Assembly (NCBI GenBank): GCA_046536595.1
Contig: JAWDMM010000004.1
Span: 1-53,409, forward strand
DNA length: 53,409 bases
Direction: 5' to 3'
Source of the DNA: Nitrososphaeria archaeon
GTDB taxonomy: Archaea > Thermoproteota > Nitrososphaeria > Conexivisphaerales > UBA164
The first letter of the stretch is position 1, and each line of letters opens with the position of its first letter. A program made the position numbers and the translations under genes. A model generated the notes under the pieces. The model saw only the letters and a list, made by a program, of their open reading frames with translations. It ran no database searches and was not told where the DNA came from. Below are positions 1 through 53,409 of the stretch, piece after piece.

Positions 1-221
1 GCGTGTCCCGTAAGGGAATGCCACACGAGGGCTCTACATATCCCCGAGTCCGTTAAGGATAGGGGTAAGTGGCTGAAGGCACAGCCCGTGGTCTATCGCT
101 GGACGAGCGGAGCGGGGTGGGCAACCACTAGCTATGAAGTCATGAAAATGAAAGCGGTAAACCACGAACCTGTGATCCGCCTTGAAGGAACCATCGCCTT
201 TTAAGGCGGTGAGGATGTCAG
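1..221 (+). mobile_element. Non-autonomous IS200/IS605-derived element, copy 1 (tnpB 3' tail / omega-RNA region plus right end; left part outside window)
   Basis: Translates to a TnpB-type C-terminal tail (LHIPESVKDRGKWLKAQPVVYRWTSGAGWATTSYEVMKMKAVNHEP...AF*). Ends in the hairpin ATCGCCTT-TT-AAGGCGGT followed by GAGGATGTCAG. Close inverted copy at 39818-40024. Confidence 0.85.
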
Positions 222-307
222 AGCAAGATGATCAGCGTGAATCATACCTTTTAGTGCGAGGAAGCTTACAAGAATTTATAAGCTCCCATTGAAAATTTAT
301 ATCTGAG

Positions 308-1378
308 ATGAGCGAGCTTAAAATAAATAAGCTACAAAACGCTCTAAAAGGAGTCGCTGATTATGCTATAGTTAATGCTGGTCCTAACTTCTTTTACCTA
401 ACCGGTGTTTGGCCCTTAGCTTCAATGGAAAGGCCTTTTTTCCTTGTAGTACCTGCAGATGATGCACCATTTATCGTCGCGCCTGAATTATACGCCCTTG
501 ACATAAAAAATATACAAGTAGAAAAAATACTATACAAGGATGGCGAGGATCCATTTTCAATCTTATCAAAAAGGCTCAAAAAAGGAATTGTGCTCCTTGA
601 CGACTTAATGTCTGCTTCTCACGCTTTAAGGATACAGATGAACCTTGACGGCTACTCGTTTGACCTGCTATCTTCTCTGATATCAAAACTCAGGGCTGTA
701 AAAAGCGAAGAGGAAGTCGAGCTTATAAAGAAAGCAACAAACATAGTCGACAGATCTTTCAAAAAAATAGTACATGAGATCTATTCAGGGATAACTGAAA
801 ATGAACTCGCGCAGATTTTAAACGAATACATGATGTACTATGGAGCAGATGGTTTAGCTTTCGAAACAATCGTTGCATCAGGCCCCAACTCGGCAGAGCC
901 GCACCATCTAACCGGAAAAAGAAAGATAAGAAAAGGGGATGTGATAATCATGGATTATGGCGCCAGATACAGGGGCTATGTTTCTGACATAACTAGAACA
1001 GTATATTTTGGAAGCGTTGATACAAAGTTTTTAGAGGTTTATGAAACTGTAAAAAGGGCTCAGGAAGCGGCAATAAACTTTGTAAAGCCCGGAGTTGAAG
1101 CTCGAGTAATAGATAGAGCCGCGAGGTCTGTTATAGAAGCTAAGGGTTATGGCCCTAACTTTACACACAGGACTGGCCATGGAATAGGCGTCGAGGTTCA
1201 TGAACAGCCTTTTCTTGATTCTCACAACACCCTTAAGATAGAAAATGGTATGGTTTTTACAGTCGAACCTGGAATATACATAGAAGGAAAATTTGGCGTC
1301 AGGATAGAGGATGATGTGATATTGAAAAACAAAGCAGAAAGGCTTACGAGATCCACTAGGTCATTGATCACTGTCTGA
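308..1378 (+). CDS. pepQ: Xaa-Pro dipeptidase/aminopeptidase (M24B)
   Basis: Creatinase N-domain plus metal motifs DYGARY..YVSDITRT, HRTGHGIG.EVHE, VEPGIY, GVRIED. Confidence 0.92.
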   Translation: MSELKINKLQNALKGVADYAIVNAGPNFFYLTGVWPLASMERPFFLVVPADDAPFIVAPELYALDIKNIQVEKILYKDGEDPFSILSKRLKKGIVLLDDLMSASHALRIQMNLDGYSFDLLSSLISKLRAVKSEEEVELIKKATNIVDRSFKKIVHEIYSGITENELAQILNEYMMYYGADGLAFETIVASGPNSAEPHHLTGKRKIRKGDVIIMDYGARYRGYVSDITRTVYFGSVDTKFLEVYETVKRAQEAAINFVKPGVEARVIDRAARSVIEAKGYGPNFTHRTGHGIGVEVHEQPFLDSHNTLKIENGMVFTVEPGIYIEGKFGVRIEDDVILKNKAERLTRSTRSLITV

Positions 1379-1426
1379 ATCAAAAATAAACTCTAAAGGG
1401 TTTTCAATGTTAGGTTTATATAATCG

Positions 1427-1744
1427 ATGCGCTCAGTAAAAAACATGAAAAGATGTTACGATTGCGCGTTCTTTTATGTTCATCCCGTTTATTCTAACAT
1501 GGGGCTTTGTAAAATTCATAAAAAAATCGTTGATAAGGACTTTTACTGTGACGAGTTCAAGGAAGTAAAGGTTGAAGATCTGTTTAAGGTATTAAAAGAA
1601 AGGGGCTGGGTCTACTGTTCTGACTGTAAAAAGCCTATATTCAATGAAGAAGAGCTAAAGAAACACTTAAACATGAACCATCATGTAACAGTAAGCTTTT
1701 TGAAAGATGAAGTAGCAAAAGAAGAATCTCCCGGCGCTTTTTAG
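1427..1744 (+). CDS. Small Cys/His-rich metal-binding hypothetical protein
   Basis: CxxC..GLC..C cluster followed by CxxC-x12-H-x4-H (C2H2-like). TATA-like TTTATATA upstream; start may be 1445. Confidence 0.7.
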   Translation: MRSVKNMKRCYDCAFFYVHPVYSNMGLCKIHKKIVDKDFYCDEFKEVKVEDLFKVLKERGWVYCSDCKKPIFNEEELKKHLNMNHHVTVSFLKDEVAKEESPGAF

Positions 1745-2349
1745 ATTCCTTTTCTTGTTTTTGCTAGAAGTTCTCTAGAACACCTGTCTGCATAGTAGAG
1801 TGGCCACGGCAAGCCGTTTTCAGATGCATTTTTTATAAAAACTTTTAAAGAATCATTGATGCTTATATAGTTACCTGGACTCACGTAAAATTTTTTACTT
1901 TTTAAATTTACGCTCCAACCTACCTGTTTTTCGTTAAAGAATACCTTATCATCTTTTTCTGTAAAGCCTTTCAGGAGCTTGTTTGCAACTCCTACGCTGG
2001 GGATATTAAGTACTGTTCCAACATGCGATGCAAAACCAAAACACCGCGGGTGTATTATGCCGTGAGCGTTAACAAAGATCAGGTCTGGCTTTTCTTTTAC
2101 AGTTTTGAAAAATACCTTTGATTCTCTGAGGTAGAAAAAACCAGGGATATAAGGGGGTATACCTTTTAAGACTGAGAATTCAAATCCGATCCTTTTATCT
2201 GAACAGCAAATTGTCGCAAAGTAACATCCAACTGCAATATCATCATAATAAGAAGCGTCAAACCCACCGACAACAGAATATTCTTCAACGTAGCTCTCAA
2301 GCTTAAGCTTCCTGGACAAAAGCTCCTGTGCGCGGGCTGCTTTGTTCAA
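1741..2349 (-). CDS. nfi: Endonuclease V
   Basis: GFDASY, PYIPGF..LRE wedge motif, (N)AHGIIHPR.FG.ASH.G, GVAN, YVSPG. Confidence 0.9.
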   Translation of the reverse strand: MNKAARAQELLSRKLKLESYVEEYSVVGGFDASYYDDIAVGCYFATICCSDKRIGFEFSVLKGIPPYIPGFFYLRESKVFFKTVKEKPDLIFVNAHGIIHPRCFGFASHVGTVLNIPSVGVANKLLKGFTEKDDKVFFNEKQVGWSVNLKSKKFYVSPGNYISINDSLKVFIKNASENGLPWPLYYADRCSRELLAKTRKGI

Positions 2350-2371
2350 ATCCAGAGCCGTCAGGAACCCA

Positions 2372-3241
2372 TCAGCTCAGTACCGGTTCTCCCCAGCCGT
2401 AAACCCTGAGCCTGTTTGGCTGTGCATTTACGTTCAAAAGTATAGCTTTACCGCTGACGAATGGTACCTGGTTTGACAGCACTAGCGTATCGTTTTTAAG
2501 TTCCCCAAAAATTTTCATTCCGTATAAAAACGCATGCAGGTTCTGTGCTTCCTGAGCTATGCTTAGCTTGTACACTTTTAGCTTTGAGCTGAACGAACCA
2601 ACGCTCTCTGTTACAGCCGCATAAGAAGCTTTCAGATCCTTTTCTTCTACGCCTTTCAAGGCGAAACCAAACCTTATGCCAGGCCCAACCTCTTCATAAT
2701 CTTCATCCAATACCTGTATTGACTTTATTTCAGCTTCCTTTAAAGATGGCAGCAACTTTATCTTCTGATGAACCTTAAAGCTGGAAAACGAAAACCCCAA
2801 AATCACTGGGCCAACGCCCTTTACGATAAACGCGCTATCAATGTAAGCAAAACCCAGATCCTTTGTATACTGAACCTTATCCTCTTGAACCTTTTTCTCT
2901 GAAATTTTTCTGGCTATGCTAAAGGACGCAAAGTATTTTTTAAAAGTGTCCTCGTCCTGAGATGCTACACAACCGTCTCTGTTTGAACTTTCCAACAAAA
3001 GGGCAATCTCTGCTTCTTCCTTGTTAACTTCCCTGTTAAGAAAGCAGAAATAATCGGAGATCGAGACCGCTTCAGCTAAAGAAAAAATTTCATCGTGTTT
3101 GGGGACAAGCACGCTTATCAGATCTTCCCCTGACTTTCTGTAGAACTTGCCCTCTTCTTTTTTCTTCCCGAGTCCTTCAGCAAAGCTTTCAGCCTCTCTT
3201 GGATCAGCCGATATAACGCTGATGATCTTTCCTTTAAGCAC
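2372..3241 (-). CDS. SelB-like (SelBL) translation factor with degenerate G domain
   Basis: EF-Tu/SelB domain II motifs DSAFIVKGVGPVILG, IKSIQVLDED, GPG.RFGFALKG; no intact GxxxxGK P-loop. Confidence 0.75.
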   Translation of the reverse strand: MLKGKIISVISADPREAESFAEGLGKKKEEGKFYRKSGEDLISVLVPKHDEIFSLAEAVSISDYFCFLNREVNKEEAEIALLLESSNRDGCVASQDEDTFKKYFASFSIARKISEKKVQEDKVQYTKDLGFAYIDSAFIVKGVGPVILGFSFSSFKVHQKIKLLPSLKEAEIKSIQVLDEDYEEVGPGIRFGFALKGVEEKDLKASYAAVTESVGSFSSKLKVYKLSIAQEAQNLHAFLYGMKIFGELKNDTLVLSNQVPFVSGKAILLNVNAQPNRLRVYGWGEPVLS

Positions 3242-3287
3242 AACTTTAAATTATCAATGTGAATAAAAAGGTTTCTATACTTCAAAA

Positions 3288-3943
3288 GGTGCCGTTAACT
3301 TAAGGCTTAAAATTTATTTTTCAGCGGAGCCATTTTTCTAGCAAATTATTTGCAAACCAGAAAAAGGACCCCAACAGAACTTTATTTTATTTATTCAGTT
3401 TAAGCTTGCGGACATCTTACGTCCTTGGGTTCATAATTAAGAGAAGCCACGTTGCAATATAGAAATGGATTCAGAAGTCTTCATTCTTATTAGACTCCAA
3501 CGTTGGCAAGCAGGATGTCAATTCCATATTTATTGATGAAACTGAAATAAACTTTAGTGGGAAGCTATGGGTAGCATACGAACCTCAACTCAAAGCTTTC
3601 CTAAGGAAGTTTGTAAAGAAGTATTACAGGAAGGCTATCTACACAGACGGAGCTCTTAGGTACGTTGATGCATGTAAGTGGGCGGTGGTAGTGCATGTGA
3701 TATATGAACAAAGTTTGAAGAACTTAATGAAAAGTATGAACACATAAAGGACAAGACAGAGGCTTTTGACGACCTTTTCCCGTGCAAAAAGCCAAAATTT
3801 GATCATGTAAGTAACTGGTTCAAAGCCTTCAGGTTCTTCTACAACTATGTATTCACGAACGAGGAAATTGGTTCAGCGCCACTCTCCAATGATCAGCTTC
3901 CAGAATGGATTAAGCCAAGTTATGGGATTAAGTTAACGGCACC
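3288..3943 (+). mobile_element. Degenerate IS6-family insertion sequence
   Basis: Perfect 16-bp terminal IRs: GGTGCCGTTAACTTAA (3288-3303) and TTAAGTTAACGGCACC (3928-3943), enclosing a broken DDE transposase. Confidence 0.85.
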
Positions 3944-3947
3944 ATAG
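3368..3947 (+). pseudogene. IS6-family DDE transposase pseudogene
   Basis: Fragments RSHVAI*KWIQK, FIDETEI..KLWVAYEP, IYTDGA.RY..AC, KDKTEAFDDLFPC, FFYNY, interrupted by stops and frameshifts. 5' boundary approximate. Confidence 0.82.
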
Positions 3948-3991
3948 GTAATTAGTAACATTTAAAAGATGACAAGCTAAGGCATATTAAA

Positions 3992-5320
3992 ATGACAAGC
4001 AGCCAATTTTTGATCAATAACCTCTGGGTGTCGATCGCTGCTTTACTAGTGTTTGCAATGACAATCTCTGTGGGATTGCTGGAAGTTGGTGAACTTGGAG
4101 AAAAGATGAACAGGAGCCTTCTCAAAACAACATTGATAATGGGCACAGCGCTCGTGGTTATGGGCTTGATTGGCTTTAACGTTGCATTTGCACCTACAAT
4201 CGATGGCATCATCGGTGATCCAGCTTACCTTCCTGGCCTTACTCTTGGCGCATTTTCAAAAGCCGCAAACTCTGTTTTATTCATAAACAACATCTGGTGG
4301 TCGATGACGCCACAGTACTTTGGAACTGGGCTGACAACAACAACTTACTTTTTATTTGAAACCGCATTCGCTTCTGTAACCCTTGCGCTCGTTGGCGTTG
4401 TTGTACTAAGAAAGATGAAGCTATCATCATTCTTCCTTTTCTCAATAGTTTACTTTGCAATAATCTGGCCACTGCCTGCAGCTTGGATATGGAATCCAAC
4501 CGGCTGGTTGTACCTTATGGGCATGAGGGATTTTGCCGGGGGGCTCGTTGTACATGGTGCTGCTGGTGCAGCTGGCATAGCTATACTCATCAGGATATGG
4601 CAGGAAGAAAGGAAGTTAGGTCTAAAGGAAAGCGTTCAGGAACAGATCAAGCTAAATGAAGGATGGCTTGTGCTGGCTACTCTGCTGCTCTTTATGGGGT
4701 GGTTTGGATTCAACCCAGGAAGCGTTTTAGCATTTAACAGTGATGTGCCAATGGTTGCAGTAGTTACCTTCCTTGCAGCCGCAGCCGCAATGCTTTCAAC
4801 CATGGGAACAAAGTATCTGGTTTCAAAGGAAAACCCGGGCATACTCTATGCTGTTAATGGATTGCTGATGGGCCTAATAGTTATAACTCCCCTTGCAGGG
4901 TTTGTTGAACCTGGCAGCGCAATAATTCTGGGACTCCTTGCAGGTCCAGTGTTCATAGCCGGTGAAAGGTATTTCTCAAAGTTCAAGTGGTTCACTGACC
5001 CTGTAGGTCTTCTGCCGGGCCACTTTTTGGGTGGACTTTTTGGAGTCACAATGATTGCATTTTTCACGGAAAGTGCCTACGCAGCTGCATCAGGAAACCC
5101 AACGCTCCCAAATGGGCTGCTTTTCGGGGGCGGAATGGCTGCATTGCATCAGCTTGGGGTAGAGGTTTTCGGCATAGCTGTAGTGCTCATCACAGTCTTT
5201 ATAATTTCATACATAACTATAACTTTGGTCAGCCATCTAACAAACGGATTGCTTATTAAGGAGCCTCAAACAATAGCACTAGAAGAAAGTCAGCCACCTA
5301 ACAAACGGATTGCTTACTGA
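3992..5320 (+). CDS. amt: Ammonium transporter (Amt family)
   Basis: Multiple TM helices; DFAGGLVVH, GWFGFNPGS, NG.L.GL..ITP.AG and DPVG...GH twin-His motifs. Confidence 0.92.
   Translation: MTSSQFLINNLWVSIAALLVFAMTISVGLLEVGELGEKMNRSLLKTTLIMGTALVVMGLIGFNVAFAPTIDGIIGDPAYLPGLTLGAFSKAANSVLFINNIWWSMTPQYFGTGLTTTTYFLFETAFASVTLALVGVVVLRKMKLSSFFLFSIVYFAIIWPLPAAWIWNPTGWLYLMGMRDFAGGLVVHGAAGAAGIAILIRIWQEERKLGLKESVQEQIKLNEGWLVLATLLLFMGWFGFNPGSVLAFNSDVPMVAVVTFLAAAAAMLSTMGTKYLVSKENPGILYAVNGLLMGLIVITPLAGFVEPGSAIILGLLAGPVFIAGERYFSKFKWFTDPVGLLPGHFLGGLFGVTMIAFFTESAYAAASGNPTLPNGLLFGGGMAALHQLGVEVFGIAVVLITVFIISYITITLVSHLTNGLLIKEPQTIALEESQPPNKRIAY
5228..5316 (+). repeat. 28-bp direct repeat, two copies, 61-bp period
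   Basis: GTCAGCCAtCTAACAAACGGATTGCTTA (5228-5255) and GTCAGCCAcCTAACAAACGGATTGCTTA (5289-5316), one mismatch. Confidence 0.9.
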
Positions 5321-5452
5321 TTATTAAAAAAGGCAACTGATCATTATTTTTTAATTCTGATTTTTTTAGTCCTTTATAATGAATCTTAACCTAATGGTTA
5401 TAGCATTAAGCATTAGCGTAATAGAACGTCATTGTTAGATAACTATGATCAT

Positions 5453-5471
5453 GCCTTAAGTTAACGGCGCC
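5453..5471 (-). repeat. Third IS6-type inverted repeat, downstream of amt
   Basis: GCCTTAAGTTAACGGCGCC is the reverse complement of 3288-3306 (GGTGCCGTTAACTTAAGGC) at 18/19 positions. Confidence 0.9.
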
Positions 5472-5478
5472 ATTCAAA

Positions 5479-6237
5479 CTAAGCGTTCTCGAGCAAAAAG
5501 CTTCTGAGCAGCTTGACCTTCGGGAGCTTAAAGGCCCCCGTGCTCGGGTCAACAGCTATAGCTTTAAGCTCATCTATATCAACTATAGTGTGAAAGAATG
5601 GAGATAGAAGCTCCTCCTTCGGCGTTACGTTTACTTCAACGCCGGAAGCTATAGGAGAAAAGGCAGGCAAGCAGATGAACCTGTGACCGAGCTTGTCCTT
5701 GCCATAAAGTATAACGTGCAGTTTAACCCTGTCGTACCCGCTTTTCAAGACTACTGCAGGCTGTTCGTGGCCTATTACTATTGTATGTACTCCTTTATAA
5801 TCATTGAGAAGCTTGTGACCGTGCAGAAAAAGGTAGCCTTTTTCCATATGCTCTTCAACTACGTTAAGGCCTATTTTGTTTGAAATCGTAAGCAGGTAGT
5901 TATCATGGTTCCCCCTGACTACTATAATCTCGGAGAAAAGCTTCTTGAGCTCCTCATGTAGCTTTTTGACCTCGCTCCACTCCTGAAAGGTTGCCTCCTT
6001 GAATTCATGTTTCAGATCGCCGTTTATCAGAATTCTGTTTGCCTTTGTCTGATCTTTAATTGCGTTTATTTCTTCTAGTATGATCTTCAGCTGCACCTGT
6101 GGAATGAAAAGCTTGGCTTCCTCTGCAAGATAGGTTTCTTCGCCCAACTGTAGGTCTGAGATGGCTACAAGATCTAATTCTTCAAAGTAAACGGCCCTTT
6201 TCCCGTCTATTGTCTTAATCCCCTTAAATACCTGCAT
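5479..6237 (-). CDS. Calcineurin-like metallophosphoesterase (Lhr-associated)
   Basis: SDL(Q)LG, NGDLKH, RGNHD, LHGH, IGHEQP, LPAFSP motifs; overlaps the lhr 3' end. Confidence 0.85.
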   Translation of the reverse strand: MQVFKGIKTIDGKRAVYFEELDLVAISDLQLGEETYLAEEAKLFIPQVQLKIILEEINAIKDQTKANRILINGDLKHEFKEATFQEWSEVKKLHEELKKLFSEIIVVRGNHDNYLLTISNKIGLNVVEEHMEKGYLFLHGHKLLNDYKGVHTIVIGHEQPAVVLKSGYDRVKLHVILYGKDKLGHRFICLPAFSPIASGVEVNVTPKEELLSPFFHTIVDIDELKAIAVDPSTGAFKLPKVKLLRSFLLENA

Positions 6238-8845
6238 CCCTGTTCTTATTCCGCAAAAACTGTATTAACTTTTGATGAAGTTTTAGTATAAGCTTTCTCC
6301 TGTCCTCCATAAGTATTACGTCTGAGGAGCCCCATGCCAGCATCTTGAAAGAAAAAGGGGAAGGTACGTTTGACCTTTCAAGCACGAAAAACCTGTATTC
6401 CCCAGATTCTACTTTTCTCAAGAAATCCTTAGCTGCTGAAATGTCCATATAGTCTTGAAGTATCTCCCTGTAAGCTTCCTTTAGCAACGGAAAGTTTTTG
6501 ACATTCTGAACGACCTTCACGAGAAGGTCTGAGTTAAACTGCTGCTTCCCGACGCTTATCGAGTGACCCTTATAGTTCCTCAGTATCATGAAACTCCGCG
6601 CGGCAACTTGTCTGAACTTTCTCCTGAAAAGCTCTGTGTTGCTTATAGCTTTATGAAGTATTTCGTCCAGATTCTTAGAGCTGACGCTTTTGAGGAGCTT
6701 ATTTAAGTTAACGTTAACTTCATTGTCAACCGAAAGGACAAAGCCGTTGTCAGAAACCATAACCCCTACAGATGACCCGACCATCTCCGACAGCCTGTAC
6801 CCAAAAGCTCTCGAAAGAGCATCGTTGGCCTTTCTTCCAAGCAGCGTGTGAAATACAATGTTAAACTTGTCAGATACGTACTGCTCTACAAGGTAATCCC
6901 CAGAGCTGAGCTTTTCGATCCTTCTGCTCTTTAGGAACTTAGTCATCAACGTCAAGTACTCGGCTATCGCGTTTTTTGCGTTTTCGTCTGCAGGATAATC
7001 GCTTATTTTTTCCAGCACTTCCCCTTTAGAAAGGCCCAGCAATGAAGACCTGAAGGCCTGAATCTTGTTAGCTAAATCGTAGCTCAAAGGAAGCTCTTCA
7101 GAAAACCACGCTGGGACAGTTGGCTTTGAGTCCTCTGCCTTTCTCACGTAGACCTTCATTCTCTTTGAGCTCAGGAATTCATATATCTTTCCGGCAAGGA
7201 CAAACCTGTCCCCAGGTCCTAGACGTTCTACGAACTCTTCTTCCAGAGTTCCTATAGGCCTTTTCCCTTCATAAACAACAACCTTCGTTTCATCGGGAAT
7301 AGTCCCCTGATTCAGATAGAATATCATCCTTGCAGATTTCTTTTTGCCGAACTCCGCGTTACGATCTTCATAATTTAGGCTATCAACCCTTTCCCCGTCT
7401 TTATAAAGCGATATCTTTGAATAGACACCGCTTTCCTCAAGGCTGTGATAAGCCCCTGCCAAGTAGTTTATAACGTCTATAAAGTCGTTCCATTCAAGGG
7501 TTTCATAGCTGTAGCTTCGCTTTATCACGCTGTAAGCTTCAAAAACGTTCCACCTTTTTACTAAGGACATTGAAACTATCGTCTGTGAAAGCACGTCGAG
7601 CGCGTTTTTCACTATCTTTATCTTGTCTAGCTCTCTCCTTAAAGCATAATAAGCCATTACCGTGGTTTCTACTATGTCGTCGTTGTCGCTCGCTATTATT
7701 ACCCCTCTCGAAACGCTGTTTATGTTGTGGCCCGAACGCCCAACCCTCTGCAAAAGCCTTATGATGCTCTTGGGGCTCCCGAGCTGGATTACAAGGTCTA
7801 TGTATCCTATGTCTATGCCTAGTTCAAGAGATGTTGAGCTTACTATTGCTTTAAGCTGCCCGTTCTTGAGCCTGTCCTCAAAGTCAAGCCTGAGGTCTCT
7901 GCTGACCGAGCTGTGATGCGCTCCTATCGTTTCATCGGTAAATATATCTGGAAACTTTTTCTTCAGGTTAGCCACAACCCTTTCTGTGCCGCTTCTGGTG
8001 TTAGTAAATATAAGAGCGGTCTTGCTATTCTTTAAAAGGCGGTATAGCATTGCATAGGTTGATTCTGTCAGCTTTGTTTCGCTGGCCCTGACTATGTCCT
8101 TAACTGGTGAAAGCACTTCAACAACGGTCTTCTTTTCAAACCTTGCGTCTATGACAGTTACATCCCTTTTGCTTCCTACAAGGAACATGGCTATATCTTC
8201 TATGGGGGATGTCGTTGCGCTCAGCCCGATCCTTTGAAAATCAGCCAGCTCCTGCAATAGCTCAAGCGTCAACGAAAGGTAAGACCCTCTTTTCGATTCT
8301 GCAAGCGCATGAATTTCATCTACTATAACCCATTTTACGGTCCTAAGGTTTTCTCTGAACTTTGGGGCTGTTACAGCTATCGCTAGGCTTTCAGGCGTTG
8401 TACAAAGAATTGCAGGCGGTTTGAGCAGCTGTTTTGCCTTTTCAGAGCTCGTGCTGTCGCTTGTCCTTATGCCAACATTTATGTACGAAAGCCAATCTCT
8501 TTCAGTACCTGATTTCATCTCTTCCAGAGGCACTAAAAGGTTTTTCTTGATATCGTTTATTAGGGCTTTTAAAGGGGAAACGTAAATGACCTTAACGCCT
8601 TTATCGTCATTTCCGTTTCTATATAGCTGTATGAGCTGACTGATTATGTCCAAGAAAGCCGCTAGAGTTTTGCCAGTGCCTGTTGGTGAAGAAACCAACA
8701 CGTTTTCTTTAGAATGTATATGATATATTGCATCTATTTGTGGTTGACTGAACCTTTTATATTTACTTTTAAACCATTCAAGAACTATAGGTTCAAGTAT
8801 CTTTTCAGCTTCTTCCTGAGAATGTCTTTCAGCGAATTTTATCAT
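6224..8845 (-). CDS. lhr: Lhr-family SF2 ATP-dependent helicase
   Basis: SPTGTGKT, YVSPLKAL, TTPESL, DEIH, GLSAT, HHSS, SLELGID, QRVGRSGH, GTIPD. ATG at 8845 preferred over the upstream TTG at 8890. Confidence 0.93.
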   Translation of the reverse strand: MIKFAERHSQEEAEKILEPIVLEWFKSKYKRFSQPQIDAIYHIHSKENVLVSSPTGTGKTLAAFLDIISQLIQLYRNGNDDKGVKVIYVSPLKALINDIKKNLLVPLEEMKSGTERDWLSYINVGIRTSDSTSSEKAKQLLKPPAILCTTPESLAIAVTAPKFRENLRTVKWVIVDEIHALAESKRGSYLSLTLELLQELADFQRIGLSATTSPIEDIAMFLVGSKRDVTVIDARFEKKTVVEVLSPVKDIVRASETKLTESTYAMLYRLLKNSKTALIFTNTRSGTERVVANLKKKFPDIFTDETIGAHHSSVSRDLRLDFEDRLKNGQLKAIVSSTSLELGIDIGYIDLVIQLGSPKSIIRLLQRVGRSGHNINSVSRGVIIASDNDDIVETTVMAYYALRRELDKIKIVKNALDVLSQTIVSMSLVKRWNVFEAYSVIKRSYSYETLEWNDFIDVINYLAGAYHSLEESGVYSKISLYKDGERVDSLNYEDRNAEFGKKKSARMIFYLNQGTIPDETKVVVYEGKRPIGTLEEEFVERLGPGDRFVLAGKIYEFLSSKRMKVYVRKAEDSKPTVPAWFSEELPLSYDLANKIQAFRSSLLGLSKGEVLEKISDYPADENAKNAIAEYLTLMTKFLKSRRIEKLSSGDYLVEQYVSDKFNIVFHTLLGRKANDALSRAFGYRLSEMVGSSVGVMVSDNGFVLSVDNEVNVNLNKLLKSVSSKNLDEILHKAISNTELFRRKFRQVAARSFMILRNYKGHSISVGKQQFNSDLLVKVVQNVKNFPLLKEAYREILQDYMDISAAKDFLRKVESGEYRFFVLERSNVPSPFSFKMLAWGSSDVILMEDRRKLILKLHQKLIQFLRNKNRDAGI

Positions 8846-9138
8846 TAAGTTAGACAAAATGATTAATTTTTGGTTAAAAACATAACTCAAAGTTTTTACT
8901 TTAGATTATAAATCAGAATAAACGTTATCTGAATGCGATTTTAGTATCAATTTTGCGCGAAACGTGATAAAAAACGCATTTTTGTAAAAATATTTTACCC
9001 ATTTTAACTTGATGTTTTAAAAATATGCATAAATCTCTTTTAATTTTAAAAATTTTTAAAAAATTAAACGGTTTATTTGTGAAATTATAAAGCTCATGTT
9101 AATAAAGTGGCGAGTACATCCTTATTATTTGAATTAGG

Positions 9139-9981
9139 TTGATAAAAGAAAGGCAGATCATATACAAAAAAGAGCTTGCTACCAACATTTATGAAATACT
9201 TGTTCAAGCTCCAAAAGTAGCCAGGGCAGCTCATGCCGGACAGTTTGTACTTATCATGGTCGATGAAAAAGGTGAAAGGGTCCCAATGACGCTTGTAGAC
9301 TGGAACTCTGAAGTAGGCTGGATCAAGATAGTTTACCAGGAAGTTGGAACTTCCACCATAAAGCTATCTATGAAAAACGTAGGCGATGAGATATACTATG
9401 TTGCGGGGCCACTAGGTCATCCTTCTAGGGTTTCAAAATTTGGGAACGTCCTGATGGTCGGCGGGGGCGTGGGCATTCCTGCGCTTTATCCTATAGCTAG
9501 GGAGTTGAAAAGGCTTGGAAACAGAGTAATTACAGTAATAGGGGCAAAGACATCAAACGCGCTTATTTATGAAAAAGAAATGTCGGAAGTCAGCGATGAA
9601 GTTCACATAACAACTGATGACGGCTCAAAAGGACTTAAAGGGTTTACCGTTGATGCAGTAAAGCTTTTGCTAAATCAGGGTGAAAAGTTCGATGCTGTAT
9701 GGGCTGTTGGACCGGCATTGATGATGAAGGCTGTTGCTGAAGCTACAAACAGCAAGATACCTGTATCTTACTCAAGCCTGAACTCTCTTATGGTCTGCGG
9801 CGTCGGTATGTGTGGAGCGTGCAGGGTTACTGTAGGAAACAAAACAGTCCTTACTTGTGTTGATGGCCCTGAATTTGATTCTTATCAGGTTAACTGGAAA
9901 GAGCTTGCGATAAGGCTTCAGGCATACAAGAAAGAAGAAATGATTTCTCTTGAAATGTTAAAGGGGGCTGGTAAAGTATGA
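9139..9981 (+). CDS. nfnA: NfnA/SudB small subunit (FAD, [2Fe-2S])
   Basis: AGQFV, GERVPMT, GPLGHP, GGGVG, TDDGS.G.KG, MVCGVGMCGACRV..CVDGPEF. Confidence 0.88.
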   Translation: MIKERQIIYKKELATNIYEILVQAPKVARAAHAGQFVLIMVDEKGERVPMTLVDWNSEVGWIKIVYQEVGTSTIKLSMKNVGDEIYYVAGPLGHPSRVSKFGNVLMVGGGVGIPALYPIARELKRLGNRVITVIGAKTSNALIYEKEMSEVSDEVHITTDDGSKGLKGFTVDAVKLLLNQGEKFDAVWAVGPALMMKAVAEATNSKIPVSYSSLNSLMVCGVGMCGACRVTVGNKTVLTCVDGPEFDSYQVNWKELAIRLQAYKKEEMISLEMLKGAGKV

Positions 9982-11357
9982 GCAAGATAGGTCATCGTTT
10001 GGAACCAAAGACAAGGCCGCCTGAGATAAGGAAGAAAGACTTTGATGAGGTTGAGCTCACAATATCCCCAGAAGAAGCGATGAAAGAAGCTTCAAGAGAC
10101 ATTAAGTTCTGTGCAGCTCCCTGTAGCGTTAGAGGTTGCCCCGTTAACGTAAACGTGCCAGGTTTCCTTAAAAAAGTAAGTGAGGGGGACTTTAAGGAAG
10201 CATACAAAATACTGATACAAAACACTCCAGTGCCTTCTATAACAGGAAGGGTATGCCAGCAAGAAATTCAGTGTGAAGGACAATGCGTTCTAAGAAGGGT
10301 TGGAGAACCAATCGCTATAGGCGCTGTTGAAAGGTTTGTGGGGGACTGGGCTCTTGACAACAACATAGAAATCCCAGTAACTGTGGAAAAGAAACACAAA
10401 AAAGTAGCCGTAGTGGGCTCTGGTCCTTCTGGTATTGTAGCCGCAGCAGACCTAGCTAGAATGGGTTATGACGTAACTATGTATGAAGCTTTTCACATAC
10501 CTGGCGGCGTTCTGGCATACGGAATTCCGGAATTCAGGCTGCCAAAAAGGATACTGAAAAAAGAGTTTGAAAGGCTTCAGAACTTGGGAGTGGACATAGA
10601 ACTTGGAGTCGTTGTAGGGACTACATATACCATTCCCGAACTGTTAAAGGATTACAACGCTGTATTTCTTGGAGTCGGAGCAGGAAGACCTATGTTTTTG
10701 AACGTACCTGGAGAAAATCTGGCCGGAATATATACAGCAAATGAATTTTTGACAAGAGTTAATCTCATGAAGGCTTATATGTTCCCAGAATATGATACGC
10801 CTATCCATGTAGGCAAAAAAGTTGCAGTAATCGGCGCAGGGAATACCGCTATGGATGCAGCCAGGTCTGCGCTGAGGCTAGGAGCTGATGTTTATGTAAT
10901 TTACAGAAGAGGGAGGAACGAAGTATCAGCAAGAGCTGTTGAATTTAAACACGCAGAAGAGGAAGGCGTCAAATTTATTTTCTGGGCAACGCCTGTTGAA
11001 TTTCAATCAAGCGATGGCGTAAACGTTTCCAACATTAAGCTCATGAAGATGAAGCCAGGGGAACCTGACAGGAGTGGAAGGCCAAGGCCAGTTCCTACAG
11101 GAGAAACGTTTGACTTTGATACTGATATGGTCATAACTGCAATAGGATTTTACCCCAATCCTCTTATTCCTCAAATGACACAGGGTCTTAAAGTTGATGA
11201 TCATGGCAGAGTTGTTGTTGATCTAGAAGGCAGGACCTCTATTCCTCACGTTTACGCTGGAGGAGACATAGTTACTGGAGAATCAACCGTGATCGAAGCT
11301 ATGGGCTGGGGTAGAAGGGTCGCAAGAACAATCGATAAAGACCTTCAAAAAATTTAG
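9978..11357 (+). CDS. nfnB: NfnB/SudA large subunit (GltD-like, NADPH/FAD, Fe-S)
   Basis: GCPV, GRVC.QE.QCE, GSGPSG, YGIPEFRLP, GAGNTAMDAAR, YRR, AGGDIVTG; overlaps nfnA. Confidence 0.88.
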   Translation: MSKIGHRLEPKTRPPEIRKKDFDEVELTISPEEAMKEASRDIKFCAAPCSVRGCPVNVNVPGFLKKVSEGDFKEAYKILIQNTPVPSITGRVCQQEIQCEGQCVLRRVGEPIAIGAVERFVGDWALDNNIEIPVTVEKKHKKVAVVGSGPSGIVAAADLARMGYDVTMYEAFHIPGGVLAYGIPEFRLPKRILKKEFERLQNLGVDIELGVVVGTTYTIPELLKDYNAVFLGVGAGRPMFLNVPGENLAGIYTANEFLTRVNLMKAYMFPEYDTPIHVGKKVAVIGAGNTAMDAARSALRLGADVYVIYRRGRNEVSARAVEFKHAEEEGVKFIFWATPVEFQSSDGVNVSNIKLMKMKPGEPDRSGRPRPVPTGETFDFDTDMVITAIGFYPNPLIPQMTQGLKVDDHGRVVVDLEGRTSIPHVYAGGDIVTGESTVIEAMGWGRRVARTIDKDLQKI

Positions 11358-11722
11358 TCTTTTTCTTTTAGCATGTCAGACAACGACAAACTTTTTCCGT
11401 CCTTTACTATGGTTATCTTTGTCTCCAAGCTTACTGGTATTCCTATGTTTCTTAATATATAAAGCAGTTCGCTTCCGCTTATCTTTTCGTTTATAACCCC
11501 TTTTTTGATAAGTTCTGCAAGTTTTTTTACAAAAAGATTTGTTTCGTTTGGAAATTGAGATAAAGCGGCATCAAGAACTTCATTTCCCCTATCATACAGG
11601 TATGATTTTACTAACTTTACTGGGTCATCTTCGTCCTTTTTCTGTTGCTGTTTTTTCATTAACTCTAAAAGTTTCTTTTTAAGAAGCATTTCTTCTATTT
11701 CATCGCCGGAAGACATGAACAT
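11354..11722 (-). CDS. PDCD5-like dsDNA-binding protein
   Basis: Acidic/basic N-terminal helix, RG.EVL..A..QFP, L..LI..G.I..KIS..EL..IL pattern. Confidence 0.65.
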   Translation of the reverse strand: MFMSSGDEIEEMLLKKKLLELMKKQQQKKDEDDPVKLVKSYLYDRGNEVLDAALSQFPNETNLFVKKLAELIKKGVINEKISGSELLYILRNIGIPVSLETKITIVKDGKSLSLSDMLKEKD

Positions 11723-11873
11723 TTTTTTAGAAAAGAAATATAAAACCTTTGCTCATAGAACATTTATTTGTTGATTTAACGGCGTTACCATTGAAAAATT
11801 AAAAAAATCGACAGGTAGAAGACTTTTTTCTTATACATAAAACATAATAAGACAGAACGTAAAATAAAAACCG

Positions 11874-14414
11874 ATGACTGTTAATGAGTTAATCCAGTTT
11901 GTAAATAGAGTGGTTGCTGATACGTCAAATTTAGAGCGCGGCTTCTTGTTGGGTGCTGGTTATGACGGTGACAGAAAAGTCGCATATTTAAAAATACTCG
12001 ATCCAAACACCCAAAAGGTTTATTATTACTATGACAAAACTTTTCACAAACCTTATTGCTTTAGCAAAAAATCACCATCAGAGCTTGCGTATTTGAGAAA
12101 AAGAGATGATGTTGAGGATATAGTCGTTGAAGAAAAATGGGATCCACTAACAGATAACATGATTGAAGTTTCTAAAATAATTACAAAGGATCCGCTAGCT
12201 GTTGGAGGACACCCAAGTGAGAAAAGTATAAGAAACATAGAAACATGCTATGAGGCAGACATAAAGTATTATGAAAATTATCTTTATGACCTTGGTTTGA
12301 TACCCGGAACTTTTGTTAAGTTAGAAAACAACAAAGTGCAAGAAATACTTAACGAATTTTCAGAAGAAATGCAGACTGCTCTGAAGGAAGCTATGCTGGA
12401 GTCAGACGAATATTTAAAAAAATATATAGAAGAATATGCGGCGTTACTCTCGCAGCCTTTCCCTCAAATAAAGAGGGCAGCAATAGACATAGAAGTTTTG
12501 ACGGAGATTGAAAACAGATTGCCAGACCCTGAAAAGGCAACACAACCAATAATAAGTATAGCTCTGGCTGGAAATGACGGCAAAAAGGTTGTTTTCGCCA
12601 TCAGAAGGAATGACGTAGAAACTGGATCAGCTCCTGAGATGCCAAAAGATGTGGAGCTCAAATTTTTTGATGACGAAAAACAGTTGCTTATAGAATTTTT
12701 TAAAGAAATAACAAACTATCCAATAATTGTGACGTTCAACGGCGATTCTTTTGATATGCCATATCTTTATCACAGGGCTCAAAACTTAAAGATTCCGAGG
12801 GATGCAATTCCTATTGTTTTAGGAAGGGAAATAGCCAGCATCGTACATGGCATCCACATTGATCTCTACAAGACCTTTGTAAACAAATCAATACAGGGCT
12901 ATGCTTTTGGAAACAGATATAACGAGCACACTTTGAACGCAATAAGCGAAGGTATACTAGGTGAAGAAAAAGTTGAAGTTGAAGGTTCAATAAACGACCT
13001 CCCAATTATGAATCTGGCTTTTTACAACTATACAGATGCCAAATTGACTCTTGAACTTACAAGCTATGATAACGATCTTCTAATGAAACTATTGATAACC
13101 CTTTCCAGGATAGCAAGGATGAACATTGAGGATACTTCGAGGCTAAGCGTTTCTAACTGGATAAGAAGCATGCTCATAAACGAACACAGAAAAAGAAACG
13201 CTTTGATCCCAAGAAAAGAAGAAATAGAACAAAAAGGACAGGAAGCCTCTTCTAAGGCTATAATTAAAGGTAAAAAGTATCAGGGGGGCTTTGTTGTAGA
13301 ACCATTACCAGGAGTGCATTTTCACGTAGTAGTTTTGGATTTTGCGAGCCTGTATCCAAGTATAATTAAGGTTTTTAACCTGAGTTACGAAACTGTCAAA
13401 TGCCCTCATGAAGAGTGCAGGACCAACATACTTCCCAATACGTCATACTGGGTATGCACCAAGATGAGAGGCATGACGTCATTATTAATAGGAGCGCTGC
13501 GCGACATTAGGGTAAATTACTTTAAAAGGTTGAGCAAAAAAGCAAAAAGCAAAGAAGAAAAGGAATTCTACAATGTAATATCCCAAGCACTAAAGGTTGT
13601 CCTCAATGCTTCATACGGCGTTATGGGGTTCGAAAACTTTCCTTTTTACTGTTTGCCTGTAGCAGAATCAACAACTGCTTTAGGAAGGTACTCTATTCAG
13701 CAAACTATTGAAAAAGCAAAGTCGCTAGGAGTTACTGTAATTTATGGAGATACTGACAGCCTGTTCTTAAAAAATCCAACAGATGATCAAGTAAAAGAAA
13801 TCGTAGATTTTGCGAAGGAAAAGCTCGGTATCGATCTAGAAGTTGATAAGGTATATAGATATGTCGCTTTCAGTCAAAGGAAGAAAAACTATATAGGAGT
13901 TTACGAGGATGGTTCAGTTGAAGTAAAGGGCCTTTCTGGCAAGAAGAGCCACGTTCCTGATTTTATTAAGAACGTATTCTTCGATGTCATAAATATACTT
14001 GGCAAGGTAAAATCGCCACAAGATTTTGAAATAGCAAAAGAGGAAATCAGAAAAAGGATAAGAAAAGCTTACAATGACATAAAGAACAGAAACGTCCCGT
14101 TAGAAGAACTGGCTTTTAAAGTCATGCTGAACAAACCTATTGAAAAATATACCGATACGACGCCACAGCACGTTAAAGCCGCAATGCTCTTAGCGCAGAA
14201 AAAGGAAGTTAAACCGGGAGATATAATAGCGTTCGTAAAAACCACGACCAAAGACGGAGTAAAACCAGTTGAAATGGCAAGAAAGGAAGAAATAGACGTT
14301 GATAAATACATAGAGTTCATGGAAAGCACGTTTGAACAGCTTCTGGATGCCCTGGGTTTCAGCTTTGATGAAATTATTGGTGCGACCAAGCTGGAGGACT
14401 TTTTCAGCTTTTGA
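11874..14414 (+). CDS. polB1: Family B DNA polymerase (PolB1 type)
   Basis: Exo motifs DIEV and FNGDSFD; polymerase motifs DFASLYPSII, KVVLNASYG, YGDTDSLF, KKNY; N-terminal HKPYC and YEADIKY. Confidence 0.95.
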   Translation: MTVNELIQFVNRVVADTSNLERGFLLGAGYDGDRKVAYLKILDPNTQKVYYYYDKTFHKPYCFSKKSPSELAYLRKRDDVEDIVVEEKWDPLTDNMIEVSKIITKDPLAVGGHPSEKSIRNIETCYEADIKYYENYLYDLGLIPGTFVKLENNKVQEILNEFSEEMQTALKEAMLESDEYLKKYIEEYAALLSQPFPQIKRAAIDIEVLTEIENRLPDPEKATQPIISIALAGNDGKKVVFAIRRNDVETGSAPEMPKDVELKFFDDEKQLLIEFFKEITNYPIIVTFNGDSFDMPYLYHRAQNLKIPRDAIPIVLGREIASIVHGIHIDLYKTFVNKSIQGYAFGNRYNEHTLNAISEGILGEEKVEVEGSINDLPIMNLAFYNYTDAKLTLELTSYDNDLLMKLLITLSRIARMNIEDTSRLSVSNWIRSMLINEHRKRNALIPRKEEIEQKGQEASSKAIIKGKKYQGGFVVEPLPGVHFHVVVLDFASLYPSIIKVFNLSYETVKCPHEECRTNILPNTSYWVCTKMRGMTSLLIGALRDIRVNYFKRLSKKAKSKEEKEFYNVISQALKVVLNASYGVMGFENFPFYCLPVAESTTALGRYSIQQTIEKAKSLGVTVIYGDTDSLFLKNPTDDQVKEIVDFAKEKLGIDLEVDKVYRYVAFSQRKKNYIGVYEDGSVEVKGLSGKKSHVPDFIKNVFFDVINILGKVKSPQDFEIAKEEIRKRIRKAYNDIKNRNVPLEELAFKVMLNKPIEKYTDTTPQHVKAAMLLAQKKEVKPGDIIAFVKTTTKDGVKPVEMARKEEIDVDKYIEFMESTFEQLLDALGFSFDEIIGATKLEDFFSF

Positions 14415-14872
14415 TCTTAATATACTTTGATGGCTTGTGCGAGCCAAAGAACCCTCGTGGCATAGCAACTTACGCTTATATAATAAAAGAGCCATCTGAG
14501 AAAAAGCTGGAGGAAGGGTTCGGACTGGCCGCAAAACCGTTTTCGGAAAGCAGCACAAACAACGTAGCTGAGTACGCTGGCGCCGTTTGCGGTTTAAAAG
14601 AAGGATTAAAATATTCTAAAGATGCAGTCGTTTTAGGAGACTCTGCTCTTGTAATAAAACAGCTAAAAAAAGAATATAAAATCAGGTCAAAAAAACTTTT
14701 GCCTTATTATGAAGCAGCAAATAATCTTATTGCTAAATATTCCAGCTTAGAATTCAAATGGATACCAAGAGAAGAGAACGAAGAAGCGGATTCTTTGACG
14801 AGAAGAGCCTACGCTCTTTACAAACAAGGGATATTAAAGTATAAAGACTTTTTTAAAAAATGCATTTTTTGA
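14411..14872 (+). CDS. rnhA: Ribonuclease HI
   Basis: YFDGLCEP.NP.G, TNNVAEY, GDSALV, WIPREEN..AD.L; TTG start overlaps the polB stop. Confidence 0.9.
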   Translation: MILIYFDGLCEPKNPRGIATYAYIIKEPSEKKLEEGFGLAAKPFSESSTNNVAEYAGAVCGLKEGLKYSKDAVVLGDSALVIKQLKKEYKIRSKKLLPYYEAANNLIAKYSSLEFKWIPREENEEADSLTRRAYALYKQGILKYKDFFKKCIF

Positions 14873-14915
14873 TTTTTTATAAACATATAAATAGACAAAT
14901 AATTTACGCATAAAA

Positions 14916-16136
14916 GTGATAACAAAAATGAAAGGAAACAACAGAGTCCTGGTCTTTACATCTTTGGGACACTTTATCAACGATAGCTTTCTCGTTCTTT
15001 TCCCTGTTCTGTCGATGTATTATCTAAGTCTGGGGATCAACGCAACTGCCATCGGTATACTGGGCGCTGTATACAACTTTTTATCTGGTTTCCTGGGGGC
15101 TCCTATAGGAAGGATAAGCGACAGAACGGGTAAGTATGCTGAATTAATGTTTATGGGGTTTTTACTTATTTTCTTATCGGGTATATTTTTTATCTTGTCT
15201 TTTTTCAATTCAGATCTTCTTATAAAATATGTTACTGTTTCAATAGCTTCCTTATTCCTTGGTAGTGGACTTGCATTTTACCATCCTTTAGGAGGTGCTA
15301 TTTTGCAACTTTCTTACGATAAAGATGAAGCTCCTAAAGCCTTGGGCATTAACGGATCAATGGGAAGTCTTGGTAGAGCTATTGCTCCTTATGTTTTGGT
15401 TGTGCTTTTTGACGATCTTGGAGTTACTAAAGGGCTTCTTGCTGTACTTATTGTTACGCTAATGTTAAGCTTTACCACATATTACGGATTAAAAGAGTTT
15501 AGCTACAAACAAGAAAAAAATTTAGTTCAAGAAGGTGAAATGGCTTCATTAAAGCCTTACATGTACATCTTGCTTCCCCTCACAGTGATAGTTTTTGTAA
15601 GATCTATGTTCATTGCAGGGGTTCAACTTTTTGCGCCAACTTATCTTTTCATGCTTTATAAATCACATTATGTTGCAGGAGTTTTCCTGACGATCTCATA
15701 TGCAACGGCAATAATAGGCCAGCCTTACTTTGGCAAACTGACGTCACAGAAGGGTGGAAGGTTTGTTGTAATTTTGACTACTTCTTTGTCTACTGTTTTT
15801 TACCTTCTTTTTGTATATTTAAAGAATTATTATGTTCAGCTGCTATCTTTTGCAATTTTTGCTTTTTTTGCCTTTAGCGGTTTTCCAAATTTGCTTGGCT
15901 ATGTATCCCAAGTCGTTGATAAAAAGGTTTTTGCCAGAGCAAACGGCGTCGTTTGGAGTTATGGAAACATGCTTGGCGGAGCTTTAGGGATGATAATAGG
16001 TGGGCCTATAGCAGGCTCTTTTGGGTTTTTTTATGCCATGCTAACTTATGGCATTCTGGGCGTAGTTTCTTCCATACTTTTGATCTTTCTTCCTAAAACA
16101 GCAAAAACTGAAACAGAGCCCTTAAGAGTTAAATAG
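14916..16136 (+). CDS. MFS transporter
   Basis: About 12 hydrophobic segments; motif A G.ISDRTG; GHFIND and FYHPLG (Fsr-like). Confidence 0.88.
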   Translation: MITKMKGNNRVLVFTSLGHFINDSFLVLFPVLSMYYLSLGINATAIGILGAVYNFLSGFLGAPIGRISDRTGKYAELMFMGFLLIFLSGIFFILSFFNSDLLIKYVTVSIASLFLGSGLAFYHPLGGAILQLSYDKDEAPKALGINGSMGSLGRAIAPYVLVVLFDDLGVTKGLLAVLIVTLMLSFTTYYGLKEFSYKQEKNLVQEGEMASLKPYMYILLPLTVIVFVRSMFIAGVQLFAPTYLFMLYKSHYVAGVFLTISYATAIIGQPYFGKLTSQKGGRFVVILTTSLSTVFYLLFVYLKNYYVQLLSFAIFAFFAFSGFPNLLGYVSQVVDKKVFARANGVVWSYGNMLGGALGMIIGGPIAGSFGFFYAMLTYGILGVVSSILLIFLPKTAKTETEPLRVK

Positions 16137-16193
16137 TTGCAAACATTTTTGTATTAGTTTATATATTAATTCGTATTTTATATTTACAAGCGA

Positions 16194-17453
16194 ATGATAA
16201 TAGAAATAATGGATCCAATTTATGGCTTGCTTAAGCTTAACGATGTAGAAAGAGAAATCATCGATACTGCGGAATTTCAAAGATTAAGGAGAATAAAACA
16301 GCTCTCATCCGCAAACTTTGTTTATCCGAGCGCAAATCATACACGTTTTGAGCATTCGCTTGGAGCGATGCATTTAGCAGGTGTAATGGGTGAAGTTTTA
16401 ACAAACAAGGGTTATATATCGTCTGATGAAATACAAAAATTAAGACTGGCTGGCTTGTTGCATGATGTTGGACATGGTCCATTTTCGCATCTGTTTGAAG
16501 ATGCGGTTTCAAAAAAATACAAAACAAATCATGAAGAAATAGGCAGAAGAATCATAACTGAGAGCGCTATATCTGACGTTATAAAAAAATACGGTTATGA
16601 TCCAGTTGAGGTAGCGCAATTGGCAAACGGGATATACCCTAACAAGCCATTCATGAACGCTATAGTAGCAGGACCGTTGAGCGCGGATCTGATGGACTAC
16701 ATCCAAAGAGATTCTTACTATACAGGAGCGATTTATGGCAGAGTTAATGTTATGAAAATAATAAATTCAATGCACGTATATACAAATCAGCTTTCTATCG
16801 AAAAAGATGCAGTATCTGCATTCGAAGGTATGACTATAGCAAGATATGAAATGTTTAAAGAAGTGTACTTTCATAAAACATCAAGAGCTGCTGATGTAAT
16901 GTTAAGACATGCTATCGAGCTCTATGATAGCATAACAGGATTTGCTGATCCAAAGGATTTAAAAAATTATATAGAACTTACGGATGACATGCTTATAATA
17001 ACCATTCTTAAATCTGGAGAAAAAGAAGCGCAAAATGCAAGGAATTTTGTGAAAGATTATCTAACAAGAAATCTTTTAAAGCTGGTTTATGAAGAATCAT
17101 TCATAGGAAAAGACGCGTTTTTGGAAAAGTTGTTCAATCAAGAAATTCTGAGAGAAAGGTTAATTGCCCAGATTGAAGAAAAAGCATCTATTCCGCACGG
17201 AAATATTTTTATAGATCTTCCTACTGTTCCTTCTGTTCCTAGATCATTTGACAGAGAAGATTTAAAAAACATTCTTATCATGACAAAAGAAGGAATAAGA
17301 GAAATGTCGATTACAGATATACCTGTTATCGAAAGCATACAAGGCTATTATAACATCATGAGAATTTATTCAAGAAAAGAATACAGAGAAGGGGCAGAAA
17401 AAACAATAAAAGAGATATTCGGTTCTGGATATTATACCAAAATATCTGTGTGA
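16194..17453 (+). CDS. HD-superfamily phosphohydrolase (SAMHD1/dNTPase-like)
   Basis: DPIYG, FQRLRRIKQL, HTRFEHSLG, LLHDVGHGPFSH, D.MDYI.RD, VYFHK. Confidence 0.9.
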   Translation: MIIEIMDPIYGLLKLNDVEREIIDTAEFQRLRRIKQLSSANFVYPSANHTRFEHSLGAMHLAGVMGEVLTNKGYISSDEIQKLRLAGLLHDVGHGPFSHLFEDAVSKKYKTNHEEIGRRIITESAISDVIKKYGYDPVEVAQLANGIYPNKPFMNAIVAGPLSADLMDYIQRDSYYTGAIYGRVNVMKIINSMHVYTNQLSIEKDAVSAFEGMTIARYEMFKEVYFHKTSRAADVMLRHAIELYDSITGFADPKDLKNYIELTDDMLIITILKSGEKEAQNARNFVKDYLTRNLLKLVYEESFIGKDAFLEKLFNQEILRERLIAQIEEKASIPHGNIFIDLPTVPSVPRSFDREDLKNILIMTKEGIREMSITDIPVIESIQGYYNIMRIYSRKEYREGAEKTIKEIFGSGYYTKISV

Positions 17454-17515
17454 ACTCGTTTTCTAGTTCTGTTCAAAGATATCCTTAAATTTACACCATT
17501 TTATTATTATATTAT

Positions 17516-18148
17516 ATGACTGTTACTACCGAAGAAATGAGAAAGATTGAACAGTGGTCTTCTGAAAAAGGTTTTTCGACAACGCTGATGATGGAAAATG
17601 CCGGTAGAGCTATTTCTGAAGTAATTCTAGAAAGGTTTGACCCTAAAACTACCGGCAAAATATGCGTTATATGCGGAAAAGGAAATAATGGAGGAGATGC
17701 TTTAGCCGCCGCAAGACATTTATTGCTTTCAGGTTTTAATGTAGAAACATACATAATTGGAGGAGCTGTAAAAGAAGGAGATGCTGGTTTGATGCTAAAG
17801 CTCTATGAGTTGCTTAAAAAAGCTCATACTGAGCAGCCATCTTTAAACGAATTAAAAGGTTGCGAAATAATTGTAGATGGAATCTTTGGAACAGGTATCA
17901 AGGGCGAAATAAAAGAACCTTTTGCTTCAGTAATCCAAATGATAAATCAATCTCAAGCGTTTATAGTATCTGTTGATGTACCCAGCGGGTTGAACCCAGA
18001 TAATGGAGACGCGGCAAATGAGACCATTCAAGCTGATATCACCGTAACTTTACATGATGTAAAGCCAGGCCTTCTAAACAGCAAATATGTTGGAAAGTTA
18101 GTCATTAAAGAAATAGGCATACCTCTGATAAGCGGTAAGCAATCGTGA
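17516..18148 (+). CDS. nnrE: NAD(P)H-hydrate epimerase (YjeF-N)
   Basis: LMMENAG, CGKGNNGGD, DGIFGTG, VDVPSG motifs. Confidence 0.92.
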   Translation: MTVTTEEMRKIEQWSSEKGFSTTLMMENAGRAISEVILERFDPKTTGKICVICGKGNNGGDALAAARHLLLSGFNVETYIIGGAVKEGDAGLMLKLYELLKKAHTEQPSLNELKGCEIIVDGIFGTGIKGEIKEPFASVIQMINQSQAFIVSVDVPSGLNPDNGDAANETIQADITVTLHDVKPGLLNSKYVGKLVIKEIGIPLISGKQS

Positions 18149-18440
18149 ACTACCCGCCCTCACCAGTAGATCAAAATTTTTAGCGAAAGATGGCGTTTTA
18201 CCGTTTTTTTAAACCATGCACAATCCTGTGATCTAATAAAAGCGCATTAATATTTTTGAGATATGGAAAAATCTATAGATAATGCTCGTTTTTAAGCTTG
18301 TGCAGACAGGCTATAAAGAACAACCTGAAGCAGCATGACCCTTATAATGTATGAGTATAGCAAATTAATCATAAATTCAGATAAAAATTTTTGATCTACT
18401 GTTACGGAGGGGGACTTTCGCCCCCTTAACCCCCATAAAG
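18145..18440 (-). mobile_element. Minimal IS605-type element (right and left ends fused through their hairpins), interrupted by a MITE
   Basis: Right end GTGAACTACCCGCCCT at 18145. Left end ...GGGGACTTTCGCCCCCTTAACCCCCATAAAG|TTAAA at 18440 (TTTAA target on the minus strand), matching 29516-29550. Confidence 0.75.
18164..18401. mobile_element. 238-bp TIR MITE (CAG-terminated, possibly ISH3-like)
   Basis: TIRs CAGTAGATCAAAATTTTTA and TAAAAATTTTTGATCTACTG; flanks TCAC and TTAC fit a 4-bp TSD with one mismatch; no ORF. Confidence 0.8.
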
Positions 18441-18459
18441 TTAAAGAGAAAAATCACAT

Positions 18460-19500
18460 CTAAAACGGATAGTTGGTTATGAACTTTCTGCCGGAGGCTT
18501 TTCTGATTCTGTTCATTATTGCCAAACCTATACCTTCTTCTTTAAAGGATTGTATGATCGCAAACTCTACATCTAGCTTATCTATCGTTCTTAGCGATTC
18601 AAACAAGTTTTTAGCTACGGTGTAAAGATTGCTTTCTGTTCCCAATATTATAAAAGTTACGTTTTTTGAAGCTAAATTTTTTATCTTTTCATAATTTTCT
18701 TCTGTAACCAAAACAGCGACGCGTTTATCGATTTTTTTAACTATTTCTGGTAACGATGAATTATCCAGAAGTAAATAAAGGTCCTTTTCAGGTGCGTAGT
18801 GTTTATATTTCATTCCTGGTGCTAAGGGTTTTTCAAAATCATACAGTCCAGAAACCTCGGGTGGTACTTTAATTGATGTAAATACGCTGCGCAGTTCTTC
18901 AACAGTAAAAGGACCCGGCCTTAACAATACTGGAGGGTTTCTGGTAATATCAACTATAGTGGATTCTACACCAAAAAATGTTTCGCCTGCATCTATTATA
19001 ACGTCAGCAAACCCGTTCAGCTCTTCTATTACTGTCTTGCCGCTTGTGGGGCTTGGTTTACCTGATATGTTCGCGCTCGGTGCTGCAATAGGTGTCCCTG
19101 AAATTTCTATTAGCTTTAATGCGACCGGATGTGCCGGCATTCTCACAGCCACAGTATCCAAGCCTGCAGTAACTTCTTTTGGAACCCCGGGCTTCTTTTT
19201 AACCACAACTGTCAAAGGTCCGGGCCACACTTTCTTCAGTTTATCTTCATTATTCACCTCGCTTGCTACAGCATATAGCTGTTCAAAAGAACTGATGTGA
19301 ACTATCAAGGGGTTATCCGGCTGTCTCTTTTTTATCTCGAAAATTTTTAAACACGCATTCCCGTTAAAAGCATCAGCGCCGAGCCCGTAAACTGTTTCCG
19401 TTGGAAAAGCAACTGTTCCTCCTTTCCTTATAACTTCAGCTGCAGGGAAAAGATCTTCGGGTTTAAAGTTAACTGGATCGACTTTGATTATAAGGCTCAT
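18460..19500 (-). CDS. sua5: Threonylcarbamoyl-AMP synthase Sua5
   Basis: FPTETVYGLGA, K.R..DNPLIVH, WPGPLT, APSAN.SG.PSPT, PGMKY.HYAP; C-terminal SUA5 domain. Confidence 0.95.
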   Translation of the reverse strand: MSLIIKVDPVNFKPEDLFPAAEVIRKGGTVAFPTETVYGLGADAFNGNACLKIFEIKKRQPDNPLIVHISSFEQLYAVASEVNNEDKLKKVWPGPLTVVVKKKPGVPKEVTAGLDTVAVRMPAHPVALKLIEISGTPIAAPSANISGKPSPTSGKTVIEELNGFADVIIDAGETFFGVESTIVDITRNPPVLLRPGPFTVEELRSVFTSIKVPPEVSGLYDFEKPLAPGMKYKHYAPEKDLYLLLDNSSLPEIVKKIDKRVAVLVTEENYEKIKNLASKNVTFIILGTESNLYTVAKNLFESLRTIDKLDVEFAIIQSFKEEGIGLAIMNRIRKASGRKFITNYPF

Positions 19501-20384
19501 TCTTCTACTATTTTGTTTGAAATCCCGCCGATGCCTTCAATTTCAACAGATACAACATCCCCAGCTTTAAGGTACCTTTCTCCTGTAAAGGCGGCTACAC
19601 CTTCAGGTGTCCCGGTTGATATTACGTCTCCGGGGTAAAGCGTTATCCCCTGAGATAAATACGCTATTATTTCTTCAATTTTAAATATCATGTCAGAAGT
19701 TGAACCGTTCTGTCTTATTTCACCGTTAACCTTTGTCTTTATGTTAAGGCTGTAAGGGTCTTCTAGTTCATCAGATGTAACAAGCCATGGCCCAAGCGGC
19801 AGAGCGTCGTCTAGCATTTTACCCATAACCCAGTTAAATCCGTACGGGGTCTGAACGTTCGGCCAGCCTGGAGGGAACTGCCAGTCCCTGAAACTTATAT
19901 CGTCAGCTACCGTGTAGCCTGCAACGCAGGATCTTGCTTCCTGAGCTGATACATATTTGCACTTCTTACCGATGATGACTGCAAGCTCCCCTTCATAGTC
20001 CATCTTGCTTGAAGATCTTGGCCTCCTCACATCGTCGTATGCCCCTTTAAGCGCATTTGTAAACTTTGTAAACAGATAAGGTTGCAAAGGTTTTGCAAGG
20101 TTCCCTTCCTTGGAATGAGAATAGTAGTTTACTGCGGCCAGGAATATCTTTTGCGGACTCCTCACAGCTGGATCTATCTTTATATCTTGCAGCTGATAAA
20201 CTTCAGAGGATTCGTTTACCGCATCATAGAGTTCATCAAGATATCCAAGAGAAAGTATTTCTTCAACAGATTTTATATCAGAACCGTATTTCGAAAAAGT
20301 TGAAGTTAAGTCATAAACCTTTTCATCGACATAAACGCCTACCCTTTTCAGTCCCTTTACACTGTAGTTTAATATCTTCATCAC
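19497..20384 (-). CDS. Fumarylacetoacetate hydrolase family protein
   Basis: NY..H, DYEGELAVIIG, D.S.RD.Q, W..GK, PGDVISTGTP.GV. Confidence 0.9.
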   Translation of the reverse strand: MMKILNYSVKGLKRVGVYVDEKVYDLTSTFSKYGSDIKSVEEILSLGYLDELYDAVNESSEVYQLQDIKIDPAVRSPQKIFLAAVNYYSHSKEGNLAKPLQPYLFTKFTNALKGAYDDVRRPRSSSKMDYEGELAVIIGKKCKYVSAQEARSCVAGYTVADDISFRDWQFPPGWPNVQTPYGFNWVMGKMLDDALPLGPWLVTSDELEDPYSLNIKTKVNGEIRQNGSTSDMIFKIEEIIAYLSQGITLYPGDVISTGTPEGVAAFTGERYLKAGDVVSVEIEGIGGISNKIVEE

Positions 20385-20854
20385 TCTAATCCTAGCTGTC
20401 TCATATCTTTAAACCTTAGCGTTATCATTTTAAGCGCCTGCATAACCAGCTCAACATAGTCATCAATTTCTTCAGGCTGAACTCCATTCTTTTTAGCCTC
20501 TTCTTTGACCTTTTCTTCGACCTTTTTGTAGCTCTTTAAACTTTCGTTCAGATCTGCCCAGGGGATATTCTTTATGGCTTCACCTATTTTGTCGTTTTTT
20601 GGCAGGATCCCTTCAATCATGAGAGAGGCTATTATTGGATAACCTATGTAACCTTTGAATATGGTTCCGTTGTCGTTGCTGTAAGCCATGCTGTTTTTGA
20701 TTATCACTATATACTCTTTATCGCCTTTTGAGGATCTAACTTTGTATATACCGGCATCCTCCTTCTTTACTCTGCCGGCAGATATCGAAGAAATCGCTTC
20801 GAGGACCTTAATCCTCGGAGGCATTTTTAACTTTATGCCATGATAAGCAGACAA
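20381..20854 (-). CDS. Hypothetical protein with a SWIM-like region lacking Cys ligands
   Basis: PP.IKVLEA, V.SS.G.K.Y.V, YSNDNG...GY.GYPIIA.L; first gene of an overlapping three-gene run. Confidence 0.65.
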   Translation of the reverse strand: MSAYHGIKLKMPPRIKVLEAISSISAGRVKKEDAGIYKVRSSKGDKEYIVIIKNSMAYSNDNGTIFKGYIGYPIIASLMIEGILPKNDKIGEAIKNIPWADLNESLKSYKKVEEKVKEEAKKNGVQPEEIDDYVELVMQALKMITLRFKDMRQLGLE

Positions 20855-21000
20855 CCTGAATGATTTTATTAAATACCGGATTTATAAGTTTTTGTTGCAC
20901 GCGCTACAATTTTTGAGGTCCAGTAATCGTTAAATTATTTTGTATTACGCGATATCGATTTATTGATATGTTTATAAGCAATATACGAAATTCTAGATTG

Positions 21001-22200
21001 ATGGATATAGAGCGCAAGATAGGGGTAGCAGCTTCGAGGACTCTGATGAGCGCCTTCGTTTTTCTTGTGTTTTCTTTGTTAAAAATTTATTTCGGCTATT
21101 TCAGCGGTCTCCCAATCCTTATAGCTGACGGGGTACACAATTTTGCTGACTTTTTGATGTTCATAGCTGCATATATAGGTCTCAGGCTATCTTTGATCGG
21201 ACCCACAAAAAACTTCAGATATGGCCTTTACAAAGCTGAAAACCTTTCTGCCTTTTTGATGAGCATATTTATAATATACGCTGTTTACGAAATATTTTTA
21301 GAAGGCATAAAGTTTACGATCCCTAAATACCCGGCAATAGGAATTACGATACAGGCTATAAGCTTAATTGCTGACCTCGCGCTCGCGATGTGGCTGGGCA
21401 ACATGAAGCTGAAGCAGGTAAGCCTGATAAACGCGGAGACCCTGCACAACTATGAAGACTCAATATTAAGCCTGATAGTTCTTATCGGCATACTGATGCT
21501 GAATTATGGACTCAAATATCCGTACTACGCCGTCCTGGTTATTACGATTGCAATAATACTTTACCAGGTAGTCATAATACTTAAGGATTCAACGCTTGCA
21601 CTTCTGGATGCAACTGATAAGCGCATAGAAAGGATTGTGGATGAATCTGTAAAGGAAATCAAAGAAATAAGCGGTTATCACGATTTAAGGGTAAGGAAAG
21701 CCGGACCATATTATTTTATAGAACTGCATCTAGAGTTGCCTCCGAACGTAAGCGTGAGAAAAGCTGATAAGATTACCGATGAGCTTGAAAAAAGAATCAA
21801 AGAAAAAGAACCTCTGGTTGTTCTCTTTAACCCGCACGTAGAGCCAAGCGAAATCAAAAAGCAAACGCGCGTTCTGATACTGATTGACTCAGACGGAAAG
21901 GTTTCAAACTTTTCTCAGGCATCTCAGGTTGTTATAACTGAGATCGAAACCCAAAAGATTTCTGTCATGGATAACCCATTAAAAAAGATCGAGAGAAGGA
22001 GGTTGCCGGCTCTGTTAGACTTCATAAGGGAGCAGGGAGCCAGCATAGTAATTACGAACAGGATAGAGGAGCCCGTGCTGCTGGCTCTTTTCGGCGCAGG
22101 GGTTGAAGTTTATTTATCAGATGATCAAGACTATAGGACAGCTCTGAACAAGCTCAAAACAAACCAGCTTAAACCGGCTGAAATAAAAGAAAACATTTAA
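21001..22200 (+). CDS. Cation diffusion facilitator with C-terminal NifB/NifX-like domain
   Basis: ADG.H..AD, F.YG.YKAE, H..ED, HDLRVRK.G..Y.IELH, HVEP; extra C-terminal alpha/beta domain. TTTATAAG at 20971 favours the ATG at 21001. Confidence 0.85.
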   Translation: MDIERKIGVAASRTLMSAFVFLVFSLLKIYFGYFSGLPILIADGVHNFADFLMFIAAYIGLRLSLIGPTKNFRYGLYKAENLSAFLMSIFIIYAVYEIFLEGIKFTIPKYPAIGITIQAISLIADLALAMWLGNMKLKQVSLINAETLHNYEDSILSLIVLIGILMLNYGLKYPYYAVLVITIAIILYQVVIILKDSTLALLDATDKRIERIVDESVKEIKEISGYHDLRVRKAGPYYFIELHLELPPNVSVRKADKITDELEKRIKEKEPLVVLFNPHVEPSEIKKQTRVLILIDSDGKVSNFSQASQVVITEIETQKISVMDNPLKKIERRRLPALLDFIREQGASIVITNRIEEPVLLALFGAGVEVYLSDDQDYRTALNKLKTNQLKPAEIKENI

Positions 22201-22226
22201 ACATCGTTGTGTTTGTAGTTTTATAG

Positions 22227-22682
22227 TTGAACGAGACAGATATCAAAAAGTTTTTAGAAGAAAAAGGCATAAATTTTGAGATAATAAAGCACGGTTCTTC
22301 TTACAGAGCTGATGAGGCAAGCAGGGAGCTCAACATCGACCTTAAAAAGATCGTCAAGACAGTTCTTTTTATAGCTGACAATAAAGAGCCGCTCATCATA
22401 ATAGTAAGAGGGGACAAAAGGGTTGACCAGACAAAGATGGCAAAAATTCTGGGGTACAGAAAGCTGAGGCTGGCAACAGCAGAAGAGCTGAGAAACATAA
22501 CAGGCTATGAACCAGGGACTTTGCCCCCTATAGCACACAAACAGAATATTAGGACGGTGCTGGATGAAGACGTAATCGATGCTGATTACGTTTATTCAGG
22601 GGGCGGTTCGCTCGGTTCTTCTCTTAAAATATCACCAAAGGATATAGCAAGGCTGCAAAACGCATTAATACTTAAAGTCTAA
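22227..22682 (+). CDS. YbaK/EbsC aminoacyl-tRNA deacylase family protein
   Basis: IVKTVL, RLA..EE...TGYEPG.LPP, GGG motifs. Confidence 0.88.
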   Translation: MNETDIKKFLEEKGINFEIIKHGSSYRADEASRELNIDLKKIVKTVLFIADNKEPLIIIVRGDKRVDQTKMAKILGYRKLRLATAEELRNITGYEPGTLPPIAHKQNIRTVLDEDVIDADYVYSGGGSLGSSLKISPKDIARLQNALILKV

Positions 22683-22684
22683 CA

Positions 22685-23353
22685 ATGAAAAATATAAGAA
22701 TGCAGGATGAAAGGGTCATAGGAATCGATGAAGCCGGAAGGGGCAGCTTTATCGGGCCGCTCGTAATAGCTGGATTTTCTATTCCTTACATTTTTATTTC
22801 ACGACTTAAAGAGCTAGGGGTAAAAGATTCCAAAAAGCTAACGCCTGCCAAAAGGACAGAGCTGTACGTAAAACTAAAAAAACTTGAATGCTCGTCAGTT
22901 TTAATTTATAAGCTAAGCCCTCAGCTGATAGATTCTTATGTTTGGTCAAACGTTAAAAACGTTAACTTAAACTACCTTGAGGCTCTTTACATGGCAAAGA
23001 TCATCAACAGACTGCCTGGCAATTATATAGTTGTTGATGCTGCAGACGTAAGCGAATCTCTTTTTTTAAAAAACGTTCTAAAAAACGTGAAAAGAAATGT
23101 AATCTTGATAAGTTCTCATCATGCAGATGATCTTTACTCAATTGTATCTGCCGCAAGCATTGTAGCTAAAGTCGTAAGGGACAAAGAAATAGAAAAGCTT
23201 CACAAGGTGTATGGTAATTTTGGCTCTGGATATCCTTCAGACCCTAAAACTCTGCAATTTTTAAAAAGTTTAAAAGACAAGCCTGAAATTTTTCATGCTA
23301 TTCGATTAAGTTGGAAAACATTAAATAAGCTAAATAACATAAGATTTTTATGA
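22685..23353 (+). CDS. rnhB: Ribonuclease HII
   Basis: GIDEAGRG..IGP, DSKKL, DAAD, VSAASIVAKV.RD, GSGYPSDP. Confidence 0.95.
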   Translation: MKNIRMQDERVIGIDEAGRGSFIGPLVIAGFSIPYIFISRLKELGVKDSKKLTPAKRTELYVKLKKLECSSVLIYKLSPQLIDSYVWSNVKNVNLNYLEALYMAKIINRLPGNYIVVDAADVSESLFLKNVLKNVKRNVILISSHHADDLYSIVSAASIVAKVVRDKEIEKLHKVYGNFGSGYPSDPKTLQFLKSLKDKPEIFHAIRLSWKTLNKLNNIRFL

Positions 23354-24267
23354 GCAAAAGCTTTGAAACTCGTTTTATCTGGCAGAATGGCTCATTTGTT
23401 CCGTGGCAGGAAGCAAAAGTTCATGTAATGACTAACGCTCTGCATTACGGCACTGGCGTTTTTGAAGGAATACGAGCTTACTGGAACGGAAAGCAGCTTT
23501 ACGTCTTTCGCTTACAGGATCATGTAAACAGATTTTTCAATTCTATAAAGATATACAGCTTCGGAATAGACTTCAGTAAAGATCAGATTTCAGAAGGAAT
23601 AAAGGAAACTCTTAGAAAAAATGAGCTAAGGACAGATGTATACATCAGACCTATAGCAATAAAGGGCTATGGGCCCATAGGCCTTGATGTCAGGAAGCTA
23701 AAAACTGACGTCTTTATAATAGCAATGCCTTATGGCAGGTACTTTGAAAAAGAAGGCATAGAAGTCCTTGTGTCTTCTTGGAGAAGGATAAGTTCTCAAA
23801 CTTTACCAGTGTTGGCCAAAGTTACCGGTCATTACTCTAACAGCGTCCTTGCAAAGCTTGATGCTCTGAACAAAGGTTATGACGATGCAATCCTTCTTAA
23901 TGAAGAAGGAAAAGTTTGCGAAGGAACCGGTGAAAACATAATGATGGTTAAAGATGGTATGATCTATACGCCTCCCATTTCTGCTGGAATACTAGACGGG
24001 ATAACCAGGAGGAGCATAATAGAATTTGCCCCTGATCTTGGATTGAAAGTTGTTGAGAAAGATATAGATCGCGGAGAGCTTTACACAGCAGACGAGCTGT
24101 TCTTTGTGGGAACCGCCGCAGAAATAACCCCTATATTGAAGGTTGATGGGAGACAGATAGGGGATGGAAAGGTTGGTCCAATTTCTAAAAAATTAAAAGA
24201 TTACTTCTTCTCAGTAACTCAGGGAAAAGTTGATAAGTATCTTAAATGGCTTGAAGCTGTATGGTAA
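23350..24267 (+). CDS. ilvE: Branched-chain amino acid aminotransferase
   Basis: LHYG.GVFEGIRAY, FRL..H, YIRP, AK..G.Y.NS, EG.GEN, GILDGITR, GTAAE. Confidence 0.93.
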   Translation: MSKSFETRFIWQNGSFVPWQEAKVHVMTNALHYGTGVFEGIRAYWNGKQLYVFRLQDHVNRFFNSIKIYSFGIDFSKDQISEGIKETLRKNELRTDVYIRPIAIKGYGPIGLDVRKLKTDVFIIAMPYGRYFEKEGIEVLVSSWRRISSQTLPVLAKVTGHYSNSVLAKLDALNKGYDDAILLNEEGKVCEGTGENIMMVKDGMIYTPPISAGILDGITRRSIIEFAPDLGLKVVEKDIDRGELYTADELFFVGTAAEITPILKVDGRQIGDGKVGPISKKLKDYFFSVTQGKVDKYLKWLEAVW

Positions 24268-25079
24268 AAGTGAGCTTTCAAGGAGAAAGAGGGGCTTACA
24301 GCGAGGAAGCTGTCATAAATTTTTTCGGAAAGGACGTTGAGTTTTTGCCATTACCTTACCTTTCAGACGTTTTTAAAAGCGTTGAGTCAGAAAAGGCAGA
24401 CTATTCTGTGGTACCCATAGAAAATTCTTTAGAAGGAAGCGTAAGCGAAACGTATGATCTTCTTTTAAAAAGTGATGTGAAGATAGTTGGAGAGTCCATT
24501 CTTAGAGTAAGACATTGCTTTATGATTCATCCAGACGCAGAGCTATCTAAAGTAAAAGAAGTATGGTCTCATCCTCAGGCCCTTTCTCAATGCAGAATGT
24601 TCATAGAAAAAATGAAGCTAAAGCCTGTACCTTTTTACGATACTGCAGGTAGCGCAAAGGTAATTTCAGAAAAAGGCGTGCTCACAGCTGGAGCCATAGC
24701 ATCATGCAGGGCGGCATCATTTTATAACCTGAAGGTGGTAAAAGAAGGAATTGAAGACTCAGAAAACAACTTTACAAGGTTCATCGTGCTTGGTAAGACT
24801 GAAGCAAAAAGAACTGAAAAAAGCAAAACTTCTATAATATTTGGAACACCCCACAGCCCTGGGTCCCTTTATAAAGCTCTAAAGGTTTTTGCTGACAGAG
24901 AAATAAACCTAACCAAAATAGAAAGCAGGCCAACAAAGGCAAAACCCTGGGAATATTATTTTTTTGTTGATTTTGTTGGGCACACAAACGATCAAAAGGT
25001 AAAAGGCGCTATCGAAGATTTAAAAAAAGTTACAACTTTTATTAAGCTGCTTGGATCATATCCTGCTGAGCTGATATGA
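24261..25079 (+). CDS. pheA: Prephenate dehydratase
   Basis: GAYSE, PIENSLEG, SHPQAL.QC, NFTRF; ACT domain INLTKIESRP. Confidence 0.93.
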   Translation: MVKVSFQGERGAYSEEAVINFFGKDVEFLPLPYLSDVFKSVESEKADYSVVPIENSLEGSVSETYDLLLKSDVKIVGESILRVRHCFMIHPDAELSKVKEVWSHPQALSQCRMFIEKMKLKPVPFYDTAGSAKVISEKGVLTAGAIASCRAASFYNLKVVKEGIEDSENNFTRFIVLGKTEAKRTEKSKTSIIFGTPHSPGSLYKALKVFADREINLTKIESRPTKAKPWEYYFFVDFVGHTNDQKVKGAIEDLKKVTTFIKLLGSYPAELI

Positions 25080-25633
25080 CTGGTTATGATCTTGCTAAAA
25101 TCGGCCAGTATTTGGCATCAATGGGTTACGTAGAAGGTAGAGAAGGTAATTTAAGTGAAAGGGTCGGTAACGGTGCCCTCATAAAAGCAACAAACGTATT
25201 TATGGCTTTTGCAACTCCAGAAGATTTTTCTTATATTGATTTAGAAGGAAACCTGATCTACGGCAAACCCCCTTCTTCAGAATTCAGGTTACATACAACG
25301 ATATACAAAAATGTTAAAAATATAAACTTTATAGTTCATACGCATCCTGTTTACACTCTTGCTTTATCTCAACGTTATAGCTTTATACCGATAGTTATTA
25401 CAGAAGGAAAACTTTATTTTTCAAAGGAAGTTCCAGTTCTACCTCTCATAGAACCTGGAACACAGGAACTGGCTGATAAAGTTACTTCATACATACAAAA
25501 GGGTTATGAAGCTGTTGTTTTGAAGGATCATGGGCTTGTAAGCGTAGGGGAAACTTTGGACGTTGCTGTTATGAGGACAATTTCGGTCGAAAAAAGCGCA
25601 AAAATTATTTTACTTTCGAGGAACCTTGCATGA
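25076..25633 (+). CDS. Class II aldolase/adducin family protein
   Basis: GNLS, PSSE..LH..IY, HTHP, HG motifs. Confidence 0.88.
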   Translation: MTGYDLAKIGQYLASMGYVEGREGNLSERVGNGALIKATNVFMAFATPEDFSYIDLEGNLIYGKPPSSEFRLHTTIYKNVKNINFIVHTHPVYTLALSQRYSFIPIVITEGKLYFSKEVPVLPLIEPGTQELADKVTSYIQKGYEAVVLKDHGLVSVGETLDVAVMRTISVEKSAKIILLSRNLA

Positions 25634-26346
25634 TAAAAACAGGGATCTGCGGCTTTTCTGCTAAAAGGGAGCTTATCTACAGCACGCTTGATGCGGTCGA
25701 ACTTCAGGAAACCTTTTACAGCATGCCAAACGCCGAAAAAATGAGAAAACTGCGTATCGAAGCGCCCGAGAATTTTGATTTTTCGGTAAAAGTTTTTCAG
25801 GGTATAACTCATGGCTTTAATTCTCCAACTATGAAAAAGGCAAAAAATTTTACACCAAATGCAAACGTTGGCCTGCTTAAGGATACAAGAGAAAACCTAG
25901 AGCTTTGGGAAATTTTTAAAAAACAGACTTCTGTGCTTAACCCTGTAGTGTACGTTTTTCAAACCCCTCCTAGCTTTGGAAGTGAAGACCAGCTCAAACA
26001 GGCATACAGTTTTTTTAGAGAAATAAATGGCGAAGCTAGGATTGGATGGGAGCCAAGAGGAAAAGCTTATGAAAATTTACAACTGCTTTTAAAGATATTT
26101 GAGGATCTAAGCTTAATTCATATAGTCGATCCCTTTAAAAAGAAGCCGATAAAAGCCTTTGGTTTGCAGTACTTTAGATTGCACGGGAAAGGTTCTGGCG
26201 AAGTTAACTACGGCTACAATTATACAGACAACGATCTTTTTGAGCTTTACAACATGGTAAAAAATTATGACCGCGTTTACGTAATGTTTAACAACATAAA
26301 AATGTTTGAAAATGCAAAAATATTTAAAGAAAGGTTTGTTGGTTAA
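25630..26346 (+). CDS. DUF72 family protein
   Basis: G.CGF, VELQ.TFY, F.VK....ITH, FQTPPSF, WEPRG, YFRLHG, Y.MFNN. Confidence 0.88.
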   Translation: MIKTGICGFSAKRELIYSTLDAVELQETFYSMPNAEKMRKLRIEAPENFDFSVKVFQGITHGFNSPTMKKAKNFTPNANVGLLKDTRENLELWEIFKKQTSVLNPVVYVFQTPPSFGSEDQLKQAYSFFREINGEARIGWEPRGKAYENLQLLLKIFEDLSLIHIVDPFKKKPIKAFGLQYFRLHGKGSGEVNYGYNYTDNDLFELYNMVKNYDRVYVMFNNIKMFENAKIFKERFVG

Positions 26347-26768
26347 GGCGGAGTTATTTTTATAGCTCCCACTGGGCAAGCCGTTTCGCAAGCCATACAG
26401 AATATGCAGTCCTTTTCTCTTAAGGGATCAGCTTTGTCAGTATAATATTTTGGCTGTTCTTCTTGACTGAGCGGCCATTTATCATTTCCAGATCCGGATT
26501 TTCCAGGATTTAACAACCATTCGAAAACGTTAACTGGGCATACATCCATGCACGCACCGTCAGCTATGCAACAATCAAAGTCTACAGCTACTATACTTCC
26601 ATGGATGCCAAGTTTGGTGGGATAAGGTTTCCCATCAGCATCTAACCTTTGCTTACCTTCCGCAAAAACTTTGTGTCCAGCGTGTTCACCTGTTACCGGA
26701 TACTCATCGGGTTTTTTCTGAAAATCAGGATCTATCGGTTTTGATTTAAAAGGTACTGGTCTAACCAT
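26343..26768 (-). CDS. zfx: Zinc-containing dicluster ferredoxin
   Basis: N-terminal His extension (GEHAGH, LGIHG), DCCIADGACMDVCP and DCIFCMACETACP. Confidence 0.9.
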   Translation of the reverse strand: MVRPVPFKSKPIDPDFQKKPDEYPVTGEHAGHKVFAEGKQRLDADGKPYPTKLGIHGSIVAVDFDCCIADGACMDVCPVNVFEWLLNPGKSGSGNDKWPLSQEEQPKYYTDKADPLREKDCIFCMACETACPVGAIKITPP

Positions 26769-26842
26769 TTGAGATCACATATAGTATATAGATTATAGTA
26801 TAAAACGTTTTTGCACAAGTTATTGTTTTTGTTCTGCAATCA

Positions 26843-26859
26843 TGCATTTAATAAATGCA
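26843..26859. promoter_or_regulatory. Palindromic candidate operator between divergent zfx and NRAMP genes
   Basis: Perfect 8-1-8 inverted repeat TGCATTTA-A-TAAATGCA. Confidence 0.35.
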
Positions 26860-26919
26860 ATTTTTAACGTGCTAAAATTTTAACAATGTTTAAATTTTAT
26901 CTGAAGCGTGAATTGTTAG

Positions 26920-28104
26920 TTGAGTGAAGACTTAAAAAGATTTCTGAGTGTATTTGGACCTGCATGGCTCGTTATGATAGCAGATGTCGATGTAGCTTCT
27001 ATAATAGAAGGTATTGAAGCTGGCGCCGTATCTGGCGCCGTAATGGTTTTGATAATGCTTGTTTTGATACCGCCTTTATTTTTTATACAGGACGCAGCAG
27101 GCAGGCTGGGCTCTGTTGCTAATGTAGGGTTTGGCGAAGCTATAAGGAATAAATATGGGAAAAAAATTTCTATTATACTTTCGCTGCCGATGGCTTTAAG
27201 CGACTTTTTAGAATACCTTGCAGAGTTTGCGGGAATAGCTATAGGGCTCACCCTTTTAGGATTTTCAGTATGGTTAGGATTGCTCATCTTTTACTTTGTT
27301 CATTTAACGGTAGTATTAACAAAAAAGTACAGGCATGCAGAAATGATACTTTTGCCGCTAAGTTTTCTTCTTGTTGTTACCCTTTTTGTTGAACTTTTTC
27401 TTTTTAGACCAAATTTTTCCCTTTTATCGCGTTCGCTATTTGCTTTTAAACTAAACCTTTCGTTTTTCTATCTGATAGCTGCAAGCATAGGCGCTGTTAT
27501 AATGCCATGGATGCTTTTTTTTCACAGCGGGGCCGATGCGAGAAAAAAGATAGGTATCAAAAACATGAAGTATGAATCACTTGAAACTCTAATAGGATCA
27601 ATAGTTTCGGAGGTGCTCATGGCTGTAGTTGTTATATACGGCTGGGTTATTTCTTTCAGGGATCCAAGCGCTTCACTGGCTGGTATTTTGTCGTATATAC
27701 AAAGCATGAATTATCTTTTAAAATTGCTTATGGGAATAGGATTTATAGCTTCAGGCCTTCTGGCCCTTGTTGTAATCTCCATGGCTTCTGCATGGGGCGT
27801 TGTTGAAGCTGCAGAATTAAACTCAAAACATTATGCCATAATTTATATTATTGAGTCTGTTCCTGCATTGCTAATAGCCATCTTGATCAGGGATTATTTG
27901 CAACTTATTCTGGGCCTTATGATAATTTATTCTGTACTTTTAATCCCTCTTCTTATTGTTCTCGGAAAAATTGCTTCAGATTGCAGTTTTATGAAAGGTT
28001 TTGCGTTAAAAGGTAAAAGGTTAAAGGTCTACTGGATTATGGCCGGCGCAATTTCAATCGGCGGGATTGTCGGGTTTGCATCTTTTGTTTTGAGCTCCTT
28101 ATAA
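26920..28104 (+). CDS. NRAMP-family divalent metal transporter
   Basis: FGPAWLVMIAD.D, EF.G, IGA.IMPW..F; about 11 TM segments. Confidence 0.85.
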   Translation: MSEDLKRFLSVFGPAWLVMIADVDVASIIEGIEAGAVSGAVMVLIMLVLIPPLFFIQDAAGRLGSVANVGFGEAIRNKYGKKISIILSLPMALSDFLEYLAEFAGIAIGLTLLGFSVWLGLLIFYFVHLTVVLTKKYRHAEMILLPLSFLLVVTLFVELFLFRPNFSLLSRSLFAFKLNLSFFYLIAASIGAVIMPWMLFFHSGADARKKIGIKNMKYESLETLIGSIVSEVLMAVVVIYGWVISFRDPSASLAGILSYIQSMNYLLKLLMGIGFIASGLLALVVISMASAWGVVEAAELNSKHYAIIYIIESVPALLIAILIRDYLQLILGLMIIYSVLLIPLLIVLGKIASDCSFMKGFALKGKRLKVYWIMAGAISIGGIVGFASFVLSSL

Positions 28105-28154
28105 AAGATCAAATATTCAGAAAAAATATTAAGCTATTAAAAGAAAATAAAAGC

Positions 28155-28625
28155 GTGAAAGTAGCTGTAGGAGGAACTTTCGAAGCTCTTCATGCTGGGC
28201 ACGTTAAATTATTAAAAAAAGCTTTGGAAATAGGGGATGAGATAATCATAGGAGTAACATCCGATCAGTTCGTTGCAAAAATGGGCAAAAAGATTGAAAC
28301 ACCATATCTGGATAGGATTCTAAGGGTAAAAGAAAAAATAGATGAAATTGCGCAAAAAAGCTACAGATTTTACATAGCTATGCTGGACGATCCATATGGG
28401 CCAGTGCTTAAAGAAGAAATAGATTTTATAGTGGTGAGTCCTGAAAGCTTTAAAAACGCGCTTATAGCCAACATATTAAGGAAAAAGACCGGGTTTAAAC
28501 CGATGAACATATACGTGATAAATTTTGTAAAAGCAGAAACAGGAGATAAAATTTCATCTTCAGACATAAGGAAAGGGAAAATATTACCAGATGGAAAATC
28601 GGTAAAATTAAAGGTTAAACCTTAA
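28155..28625 (+). CDS. coaD: Archaeal phosphopantetheine adenylyltransferase
   Basis: VGGTF..LHAGH, GVTSD, DPYGP, VVSPE, KISSS.IR. Confidence 0.88.
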   Translation: MKVAVGGTFEALHAGHVKLLKKALEIGDEIIIGVTSDQFVAKMGKKIETPYLDRILRVKEKIDEIAQKSYRFYIAMLDDPYGPVLKEEIDFIVVSPESFKNALIANILRKKTGFKPMNIYVINFVKAETGDKISSSDIRKGKILPDGKSVKLKVKP

Positions 28626-28634
28626 ATTTTTAAT

Positions 28635-29075
28635 TTAACTTATTGGTTTAAGGTAAGATGCATCAACGTTTATCTGTATTGGTACAGCTGTTTCTAAGAG
28701 CATTATTGTCGCTTCCCTTTTCTCTTTATTAAACCTAAGCACTTTAGCTTTCATTCCTTTAAATGGGCCATTTATAACCTCCACTACCTGTTCATTCTGC
28801 AAAGATATTTCTTCAGTTTTAGCCTTTATCAATGGCGCTACATCATTAATGCTTAGTACTCCTGGCACAATAGACTTGATATTCTTGACATCGCTTATGA
28901 GCTTGCTTACAGCTGCCTGATTATCAGCTTCAATGATTAGATATCCTTTCATGTTTTCGCTGTATATTATAGAATATACAGGTAGATTATTCATTTTAAC
29001 TCTGCTCAACAAAAGCAAAGCTATACTTGATTCCTGTCCTCCAACAACCTTTACTGCATAAAATTTAGGGCTCAT
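28635..29075 (-). CDS. spt5: Transcription elongation factor Spt5/NusG
   Basis: NGN domain (YAVKV.GGQE, KGY.IIE) plus KOW (VEVINGPFKG). ATG at 29075 overlaps the secE stop (ATGA). Confidence 0.93.
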   Translation of the reverse strand: MSPKFYAVKVVGGQESSIALLLLSRVKMNNLPVYSIIYSENMKGYLIIEADNQAAVSKLISDVKNIKSIVPGVLSINDVAPLIKAKTEEISLQNEQVVEVINGPFKGMKAKVLRFNKEKREATIMLLETAVPIQINVDASYLKPIS

Positions 29076-29242
29076 CTTAAACTCAGCCAGAAAGCTACCA
29101 AATGTACTATTGTGCCTATTCCGCCTATTAAAAATAAAGCAAGCAGAAATAGCTTCAGATAAGCGGATAGTTCTTTCCAAGATGACTTCTTACTATAGCT
29201 TAAAATTTCCTTTACACTTTTAATAAATTGTGATATACCCAT
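29072..29242 (-). CDS. secE: Protein translocase SecE/Sec61-gamma (56 aa; absent from the ORF track)
   Basis: Manual translation MGISQFIKSVKEILSYSKKSSWKELSAYLKLFLLALFLIGGIGTIVHLVAFWLSLR*: amphipathic helix plus one TM helix with G..G; canonical position upstream of spt5. Confidence 0.85.
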   Translation of the reverse strand: MGISQFIKSVKEILSYSKKSSWKELSAYLKLFLLALFLIGGIGTIVHLVAFWLSLR

Positions 29243-29314
29243 TAGCCCAACAATACTACAAAGATGTAATTTTTAAGCTTTATTAAACAACTTGGATGAT
29301 TTTTAGGCGAACTA

Positions 29315-29545
29315 TCATGACCTTATGGCCAGAGCATCTCTTGAGATCCTGTTTTTATCAAACTTAAGCTCATAAGTTCTTGCATCCTGATGTTTTCTCC
29401 TAAGAAGCGTTTCCTTTTCATGATCCTCGCCTTCTTTTCAGGGTTGGGCATAAGCCTGTAATATTTTTCTTTATATAAAAACCTGTTGTAAGGGGCTAAT
29501 TTCAGCTTACAGATGGGGTCTTTCGCCCCCTTAACCCCCATAAAG
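29315..29545 (-). mobile_element. IS605-type left end with promoter and frameshifted tnpB 5' fragment
   Basis: TTTAA|CTTTATGGGGGTTAAGGGGGCGAAAG left end; TATA TTTATATA; ATG at 29451 reading MPNPEKKARIM/(frameshift)/KETLLRRKHQDARTYELKFDKNRIS, resembling a TnpB N-terminus. Confidence 0.72.
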
Positions 29546-29636
29546 TTAAATACAAATTCTAAACTGGGTAGCTTTAATTTTACAGATTTTTCAAGCTCAT
29601 GGCATCTCCGACTATAAAATTATAAAGACATGTCGT

Positions 29637-30089
29637 TCATTTTATTACTGCAGATAACAGTTTATCATGAAGCTCTTCATCTTGAGCAATACCTTTAAGT
29701 ATAAGAACTAAAATGCTATCCTTTTTGTTAGAAGCTTCCTTTATATATTTTTCATATATCTGGTACGCTAATTCTTCGCCTTTCTCCAGTTCTCTGAGAT
29801 TTTCAAAAATGGATTCTACAGACATTTTTTTAACGCTTTCACTTAATTTTACTGCTTCTTCAGAAAGAGAATTGCACAAAGTTATCATTTCATCATCAAC
29901 CAAGCCTTCATATTCATCTAGTTTACTTTCAAGCAGTCTCAGGAGTTCTTCATGTTCCATTGAATCCATCGCTATTTTTTGAAATGCTGTTTTAGCGTTT
30001 ATACCAAAATAACTTAGTTTAAACAAAGTTGAATACAATCCCGCCAAACTGCTTTCTAGTTTTCTTAAGACAAAAATAGCTTTACCCAT
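29637..30089 (-). CDS. Ferritin/rubrerythrin-like four-helix protein
   Basis: Paired E...Y and (D/E)xxH motifs: LE...Y, DSMEH, GEE.AY..Y, DEELH. Confidence 0.75.
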   Translation of the reverse strand: MGKAIFVLRKLESSLAGLYSTLFKLSYFGINAKTAFQKIAMDSMEHEELLRLLESKLDEYEGLVDDEMITLCNSLSEEAVKLSESVKKMSVESIFENLRELEKGEELAYQIYEKYIKEASNKKDSILVLILKGIAQDEELHDKLLSAVIK

Positions 30090-30210
30090 TTATGTTTATA
30101 TGTTAAAATAACATGTTTAAAAACTTTGAATAATTTTCATTTATTCTAAAATTTGACATCGTTTGCAAATTTAGAAAAGTTTTAAAGCCAACGTTTTATT
30201 ACCATTTATC

Positions 30211-31668
30211 ATGATCGCAAAATATCATCACTTTCCACCAACTCACGACTCCTTTACCGATGCACCATCTAAAGATTTTTATGAAACAATCATAGTTGGA
30301 GGCGGGGGCGGTGGTTATCATGGCGGCTTTCAGCTCTCTGACAGCAAAAAAAGTGCAATTTTAATAGATGATAAAGGCAACTTAGGGGGTAACTGCTTGT
30401 ATGAAGGTTGCATACCTTCAAAAGCTGTATACATGACTATATACTTGTTAGAAAAAACAAAAAAGATAGCAGAGCTTAATGGTTCAGTTAATATAAGCTT
30501 AATTCAGGATATCTGGGAAAAAGCTATCGAACATAAAGATTGGGTCCAAAGCATTAGGTATCAGCAACATATAAAAGAAATACTTGAACATGAAAATCTT
30601 GAATTCGTAAAAGCTATTGCAAAACCTACAAAATGCTGTGAGGTTGAAGTTCAAAGTTTGGACGGTTCATGGAAAAAAACTGTAAGAGGAAAATACATGC
30701 TTTTAGCAACTGGTTCAGTCCCGGTTAAACCTCCGATTAAAGGATCTGAACTCACGATAGGATCTGAAGAACTTTTTGGATACAACACAGATTATAAAAA
30801 ATTAAAAAAATCCTTCGTTATAATAGGGGGAGGATATATAGGGGTCGAAGCAGCATCTGCAATCAGCAGACTTTCAACTGATGTAACAATCCTTGAAATG
30901 CAGCCTGATATAATGAACGGTTGGGACGAAGATGCAGTAGAAGAAATAAAAACAACTTTGGAAGAAAACAATGTAAAAATAAAGACAAATGCAAAGGTAA
31001 CATTAATAGAAAAAGCAGGAAACCAAAAAACTGTTTATTATGTTGATGAGTCTGGAGAAACCAGATCAATTACCGCAGACGAAGTTATTATGGCAGTTGG
31101 AAGGTCTCCGTATGTAGAAGAAATTAATAATTTAGGAGTGGTCGAAAACAGAAAGGTTGTAGTTGATAGCCACATGAGAACAAAGGTACCGAATATTTAT
31201 GCCGCCGGTGACGTTATAGGAAAATATATGCTATTTCACTCTGCAGTTAAGGAATCTACTGTAGCGGCATGGAACATAATTGCAGAAAGACCGCTTTATG
31301 AAGTAAACTTCAGGAGTATACCTATTACTGTATTTACAGAGCCTGAGGTGGCAAGTGTTGGGATCACACCTGCAGAAGCAATTAAACTTGGTATACCACA
31401 TGAAGTAGTTTCTTACCATTTAGAAGATGATGCTTATGCCCAAATCATGAAAATGAGAAAAGGCTGGGTAAAAATAGTGATTGAAAAAGAAACACAAAGA
31501 ATTATAGGAGGCTTAATCGTTGGCGAAGCTGCTTCGTTGATGATAAACGAAATAGCGTTAGCGGTTTCAGTTAACGCAAGAGTAAAAGACATAGGCTTGC
31601 TTGCGCATCAGCACCCAACAATATTTGAGTCAATAGATAGAGCTGCCGTAAATTGCTGTAAAATTTGA
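30211..31668 (+). CDS. lpdA: Dihydrolipoamide dehydrogenase-like pyridine nucleotide-disulfide oxidoreductase
   Basis: GGNCLYEGCIPSK redox disulfide, ATGS, GGGYIGVE, GDV, FTEPE, HPTIFE. Confidence 0.8.
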   Translation: MIAKYHHFPPTHDSFTDAPSKDFYETIIVGGGGGGYHGGFQLSDSKKSAILIDDKGNLGGNCLYEGCIPSKAVYMTIYLLEKTKKIAELNGSVNISLIQDIWEKAIEHKDWVQSIRYQQHIKEILEHENLEFVKAIAKPTKCCEVEVQSLDGSWKKTVRGKYMLLATGSVPVKPPIKGSELTIGSEELFGYNTDYKKLKKSFVIIGGGYIGVEAASAISRLSTDVTILEMQPDIMNGWDEDAVEEIKTTLEENNVKIKTNAKVTLIEKAGNQKTVYYVDESGETRSITADEVIMAVGRSPYVEEINNLGVVENRKVVVDSHMRTKVPNIYAAGDVIGKYMLFHSAVKESTVAAWNIIAERPLYEVNFRSIPITVFTEPEVASVGITPAEAIKLGIPHEVVSYHLEDDAYAQIMKMRKGWVKIVIEKETQRIIGGLIVGEAASLMINEIALAVSVNARVKDIGLLAHQHPTIFESIDRAAVNCCKI

Positions 31669-31697
31669 AATGTGTTTGAACTAAATATTAAAAATAT

Positions 31698-31724
31698 CTG
31701 ACCTCCTCCTCGCCCTGAAGGAGA
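31698..31724 (-). mobile_element. IS605-type right-end remnant
   Basis: Reverse complement reads TCTCCTTCAGGGCGAGGAGGAGGTCAG, the same ...GAGGA.GTCAG terminus as 1-221. Confidence 0.6.
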
Positions 31725-31862
31725 TTTGTTGTTTTTTATCAAAATTTTTATGATATAAATTAATTTTATCTATTACGGTCTAAAAGATAAAACAGCTTGA
31801 TTTAAACATAAAAAAAGTTATAACTATATTTTATAAACTCCATTGATTGTGTAAATGTAAAA

Positions 31863-33080
31863 TTGGAGATATTCAGGGCTTTAAATGAATACAAAAATCT
31901 TAAGGAAGATGCCAAGAGGCTTGCTTTTTATAGCTTTGCAAACAGCTTAGCATCTAATTTAGGCGGCTTTATAATGATTTTTTACATAATATACCTTGGT
32001 TATGGCGTAGTTTTTTATGGTATCTTAAGCGCTGTTGGAGGGTTCACTTTTGTTTTCTTGTTGATACCATCTTCAATATTAACATATGTTAAAGGCTCCA
32101 AGCATACTGTTTTAATTGGCAGCATTTTTCAAACGATTTCATACACTATTATATTTCTTTATCCATCAAAAACTACCTTTTTAGCATCTTCTATAATTGG
32201 CTCAGCTGGTTCAAGCATGAATTCCGCAGCCTTAAGCCCTCTTATATCAAAAAGCGAATCACTGACAAACAGAACAAAAGCATTTTCTTTAAATTATTTT
32301 TTAAATTCCATGGGCGCATTTATAGGAACAGCTTTTTCAGGTTCTATTGTTGACGTTTTCAAAAATTATTTAGGTTACTATAGATCTTATAAGTTAATTT
32401 ATTTTATTTCTATGGCTGTGTTCCTTTCCTCATCTTACATTATCTACAAAGTTAAGACTGATCTTAAACCGCCCCCTCCAAAAATAGATTTAAAGAACGA
32501 AAATTTTCGCACAATCTACAAGCTAGCAATTCCAGCAGGCCTCATCGGTGCAGGCGCCGGGTTTTTGATCCCTTATTTTCCGCTTCAATTTAAATATAGA
32601 TTTAATCTAAGCATAACCGTTATATCGGTTATATTTTCCATTACAAACCTGTTCATGGCATTTCTCGCTTTATATATGCCAGAAATCGAAAGAAAAAGAG
32701 GTTCTCTCAGATCCATAATAGGTTCTTGGCTAACTGCTACATCATTTATGGTACTCATGCCTATTGTTGGATTTCTTGGAAACGGTATTTTAGCTATATC
32801 ACTTTTTTCAGCGTTTTATCTTATAAGGACCGTCACGATGAACGCAATCAGCCCTGTACAGTCATCTTTTGAGCTTTCCCTTCTAAATGACGAATACAAA
32901 AGCATAGGTTCCAGCATTGAAACCCTTACTTGGAACGCGATGAATTCGCTAACAGTTATATTTGGAGCTTTGCTCATAAAAGAATCTTTAAATGCTCCTT
33001 TCTTTATATGTGCCGCATTTTATTATGCATCTGCAATAGTTTATTATAAATTCTTTTCAAACGTTTCTAAAAAAGAATAA
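31863..33080 (+). CDS. MFS transporter
   Basis: About 12 TM segments; R..AFS.N and G.GAG..IP motifs. Confidence 0.82.
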   Translation: MEIFRALNEYKNLKEDAKRLAFYSFANSLASNLGGFIMIFYIIYLGYGVVFYGILSAVGGFTFVFLLIPSSILTYVKGSKHTVLIGSIFQTISYTIIFLYPSKTTFLASSIIGSAGSSMNSAALSPLISKSESLTNRTKAFSLNYFLNSMGAFIGTAFSGSIVDVFKNYLGYYRSYKLIYFISMAVFLSSSYIIYKVKTDLKPPPPKIDLKNENFRTIYKLAIPAGLIGAGAGFLIPYFPLQFKYRFNLSITVISVIFSITNLFMAFLALYMPEIERKRGSLRSIIGSWLTATSFMVLMPIVGFLGNGILAISLFSAFYLIRTVTMNAISPVQSSFELSLLNDEYKSIGSSIETLTWNAMNSLTVIFGALLIKESLNAPFFICAAFYYASAIVYYKFFSNVSKKE

Positions 33081-33145
33081 GTTTTTGCTTTTAAAAATCT
33101 TCCCAACATAAATAGTTAAATAAAAAATTAGTTTAATAAAATAAT

Positions 33146-33898
33146 ATGATAAAGCAAATATGTTTACTGCCTCATGGCGATGAAGTTTTAAAAACTGATG
33201 ATCAAGATGTTAAGGAAATAAGAAAAATAATGATAGAATGCGGCAACAAGTATCATGGGGAAACATTGATCGTTGTGTCCCCTCACTCCATAAGGGTGCC
33301 AGATCAAATTTCTTTGTTATATGCTGAAAGAATATGTAAAAACGGCAAATGTTACATTACAGATAGAAGTCTTGCCGATGATCTTTATAATGTTTCTAAA
33401 AGGAATGAATTACCTGTCATAAAGGTTAATTATGGCACAGACTCAGGAGAACTTTCTTCATTACCGTTAGATTGGGGGTCGGAAATTCCTCTGAGCTTCT
33501 TTTTAACAGCAAATAAAGTCATGATCATAGCACCGGGAAGAGAAGTTAAAAGATCTGAACTTTTCAAATTTGGTTCTTTGATTGGAAAGCTTGAAAATGA
33601 ATTTTCAATAATAATAAGCGCTGATCAGGCTCATACGCATTCACATAATGGCCCTTACGGATTTTCATTTTTTGCCAAAATGTATGATACAATAATTAAA
33701 AAATTAGTTAAAGAAAATGATCTTAAGAGCTTAATGTATTTAGATAAAGAAATAATAGAAAGAGCGAAGCCCGATAGCTTCTGGCAGTTGCTAATTTTAG
33801 CAGGAATATTAAGCGTTGTTAACGCAAAACCCGAAAAAGTAGCTTATACCATAAAAGATTACTACAGCATGCTTGCTGCTTCTTATTCATATACTTAA
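33146..33898 (+). CDS. LigB/MEMO-like extradiol dioxygenase-fold protein
   Basis: LPHG, VSPH, LDWG..IPL, SADQAH.H motifs. Confidence 0.72.
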   Translation: MIKQICLLPHGDEVLKTDDQDVKEIRKIMIECGNKYHGETLIVVSPHSIRVPDQISLLYAERICKNGKCYITDRSLADDLYNVSKRNELPVIKVNYGTDSGELSSLPLDWGSEIPLSFFLTANKVMIIAPGREVKRSELFKFGSLIGKLENEFSIIISADQAHTHSHNGPYGFSFFAKMYDTIIKKLVKENDLKSLMYLDKEIIERAKPDSFWQLLILAGILSVVNAKPEKVAYTIKDYYSMLAASYSYT

Positions 33899-35133
33899 GC
33901 TTTAAACAACCCTGCTTTTATGAGCGAATTTTCCAAGTTTTTCTTAACAGCCTTGATAAAAGTCTGAGTATCTACAACGGCATTTATTGGTGGCTCAGCA
34001 ACGTTCGCAACATCCTGCGTCATTATTTTATCGCTTTCAATTGTTTTCTTAACAGATTCTTCCAGTAATCCTGAGAATTTATATAACTCCTGGTTTTCAT
34101 CTAACTCGGCTCTTCTCTTTAGTCCTCTTGTCCACGCAAATATTATAGCGGTAGGATTGGTTGAAACTTTTTCACCTTTTAAATACCTGTAGTAGTGCCT
34201 TTGAACTGTTCCATGTGCGGCTTCAGACTCATAATAACCTTCAGGTGACATAAGTTCTGATGTCATCAAAGCCAGCGTTCCAACAAAAGCTGTTGAAACA
34301 AAATCGGAAAAAACGTCTCCTTCATAGTTTTTGCATGCCCATACAAAACCACCCTCTGACCTGACAGCCCTTGCCAGCGCATCGTCAATAAGATAATAAT
34401 TATAGTGTATCCCGTTTGATTCAAAAAGATTTCTATATTCGTTTTCATATACGCTATTGAAAATTTCTTTAAAACGAGCATCATAAACCTTTGATATTGT
34501 ATCCTTGGAGGCAAACCACAGATCTAGTTTAACCATTAACGCATAAGAAAATGATGCCCTTGCAAAACCCGTGATTGATTTATCTATGTTGTATTTCGCT
34601 TCTATAATACCAGAACCGTTAAATTTTGGAAATTTATAATTGACAACGTTTCCATCTTTTTTCTTAATTACAAGCTCTGCTTCACTTCCTTCTTCAAACT
34701 TTGCGCTTACCGCATCATAAATATCCCCAAAAGCGTGTCTTGCTATTATTATTGGTTTTTTCCAGAATCTTATGGCAGGTTTTACATTGTTTACAAGTAT
34801 TGGTGCCCTGAAAATAGTTCCATCAAGAATTTTTCTTATCGTTGCGTTTGGGCTTGGCCATTCTTTTTTTAGGTTATATTCTTTAACTCTTTCGGCATTG
34901 GGAGTTATAGTAGCGCATTTTACACCTACTTTCCACTTTTTTATGGCTTCTGCTGCTTGTATAGTTATCTGATCGTTAGTTTCGTCTCTTTTCTTAACAT
35001 GCAAGTCGTAATATTCTGTTTTAAGATCAACATAAGGTAAAAGGAGTTCTTCTTTGACCCATGCCCACATGATTCTTGTCATTTCATCTCCGTCAATTTC
35101 CACTATAGGATTTGTCATTCTGATTTTTTCCAT
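33895..35133 (-). CDS. icd: NADP-dependent isocitrate dehydrogenase (eukaryote-like homodimeric type)
   Basis: DGDEMTR, KCATITP, W.SPN.TIR, RHAFGD.Y, LIDD, KNY.GD..SD, EAAHGTV.RHY. Confidence 0.93.
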   Translation of the reverse strand: MEKIRMTNPIVEIDGDEMTRIMWAWVKEELLLPYVDLKTEYYDLHVKKRDETNDQITIQAAEAIKKWKVGVKCATITPNAERVKEYNLKKEWPSPNATIRKILDGTIFRAPILVNNVKPAIRFWKKPIIIARHAFGDIYDAVSAKFEEGSEAELVIKKKDGNVVNYKFPKFNGSGIIEAKYNIDKSITGFARASFSYALMVKLDLWFASKDTISKVYDARFKEIFNSVYENEYRNLFESNGIHYNYYLIDDALARAVRSEGGFVWACKNYEGDVFSDFVSTAFVGTLALMTSELMSPEGYYESEAAHGTVQRHYYRYLKGEKVSTNPTAIIFAWTRGLKRRAELDENQELYKFSGLLEESVKKTIESDKIMTQDVANVAEPPINAVVDTQTFIKAVKKNLENSLIKAGLFKA

Positions 35134-35236
35134 GGCAATCTAATTAAATCGGAAAAATTTAACCTTTATACTTATACCATGCTAAAAATTTATCTTTAAA
35201 AATCAGATTAATGGTTAGAAGATTCTATATTAGACA

Positions 35237-35265
35237 GTAAACTACCCTGCCATTACGGATGAGCC
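35237..35265 (-). mobile_element. IS605-type right-end remnant
   Basis: GTAAACTACCCTGCCATTACGGATGAGCC resembles the reconstructed 18145 end GTGAACTACCCGCCCTTACGGAGGGG. Confidence 0.55.
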
Positions 35266-35313
35266 TATGGTGTTAAAAGATGAAAAGAGACGTTCCAATG
35301 GCTACGCTTAAGA

Positions 35314-36441
35314 TTACTCGAAGTACTGCAGCAGGTAATCATACTCTTCTTTTCCAGTAATATCCGCGAGCTTCTTTAATCTGTCTTTTACGTTAGTAAG
35401 CCCAAATTCCTTCCCCATCTGAACTATCCCTTTTGGATAGCCCAACCCTAGCATTGAAGCTGTATTTATGTCACTTTCGGAAGCTATATCGTTTTTTATG
35501 AGCCAGAGGGCTTCACCAACTTCTGGTGAAACTACTAACCATGGATCAAATTTAGATCCTGCTTCAGAGGGTATATCTGGTTTCTTGTAAACCCCTTTGC
35601 CTGGATATTTGTAAAATCCCTCACCAGTTTTCACGCCAAATTTACCTTCTTCGTACATCTTTTCAAAGGTCTTGCAAAAATCACCTAAAAAGCCCCTTTC
35701 CTTCATGGCCCTAAAAACAAGATAAAACACGTCGATGCCGCTGTAGTCAGCTAGTTCAAATACACCCATGGGGAAACTCAACTTGTACTTTAAGGCCGAA
35801 TCTATTTGAATGATATTCGCTACATTGTTTTCTACTATTTGACATGAAGCGTTCATTAGCCTTGCTAAAAGTCTGTTAACGATAAACCCGGGCACGTCCT
35901 TTTTTACGATGACAGGCACCTTATTTAGCCTTTTACTAAATCCAACGGCTTTGTTTAAAGTTTCTTCTGAAGTATAATTTCCTTTTATTATTTCAACAAG
36001 TTTCATGAGCTGCGGAGGATTAAAAAAATGGATACCTACAACCTTTTGTTTTAAAGTTAATTGTCTAGAAATTTCTGAGATAGGAAGGCTGCTAGTATTT
36101 GTTCCAAAAAATTCAGCATCAGGTATTATACTTTCGGCTTTTTTAAATATTTGCAGCTTTAAGTCTAAAATCTCAGGAACAGCTTCTATCATATAATTAG
36201 AATTTTTTAGCGCATCTTCCAAGGAAGTAGTTTTGTTAATTCTTGATAAAACTTCGTTTATGTCGGTGATAACCCCTTTTGCTTTAAATTTTTCTAAACT
36301 TTGTTTTATTTTTTCTATAGCATTAAAAAGTATTTCTTCTTTTATATCATAAATCCACACTTCAAAACCGGACATGGCTGAAATCTGCGCAATGCCATGA
36401 CCCATAGTTCCTGCCCCTATTACGCTTATTTTTTCATTCAA
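35314..36441 (-). CDS. 3-hydroxyacyl-CoA dehydrogenase
   Basis: GAGTMGHGIA, EAVPE, TNTSSL, HFFNP, PGFIVNR, PMG.FEL.D; duplicated C-terminal domain. Confidence 0.92.
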   Translation of the reverse strand: MNEKISVIGAGTMGHGIAQISAMSGFEVWIYDIKEEILFNAIEKIKQSLEKFKAKGVITDINEVLSRINKTTSLEDALKNSNYMIEAVPEILDLKLQIFKKAESIIPDAEFFGTNTSSLPISEISRQLTLKQKVVGIHFFNPPQLMKLVEIIKGNYTSEETLNKAVGFSKRLNKVPVIVKKDVPGFIVNRLLARLMNASCQIVENNVANIIQIDSALKYKLSFPMGVFELADYSGIDVFYLVFRAMKERGFLGDFCKTFEKMYEEGKFGVKTGEGFYKYPGKGVYKKPDIPSEAGSKFDPWLVVSPEVGEALWLIKNDIASESDINTASMLGLGYPKGIVQMGKEFGLTNVKDRLKKLADITGKEEYDYLLQYFE

Positions 36442-37640
36442 CCTATATCCACGCTCCTAGATGCTAACTTTAAAAGCGTTTTAGCTATGGTTAGCTTTTG
36501 AATATCGTTTGTACCTTCATATATTGTAGTTATAACTGAGTCTCTAAGATACCTTTCAACGCCTGTTGCTGAATCTACCCCCGCACCTCCATGTATTTTT
36601 ATAGCCATATCCGATAATTCTTCAGCAACTTCAGTAGCGTAGGTTTTTGCCATTGAAGAGGCCATTAAAAACAATGGTTTCTGCATATCTGCAAGGTATG
36701 CTGCCCAATAAACAAGAAGCCTAGCTGTCTCAAGCTTTATCAGCATGTCAGAAATCCTGAAAGCGACGCCTTCAAACCCGATGATGGGTTTTTCAAAAGC
36801 TTTTCTTTCTACCGAGTAATTAAAAGCCAGCTCAAAAACCCCTTGTGCGATACCAAGAGCTTGAGCAGCTATGATTATTCTTGAATAATCGTATGTTGTC
36901 ACAATAACTTTGAAACCTTCCCCTACTTTGCCTACTATGTTTTCTTCAGGAACTTTAAGATTGTTAAATATAACTTCATTTGGCTGTTCTCCCCTTAGTC
37001 CAATAACCTTAAATTTTTCCCCTATTTCAAGACCGGGCATACCTTTTTCTGCGATGAAAGTTGTTATGCCTTTCCATCTTTTGCCCTGTTCAGGAGGTGA
37101 GGTTCTTGCAGAGATTATAAAATACTGAGCTCTGTCAGAATTTGTGATAAATATTTTCCTCCCGTTAATAGTGTACCCATTATCATTTTTTTCTGCCCTA
37201 GTCTGAATTCCTGCGACATCGCTTCCTGCACCTGGTTCTGTATTAGCATGTGCCGCAAATTTTTCACCTTTTGCAACTGGTGGTATGTACTTGAGCTTTT
37301 GTTCTTCGGTTCCGAAAATCATCAAAGGAACTAAAAAAAGATGGTTTACAGTAACCATTGTACCTAAAGATGGGAGAACTCTTGAAAGTTCTTCTGTAAG
37401 TATAGCTAAAGTTCTCATATCACCTCCTTGTCCTCCGTACTTTTCAGGTACTCCTACCCCGTATAGCCCTAGTTCTCTTGCACCATCTATAATACTCTGT
37501 GGTAATTCGTTTGTTTCCTCGACCTTCTGAACGTAAGGCCTTACCTTGCTTTCTGTAAACTCTCTTACCGATTTCCTGAAAAGTTCGTGCTCGTCCGTCA
37601 TTTCTATTTTAAAATCCATTACCTCATTAAAAGGGAACAT
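36438..37640 (-). CDS. Acyl-CoA dehydrogenase
   Basis: TEPGAGSD, NG.K.FITN, R.AF.K, IHGG.G, IYEGTN.IQ. Confidence 0.93.
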   Translation of the reverse strand: MFPFNEVMDFKIEMTDEHELFRKSVREFTESKVRPYVQKVEETNELPQSIIDGARELGLYGVGVPEKYGGQGGDMRTLAILTEELSRVLPSLGTMVTVNHLFLVPLMIFGTEEQKLKYIPPVAKGEKFAAHANTEPGAGSDVAGIQTRAEKNDNGYTINGRKIFITNSDRAQYFIISARTSPPEQGKRWKGITTFIAEKGMPGLEIGEKFKVIGLRGEQPNEVIFNNLKVPEENIVGKVGEGFKVIVTTYDYSRIIIAAQALGIAQGVFELAFNYSVERKAFEKPIIGFEGVAFRISDMLIKLETARLLVYWAAYLADMQKPLFLMASSMAKTYATEVAEELSDMAIKIHGGAGVDSATGVERYLRDSVITTIYEGTNDIQKLTIAKTLLKLASRSVDIG

Positions 37641-37784
37641 CGATCATATATTAAAAAGAGAAGAATTTAAATTTTATTTTTCGAATCAAATATTAAAAAT
37701 TTCTTAAAAATAGTTTGTATGTTTTCAAAATTTCATTTCTTTACCAAATAAAAAATAAATATTACTTAAGTCATCATAATTGAT

Positions 37785-39821
37785 ATGAATAATGATCTTT
37801 ACCCGCTTTACTATCCAGAATCTATTTCTGTTATAGGCGTTTCCCCACGGGAAGATAATTTTGCTACAATAATATTTAAAAATCTACTAAAGTCAAAAGA
37901 TGAAAAAACTCTCAATGCTGAAATTTATCCAGTAAACCCCCTGTATGAAGAATGTGCGGGATATAAATGCTTGAAGGAAGTGCCAGAGACAGATTTGACG
38001 ATAATTTCGGTACCATCAAGCCTGGCATGGCAATACCTAAAAGAAGCGGATAAAAGAGGGACAAAAACTGCCATTGTTATTTCTGGAGGCTTTACAGAAT
38101 CTGGAGCTGGAAAGCTGCTCAAAGAAAAGTTAAAAATCAGGGTGCTTGGCCCTAATACCATAGGTATAGTTAATACACATAACGGGTTAAATACACTGTT
38201 CCTGCCTGAAAAAAAGGCAACTAAAGACGGAAGATTTTTAGAATCTCTTCCAAAGTTAAAAAAAGGTAAAGTGGCAATTATAACTCAAAGTGGAGGGGTC
38301 AGCGTTTCTATCCTTGATGAGCTTTTAACCAGCAACATAGGTATCAGTTCTCTTACTTGCCTGGGAAATTCTGAAGATATTACAATCTCTGATACGCTGG
38401 AATTTTTATCTTATGATGAAAATACTGAAGCTGTAGCTATGTACATTGAAGGAATCAAGGATGGTAAAAAATTTATGAAAATAGCCTCTGATTTAACTAA
38501 AAAGAAAAAAGCCTTTGCCCTGCTCGCAGGAGTTACACAGGTAGGAAAAAGAGCGACGATGTCTCACACCGCTTCGATAATGAGCAACTATGAAACATAT
38601 TCCTCTGCATTAAAACAGGCTGGAATAATACAGGTTTACACGCTCAGGGAACTTATAGATGTTATAAAAACATATGAAATGAACGGTTTACCAAGGTCTG
38701 ATAAGGCTATTGTGCTGACCAATAGCGGAGGCGCTGGCGTTCTTGCGGCCGACAACGTTGCAAAAAACGGAGTCAACGTGCCTGATGTATCAGGAATGTT
38801 GAGCGAGTTAAAGACAACCGGTAAAGTTCCTAAAATTGCAAGTCTTGCTAATCCCATAGACGTTAGCGCTTCAGGAACCGACGAAAGCATCATTGAGGTT
38901 TACAAAAAATTGAGCGAGAATGGCTTTTCAAATTTTATAATAATAAGTACCCATTATCCTCCTGGAATTACTGATAAACTTCCAGAAGCCATAAAACAGA
39001 TTTCTGACGAGTACAAAAACTTCAACATAGGGGTAGAACTAGGCAATACTGAATGGTCTGAACATTTGAGAAAGGCTTTCTGGCTAATGGGTATACCTGC
39101 TTTTAATTCTCCCGAAGAAGCTTCAATTACAATGGCCTATCTTGTAAAATCGTCAAAGGCACAGCCAACGTGGCGTTTTTCTCTTAGAAAAGAACCAAAA
39201 ATAAGTTTTAAGGGTATAGTGATAGATCCAGAAAGTTCTGAATTTTTAAAAGAATTTGGGTTTATTATACCTTCATGGGGATGGATAGATAAATCTGATC
39301 TCAATAAATTGCCATATCCTATTGTGCTAAAAGTTTACAGAAAAGACCTTATTCACAAAACTGAACAAAACGCTGTAAAGGTAAATATTTTAAACGCTCA
39401 AGAAGCGATGATCGCTGTTGAAGATCTGAACGAAAGATTCCCAGACGGCAGGATTTATTACCAGCAGATGATCAAAGGCCAGGAAATAAGGTTAGGTTTT
39501 GTAAAGGACGAATCTTTTGGAGCTGTTGTAAGCGTTGGTATTGGAGGAACACTGACAGAGCTCTACAGGATAACATCAAACTATGTTTGTCCTGTTACAT
39601 CTGATGAAGCTTTAAACATGCTTAAAGAAACAAAGATATTTGAGCTCTTAAAAGGTTACAGAAACAAAACTATTTATGATCCTGAAAAGTTTGCAAGAAC
39701 AATATCTGAAATTTCTCAATGGGTATATGATAAAGAAAATTTAAAGGAACTGGAAATTAACCCTCTTATTGTAAATGAGAATGGGCCTCACGTAATAGAT
39801 CTCAGAATGAACTTCGACTGA
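37785..39821 (+). CDS. ADP-forming acetate/acyl-CoA ligase (alpha-beta fusion)
   Basis: IYPVNP, ISGGF.E, LGPN, TQSGG, SHT phospho-His, TNSGG.G, NPID; C-terminal ATP-grasp (HKTE, EINPL). Confidence 0.88.
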   Translation: MNNDLYPLYYPESISVIGVSPREDNFATIIFKNLLKSKDEKTLNAEIYPVNPLYEECAGYKCLKEVPETDLTIISVPSSLAWQYLKEADKRGTKTAIVISGGFTESGAGKLLKEKLKIRVLGPNTIGIVNTHNGLNTLFLPEKKATKDGRFLESLPKLKKGKVAIITQSGGVSVSILDELLTSNIGISSLTCLGNSEDITISDTLEFLSYDENTEAVAMYIEGIKDGKKFMKIASDLTKKKKAFALLAGVTQVGKRATMSHTASIMSNYETYSSALKQAGIIQVYTLRELIDVIKTYEMNGLPRSDKAIVLTNSGGAGVLAADNVAKNGVNVPDVSGMLSELKTTGKVPKIASLANPIDVSASGTDESIIEVYKKLSENGFSNFIIISTHYPPGITDKLPEAIKQISDEYKNFNIGVELGNTEWSEHLRKAFWLMGIPAFNSPEEASITMAYLVKSSKAQPTWRFSLRKEPKISFKGIVIDPESSEFLKEFGFIIPSWGWIDKSDLNKLPYPIVLKVYRKDLIHKTEQNAVKVNILNAQEAMIAVEDLNERFPDGRIYYQQMIKGQEIRLGFVKDESFGAVVSVGIGGTLTELYRITSNYVCPVTSDEALNMLKETKIFELLKGYRNKTIYDPEKFARTISEISQWVYDKENLKELEINPLIVNENGPHVIDLRMNFD

Positions 39822-40026
39822 CGTCTTCTCCGTCCTAAAGTGCTAATGTTACCTTAGGACGGATCATAGGTTCGTGCTTTACCGCCTTCATAGCAAGTGG
39901 TTACCCACCCCGCTCCGTTCGTCCAGCGATAGACCAAGGGCTGTGCCTTCAGCCACTTACCCCTATCCTCAACGGACTCGGGAATATGTAGAGCCCTCAT
40001 GGTGCATTCCCTTACGGGACACGCTT
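39800..40026 (-). ncRNA. Candidate stand-alone TnpB omega-RNA (scaffold plus flanking guide)
   Basis: TATA at 40050-40057 lies about 25 nt before the conserved 5' hairpin TCCC-GTAA-GGGA; covarying 3' stem relative to copy 1. Expression not shown. Confidence 0.5.
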
Positions 40027-40097
40027 TAATGCGCTTTACAATGTTTTAGTATTTAAATTTTACCCCCTCTGGAAGAGGCGAGGCTTTCGTTCGTTTT
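39818..40097 (-). mobile_element. Complete 280-bp non-autonomous IS200/IS605-derived element, copy 2 (SMN1/PATE-like)
   Basis: Minus strand: TTTAC|AAAACGAACGAAAGCCTCGCCTCTTCCAGAGG left end, TATA TTTAAATA, a body alignable to 1-221, terminus GAAGACGTCAG. Left boundary is inferred. Confidence 0.85.
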
Positions 40098-40415
40098 GTA
40101 AATGACGTTTTATTTTATTAACAGGACTCCTTAATCATACGGCTTATAAATTTATTTAATATATTTTTTAAAAAATAAAAATAATTATCCTTTAATTTTT
40201 TGTTCAATTTAAGACAAATTTTTCATACATACAAATATTATTTTAATTTTTTTACAAAAATAAATATTTAATTTAAAATCATCTAAACTAATATATATAG
40301 TTAATTAAATTATTTCTTTCATAAATTAGAGAAATTTTTTGAAAAAAATTAACATTTTTAAGAGAAATTTTCTTAAAAACATATAAATATTTAGCTTTTC
40401 ATATAAATCATAAAG

Positions 40416-40676
40416 ATGTATCAAGTTGTGCATTCCAAATGGGAAGTTATCATTAATAAGGAAAGGTGCAAAGGTTGTGAAATATGCATAAACGCATGTC
40501 CTCAACAAAATCTTTCGCTCAGTGAAAATGTAAATTCTCAAGGCTATCATTATGTAGAGTTTTTTGAAATGGGGAAAAAAGGAGAATGCACTGGTTGTAA
40601 GATATGCTGGTGGGTTTGTCCCGAATACGCCATACTTGAGGTGAGAAAAAATGAAAAGACTGATAATGGGAGCTAA
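40416..40676 (+). CDS. 2-oxoacid:ferredoxin oxidoreductase delta subunit (2x[4Fe-4S])
   Basis: CKGCEICINACP and CTGCKICWWVCP. Confidence 0.9.
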   Translation: MYQVVHSKWEVIINKERCKGCEICINACPQQNLSLSENVNSQGYHYVEFFEMGKKGECTGCKICWWVCPEYAILEVRKNEKTDNGS

Positions 40677-41688
40677 AGCTATAGCTGAAGCCGCAGTCAG
40701 TTCTGGACTTGAAGCTTATTTCGGTTATCCTATAACTCCTAGTAGTGAAATTATGGAGAATATATCTGTACTTTATGGAGAAAGAAAATACCCGTGGTTT
40801 AAGGTTTTTTTGCAAAGTGCAAGCGAAATAGAATCAGTTAACATGCTTTTTGGTGCAGGAGCAGCAGGATATGTTTCTATGACAGCAACTTCAGGTCCGG
40901 GACTCAGCCTTATGGCAGAAGGTATTTCTTATGCTTATGCCTCAGAGGCTCCATTTTTGATAATTGATGTTAACAGGGGTGGTCCTGGTTTGGGCAATGT
41001 TGCGCCTGAACAGAGCGACATCTCATTTGTTTTAAATTCTCTTGGGCACGGAGGTGTAAAGCCAATCGTTCTGGCCCCTCACACTGTACAGGAATCCATG
41101 GAATACGTTCATAAGGGGTTTGAGCTTGCATTTACGTACAGAATTCCGGTTATTCTGCTTACTGACGCGCTTATAGTTCACATGTATGATACCGTAGAAT
41201 GGGAACCGCCTTACATAGTAAAACCAAAGGTTGACTGGGCGGCAAGAGGGAGAAATTATGGACAAAGGCATATAATAAACAGCATCTACCTTGATCCTCC
41301 AGAACTTAAGGCGAACAAAGAAAGGCTACTTCAGAAACAGAAAGAAATAGAAAAAATAGCCGAATCTGAATGCTTTATGTGTAATGATTATCTCGACGTA
41401 CTTTACATATCTATAGGTATTTCAGCAAGAATATCAAAAGAGGCCGTTTTGAAGTTAAGAGAAAACGGAATTAAAGCGGGGCTCTTTAGACCGATAACAT
41501 TAAGCCCTTTGGATAAGGATAACCTTTTAAAATATTCATCCCGCGCAGAAAAAATGGTATCTGTTGAGATGAACGAAGGGCAGCTTGCGCAGGAAATAAT
41601 GCGCATAACGAGGAGGGACGTCGATGTTTTGCCGTATCTTGGTGGGTACATTCCTGACGTTGAGGAGGTGGCTGAAGCATGGAAGTAA
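40651..41688 (+). CDS. 2-oxoacid:ferredoxin oxidoreductase alpha subunit (VOR/KOR-like)
   Basis: GYPITPSSE, TATSGPG.SL, RGGPGLG, EMN.GQ. Confidence 0.9.
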   Translation: MKRLIMGAKAIAEAAVSSGLEAYFGYPITPSSEIMENISVLYGERKYPWFKVFLQSASEIESVNMLFGAGAAGYVSMTATSGPGLSLMAEGISYAYASEAPFLIIDVNRGGPGLGNVAPEQSDISFVLNSLGHGGVKPIVLAPHTVQESMEYVHKGFELAFTYRIPVILLTDALIVHMYDTVEWEPPYIVKPKVDWAARGRNYGQRHIINSIYLDPPELKANKERLLQKQKEIEKIAESECFMCNDYLDVLYISIGISARISKEAVLKLRENGIKAGLFRPITLSPLDKDNLLKYSSRAEKMVSVEMNEGQLAQEIMRITRRDVDVLPYLGGYIPDVEEVAEAWK

Positions 41689-42461
41689 AGCAGTTTTCAA
41701 GCATTTATGAAAACGGCATAACGACATACTGTCCGGGCTGTGAGCACGGGCTGCTTTTGAAATTCATAGGCATGGCACTGGATGAACTCGGTATCACAGA
41801 AAAGGCCATAATGGTTGGATCTGTTGGCTGTTCCACATTAGCCTATAAATTTTTGAACGTTGATTATGTGCAGGCTCCTCACGGCAGGGCACCAGCTATA
41901 ATGTCTGCCATCAAACTGCTTGAAAAGGATAAAGTGGTATTCGGCATACAAGGTGATGGAGATGCCCTTTCGATCGGTATAGCGGAACTCATACATGCGG
42001 CAAACAGGGGCATACCTATAACAGTTTTTATGTACAACAACATGGTCTTTGGGATGACAGGAGGCCAGATGGCCCCGACAACTCCCGAAGGCATGAAAAC
42101 AACGACAACTCCTTTTGGAAGGGACATAAAGCAGATGGGACCGCCGCTTGACGCCTGCAAAATTCTGTCCGCTTTTCCTCAGATATCATATTTGAAAAGA
42201 GTTGTTATAACACCAAAGCCGATATTTACAAAGGACAGGGTCATGTATTCTTCAAAGGAAGCTATGGATTCATATAAAGCTGTTCTTAACGCTTTTAAAA
42301 CTCAGCTCATGGGAGGTTTCAGCTTTGTTGAGTTCATCGGAACGTGCAACGTAAACTGGAAGATGACCATTCTCGATTCAAAGAAGTACGTGCACGACGT
42401 CGGAGTAAAGGTATATCCGCCAGCTCTATGTAGGGACGCTTTCGGAGTTGACAAAAGATGA
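41679..42461 (+). CDS. 2-oxoacid:ferredoxin oxidoreductase beta subunit
   Basis: YCPGC.HG, VGCS, HGRAP, TPP motif GDGD...NN, GMTGGQMAPTT. Confidence 0.9.
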   Translation: MEVKQFSSIYENGITTYCPGCEHGLLLKFIGMALDELGITEKAIMVGSVGCSTLAYKFLNVDYVQAPHGRAPAIMSAIKLLEKDKVVFGIQGDGDALSIGIAELIHAANRGIPITVFMYNNMVFGMTGGQMAPTTPEGMKTTTTPFGRDIKQMGPPLDACKILSAFPQISYLKRVVITPKPIFTKDRVMYSSKEAMDSYKAVLNAFKTQLMGGFSFVEFIGTCNVNWKMTILDSKKYVHDVGVKVYPPALCRDAFGVDKR

Positions 42462-43018
42462 AGATCTCAGTAATCAATTCCGGAAGGGGAGGTCTAGGAG
42501 TAGTAGAGCTCGGCGAAATGCTTGGCTGGTATTTTATAAACCTTGGTTACAAGGCTACCAGCGTGCCTAACTACGGACCGCAGACAAGAGGAGGTTATGT
42601 TGAAAGCGTTGTAGTTGCCAGCGACACAGAAGTCCTTAACCCGATTCCGCACAACTTTGACATAGCTAACGTCCTTGATGCCCTTGGCATGTATGCAGTA
42701 GAAAAAATAAAGAATGGAGGCAAGGTCATAATAAATTCTACGCTCATAAAAGAAAAAGTGAAAGCTAATGGAGAAGTCTACTATCTGCCAGCTACAAAGA
42801 TTGCAGAAGAAGCTTCAAAGGGCAAGTTGAGGGAACCTAGGGTTGCATCAAACTCTGCTGTATTTGGATTCCTTGTAAGAGAGCTTGGAGGCGATGAAAA
42901 TCTCCTAGATAAAGCTATACAAGAAGCTCTTAGCGACAAGTCTTCAAATGTCATACAGATAAACATCGATATAGCTAAAAAGGCTTATCAAGGGTATAAA
43001 GATCTGCTCGAAAAATGA
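42458..43018 (+). CDS. 2-oxoacid:ferredoxin oxidoreductase gamma subunit
   Basis: GRGGLG, YGPQTRGG, N.A.FG motifs. Confidence 0.88.
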   Translation: MKISVINSGRGGLGVVELGEMLGWYFINLGYKATSVPNYGPQTRGGYVESVVVASDTEVLNPIPHNFDIANVLDALGMYAVEKIKNGGKVIINSTLIKEKVKANGEVYYLPATKIAEEASKGKLREPRVASNSAVFGFLVRELGGDENLLDKAIQEALSDKSSNVIQINIDIAKKAYQGYKDLLEK

Positions 43019-43023
43019 TTTTT

Positions 43024-43226
43024 GAAAACTATCCTAAGCTCACTGCTAAAGCTTCCGGTTAATAGTCGAACCTTTGGGCTGAATTTTTTCTTTAATCTTT
43101 GCATTATTTTCAGGGTTGAGCACCAGTCTGCAAAGATCGTACGCTTAAAGCTTTTAAAAAATTCGCAAAGGTATGTCATTCACAGCTCGAAGAAGGGGAT
43201 TTTTTGCTCCTTTAACCAGCATAAAG
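43024..43226 (-). mobile_element. Degenerate internally deleted IS605-type element (about 200 bp)
   Basis: Left end GGGGATTTTTTGCTCCTTTAACCAGCATAAAG|TTAAA resembles 18410-18445. GTG at 43123 reads MLNPENNAKIKEK (compare MPNPEKKARIMK at 29451). Decayed right end GAAAACTATCC at 43024. Confidence 0.65.
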
Positions 43227-44066
43227 TTAAAATTCAAAAAGCGACCTGAGGACAAGGATTACATTGCTGGCTTCTCTGAACCTTCTCCTCGCATAGTCAA
43301 CCCATTTTTCCCCATAAGGAACATAAAGGGCTTTTTTTATATTATCTTCTTTTAAATTAAAAATAAATTTGTTCTTTATTCCGAGTAACATGGCGACAGT
43401 CACGTTCTTGTTGTACCGTTTGTTGAGTTCTATGGCCTCTTTAACAAGCTTCAGGTCATGAGTCGCAACGGTAAACTCTGACGCGTTTTCGAACAGATAA
43501 TGCATTATTCTCCTGTAATTTTCTGTTTTTTCTTTCCAAGTTGTATAAGCTATCTCAGGGGGTTCTTTGTAAGCTCCTTTAACCAATCTTATGATGCCGT
43601 TTCTTTTCACTATCTCCTCTACATCTTTATTGCTTCTCTTCAAATAAGACTGTATAGCTATCCCCTCCCTTGAGACCAGAAGTCCCTCAAAGTAAAGCTT
43701 TATTGTCGATTCTACATAGTTAGAAGCTTCCATGTCAAGCCATACAAACACATCGTTAACCTTAGCATATCTTAATATCTTCATATAATTTTCTTTAGCT
43801 TTTTCATAGCTTACGCTTAAGCCAATCTGAGTCGGTTTAACCGCTATATCACTTATTATCTTTTTTTCTGCTATTTCGTCTATAAGCTCAAAATAATTCT
43901 CAACGTTAGCAGTTATTTCATTTTCTTCTTTCAGTTCCTCTCCCAGATAATTGAGTATAACTCCTACGTTTTTTTCGTTCAGCTTTTTTGCGATTTTTAT
44001 AGCATCATCAATAGTTGGACCTGCTATCCATTTTTTCGCGAAAATCCTTTCTATCCACTCAAACAA
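43227..44066 (-). CDS. putB: Monofunctional proline dehydrogenase
   Basis: LGE, K.TQ.G, LDME, QSYL.R, RLVKGAY, ATHD, MLLG, YVPYG..W..Y..RR. Confidence 0.92.
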   Translation of the reverse strand: MFEWIERIFAKKWIAGPTIDDAIKIAKKLNEKNVGVILNYLGEELKEENEITANVENYFELIDEIAEKKIISDIAVKPTQIGLSVSYEKAKENYMKILRYAKVNDVFVWLDMEASNYVESTIKLYFEGLLVSREGIAIQSYLKRSNKDVEEIVKRNGIIRLVKGAYKEPPEIAYTTWKEKTENYRRIMHYLFENASEFTVATHDLKLVKEAIELNKRYNKNVTVAMLLGIKNKFIFNLKEDNIKKALYVPYGEKWVDYARRRFREASNVILVLRSLFEF

Positions 44067-44266
44067 TTTACAAATTTATATTTATAAAAACTAGATAATT
44101 AAGCTTTTTATGATAACAAAATTAGATTTTTTAGTAACAGTCCATAATTTAAGTACAACCTGTTAATTATACTAAAAATTATAATGGATAAATCGTTTAC
44201 TTGTGTTTTTTATATTCCCTCTATTTTAAATAAAAAAGTTTAAAAATACGCAGGCACTATTTAATT

Positions 44267-45892
44267 ATGAAAATGAACGGGTTCAAGGATGTTTTTACCT
44301 ACCTTTCTTATGTGTCTCAGGGAAAAGAAGCAGAGTTCCACGAGCTTTTCGAACAGGCTGTTGAAAAGGTAAAGGCGGAGTATATAGGAAAAGAATACCC
44401 TATTTACATTGGCGAAAAGGAGTTAAAAACGGATGCAAAGCTTGTTGAAAAATCACCAATCGATGGATCAACCGTATGTATATGCCAAAAGGGTGACAGA
44501 GAAGTTGCAAGAAAAGGAATAGAGGAAGCTAAAGCTGCTTTTGAAGAGTGGTTTGAGCTTGGCTGGAACAAAAGGGCAGCAATCATGAGGAAAGCAGCAA
44601 CCATAATAGAAAAGAACAGGTTTGAGCTCGCCGCGGTGCTTTCAATAGAGAATGGGAAAAACAGGCTTGAATCCATAGGGGAAGTTGATGAGGCGATAAA
44701 TTTCTTAAGGTATTACGCTTATCTGCTAACTTCCAACAAAGGTTACAATCAGATAGTTAAGCTGACTTCAAAGGGGGTCAAGATAAAGTACGGTTTTCAA
44801 GGATCTGTTACAAAGACAGAAGTAATTGAACAGAGGATGGTTCCTTACGGGGTTTTCGGCATACTTGCTCCTTTTAACTTCCCAGTATCCATATCAACCG
44901 GAATGAGCGTCGGCGCGCTCGTAACCGGTAACACGGCCATCTTAAAACCATCTTCGACCGGCAACATGACGATGCTCACAGGCATAATGATCTACAAATA
45001 CCTTATAGAAGCCGGAGTGCCGAAAGGTGCATACAACGTAATCACTGGCCCCGGATCCGAAGTCGGAGATGAGCTTGTCATAAACCCTGATGTGGCCGGT
45101 ATAGCATTCACGGGATCAAAGGACGTCGGAAAATCCATGATAAAGAAGGCTTATGACCTTGGTCTCAACAAAGTTTTTGTCGTTGAAATGGGTGGAAAGA
45201 ACCCTGCTATCGTAACAGAAACAGCAAACATAGACGAAGCTGCCCAGGGGATAATATCAGCCGCATTCGGCTATCAGGGACAGAAGTGCAGCGCTCTTTC
45301 AAGGCTTTACGTGCACAAGAAAGTTAAGGATGTCCTTGTAGAGGAGCTAGTAAGAAGGATGAAAGAATTAACCATCGGGGATCCTCTTAAGAAGGAAGTG
45401 TATCTTGGACCGCTAATTAGCGAAGAAGCCTATCAGAGGTATGTCTGGGCGGTAAACCTCGGAAATAAAGATGGCAAAATAATATACGGCGGTAAAATGG
45501 TTGAAACCGGGCTGAAAGGCTATTATGTAGAACCAACTCTTATCGAACTCAAACACGGACACGAGCTTTTCAAGAAAGAGCTGTTCCTGCCTATCCTTGT
45601 GATGGATTCTTTTGAAAACTTTAACGATGCAATAAACATGGCCAACGATACTGAGTACGGTCTTACTGCAGGACTATATACAGGCAAAAGGGAAGAAATA
45701 GATGAATTCAGGAGGCGCATACAGGCAGGAGTTGTTTACGTTAACAGAAGCGCAAGCGCAACCACAGGGGCTATGGTAGGTTATCATCCATTCGTAGGAT
45801 GGAAGAGCAGCGGATTTACAGGAAAAGGAGCCGGAAGCAGATTTTACCTGTTACAGTTCCTAAGAGAACAGAGCTTTTCAGTATCAGGCTAA
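44267..45892 (+). CDS. pruA: Delta-1-pyrroline-5-carboxylate dehydrogenase (ALDH family)
   Basis: PFNFP, FTGS, EMGGKN, FGYQGQKCSA, EYGLTAG, TGA.VG.HPF; divergent from proline dehydrogenase. Confidence 0.85.
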   Translation: MKMNGFKDVFTYLSYVSQGKEAEFHELFEQAVEKVKAEYIGKEYPIYIGEKELKTDAKLVEKSPIDGSTVCICQKGDREVARKGIEEAKAAFEEWFELGWNKRAAIMRKAATIIEKNRFELAAVLSIENGKNRLESIGEVDEAINFLRYYAYLLTSNKGYNQIVKLTSKGVKIKYGFQGSVTKTEVIEQRMVPYGVFGILAPFNFPVSISTGMSVGALVTGNTAILKPSSTGNMTMLTGIMIYKYLIEAGVPKGAYNVITGPGSEVGDELVINPDVAGIAFTGSKDVGKSMIKKAYDLGLNKVFVVEMGGKNPAIVTETANIDEAAQGIISAAFGYQGQKCSALSRLYVHKKVKDVLVEELVRRMKELTIGDPLKKEVYLGPLISEEAYQRYVWAVNLGNKDGKIIYGGKMVETGLKGYYVEPTLIELKHGHELFKKELFLPILVMDSFENFNDAINMANDTEYGLTAGLYTGKREEIDEFRRRIQAGVVYVNRSASATTGAMVGYHPFVGWKSSGFTGKGAGSRFYLLQFLREQSFSVSG

Positions 45893-45893
45893 C

Positions 45894-46364
45894 CTAACCT
45901 ATGATTTGTTCTATTTCTTTTAATTTTTCTTTAAGAGAATTTATTTCGGCTTTTAATTTTTCGTTTTCCTCTTTAATGCTTAATAAGTCTTCCTGAGACA
46001 TACCTATGCATTTTTCATCCGGAACATACCTTACTATCTTGTATTCTTCGAGTTCTAATTTTTTGTTTCCCGGATCATAAACTACCTTTACCGTTAGCCT
46101 TATCACGTCTAGCTTATCTATCTTGTTTTTGGTTATCAGTTCGTCAAAAAGCTTTTTATTTATTTCAGAAATATCCCTTATTATCACATCCTTAGGAACA
46201 GAATTGCTAAGCGAAACAAGCGCCACACGCCTGAGCTTGTTTGCATATCTGGCTGCTATTATCAAGCCAGTTGATAGCTGAAAAGCAGTCCTAGCTCCTA
46301 CTGAACCTGCCGTTTCGGTTTCTTTTTCTTGAACTCCTTCATTGGATTTATTTTCGTTATTCAT
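45894..46364 (-). CDS. ThermoDBP-related (DUF2258) single-stranded nucleic-acid-binding protein
   Basis: LSTG.IIA..YA.KLRR, E.N..LF..L, K.DVIR.T motifs plus a C-terminal coiled coil. Confidence 0.78.
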   Translation of the reverse strand: MNNENKSNEGVQEKETETAGSVGARTAFQLSTGLIIAARYANKLRRVALVSLSNSVPKDVIIRDISEINKKLFDELITKNKIDKLDVIRLTVKVVYDPGNKKLELEEYKIVRYVPDEKCIGMSQEDLLSIKEENEKLKAEINSLKEKLKEIEQIIG

Positions 46365-46587
46365 TATAATTTTTATAAATAAAACTTACTAAAAAATTTT
46401 TCTAAAAACTGACATCTATGCTGTCATTACTTTGATCTTATTTTATTTTTAATATAAAAAACTTTAGATCAACTGTTCTGATTATGTACATACAACATTA
46501 CATATTATAATGATTTATGAGTTCATGCCATAGCTTAATGCTGCTGAGCTTTTTTCTGCCCTTAAAGGAAAAGCCTTTTAATGGATG

Positions 46588-47355
46588 CTATAGGCTGTCT
46601 TCCATTATTTTGTACGCTTTTTTATATAAATCTTCAAAGTATCCCTTTTTTATTACAGTATAATCTCCCGAGTAGATGTTTTTCAAAACATTCATGACGC
46701 TTTCTTTCAATTCTTCTGTGTATGGGTTAAGTTCAAAAATTTCTTTTATTAATTCATCTGAACCATAAAGAGATACTGATTCTACAAGCTTCATCATTTT
46801 CTGGCTTGATCCCCAATCCCCTTCTATAGCAAGCCTATTATAAATCATTGAAATTAGCTGGACGAGCTGTATAGTCTTTGTTACAAGCCTGTCATGTTCA
46901 TCCGCGCTCATCGTGGTGATTTCCATTTCAGGAAAAAGTTCCCTTACCATAGCTGATTCTTCTTCCTTTTCTTTTAAAGGGACGTGGATTACTTTTTTTC
47001 CCTTAGCCGTCCTAGCTCCTGGACCAAAAAGAGGGTGAACAGATATTGGTTTTTCAAGGGTTATGAGGCTTTTAACGATGGGTGTTTTTAACCCGCTTAT
47101 CTCTACAAAATATTTTTTAAATTCAGAATTTTTTACGCTATCTATAACTCTCTTGATGCTGCTTATGTTTGTTGAGCAAAAAACCATATCAAAGTTTTTT
47201 ATTTGATCAATCTGGTGGTATCTGAAACCTCTGTCCTTTAAATCTGTAACCTTTACCTGATCGGTATCATAAAAATACGTTTCGTGGTTTTTAGAAGTAA
47301 AGTACTTATAAAACCAAATACCCATCTTCCCAGCTCCTATTATAATTATTTTCAT
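46588..47355 (-). CDS. tyrA: Prephenate dehydrogenase
   Basis: GAGKMG.WF Rossmann motif, EISGLK, SVHPLFGP, ADEHD. Confidence 0.85.
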   Translation of the reverse strand: MKIIIIGAGKMGIWFYKYFTSKNHETYFYDTDQVKVTDLKDRGFRYHQIDQIKNFDMVFCSTNISSIKRVIDSVKNSEFKKYFVEISGLKTPIVKSLITLEKPISVHPLFGPGARTAKGKKVIHVPLKEKEEESAMVRELFPEMEITTMSADEHDRLVTKTIQLVQLISMIYNRLAIEGDWGSSQKMMKLVESVSLYGSDELIKEIFELNPYTEELKESVMNVLKNIYSGDYTVIKKGYFEDLYKKAYKIMEDSL

Positions 47356-48401
47356 GATTTGGTTTTTAATTCCTTTAACTGCTTTATTAACTCTGGCACT
47401 ATTTTCTTGTAATCGCCCACTATGCCGTAATCGCAGTTTTCAAATATAGGGGCATACTGATCAGAGTTTATGGCAACAACTATCTTTGCTTCCCTTATTC
47501 CGAAAACGTGTTGCGCTGCTCCGCTTATTCCAATGGCTACGTAAAGGTTAGGCTTTACTGTTTTTCCGGTCTGTCCAACCTGTCTTTCATGGGGTATCCA
47601 TCCAAGGTCTACAGCTTTTCTACTTCCAGCGTATGTTCCTCCAAGGACGCTGGCCAGTTCTTTTACCAGTTCGAAACCGTCCTTGCTGCCAAGCCCTCTT
47701 CCGCCTGAAACAATTATCTCTGCCTTTTCAAGAGGCATCTCTTCTGATTTCTGTATTTCTACCCTGCTTATAAGTTCCAATCCTGTATCATGAACCTCAG
47801 ATACTTCTTCTTTAATTATTGATTCAAGTTTTCTGTTTTCGTCTTTCTTTGGCGTTGGAAAAACGTTAGGCCTTACGCTGCCCATAACTGGCCTTCTTCT
47901 CATTGTCCTTATGTGAGCGAGTTGCCATGCTCCAAAAGGAGGCCTGACAAGAATTACTTCTTTATTTTTTTCGTCTACTTCTATCATCGTAAGGTCAGCG
48001 GTTATTCCTGTCCTGAGGTGGTTTGCTATGTACGGGGCGAGCTCCCTTCCTCTCATCGTCCCAGCTACAAGAAAAGCTTCAGGTTTGTATTTTTTGGCGA
48101 GTTGGGCAAGGACCTCGCCGTAAAGAGGCGTATAATATGTACTAAGCTTTTCATCGTCAACATAAATTACCTGGTCCGCTCCGTACTTTCCAAGGTCTTC
48201 AATCAATCCTTCGATCTTATAGCCTATAATTACAGCTACGAGCTTGCTTCCCAGCTTGTCTGCAACTTCCCTTCCTTTGCCAAGTATCTGAAGGCTTGGC
48301 TCAAGTATCTGCCCCTTATCGGTTTCGATGTAAATCCAGACATTTTTATGCTCAGCGGGGTTTACAGGGTTCCAGTCCGGACAGATAGAAGGAGTGCTCA
48401 T
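47352..48401 (-). CDS. etfA: Electron transfer flavoprotein alpha subunit (FixB)
   Basis: GRELAP, G.TAD, RP.FG, SGGRG, QVGQTGK.V.P, GISGA.QH. Confidence 0.92.
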   Translation of the reverse strand: MSTPSICPDWNPVNPAEHKNVWIYIETDKGQILEPSLQILGKGREVADKLGSKLVAVIIGYKIEGLIEDLGKYGADQVIYVDDEKLSTYYTPLYGEVLAQLAKKYKPEAFLVAGTMRGRELAPYIANHLRTGITADLTMIEVDEKNKEVILVRPPFGAWQLAHIRTMRRRPVMGSVRPNVFPTPKKDENRKLESIIKEEVSEVHDTGLELISRVEIQKSEEMPLEKAEIIVSGGRGLGSKDGFELVKELASVLGGTYAGSRKAVDLGWIPHERQVGQTGKTVKPNLYVAIGISGAAQHVFGIREAKIVVAINSDQYAPIFENCDYGIVGDYKKIVPELIKQLKELKTKS

Positions 48402-49211
48402 CTATATCACCTTCTCTTCTTTTAACTTTGAAACCAACCAAGAAACCATCTCTTCAGGAGGTTTGCCCTGCATTATTTGCATCTTTCTGGGTATTTTGCC
48501 TATGAATTCTGTTTTTGCCACTATAGTAGGTGATCCTTTTAACCCAGTACAAAGCGGGTTAAGCTGAAGCTCGTTATTTGTATAAACCTTTACTGGTTTT
48601 TCTTTTACAGCCTTTATCTTGTTTTTTAAAGTTACGTCACGAGGCTGTAGAGAGTGCATGAGCACAGATATGAGAGCCGGAAGCTTTACCCTGTATTTTT
48701 CGATATATGTCTCGAGCTGCCTTGTAAGTATCATGTGGCCATCCTGCATTTCAGCTTCTGTGACATAATAAACATACGGTATACCTAGCCACGAAGAAAC
48801 CTGTGCTCCTATGTGCGCTGTAGAAGAATCTAGAGTTTCCTGCCCAGCAACTATAAGATCATAATGATTTACAACCTTTTTTATCGCTTGTGATATTACA
48901 TACGATGTTGCGAGAGTGTCAGCTCCGCCATACACTCTATCGGTCAGCAGTATACCTTCATCAATTCCCATTCCAACCAGATATTCTATTCCCTTCGTAG
49001 CTGACGGAGGAGCCATTATCATGGCCATTATTTTACCCCCATACTTTTCCTTCAGTCTTAAAGCAAATTCAGCTGCAACCAGGTCATGAGGATTAACAAC
49101 GCTCGGGACACCCTCTCTAATGAGCGTACCTGTATTAGGGTCAACGTTAACGGTGGTTGTATTTGGCACGTATTTGAACAGCAAAATTATGTCTAATCCC
49201 ATATTTATCAC
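48402..49211 (-). CDS. etfB: Electron transfer flavoprotein beta subunit (FixA)
   Basis: K.VP, TL.REG....NP.D, GADTLATS, GLKGSPT; start may be 49202. Confidence 0.92.
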   Translation of the reverse strand: MINMGLDIILLFKYVPNTTTVNVDPNTGTLIREGVPSVVNPHDLVAAEFALRLKEKYGGKIMAMIMAPPSATKGIEYLVGMGIDEGILLTDRVYGGADTLATSYVISQAIKKVVNHYDLIVAGQETLDSSTAHIGAQVSSWLGIPYVYYVTEAEMQDGHMILTRQLETYIEKYRVKLPALISVLMHSLQPRDVTLKNKIKAVKEKPVKVYTNNELQLNPLCTGLKGSPTIVAKTEFIGKIPRKMQIMQGKPPEEMVSWLVSKLKEEKVI

Positions 49212-49502
49212 CTAGCTAAAACGATAAAATATACCTTTTCCGCTCTTGGGGAATGTCCATGTGATAGCTTCCATAGGACATACGACTCTGCAAGTACCAC
49301 ATTCTACGCAACCCTCATAGCTGAAGAGTATACCGTTCTCAGTTTCCGTATAACAACCTGTTGGGCATAGCCTTACGCATGCCTTTGTTGGGCAGTTCTT
49401 ACACTTATCATAGTTTACAGTTATGTGAGGCTTTGAGTCCACATCCCATATGTTCACGTTGATTATGTCGGTTAACCTTAACTTTCTTTCTGGCGAGCTC
49501 AC
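49212..49502 (-). CDS. fixX: FixX/EtfX ferredoxin
   Basis: HI.V...C..C....C...CP..CY, GCVECGTCR..CP, W.FP..G.G. Confidence 0.9.
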   Translation of the reverse strand: MSSPERKLRLTDIINVNIWDVDSKPHITVNYDKCKNCPTKACVRLCPTGCYTETENGILFSYEGCVECGTCRVVCPMEAITWTFPKSGKGIFYRFS

Positions 49503-50797
49503 AGTGCTCTCACCATCCTGTAACCGTCAATCAAAAGCTTTAACATCGAGTACTGGTTTTCTTTGCAAGATTCATTTATTGCATCCCATGCTTTAGAAGG
49601 CCCATCAGGATTTTCGAACATCCTCTTCATCACACCGCTCATGATTTTGGGGTATTTCTCAAATAGCAAACTGTTTTTCATAATCTCGTGAACTTTTCTG
49701 AACCTCTTTAGTTCCTTTATCACTATGCTATCCTCGAGCATTTCCTCATAAGAAGAAAGCGCGCCTGCACTGTAATTGCCTCTCGTGTGTGCGCTTTCGA
49801 TCGCCTTTCCCGCAAGGTAACCGGAGTACGCTGCGAAGTCTACACCTCTGTATGTATAACCTGCGTTTAAAAGAAGACCGGCGGCATCCCCTGTTATCAG
49901 GAGTCCGTCGTAAACAAGACGTTCAGGACGTAGAGACCATACGTCCTCCGGTATCAGATGAGCGGAATATTCTGAAATCCTCAGGTTCTGAAGGTAATTC
50001 TTTAGAGCAGGTGCCGTCCTTAAAGATTCAACAAGTTGACTTATATGATCCTTTACGTTCGTTATTGCTTTATCCAGAAGGACAACAACGCCCAGGCTAA
50101 CAGAATCGCGGTTCGTGTACAGGAACGCCCCTCCTGGAGCGTTTGCAGTAGCAGCCCCGAGGAAAACCCATGCGAGCCCTTCGTTTTGAGAAAGACCGAA
50201 AGCGTCTTCTATCTGTTTGCTATCTCCTTTTAGAACTTCTTTTACTCCAAGAGCAACAAGCTCTGGCTTTAACGGTTTTACTATGCCCGAAGCTTCGAGG
50301 ACAAGCCTGTTTACCCCTTCAGCATCCACAACCACGTCCGACCTTAACACGTCTTCACCTGAAACCACGCCAGCAACTTTGTTGTTTTCTCTGTAGAAAT
50401 TCGTGACCGGGACGTCTGTTATTATTGTAGCGCCTGCTGTTTCTGCCTGTATACCCATCCATTTTACAACTTCAGTCAAATAAGCGGTAAAGCTTATTGC
50501 ATCTTTCCCCTGGTAATCTATGGATATCATGCTTTCATAATCAGGCATTATGCTTATCCTTTCTTTTTTAACCCATCTGTGCACAGGCATTGAGTTAAAG
50601 TTCGGGTAAATCTCTTTAAGAGGCGCGGCGTATATCCTGCCTCCGTAAATGCTCTTGGAGCCGACTTCTCTACCTCTTTCTAGAACGGCCGTTTTGAAAC
50701 CCTTTTTTGCAAGGTAGTATGCAGCAGCTAAACCTGCGGGGCCAGCCCCAACTACAGCTACGTCAAATTTTTGATCTAGTACGTTCATCCCTTCCAT
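49499..50797 (-). CDS. fixC: FixC/EtfC ETF:quinone oxidoreductase-like flavoprotein
   Basis: GAGPAG, ERG...GSK..YGG, ALGVKE, GGAFLYTN, EYSAHLIPE, GDAAG. Confidence 0.9.
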   Translation of the reverse strand: MEGMNVLDQKFDVAVVGAGPAGLAAAYYLAKKGFKTAVLERGREVGSKSIYGGRIYAAPLKEIYPNFNSMPVHRWVKKERISIMPDYESMISIDYQGKDAISFTAYLTEVVKWMGIQAETAGATIITDVPVTNFYRENNKVAGVVSGEDVLRSDVVVDAEGVNRLVLEASGIVKPLKPELVALGVKEVLKGDSKQIEDAFGLSQNEGLAWVFLGAATANAPGGAFLYTNRDSVSLGVVVLLDKAITNVKDHISQLVESLRTAPALKNYLQNLRISEYSAHLIPEDVWSLRPERLVYDGLLITGDAAGLLLNAGYTYRGVDFAAYSGYLAGKAIESAHTRGNYSAGALSSYEEMLEDSIVIKELKRFRKVHEIMKNSLLFEKYPKIMSGVMKRMFENPDGPSKAWDAINESCKENQYSMLKLLIDGYRMVRAL

Positions 50798-50936
50798 AGA
50801 TATATTTTTTGATTTATTTAAATGATATTGTTGTAAAAATTTTAAAATGGTTTGGTTTTTATTGTAATTTTCTTAAATTATTTGGAAAGCGTTATTTATG
50901 GGAATGTTTAAATCTGCATGCGCGTTAAAAATAAAT

Positions 50937-51001
50937 TGCGGCTATGAATACCTCTGGGGATGTCTGAAACATGATGACCCCATAGCTCACAATGAGCCGC
51001 A
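50937..51001 (+). ncRNA. Candidate box C/D guide sRNA
   Basis: Terminal stem TGCGGC/GCCGCA; C-like ATGAATA (50944); D' CTGA (50964); C' ATGATGA (50971); D-like ATGA (50992); 13- and 14-nt spacers; TTTAAAT about 25 nt upstream. Confidence 0.7.
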
Positions 51002-51089
51002 CGATATGTAATAACAAAGGTATCAATTTTGCAAATTTTTGAACTTTTTGCAGTCAAACGTATATATATTTTAATATAATATTGATAGT

Positions 51090-52289
51090 ATGGATTTAAC
51101 GCTCATCATTTTATACACAGTTTCGACAGCTTTTATATTGTATTTCACGATCAGACCCTATGCTTTTTCCATACTTCAGTTTTTTAAAAAATACAGGTTT
51201 AAAGGCCTGAAGCTGATCAGGGTCCCAAAGGTTACCGTGATAATTCCGGCTTATAATGAGGAAAATACTATTGAAAGAGTTTTAAAAAACGTTCTATCTT
51301 TTGATTATCCAAATTTCGAAGTTATAATTGCTGATGATTCAACAGACGGCACGGCTGAAAAGATTTCAAGGTTTAAAGACCTCAGGTTAAAGATTGTTCA
51401 CAGAAACGACAGAAAAGGATGGAAAGCTGGCGCAATAAACAATGCATTGAACTATGCAGATCCCTCTTCTGAGTACACTGTGCTGCTGGATGCTGACAGC
51501 ATACCCTCTGCTGACCTGCTTACAAAGCTTGTTGAAAGGATTCAGGAAGGGTACGATGCTGTACAGGGCGTTCAGCTCCCTGTAATCAATTCAGAATATA
51601 ACAGGATAGCAAAGGCGAACTCAATAATTCAGAGCTACTATCAGCTGATAGAACAGCCTTCAAAATTTTACATAGGTTTGCCCGTCACCTTAACCGGCAG
51701 CAATTTTATTATAAAAACAACTCTTCTGAAAGAATACAGGTTAAACGAAGATATAGGAGAGGACTGGGAATTAACCCTGAGGCTCGCCAAAGACGGCCAT
51801 AGAATAGCTTATGCTCCTGACATAGCTGTGAAGTGCGAGGTTCCATTCAACCTAAAAGAATCTATAAACCAGTACGTGAGGTGGAATGAAGGAATGGTAA
51901 GATCAACTTTGAGAAAGATAAACGACATAATGCAGAGCGACATGCCTTTCGCGAGCAAAGTTGATCTCGTAATGACGGGGCTTACGCCTTTCATAACCTT
52001 TGCTCTTATAATATCGATGATCTCAGGAGGGTACATTTACTTTAATCAGCCACAGTTCAGGCCTATGATATTATTTTTTACGGCTTTCATAATGATTTCG
52101 GGCATAGTAACGATGATATCCTCAGCATCCAAGATTGGTCTGAATTACCTTTATGCACTGTTTTCTGAGATAATGTACTTCGTTTTTGTACCCTTTGCCA
52201 TTTATGCTTCTCTAAGAGGTATATTCCTGAAACACGGAACTTTTATAAGGACAGCAAAGTTTGGCGAGATAAAATACACTATAGAATAA
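51090..52289 (+). CDS. Membrane GT2 glycosyltransferase (cellulose-synthase-like)
   Basis: IPAYNE, DDS.D, KAGA.N, DAD, GED, QYVRW (QxxRW); flanking TM helices. Confidence 0.9.
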   Translation: MDLTLIILYTVSTAFILYFTIRPYAFSILQFFKKYRFKGLKLIRVPKVTVIIPAYNEENTIERVLKNVLSFDYPNFEVIIADDSTDGTAEKISRFKDLRLKIVHRNDRKGWKAGAINNALNYADPSSEYTVLLDADSIPSADLLTKLVERIQEGYDAVQGVQLPVINSEYNRIAKANSIIQSYYQLIEQPSKFYIGLPVTLTGSNFIIKTTLLKEYRLNEDIGEDWELTLRLAKDGHRIAYAPDIAVKCEVPFNLKESINQYVRWNEGMVRSTLRKINDIMQSDMPFASKVDLVMTGLTPFITFALIISMISGGYIYFNQPQFRPMILFFTAFIMISGIVTMISSASKIGLNYLYALFSEIMYFVFVPFAIYASLRGIFLKHGTFIRTAKFGEIKYTIE

Positions 52290-52298
52290 TAAAAAGTT

Positions 52299-53243
52299 TT
52301 AAAGCTCGTAGATCATTTGCTCCCCTTTGATTCCCGCTAATAAGTTTTTAACGGAAACTTCAGCCATCTTCTGCCTTGTTTCATGTGTCGCGCTACCAAT
52401 GTGAGGCGTGAGCACAACGTTTTCGAGCTCTATAAGTGGGTTGTCAGGGCTTGTTGGCTCCTCTTCAAAAACATCCAGAGCAGCTCCCCTTATTGTGCCA
52501 GATTTCAGAGCTTCCGTTAAAGAACGCTCATCGATAACTTTACCCCTAGAGGCGTTTATCAGGAAAGCGCTCCTTTTCATTTTTTCAAGAAAATCCCTGT
52601 TTACCATGTGGTACGTTGTGGGGTTAAGGTCCACAGCCAGGACTACGAAATCTGATTCTTTAAGCAAATAGTCAAGGTCAACGAATTCTATATCAACGTC
52701 CTTTTTAGTCCTGCTGTTGTAAATCACTTTCATACCAAAACCTTTAGCCCTTTTTATGAGCGCCTTACCTATCCTTCCCATTCCAACTATTCCAAGAACT
52801 TTACCGCTGACCTCCGTTCCGAGCATAAAATCAGGAGTCCAGGGCTGGTTCCACTTTCCAGATCTTATCAGCTTGTCTCCTTCAACTATTCTCCTTGCAG
52901 CAGCAAGCATCAACCCGAATATAAGATCAGCTGTCGCATCTGTCAGGACTTCCGGTGTGTAACCTATCCTGATTTTCTTTGATTTAGCGTAATTTACGTC
53001 TATGTGATCATATCCGACGCTGAAAGTGCTTATGACCTTGAGCTTTTCGGCCGCATCTATGACTTCGCGATCTACCCTGTTCACAAGGCTACAGAGCAGG
53101 CCGTCAGCATCCCTGATGTTTTCTTTTATCCATGTCTTTGAAGGAGGAACAGGAGAGTCCCAGGCTTTAACATCGAGTCCGTTATCTTTCAGAAATTTTA
53201 TCCATTCATCAAAAAACCTGAATGAAACCAAGACCTTTTGCAT
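52299..53243 (-). CDS. gyaR: Glyoxylate reductase / D-2-hydroxyacid dehydrogenase
   Basis: SVGYDHID, TP.VLTDATAD, G.G.IG, INASRG, LDVFE.EP, PHIGSAT. Confidence 0.88.
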   Translation of the reverse strand: MQKVLVSFRFFDEWIKFLKDNGLDVKAWDSPVPPSKTWIKENIRDADGLLCSLVNRVDREVIDAAEKLKVISTFSVGYDHIDVNYAKSKKIRIGYTPEVLTDATADLIFGLMLAAARRIVEGDKLIRSGKWNQPWTPDFMLGTEVSGKVLGIVGMGRIGKALIKRAKGFGMKVIYNSRTKKDVDIEFVDLDYLLKESDFVVLAVDLNPTTYHMVNRDFLEKMKRSAFLINASRGKVIDERSLTEALKSGTIRGAALDVFEEEPTSPDNPLIELENVVLTPHIGSATHETRQKMAEVSVKNLLAGIKGEQMIYEL

Positions 53244-53300
53244 AAAACTCTTTAGCTTTACATCAATAAAAGTTTTAAAAGCCTTTGTAGGAAAGTGTTT

Positions 53301-53409
53301 ATGCTGTTTTATTTTTATCTGGTTGTCGTGTATGTGCTGGCTATAGCGCTTGGCCGTTTAAAGGCTTCTGTGCCTGACGCAGCCGTTAAGGCTGCTGTGA
53401 TAATACTTA
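53301..53409 (+). CDS. 5' end of a probable membrane protein (truncated by window)
   Basis: Open frame MLFYFYLVVVYVLAIALGRLKASVPDAAVKAAVIIL running off the end; hydrophobic. Confidence 0.45.
   Translation, partial: MLFYFYLVVVYVLAIALGRLKASVPDAAVKAAVIIL

Follow-up and report, generated by a model that had tools for sequence, protein, structure and literature searches.

The window, which is the whole 53,409-nucleotide stretch of DNA that was analyzed, carries two copies of a gene-less mini-transposon that has kept both transposon ends, the tnpA promoter region and the omega-RNA scaffold, and our preferred reading, to which we give a probability of roughly 0.65, is that this element transcribes a guide RNA of its own from the promoter it inherited, relies on borrowed TnpB and owes its retention or spread to cleavage of empty alleles. 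Its anatomy, its origin by deletion, its many copies at unrelated TTAC sites and the TnpB genes that could act as its partners are established at the level of sequence. According to the preferred reading, the guide RNA would be transcribed from the inherited tnpA TATA box and would load, in trans, TnpB made by full-size copies; TnpB with this RNA would cut only the element's own empty site, TTAC plus guide, and repair of the cut empty allele would copy the element back in, a form of homing. The acquisition of new sites would have depended on a TnpA for which the assembly of the host genome has no gene, and copies would recombine among themselves and with tnpB elements. We refer to gene-less elements with the same 5′ module and junction as minis, to the element at 40097-39818 on the minus strand as copy 2 and to that at 1-221 on the plus strand as copy 1; the genomes compared are the host genome (G000), a sister species (G005), a genome of the same genus (G003) and two relatives (G002 and G007).

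Copy 2 is an IS200/IS605 element of 280 bp in which both ends were recognized and no ORF of at least 80 aa was found, in agreement with the preliminary description of this DNA as a gene-less minus-strand element of IS605 type. The target motif (TAM), TTAC (40098-40101, minus strand), abuts the left end from the outside. The left end itself (40063-40097, minus strand) is common to the 1.4-kb tnpB elements and comprises the tetramer AAAG (40087-40084), which by analogy with IS608 we take to be the left-end DNA guide, and a subterminal hairpin (40084-40063), the stem of which lacks 2 nt in copy 2 and has a DNA fold of -4.4 kcal/mol versus -9.4 kcal/mol for the common form. Next to it lies a candidate promoter region of archaeal type (40026-40064, minus strand), a homologue of the promoter that precedes tnpA in the autonomous G003 element, with a purine-rich BRE-like run, the TATA-type box TTTAAATA (40057-40050) and a predicted transcription start near 40032-40026. 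The 5′ leader (39993-40024, minus strand) contains two small predicted hairpins, the first of which, the GTAA hairpin, begins at 40024/40022, that is, 26-28 nt from the end of the TATA box, where about 25 nt had been given. The omega-RNA scaffold (39818-39992, minus strand; internal junction between 39992 and 39991) consists of the tnpB 3′ tail and the right end, and a 14-nt loop deletion breaks the tail frame in copy 2. The right end (39818-39865, minus strand) has a GATC DNA guide, a 13-bp hairpin with two double-sided changes relative to the family majority, and the TCAG terminus (39821-39818). The predicted guide of copy 2 is host flank (39798-39817, minus strand) and is antisense to the last codons of an acyl-CoA ligase gene. 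Copy 1, interrupted by the contig start, retains the leader, scaffold and right end with the same junction as copy 2, and its predicted guide is its right flank (222-241, plus strand). Both guides are as written in the preliminary description, and sequence supports its claim of a TnpB omega-RNA scaffold that takes a different guide from the flank of each copy.

Copy 2 is a worn member of the family, having lost the 14 nt from a purine-rich loop and the 2 nt from the left-end stem and carrying a variant right-end stem, and it may be weak or silent. The predicted RNA of the element folds with z = -2.7 and the leader of copy 2 folds weakly (z -0.7). An Rfam search of the element returned nothing reaching the gathering score; the Halobacterium sotRNA model RF02656 matched copy 2 weakly over the full length of the model (39989-39829, model positions 1-174; 16.9 bits, E 0.072, gathering 88), and the start of this weak match, 2-3 nt from the mini junction, fits a deletion that kept exactly the scaffold. 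A sigma-70 scan, the model being of bacterial type and outside its range for archaeal promoters, found no promoter inside the element. The purine-rich loop, with TGA repeats (39897-39880, minus strand), might contain a K-turn strand like that of the Pyrococcus abyssi RNAs (PMC3124441). Two other candidate features were rejected: a micro-peptide from the ATG at 40000, which is missing in most copies, the tail frame being broken in most minis as well, and a pseudoknot of the terminal TCAG with CTGA of stem P4, for which covariation inspected by eye was not consistent.

A BLAST search of the host genome identified 11 minis with the 5′ module of copy 2 (E down to 1e-88), several of them ending at contig ends, which bears out the claim, made from copy 1, that the deleted form itself has spread. 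The family in G000 falls by BLAST into three size classes with common ends, namely the 11 minis, 18 tnpB-type right ends (1.4 kb where the element is complete) and four end-only elements of 49-113 bp. TTAC precedes 27 of 28 left ends, with T as the fifth base at only 19 of the 28, so that the target motif proposed earlier, TTTAC, is one base too long. The elements end in TCAG, their flanks are unrelated, empty orthologous sites exist and there is no target duplication. The minis resemble palindrome-associated transposable elements (PATEs) in having a left-end subterminal hairpin after a fixed tetramer, no tnpA or tnpB and ends common to gene-bearing elements, and they resemble standalone omega-RNAs in that the scaffold is homologous to the 3′ end of the cognate tnpB, terminates at the right end and is followed by a variable guide from the flank. 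Elements of 112-113 bp with left end, promoter and right end and without the scaffold were seen in both species (G000 C70:4397-4509; L042), a further deletion step.

The TnpB that had been expected to be encoded elsewhere is present in G000 as seven full-length ORFs (Pfam PF01385 and PF07282) with the Asp of RuvC-I, an alternative Glu downstream of it and the Asp of RuvC-III. Every aligned cognate TnpB that covers these motifs retains the three acidic residues, and no nuclease-dead TnpB of this family, of the TldR type, was found among those ORFs in G000, which speaks against the suggested dead TnpB partner; the alternative-Glu rearrangement is described as probably active in PMC10691335. The search for intact genes with the same ends succeeded for tnpB in G000. 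For tnpA the outcome was divided: no Y1 TnpA was found in the 91% complete G000 assembly, either by Pfam PF01797 or by tblastn with the G003 TnpA (best E 3.3), nor was TnpA found in G005 (both assemblies being 91-92% complete), and G003 carries TnpA next to related ends. Other TnpB families of the host genome (on C7, C24, C2, C104 and others; 38 PF07282 matches overall) are about 38% identical to the cognate TnpB, and at least one has a related left end. A second element, with terminal inverted repeats, has 8 of its 31 G000 ends in or beside the left-end hairpin of this family (C24, C30, C41, C49, C55, C63, C81 and C115; also L032/L040), which suggests that this hairpin is a target hot spot for it.

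Autonomous elements with both tnpA and tnpB and with related ends occur in G003, and the TATA region of the mini matches the G003 stretch between the left-end hairpin and the tnpA start codon; the promoter was therefore probably inherited from tnpA rather than newly made. In the mini copy of a Marsarchaeota record the tnpA start codons are still fused to the tnpB zinc-finger Cys-Pro codons, from which the GTAA hairpin derives. A further deletion, some 24 nt long, took away the RuvC-III codons and left the second small hairpin. Read from these sequences, the mini is the product of an internal deletion in an autonomous tnpA-tnpB element, with one breakpoint at tnpA codon 4-5 and the other at the zinc-finger codons of tnpB.

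Uniform decay had been named in the preliminary description as an observation against its claim. Decay in the family is uneven across regions. Divergence from the majority, measured in the 24 minis that have a left end, was lowest in stems P4-P6 (0.013-0.039), the BRE/TATA region (0.053) and hairpin 1 (0.056), and was higher in the right-end stem (0.099), the spacer and loops (0.11-0.17), the left-end stem (0.134), P3 (0.138) and hairpin 2 (0.224); these values are affected by the relatedness of the copies, and ascertainment by promoter and P4 motifs inflates the conservation of those parts. Of 33 minis, 22 have lost the tail frame with the stems kept; among tnpB tails the frame is broken in 3 of 15. 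Across 27 diverse copies, pairing is possible in 90% of the alignment cells, and changes on both sides were found in 12 of 50 pairs versus 6.2 ± 1.6 in shuffles (0/500); the covariation score was not significant (26/500), hairpin 1 contributed none of the 12 double-sided pairs, and five fall in the right-end stem, which is also constrained as DNA by TnpA. Conversion from tnpB copies could produce the conservation of the scaffold with no need for an RNA function.

This last point belongs to a reading that we consider rather unlikely, namely that the mini is a passive non-autonomous element that depends on nothing but its DNA ends, its promoter and scaffold being carried along and homogenized by recombination with tnpB copies, and that worn copy 2 makes no useful RNA. 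The deletion and weakened left end of copy 2 agree with it, as do the gene-level depth of RNA contigs specific to copy 2 and the allele exchange at its site, both described below. Were only the ends to matter, however, it would be hard to see why the shorter end-only elements are rarer than minis in G000 (4 versus 11), why the left-end stem decays faster than the TATA box and scaffold stems, why a strong left-end stem occurs in only 10 of 31 minis but in 18 of the 28 rows of tnpB type (Fisher p 0.02; parsing wrongly scored the stem as lost in three of the tnpB rows, an error that acts against the difference), and why promoter and leader, which have no tnpB template, still persist in distant lineages.

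Minis and full elements appear to replace one another. Eight right flanks are common to G000 and G005, and at five of them a mini in one species corresponds to a tnpB-type element in the other; in two of these five swaps both flanks match G000 tnpB ends at contig breaks, in two the left flank corresponds to one G000 site and the right flank to another, and one has a right flank only. At the copy 2 site, which is occupied in two species and in one further metagenome contig, each of three assemblies has a leader allele of its own. The exchanges are most simply read as recombination between copies, with repeat mis-assembly as the alternative. The swap of mini and full element at common flanks is possibly a new detail; a literature search at listing level found no description of mini/full exchange or of landing at stop codons (treated below), and this lends weak support to their being undescribed.

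The guides themselves were compared, for 33 elements including nine minis, with all 14,331 TTAC sites of the host genome. The sole perfect target of each guide is that element's own empty site, in keeping with the homing of such elements to their own empty sites in the published model of Meers et al. (10.1101/2023.03.14.532601). The best TTAC-flanked matches of the nine mini guides in G000 had 3-5 mismatches of 16, and those of 300 random 16-mers had 2-6, with a mode of 4; no TTAC-flanked target of the copy 2 guide was found in G000, and among viral contigs the two window guides gave nine exact 17-mer matches, none of them with TTAC. TAM-flanked targets at other loci, of the kind that a TldR-type system would have, were thus lacking in these scans, and a dispersed guide library with targets elsewhere, as first proposed, is unsupported. 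That proposal, in which the copies would be useful to the host by supplying TnpB, whether active or dead, with guides to viruses or to host genes, could draw on the different guide of every copy, on the occupation of the copy 2 site in more than one species and on the report that standalone omega-RNAs work in trans (PMC10691335). Against it, the guides match no better than random sequences, the viral matches lack the TAM, the aligned cognate TnpBs keep their acidic residues and most insertion sites differ between G000 and G005. We judge it very improbable in general and largely refuted for the G000 assembly.

Eleven RNA runs cover part of the region (positions up to 40145), and depth was analyzed in four of them (X1-X4). 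Contig depth summed over 39897-39935 was 8,000-45,000 in these four metatranscriptomes versus 4-9 on the ligase gene, and in all four the scaffold depth was hundreds to thousands of times the depth of the flanking gene, so the scaffold RNA of the family is abundant, although every copy, tnpB mRNAs and other organisms contribute to the summed depth, and the contigs give no strand, start or level. The abundant signal may come from tnpB mRNAs. Among the contigs listed, only one (X2, depth 254) enters the mini junction, by 6 nt, which as a sign of a mini transcript is a hint only; two listed contigs ending at the tnpB junction have depths of 109 and 9. Contigs with the distinctive right end of copy 2 have depths of 9.2 (X1) and 4.3 (X2), which is gene level. 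Depth was zero at 40014-40052 in X2 and X3, a result that is uninformative because allelic differences and short contigs can produce it. Abundant mini RNAs might instead act as decoys that tie up TnpB and damp DNA cutting, with a benefit to host or element that keeps promoter and scaffold after decay of the left end. Promoter and scaffold do outlast the left end, and in G005 minis outnumber intact tnpB genes (24 aligned scaffolds versus three full-length ORFs), but homing into empty alleles gives the same pattern with no need for a left end, and we hold decoys to be highly unlikely.

The site of copy 2 is explained more simply than by regulation. The right end supplies the TGA stop (39819-39821) of an ADP-forming acyl-CoA ligase-like gene (37785-39821, plus strand). 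In G002 and G007 the orthologous sites are empty and the ligase gene ends F-E-stop, exact GTAA being present in neither. Seen from the opposite strand, TTAC is GTAA and TCAG is CTGA, and insertion at a stop codon is therefore nearly silent (TAA to TGA). By a hand count, 7 of 33 G000 elements supply a stop in this way, comprising one mini, three tnpB-type elements, two truncated elements and one RNA-less PATE, a geometry present at 0.9% of all TTAC sites and at 5% of intergenic-or-stop sites (p about 0.001); among G005 minis it is found in 4 of 24. The stop-codon geometry mirrors tolerated insertion sites, not regulation. The antisense overlap noted at the 3′ end of the ligase gene is real, and a meaning in it is not supported: because the TCAG right end supplies a stop in elements of all classes, the overlap is a by-product. 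That copy 2 should regulate the ligase mRNA in cis is extremely improbable, for its guide is antisense to the last ligase codons but the same geometry recurs across classes and in the sister species, the insertion is nearly silent and two relatives have the ligase gene without the element. Other repeats were observed in the window. A third inverted-repeat element has 27 ends genome-wide, of which two delimit 3288-3943 and another sits at 5471, placing ends on both sides of an ammonium transporter gene (3992-5320); a 50-nt hairpin-bearing repeat occurs in three copies (18402-18451, 29507-29556 and 43188-43237), possibly the ends of another small mobile element. The genes of the host, among them Spt5 and an archaeal B-family polymerase, mark it as an archaeon.

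The mini is not confined to the host genome. A DNA search matched the family in 4 of 40 relatives, with minis in G005 (27 matches), G003 (three) and G002 (one), and a junction-pattern search of species genomes gave 24 matches, of which 7 of the 12 inspected were true minis, including Marsarchaeota, Caldisphaera (two) and Thermocladium records with the same junction. When 150 further genomes of the phylum were searched with a 5′-module profile, 5 gave matches; the ten profile loci examined included two with an identical junction, one with a truncated form of this 5′ module and two gene-less elements whose junctions differ, from which it follows that the design arose more than once. The mini module was carried by 46 of 50 metagenome matches, and three matches to the junction in viral contigs were none of them real. 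One G003 mini (L014:1463-1787) is inserted 15 nt past the last of eight CRISPR repeats; some 130 nt downstream there is a short end-only element. A bolder account, which we regard as possible but doubtful, is that one ancient RNA-only lineage hijacked the tnpA promoter and moved between archaeal lineages as a hyperparasite of TnpB; it would persist without a working left end or TnpA by homing into empty alleles and by displacing full tnpB elements through recombination, and would prefer stop codons, where the TAA-to-TGA swap is harmless.

The family brings together many copies, a parent element, a cognate TnpB of thermophile type and natural empty sites, which makes it a clean test case in which trans-homing is directly testable. 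The scaffold, if self-transcribed as the preferred reading predicts, would provide this TnpB family with a naturally occurring guide cassette in a single unit. The original examples of standalone omega-RNAs were IscB-type.

Several known systems resemble the mini. PATEs, which often encode omega-RNAs acted on in trans, are likewise gene-less, keep both ends and retain an omega-RNA, with trans action of TnpA and TnpB proposed for them; those in the available text of the Meers preprint (10.1101/2023.03.14.532601) are bacterial, and a dedicated promoter, a remodelled leader and exchange with full elements are not described there. The standalone omega-RNAs of OMEGA systems are mobilized RNA-only loci with a compatible effector in trans; they are reported to work in trans, whereas trans function is predicted for the mini from sequence, and their biological role is called unknown in the same review (PMC10691335). 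SMN1 of Sulfolobus islandicus (320 bp, ISC1733-dependent; PMC3718332), the comparison drawn in the preliminary description, is, by its description, non-autonomous, of similar size and mobilized in trans, and the mini has closer precedents. Halobacterium sotRNAs (RF02656, PMC4615843), the model of which matches weakly from 39989, overlap tnpB genes and are described in the part available as having no BRE/TATA, whereas the mini is gene-less with a BRE/TATA-like box. Similar in outline are the sRkB/sRkC and sRk48/52 RNAs of Pyrococcus abyssi, which come from repeated intergenic loci homologous to the 3′ end of orfB (tnpB); sRkB and sRkC are promoter-driven orfB-tail RNAs, and the primary transcripts of 211-218 nt begin 24 nt downstream of BRE/TATA and have variable 3′ ends. 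The likeness is again by description, their transcription having been mapped before the omega-RNA concept existed, whereas a mini transcript is predicted (PMC3124441). In Acidianus hospitalis, ten gene-less MITE-like copies carry the end that codes for the OrfB C-terminus, orfB elements are said to insert after TTAC and the MITE-like kind is reported in other crenarchaea too; the accessible part of that report (PMC3119797), on which the likeness rests, claims no RNA or promoter. Further literature was cited (PMC10640517, PMC11043419, PMC10278001, PMC13565253 and 10.1101/2023.11.20.567912). The mini is of a kind already described, with the omega-RNA-bearing PATEs, Pyrococcus sRkB/sRkC and the Acidianus MITE-like elements as its precedents.
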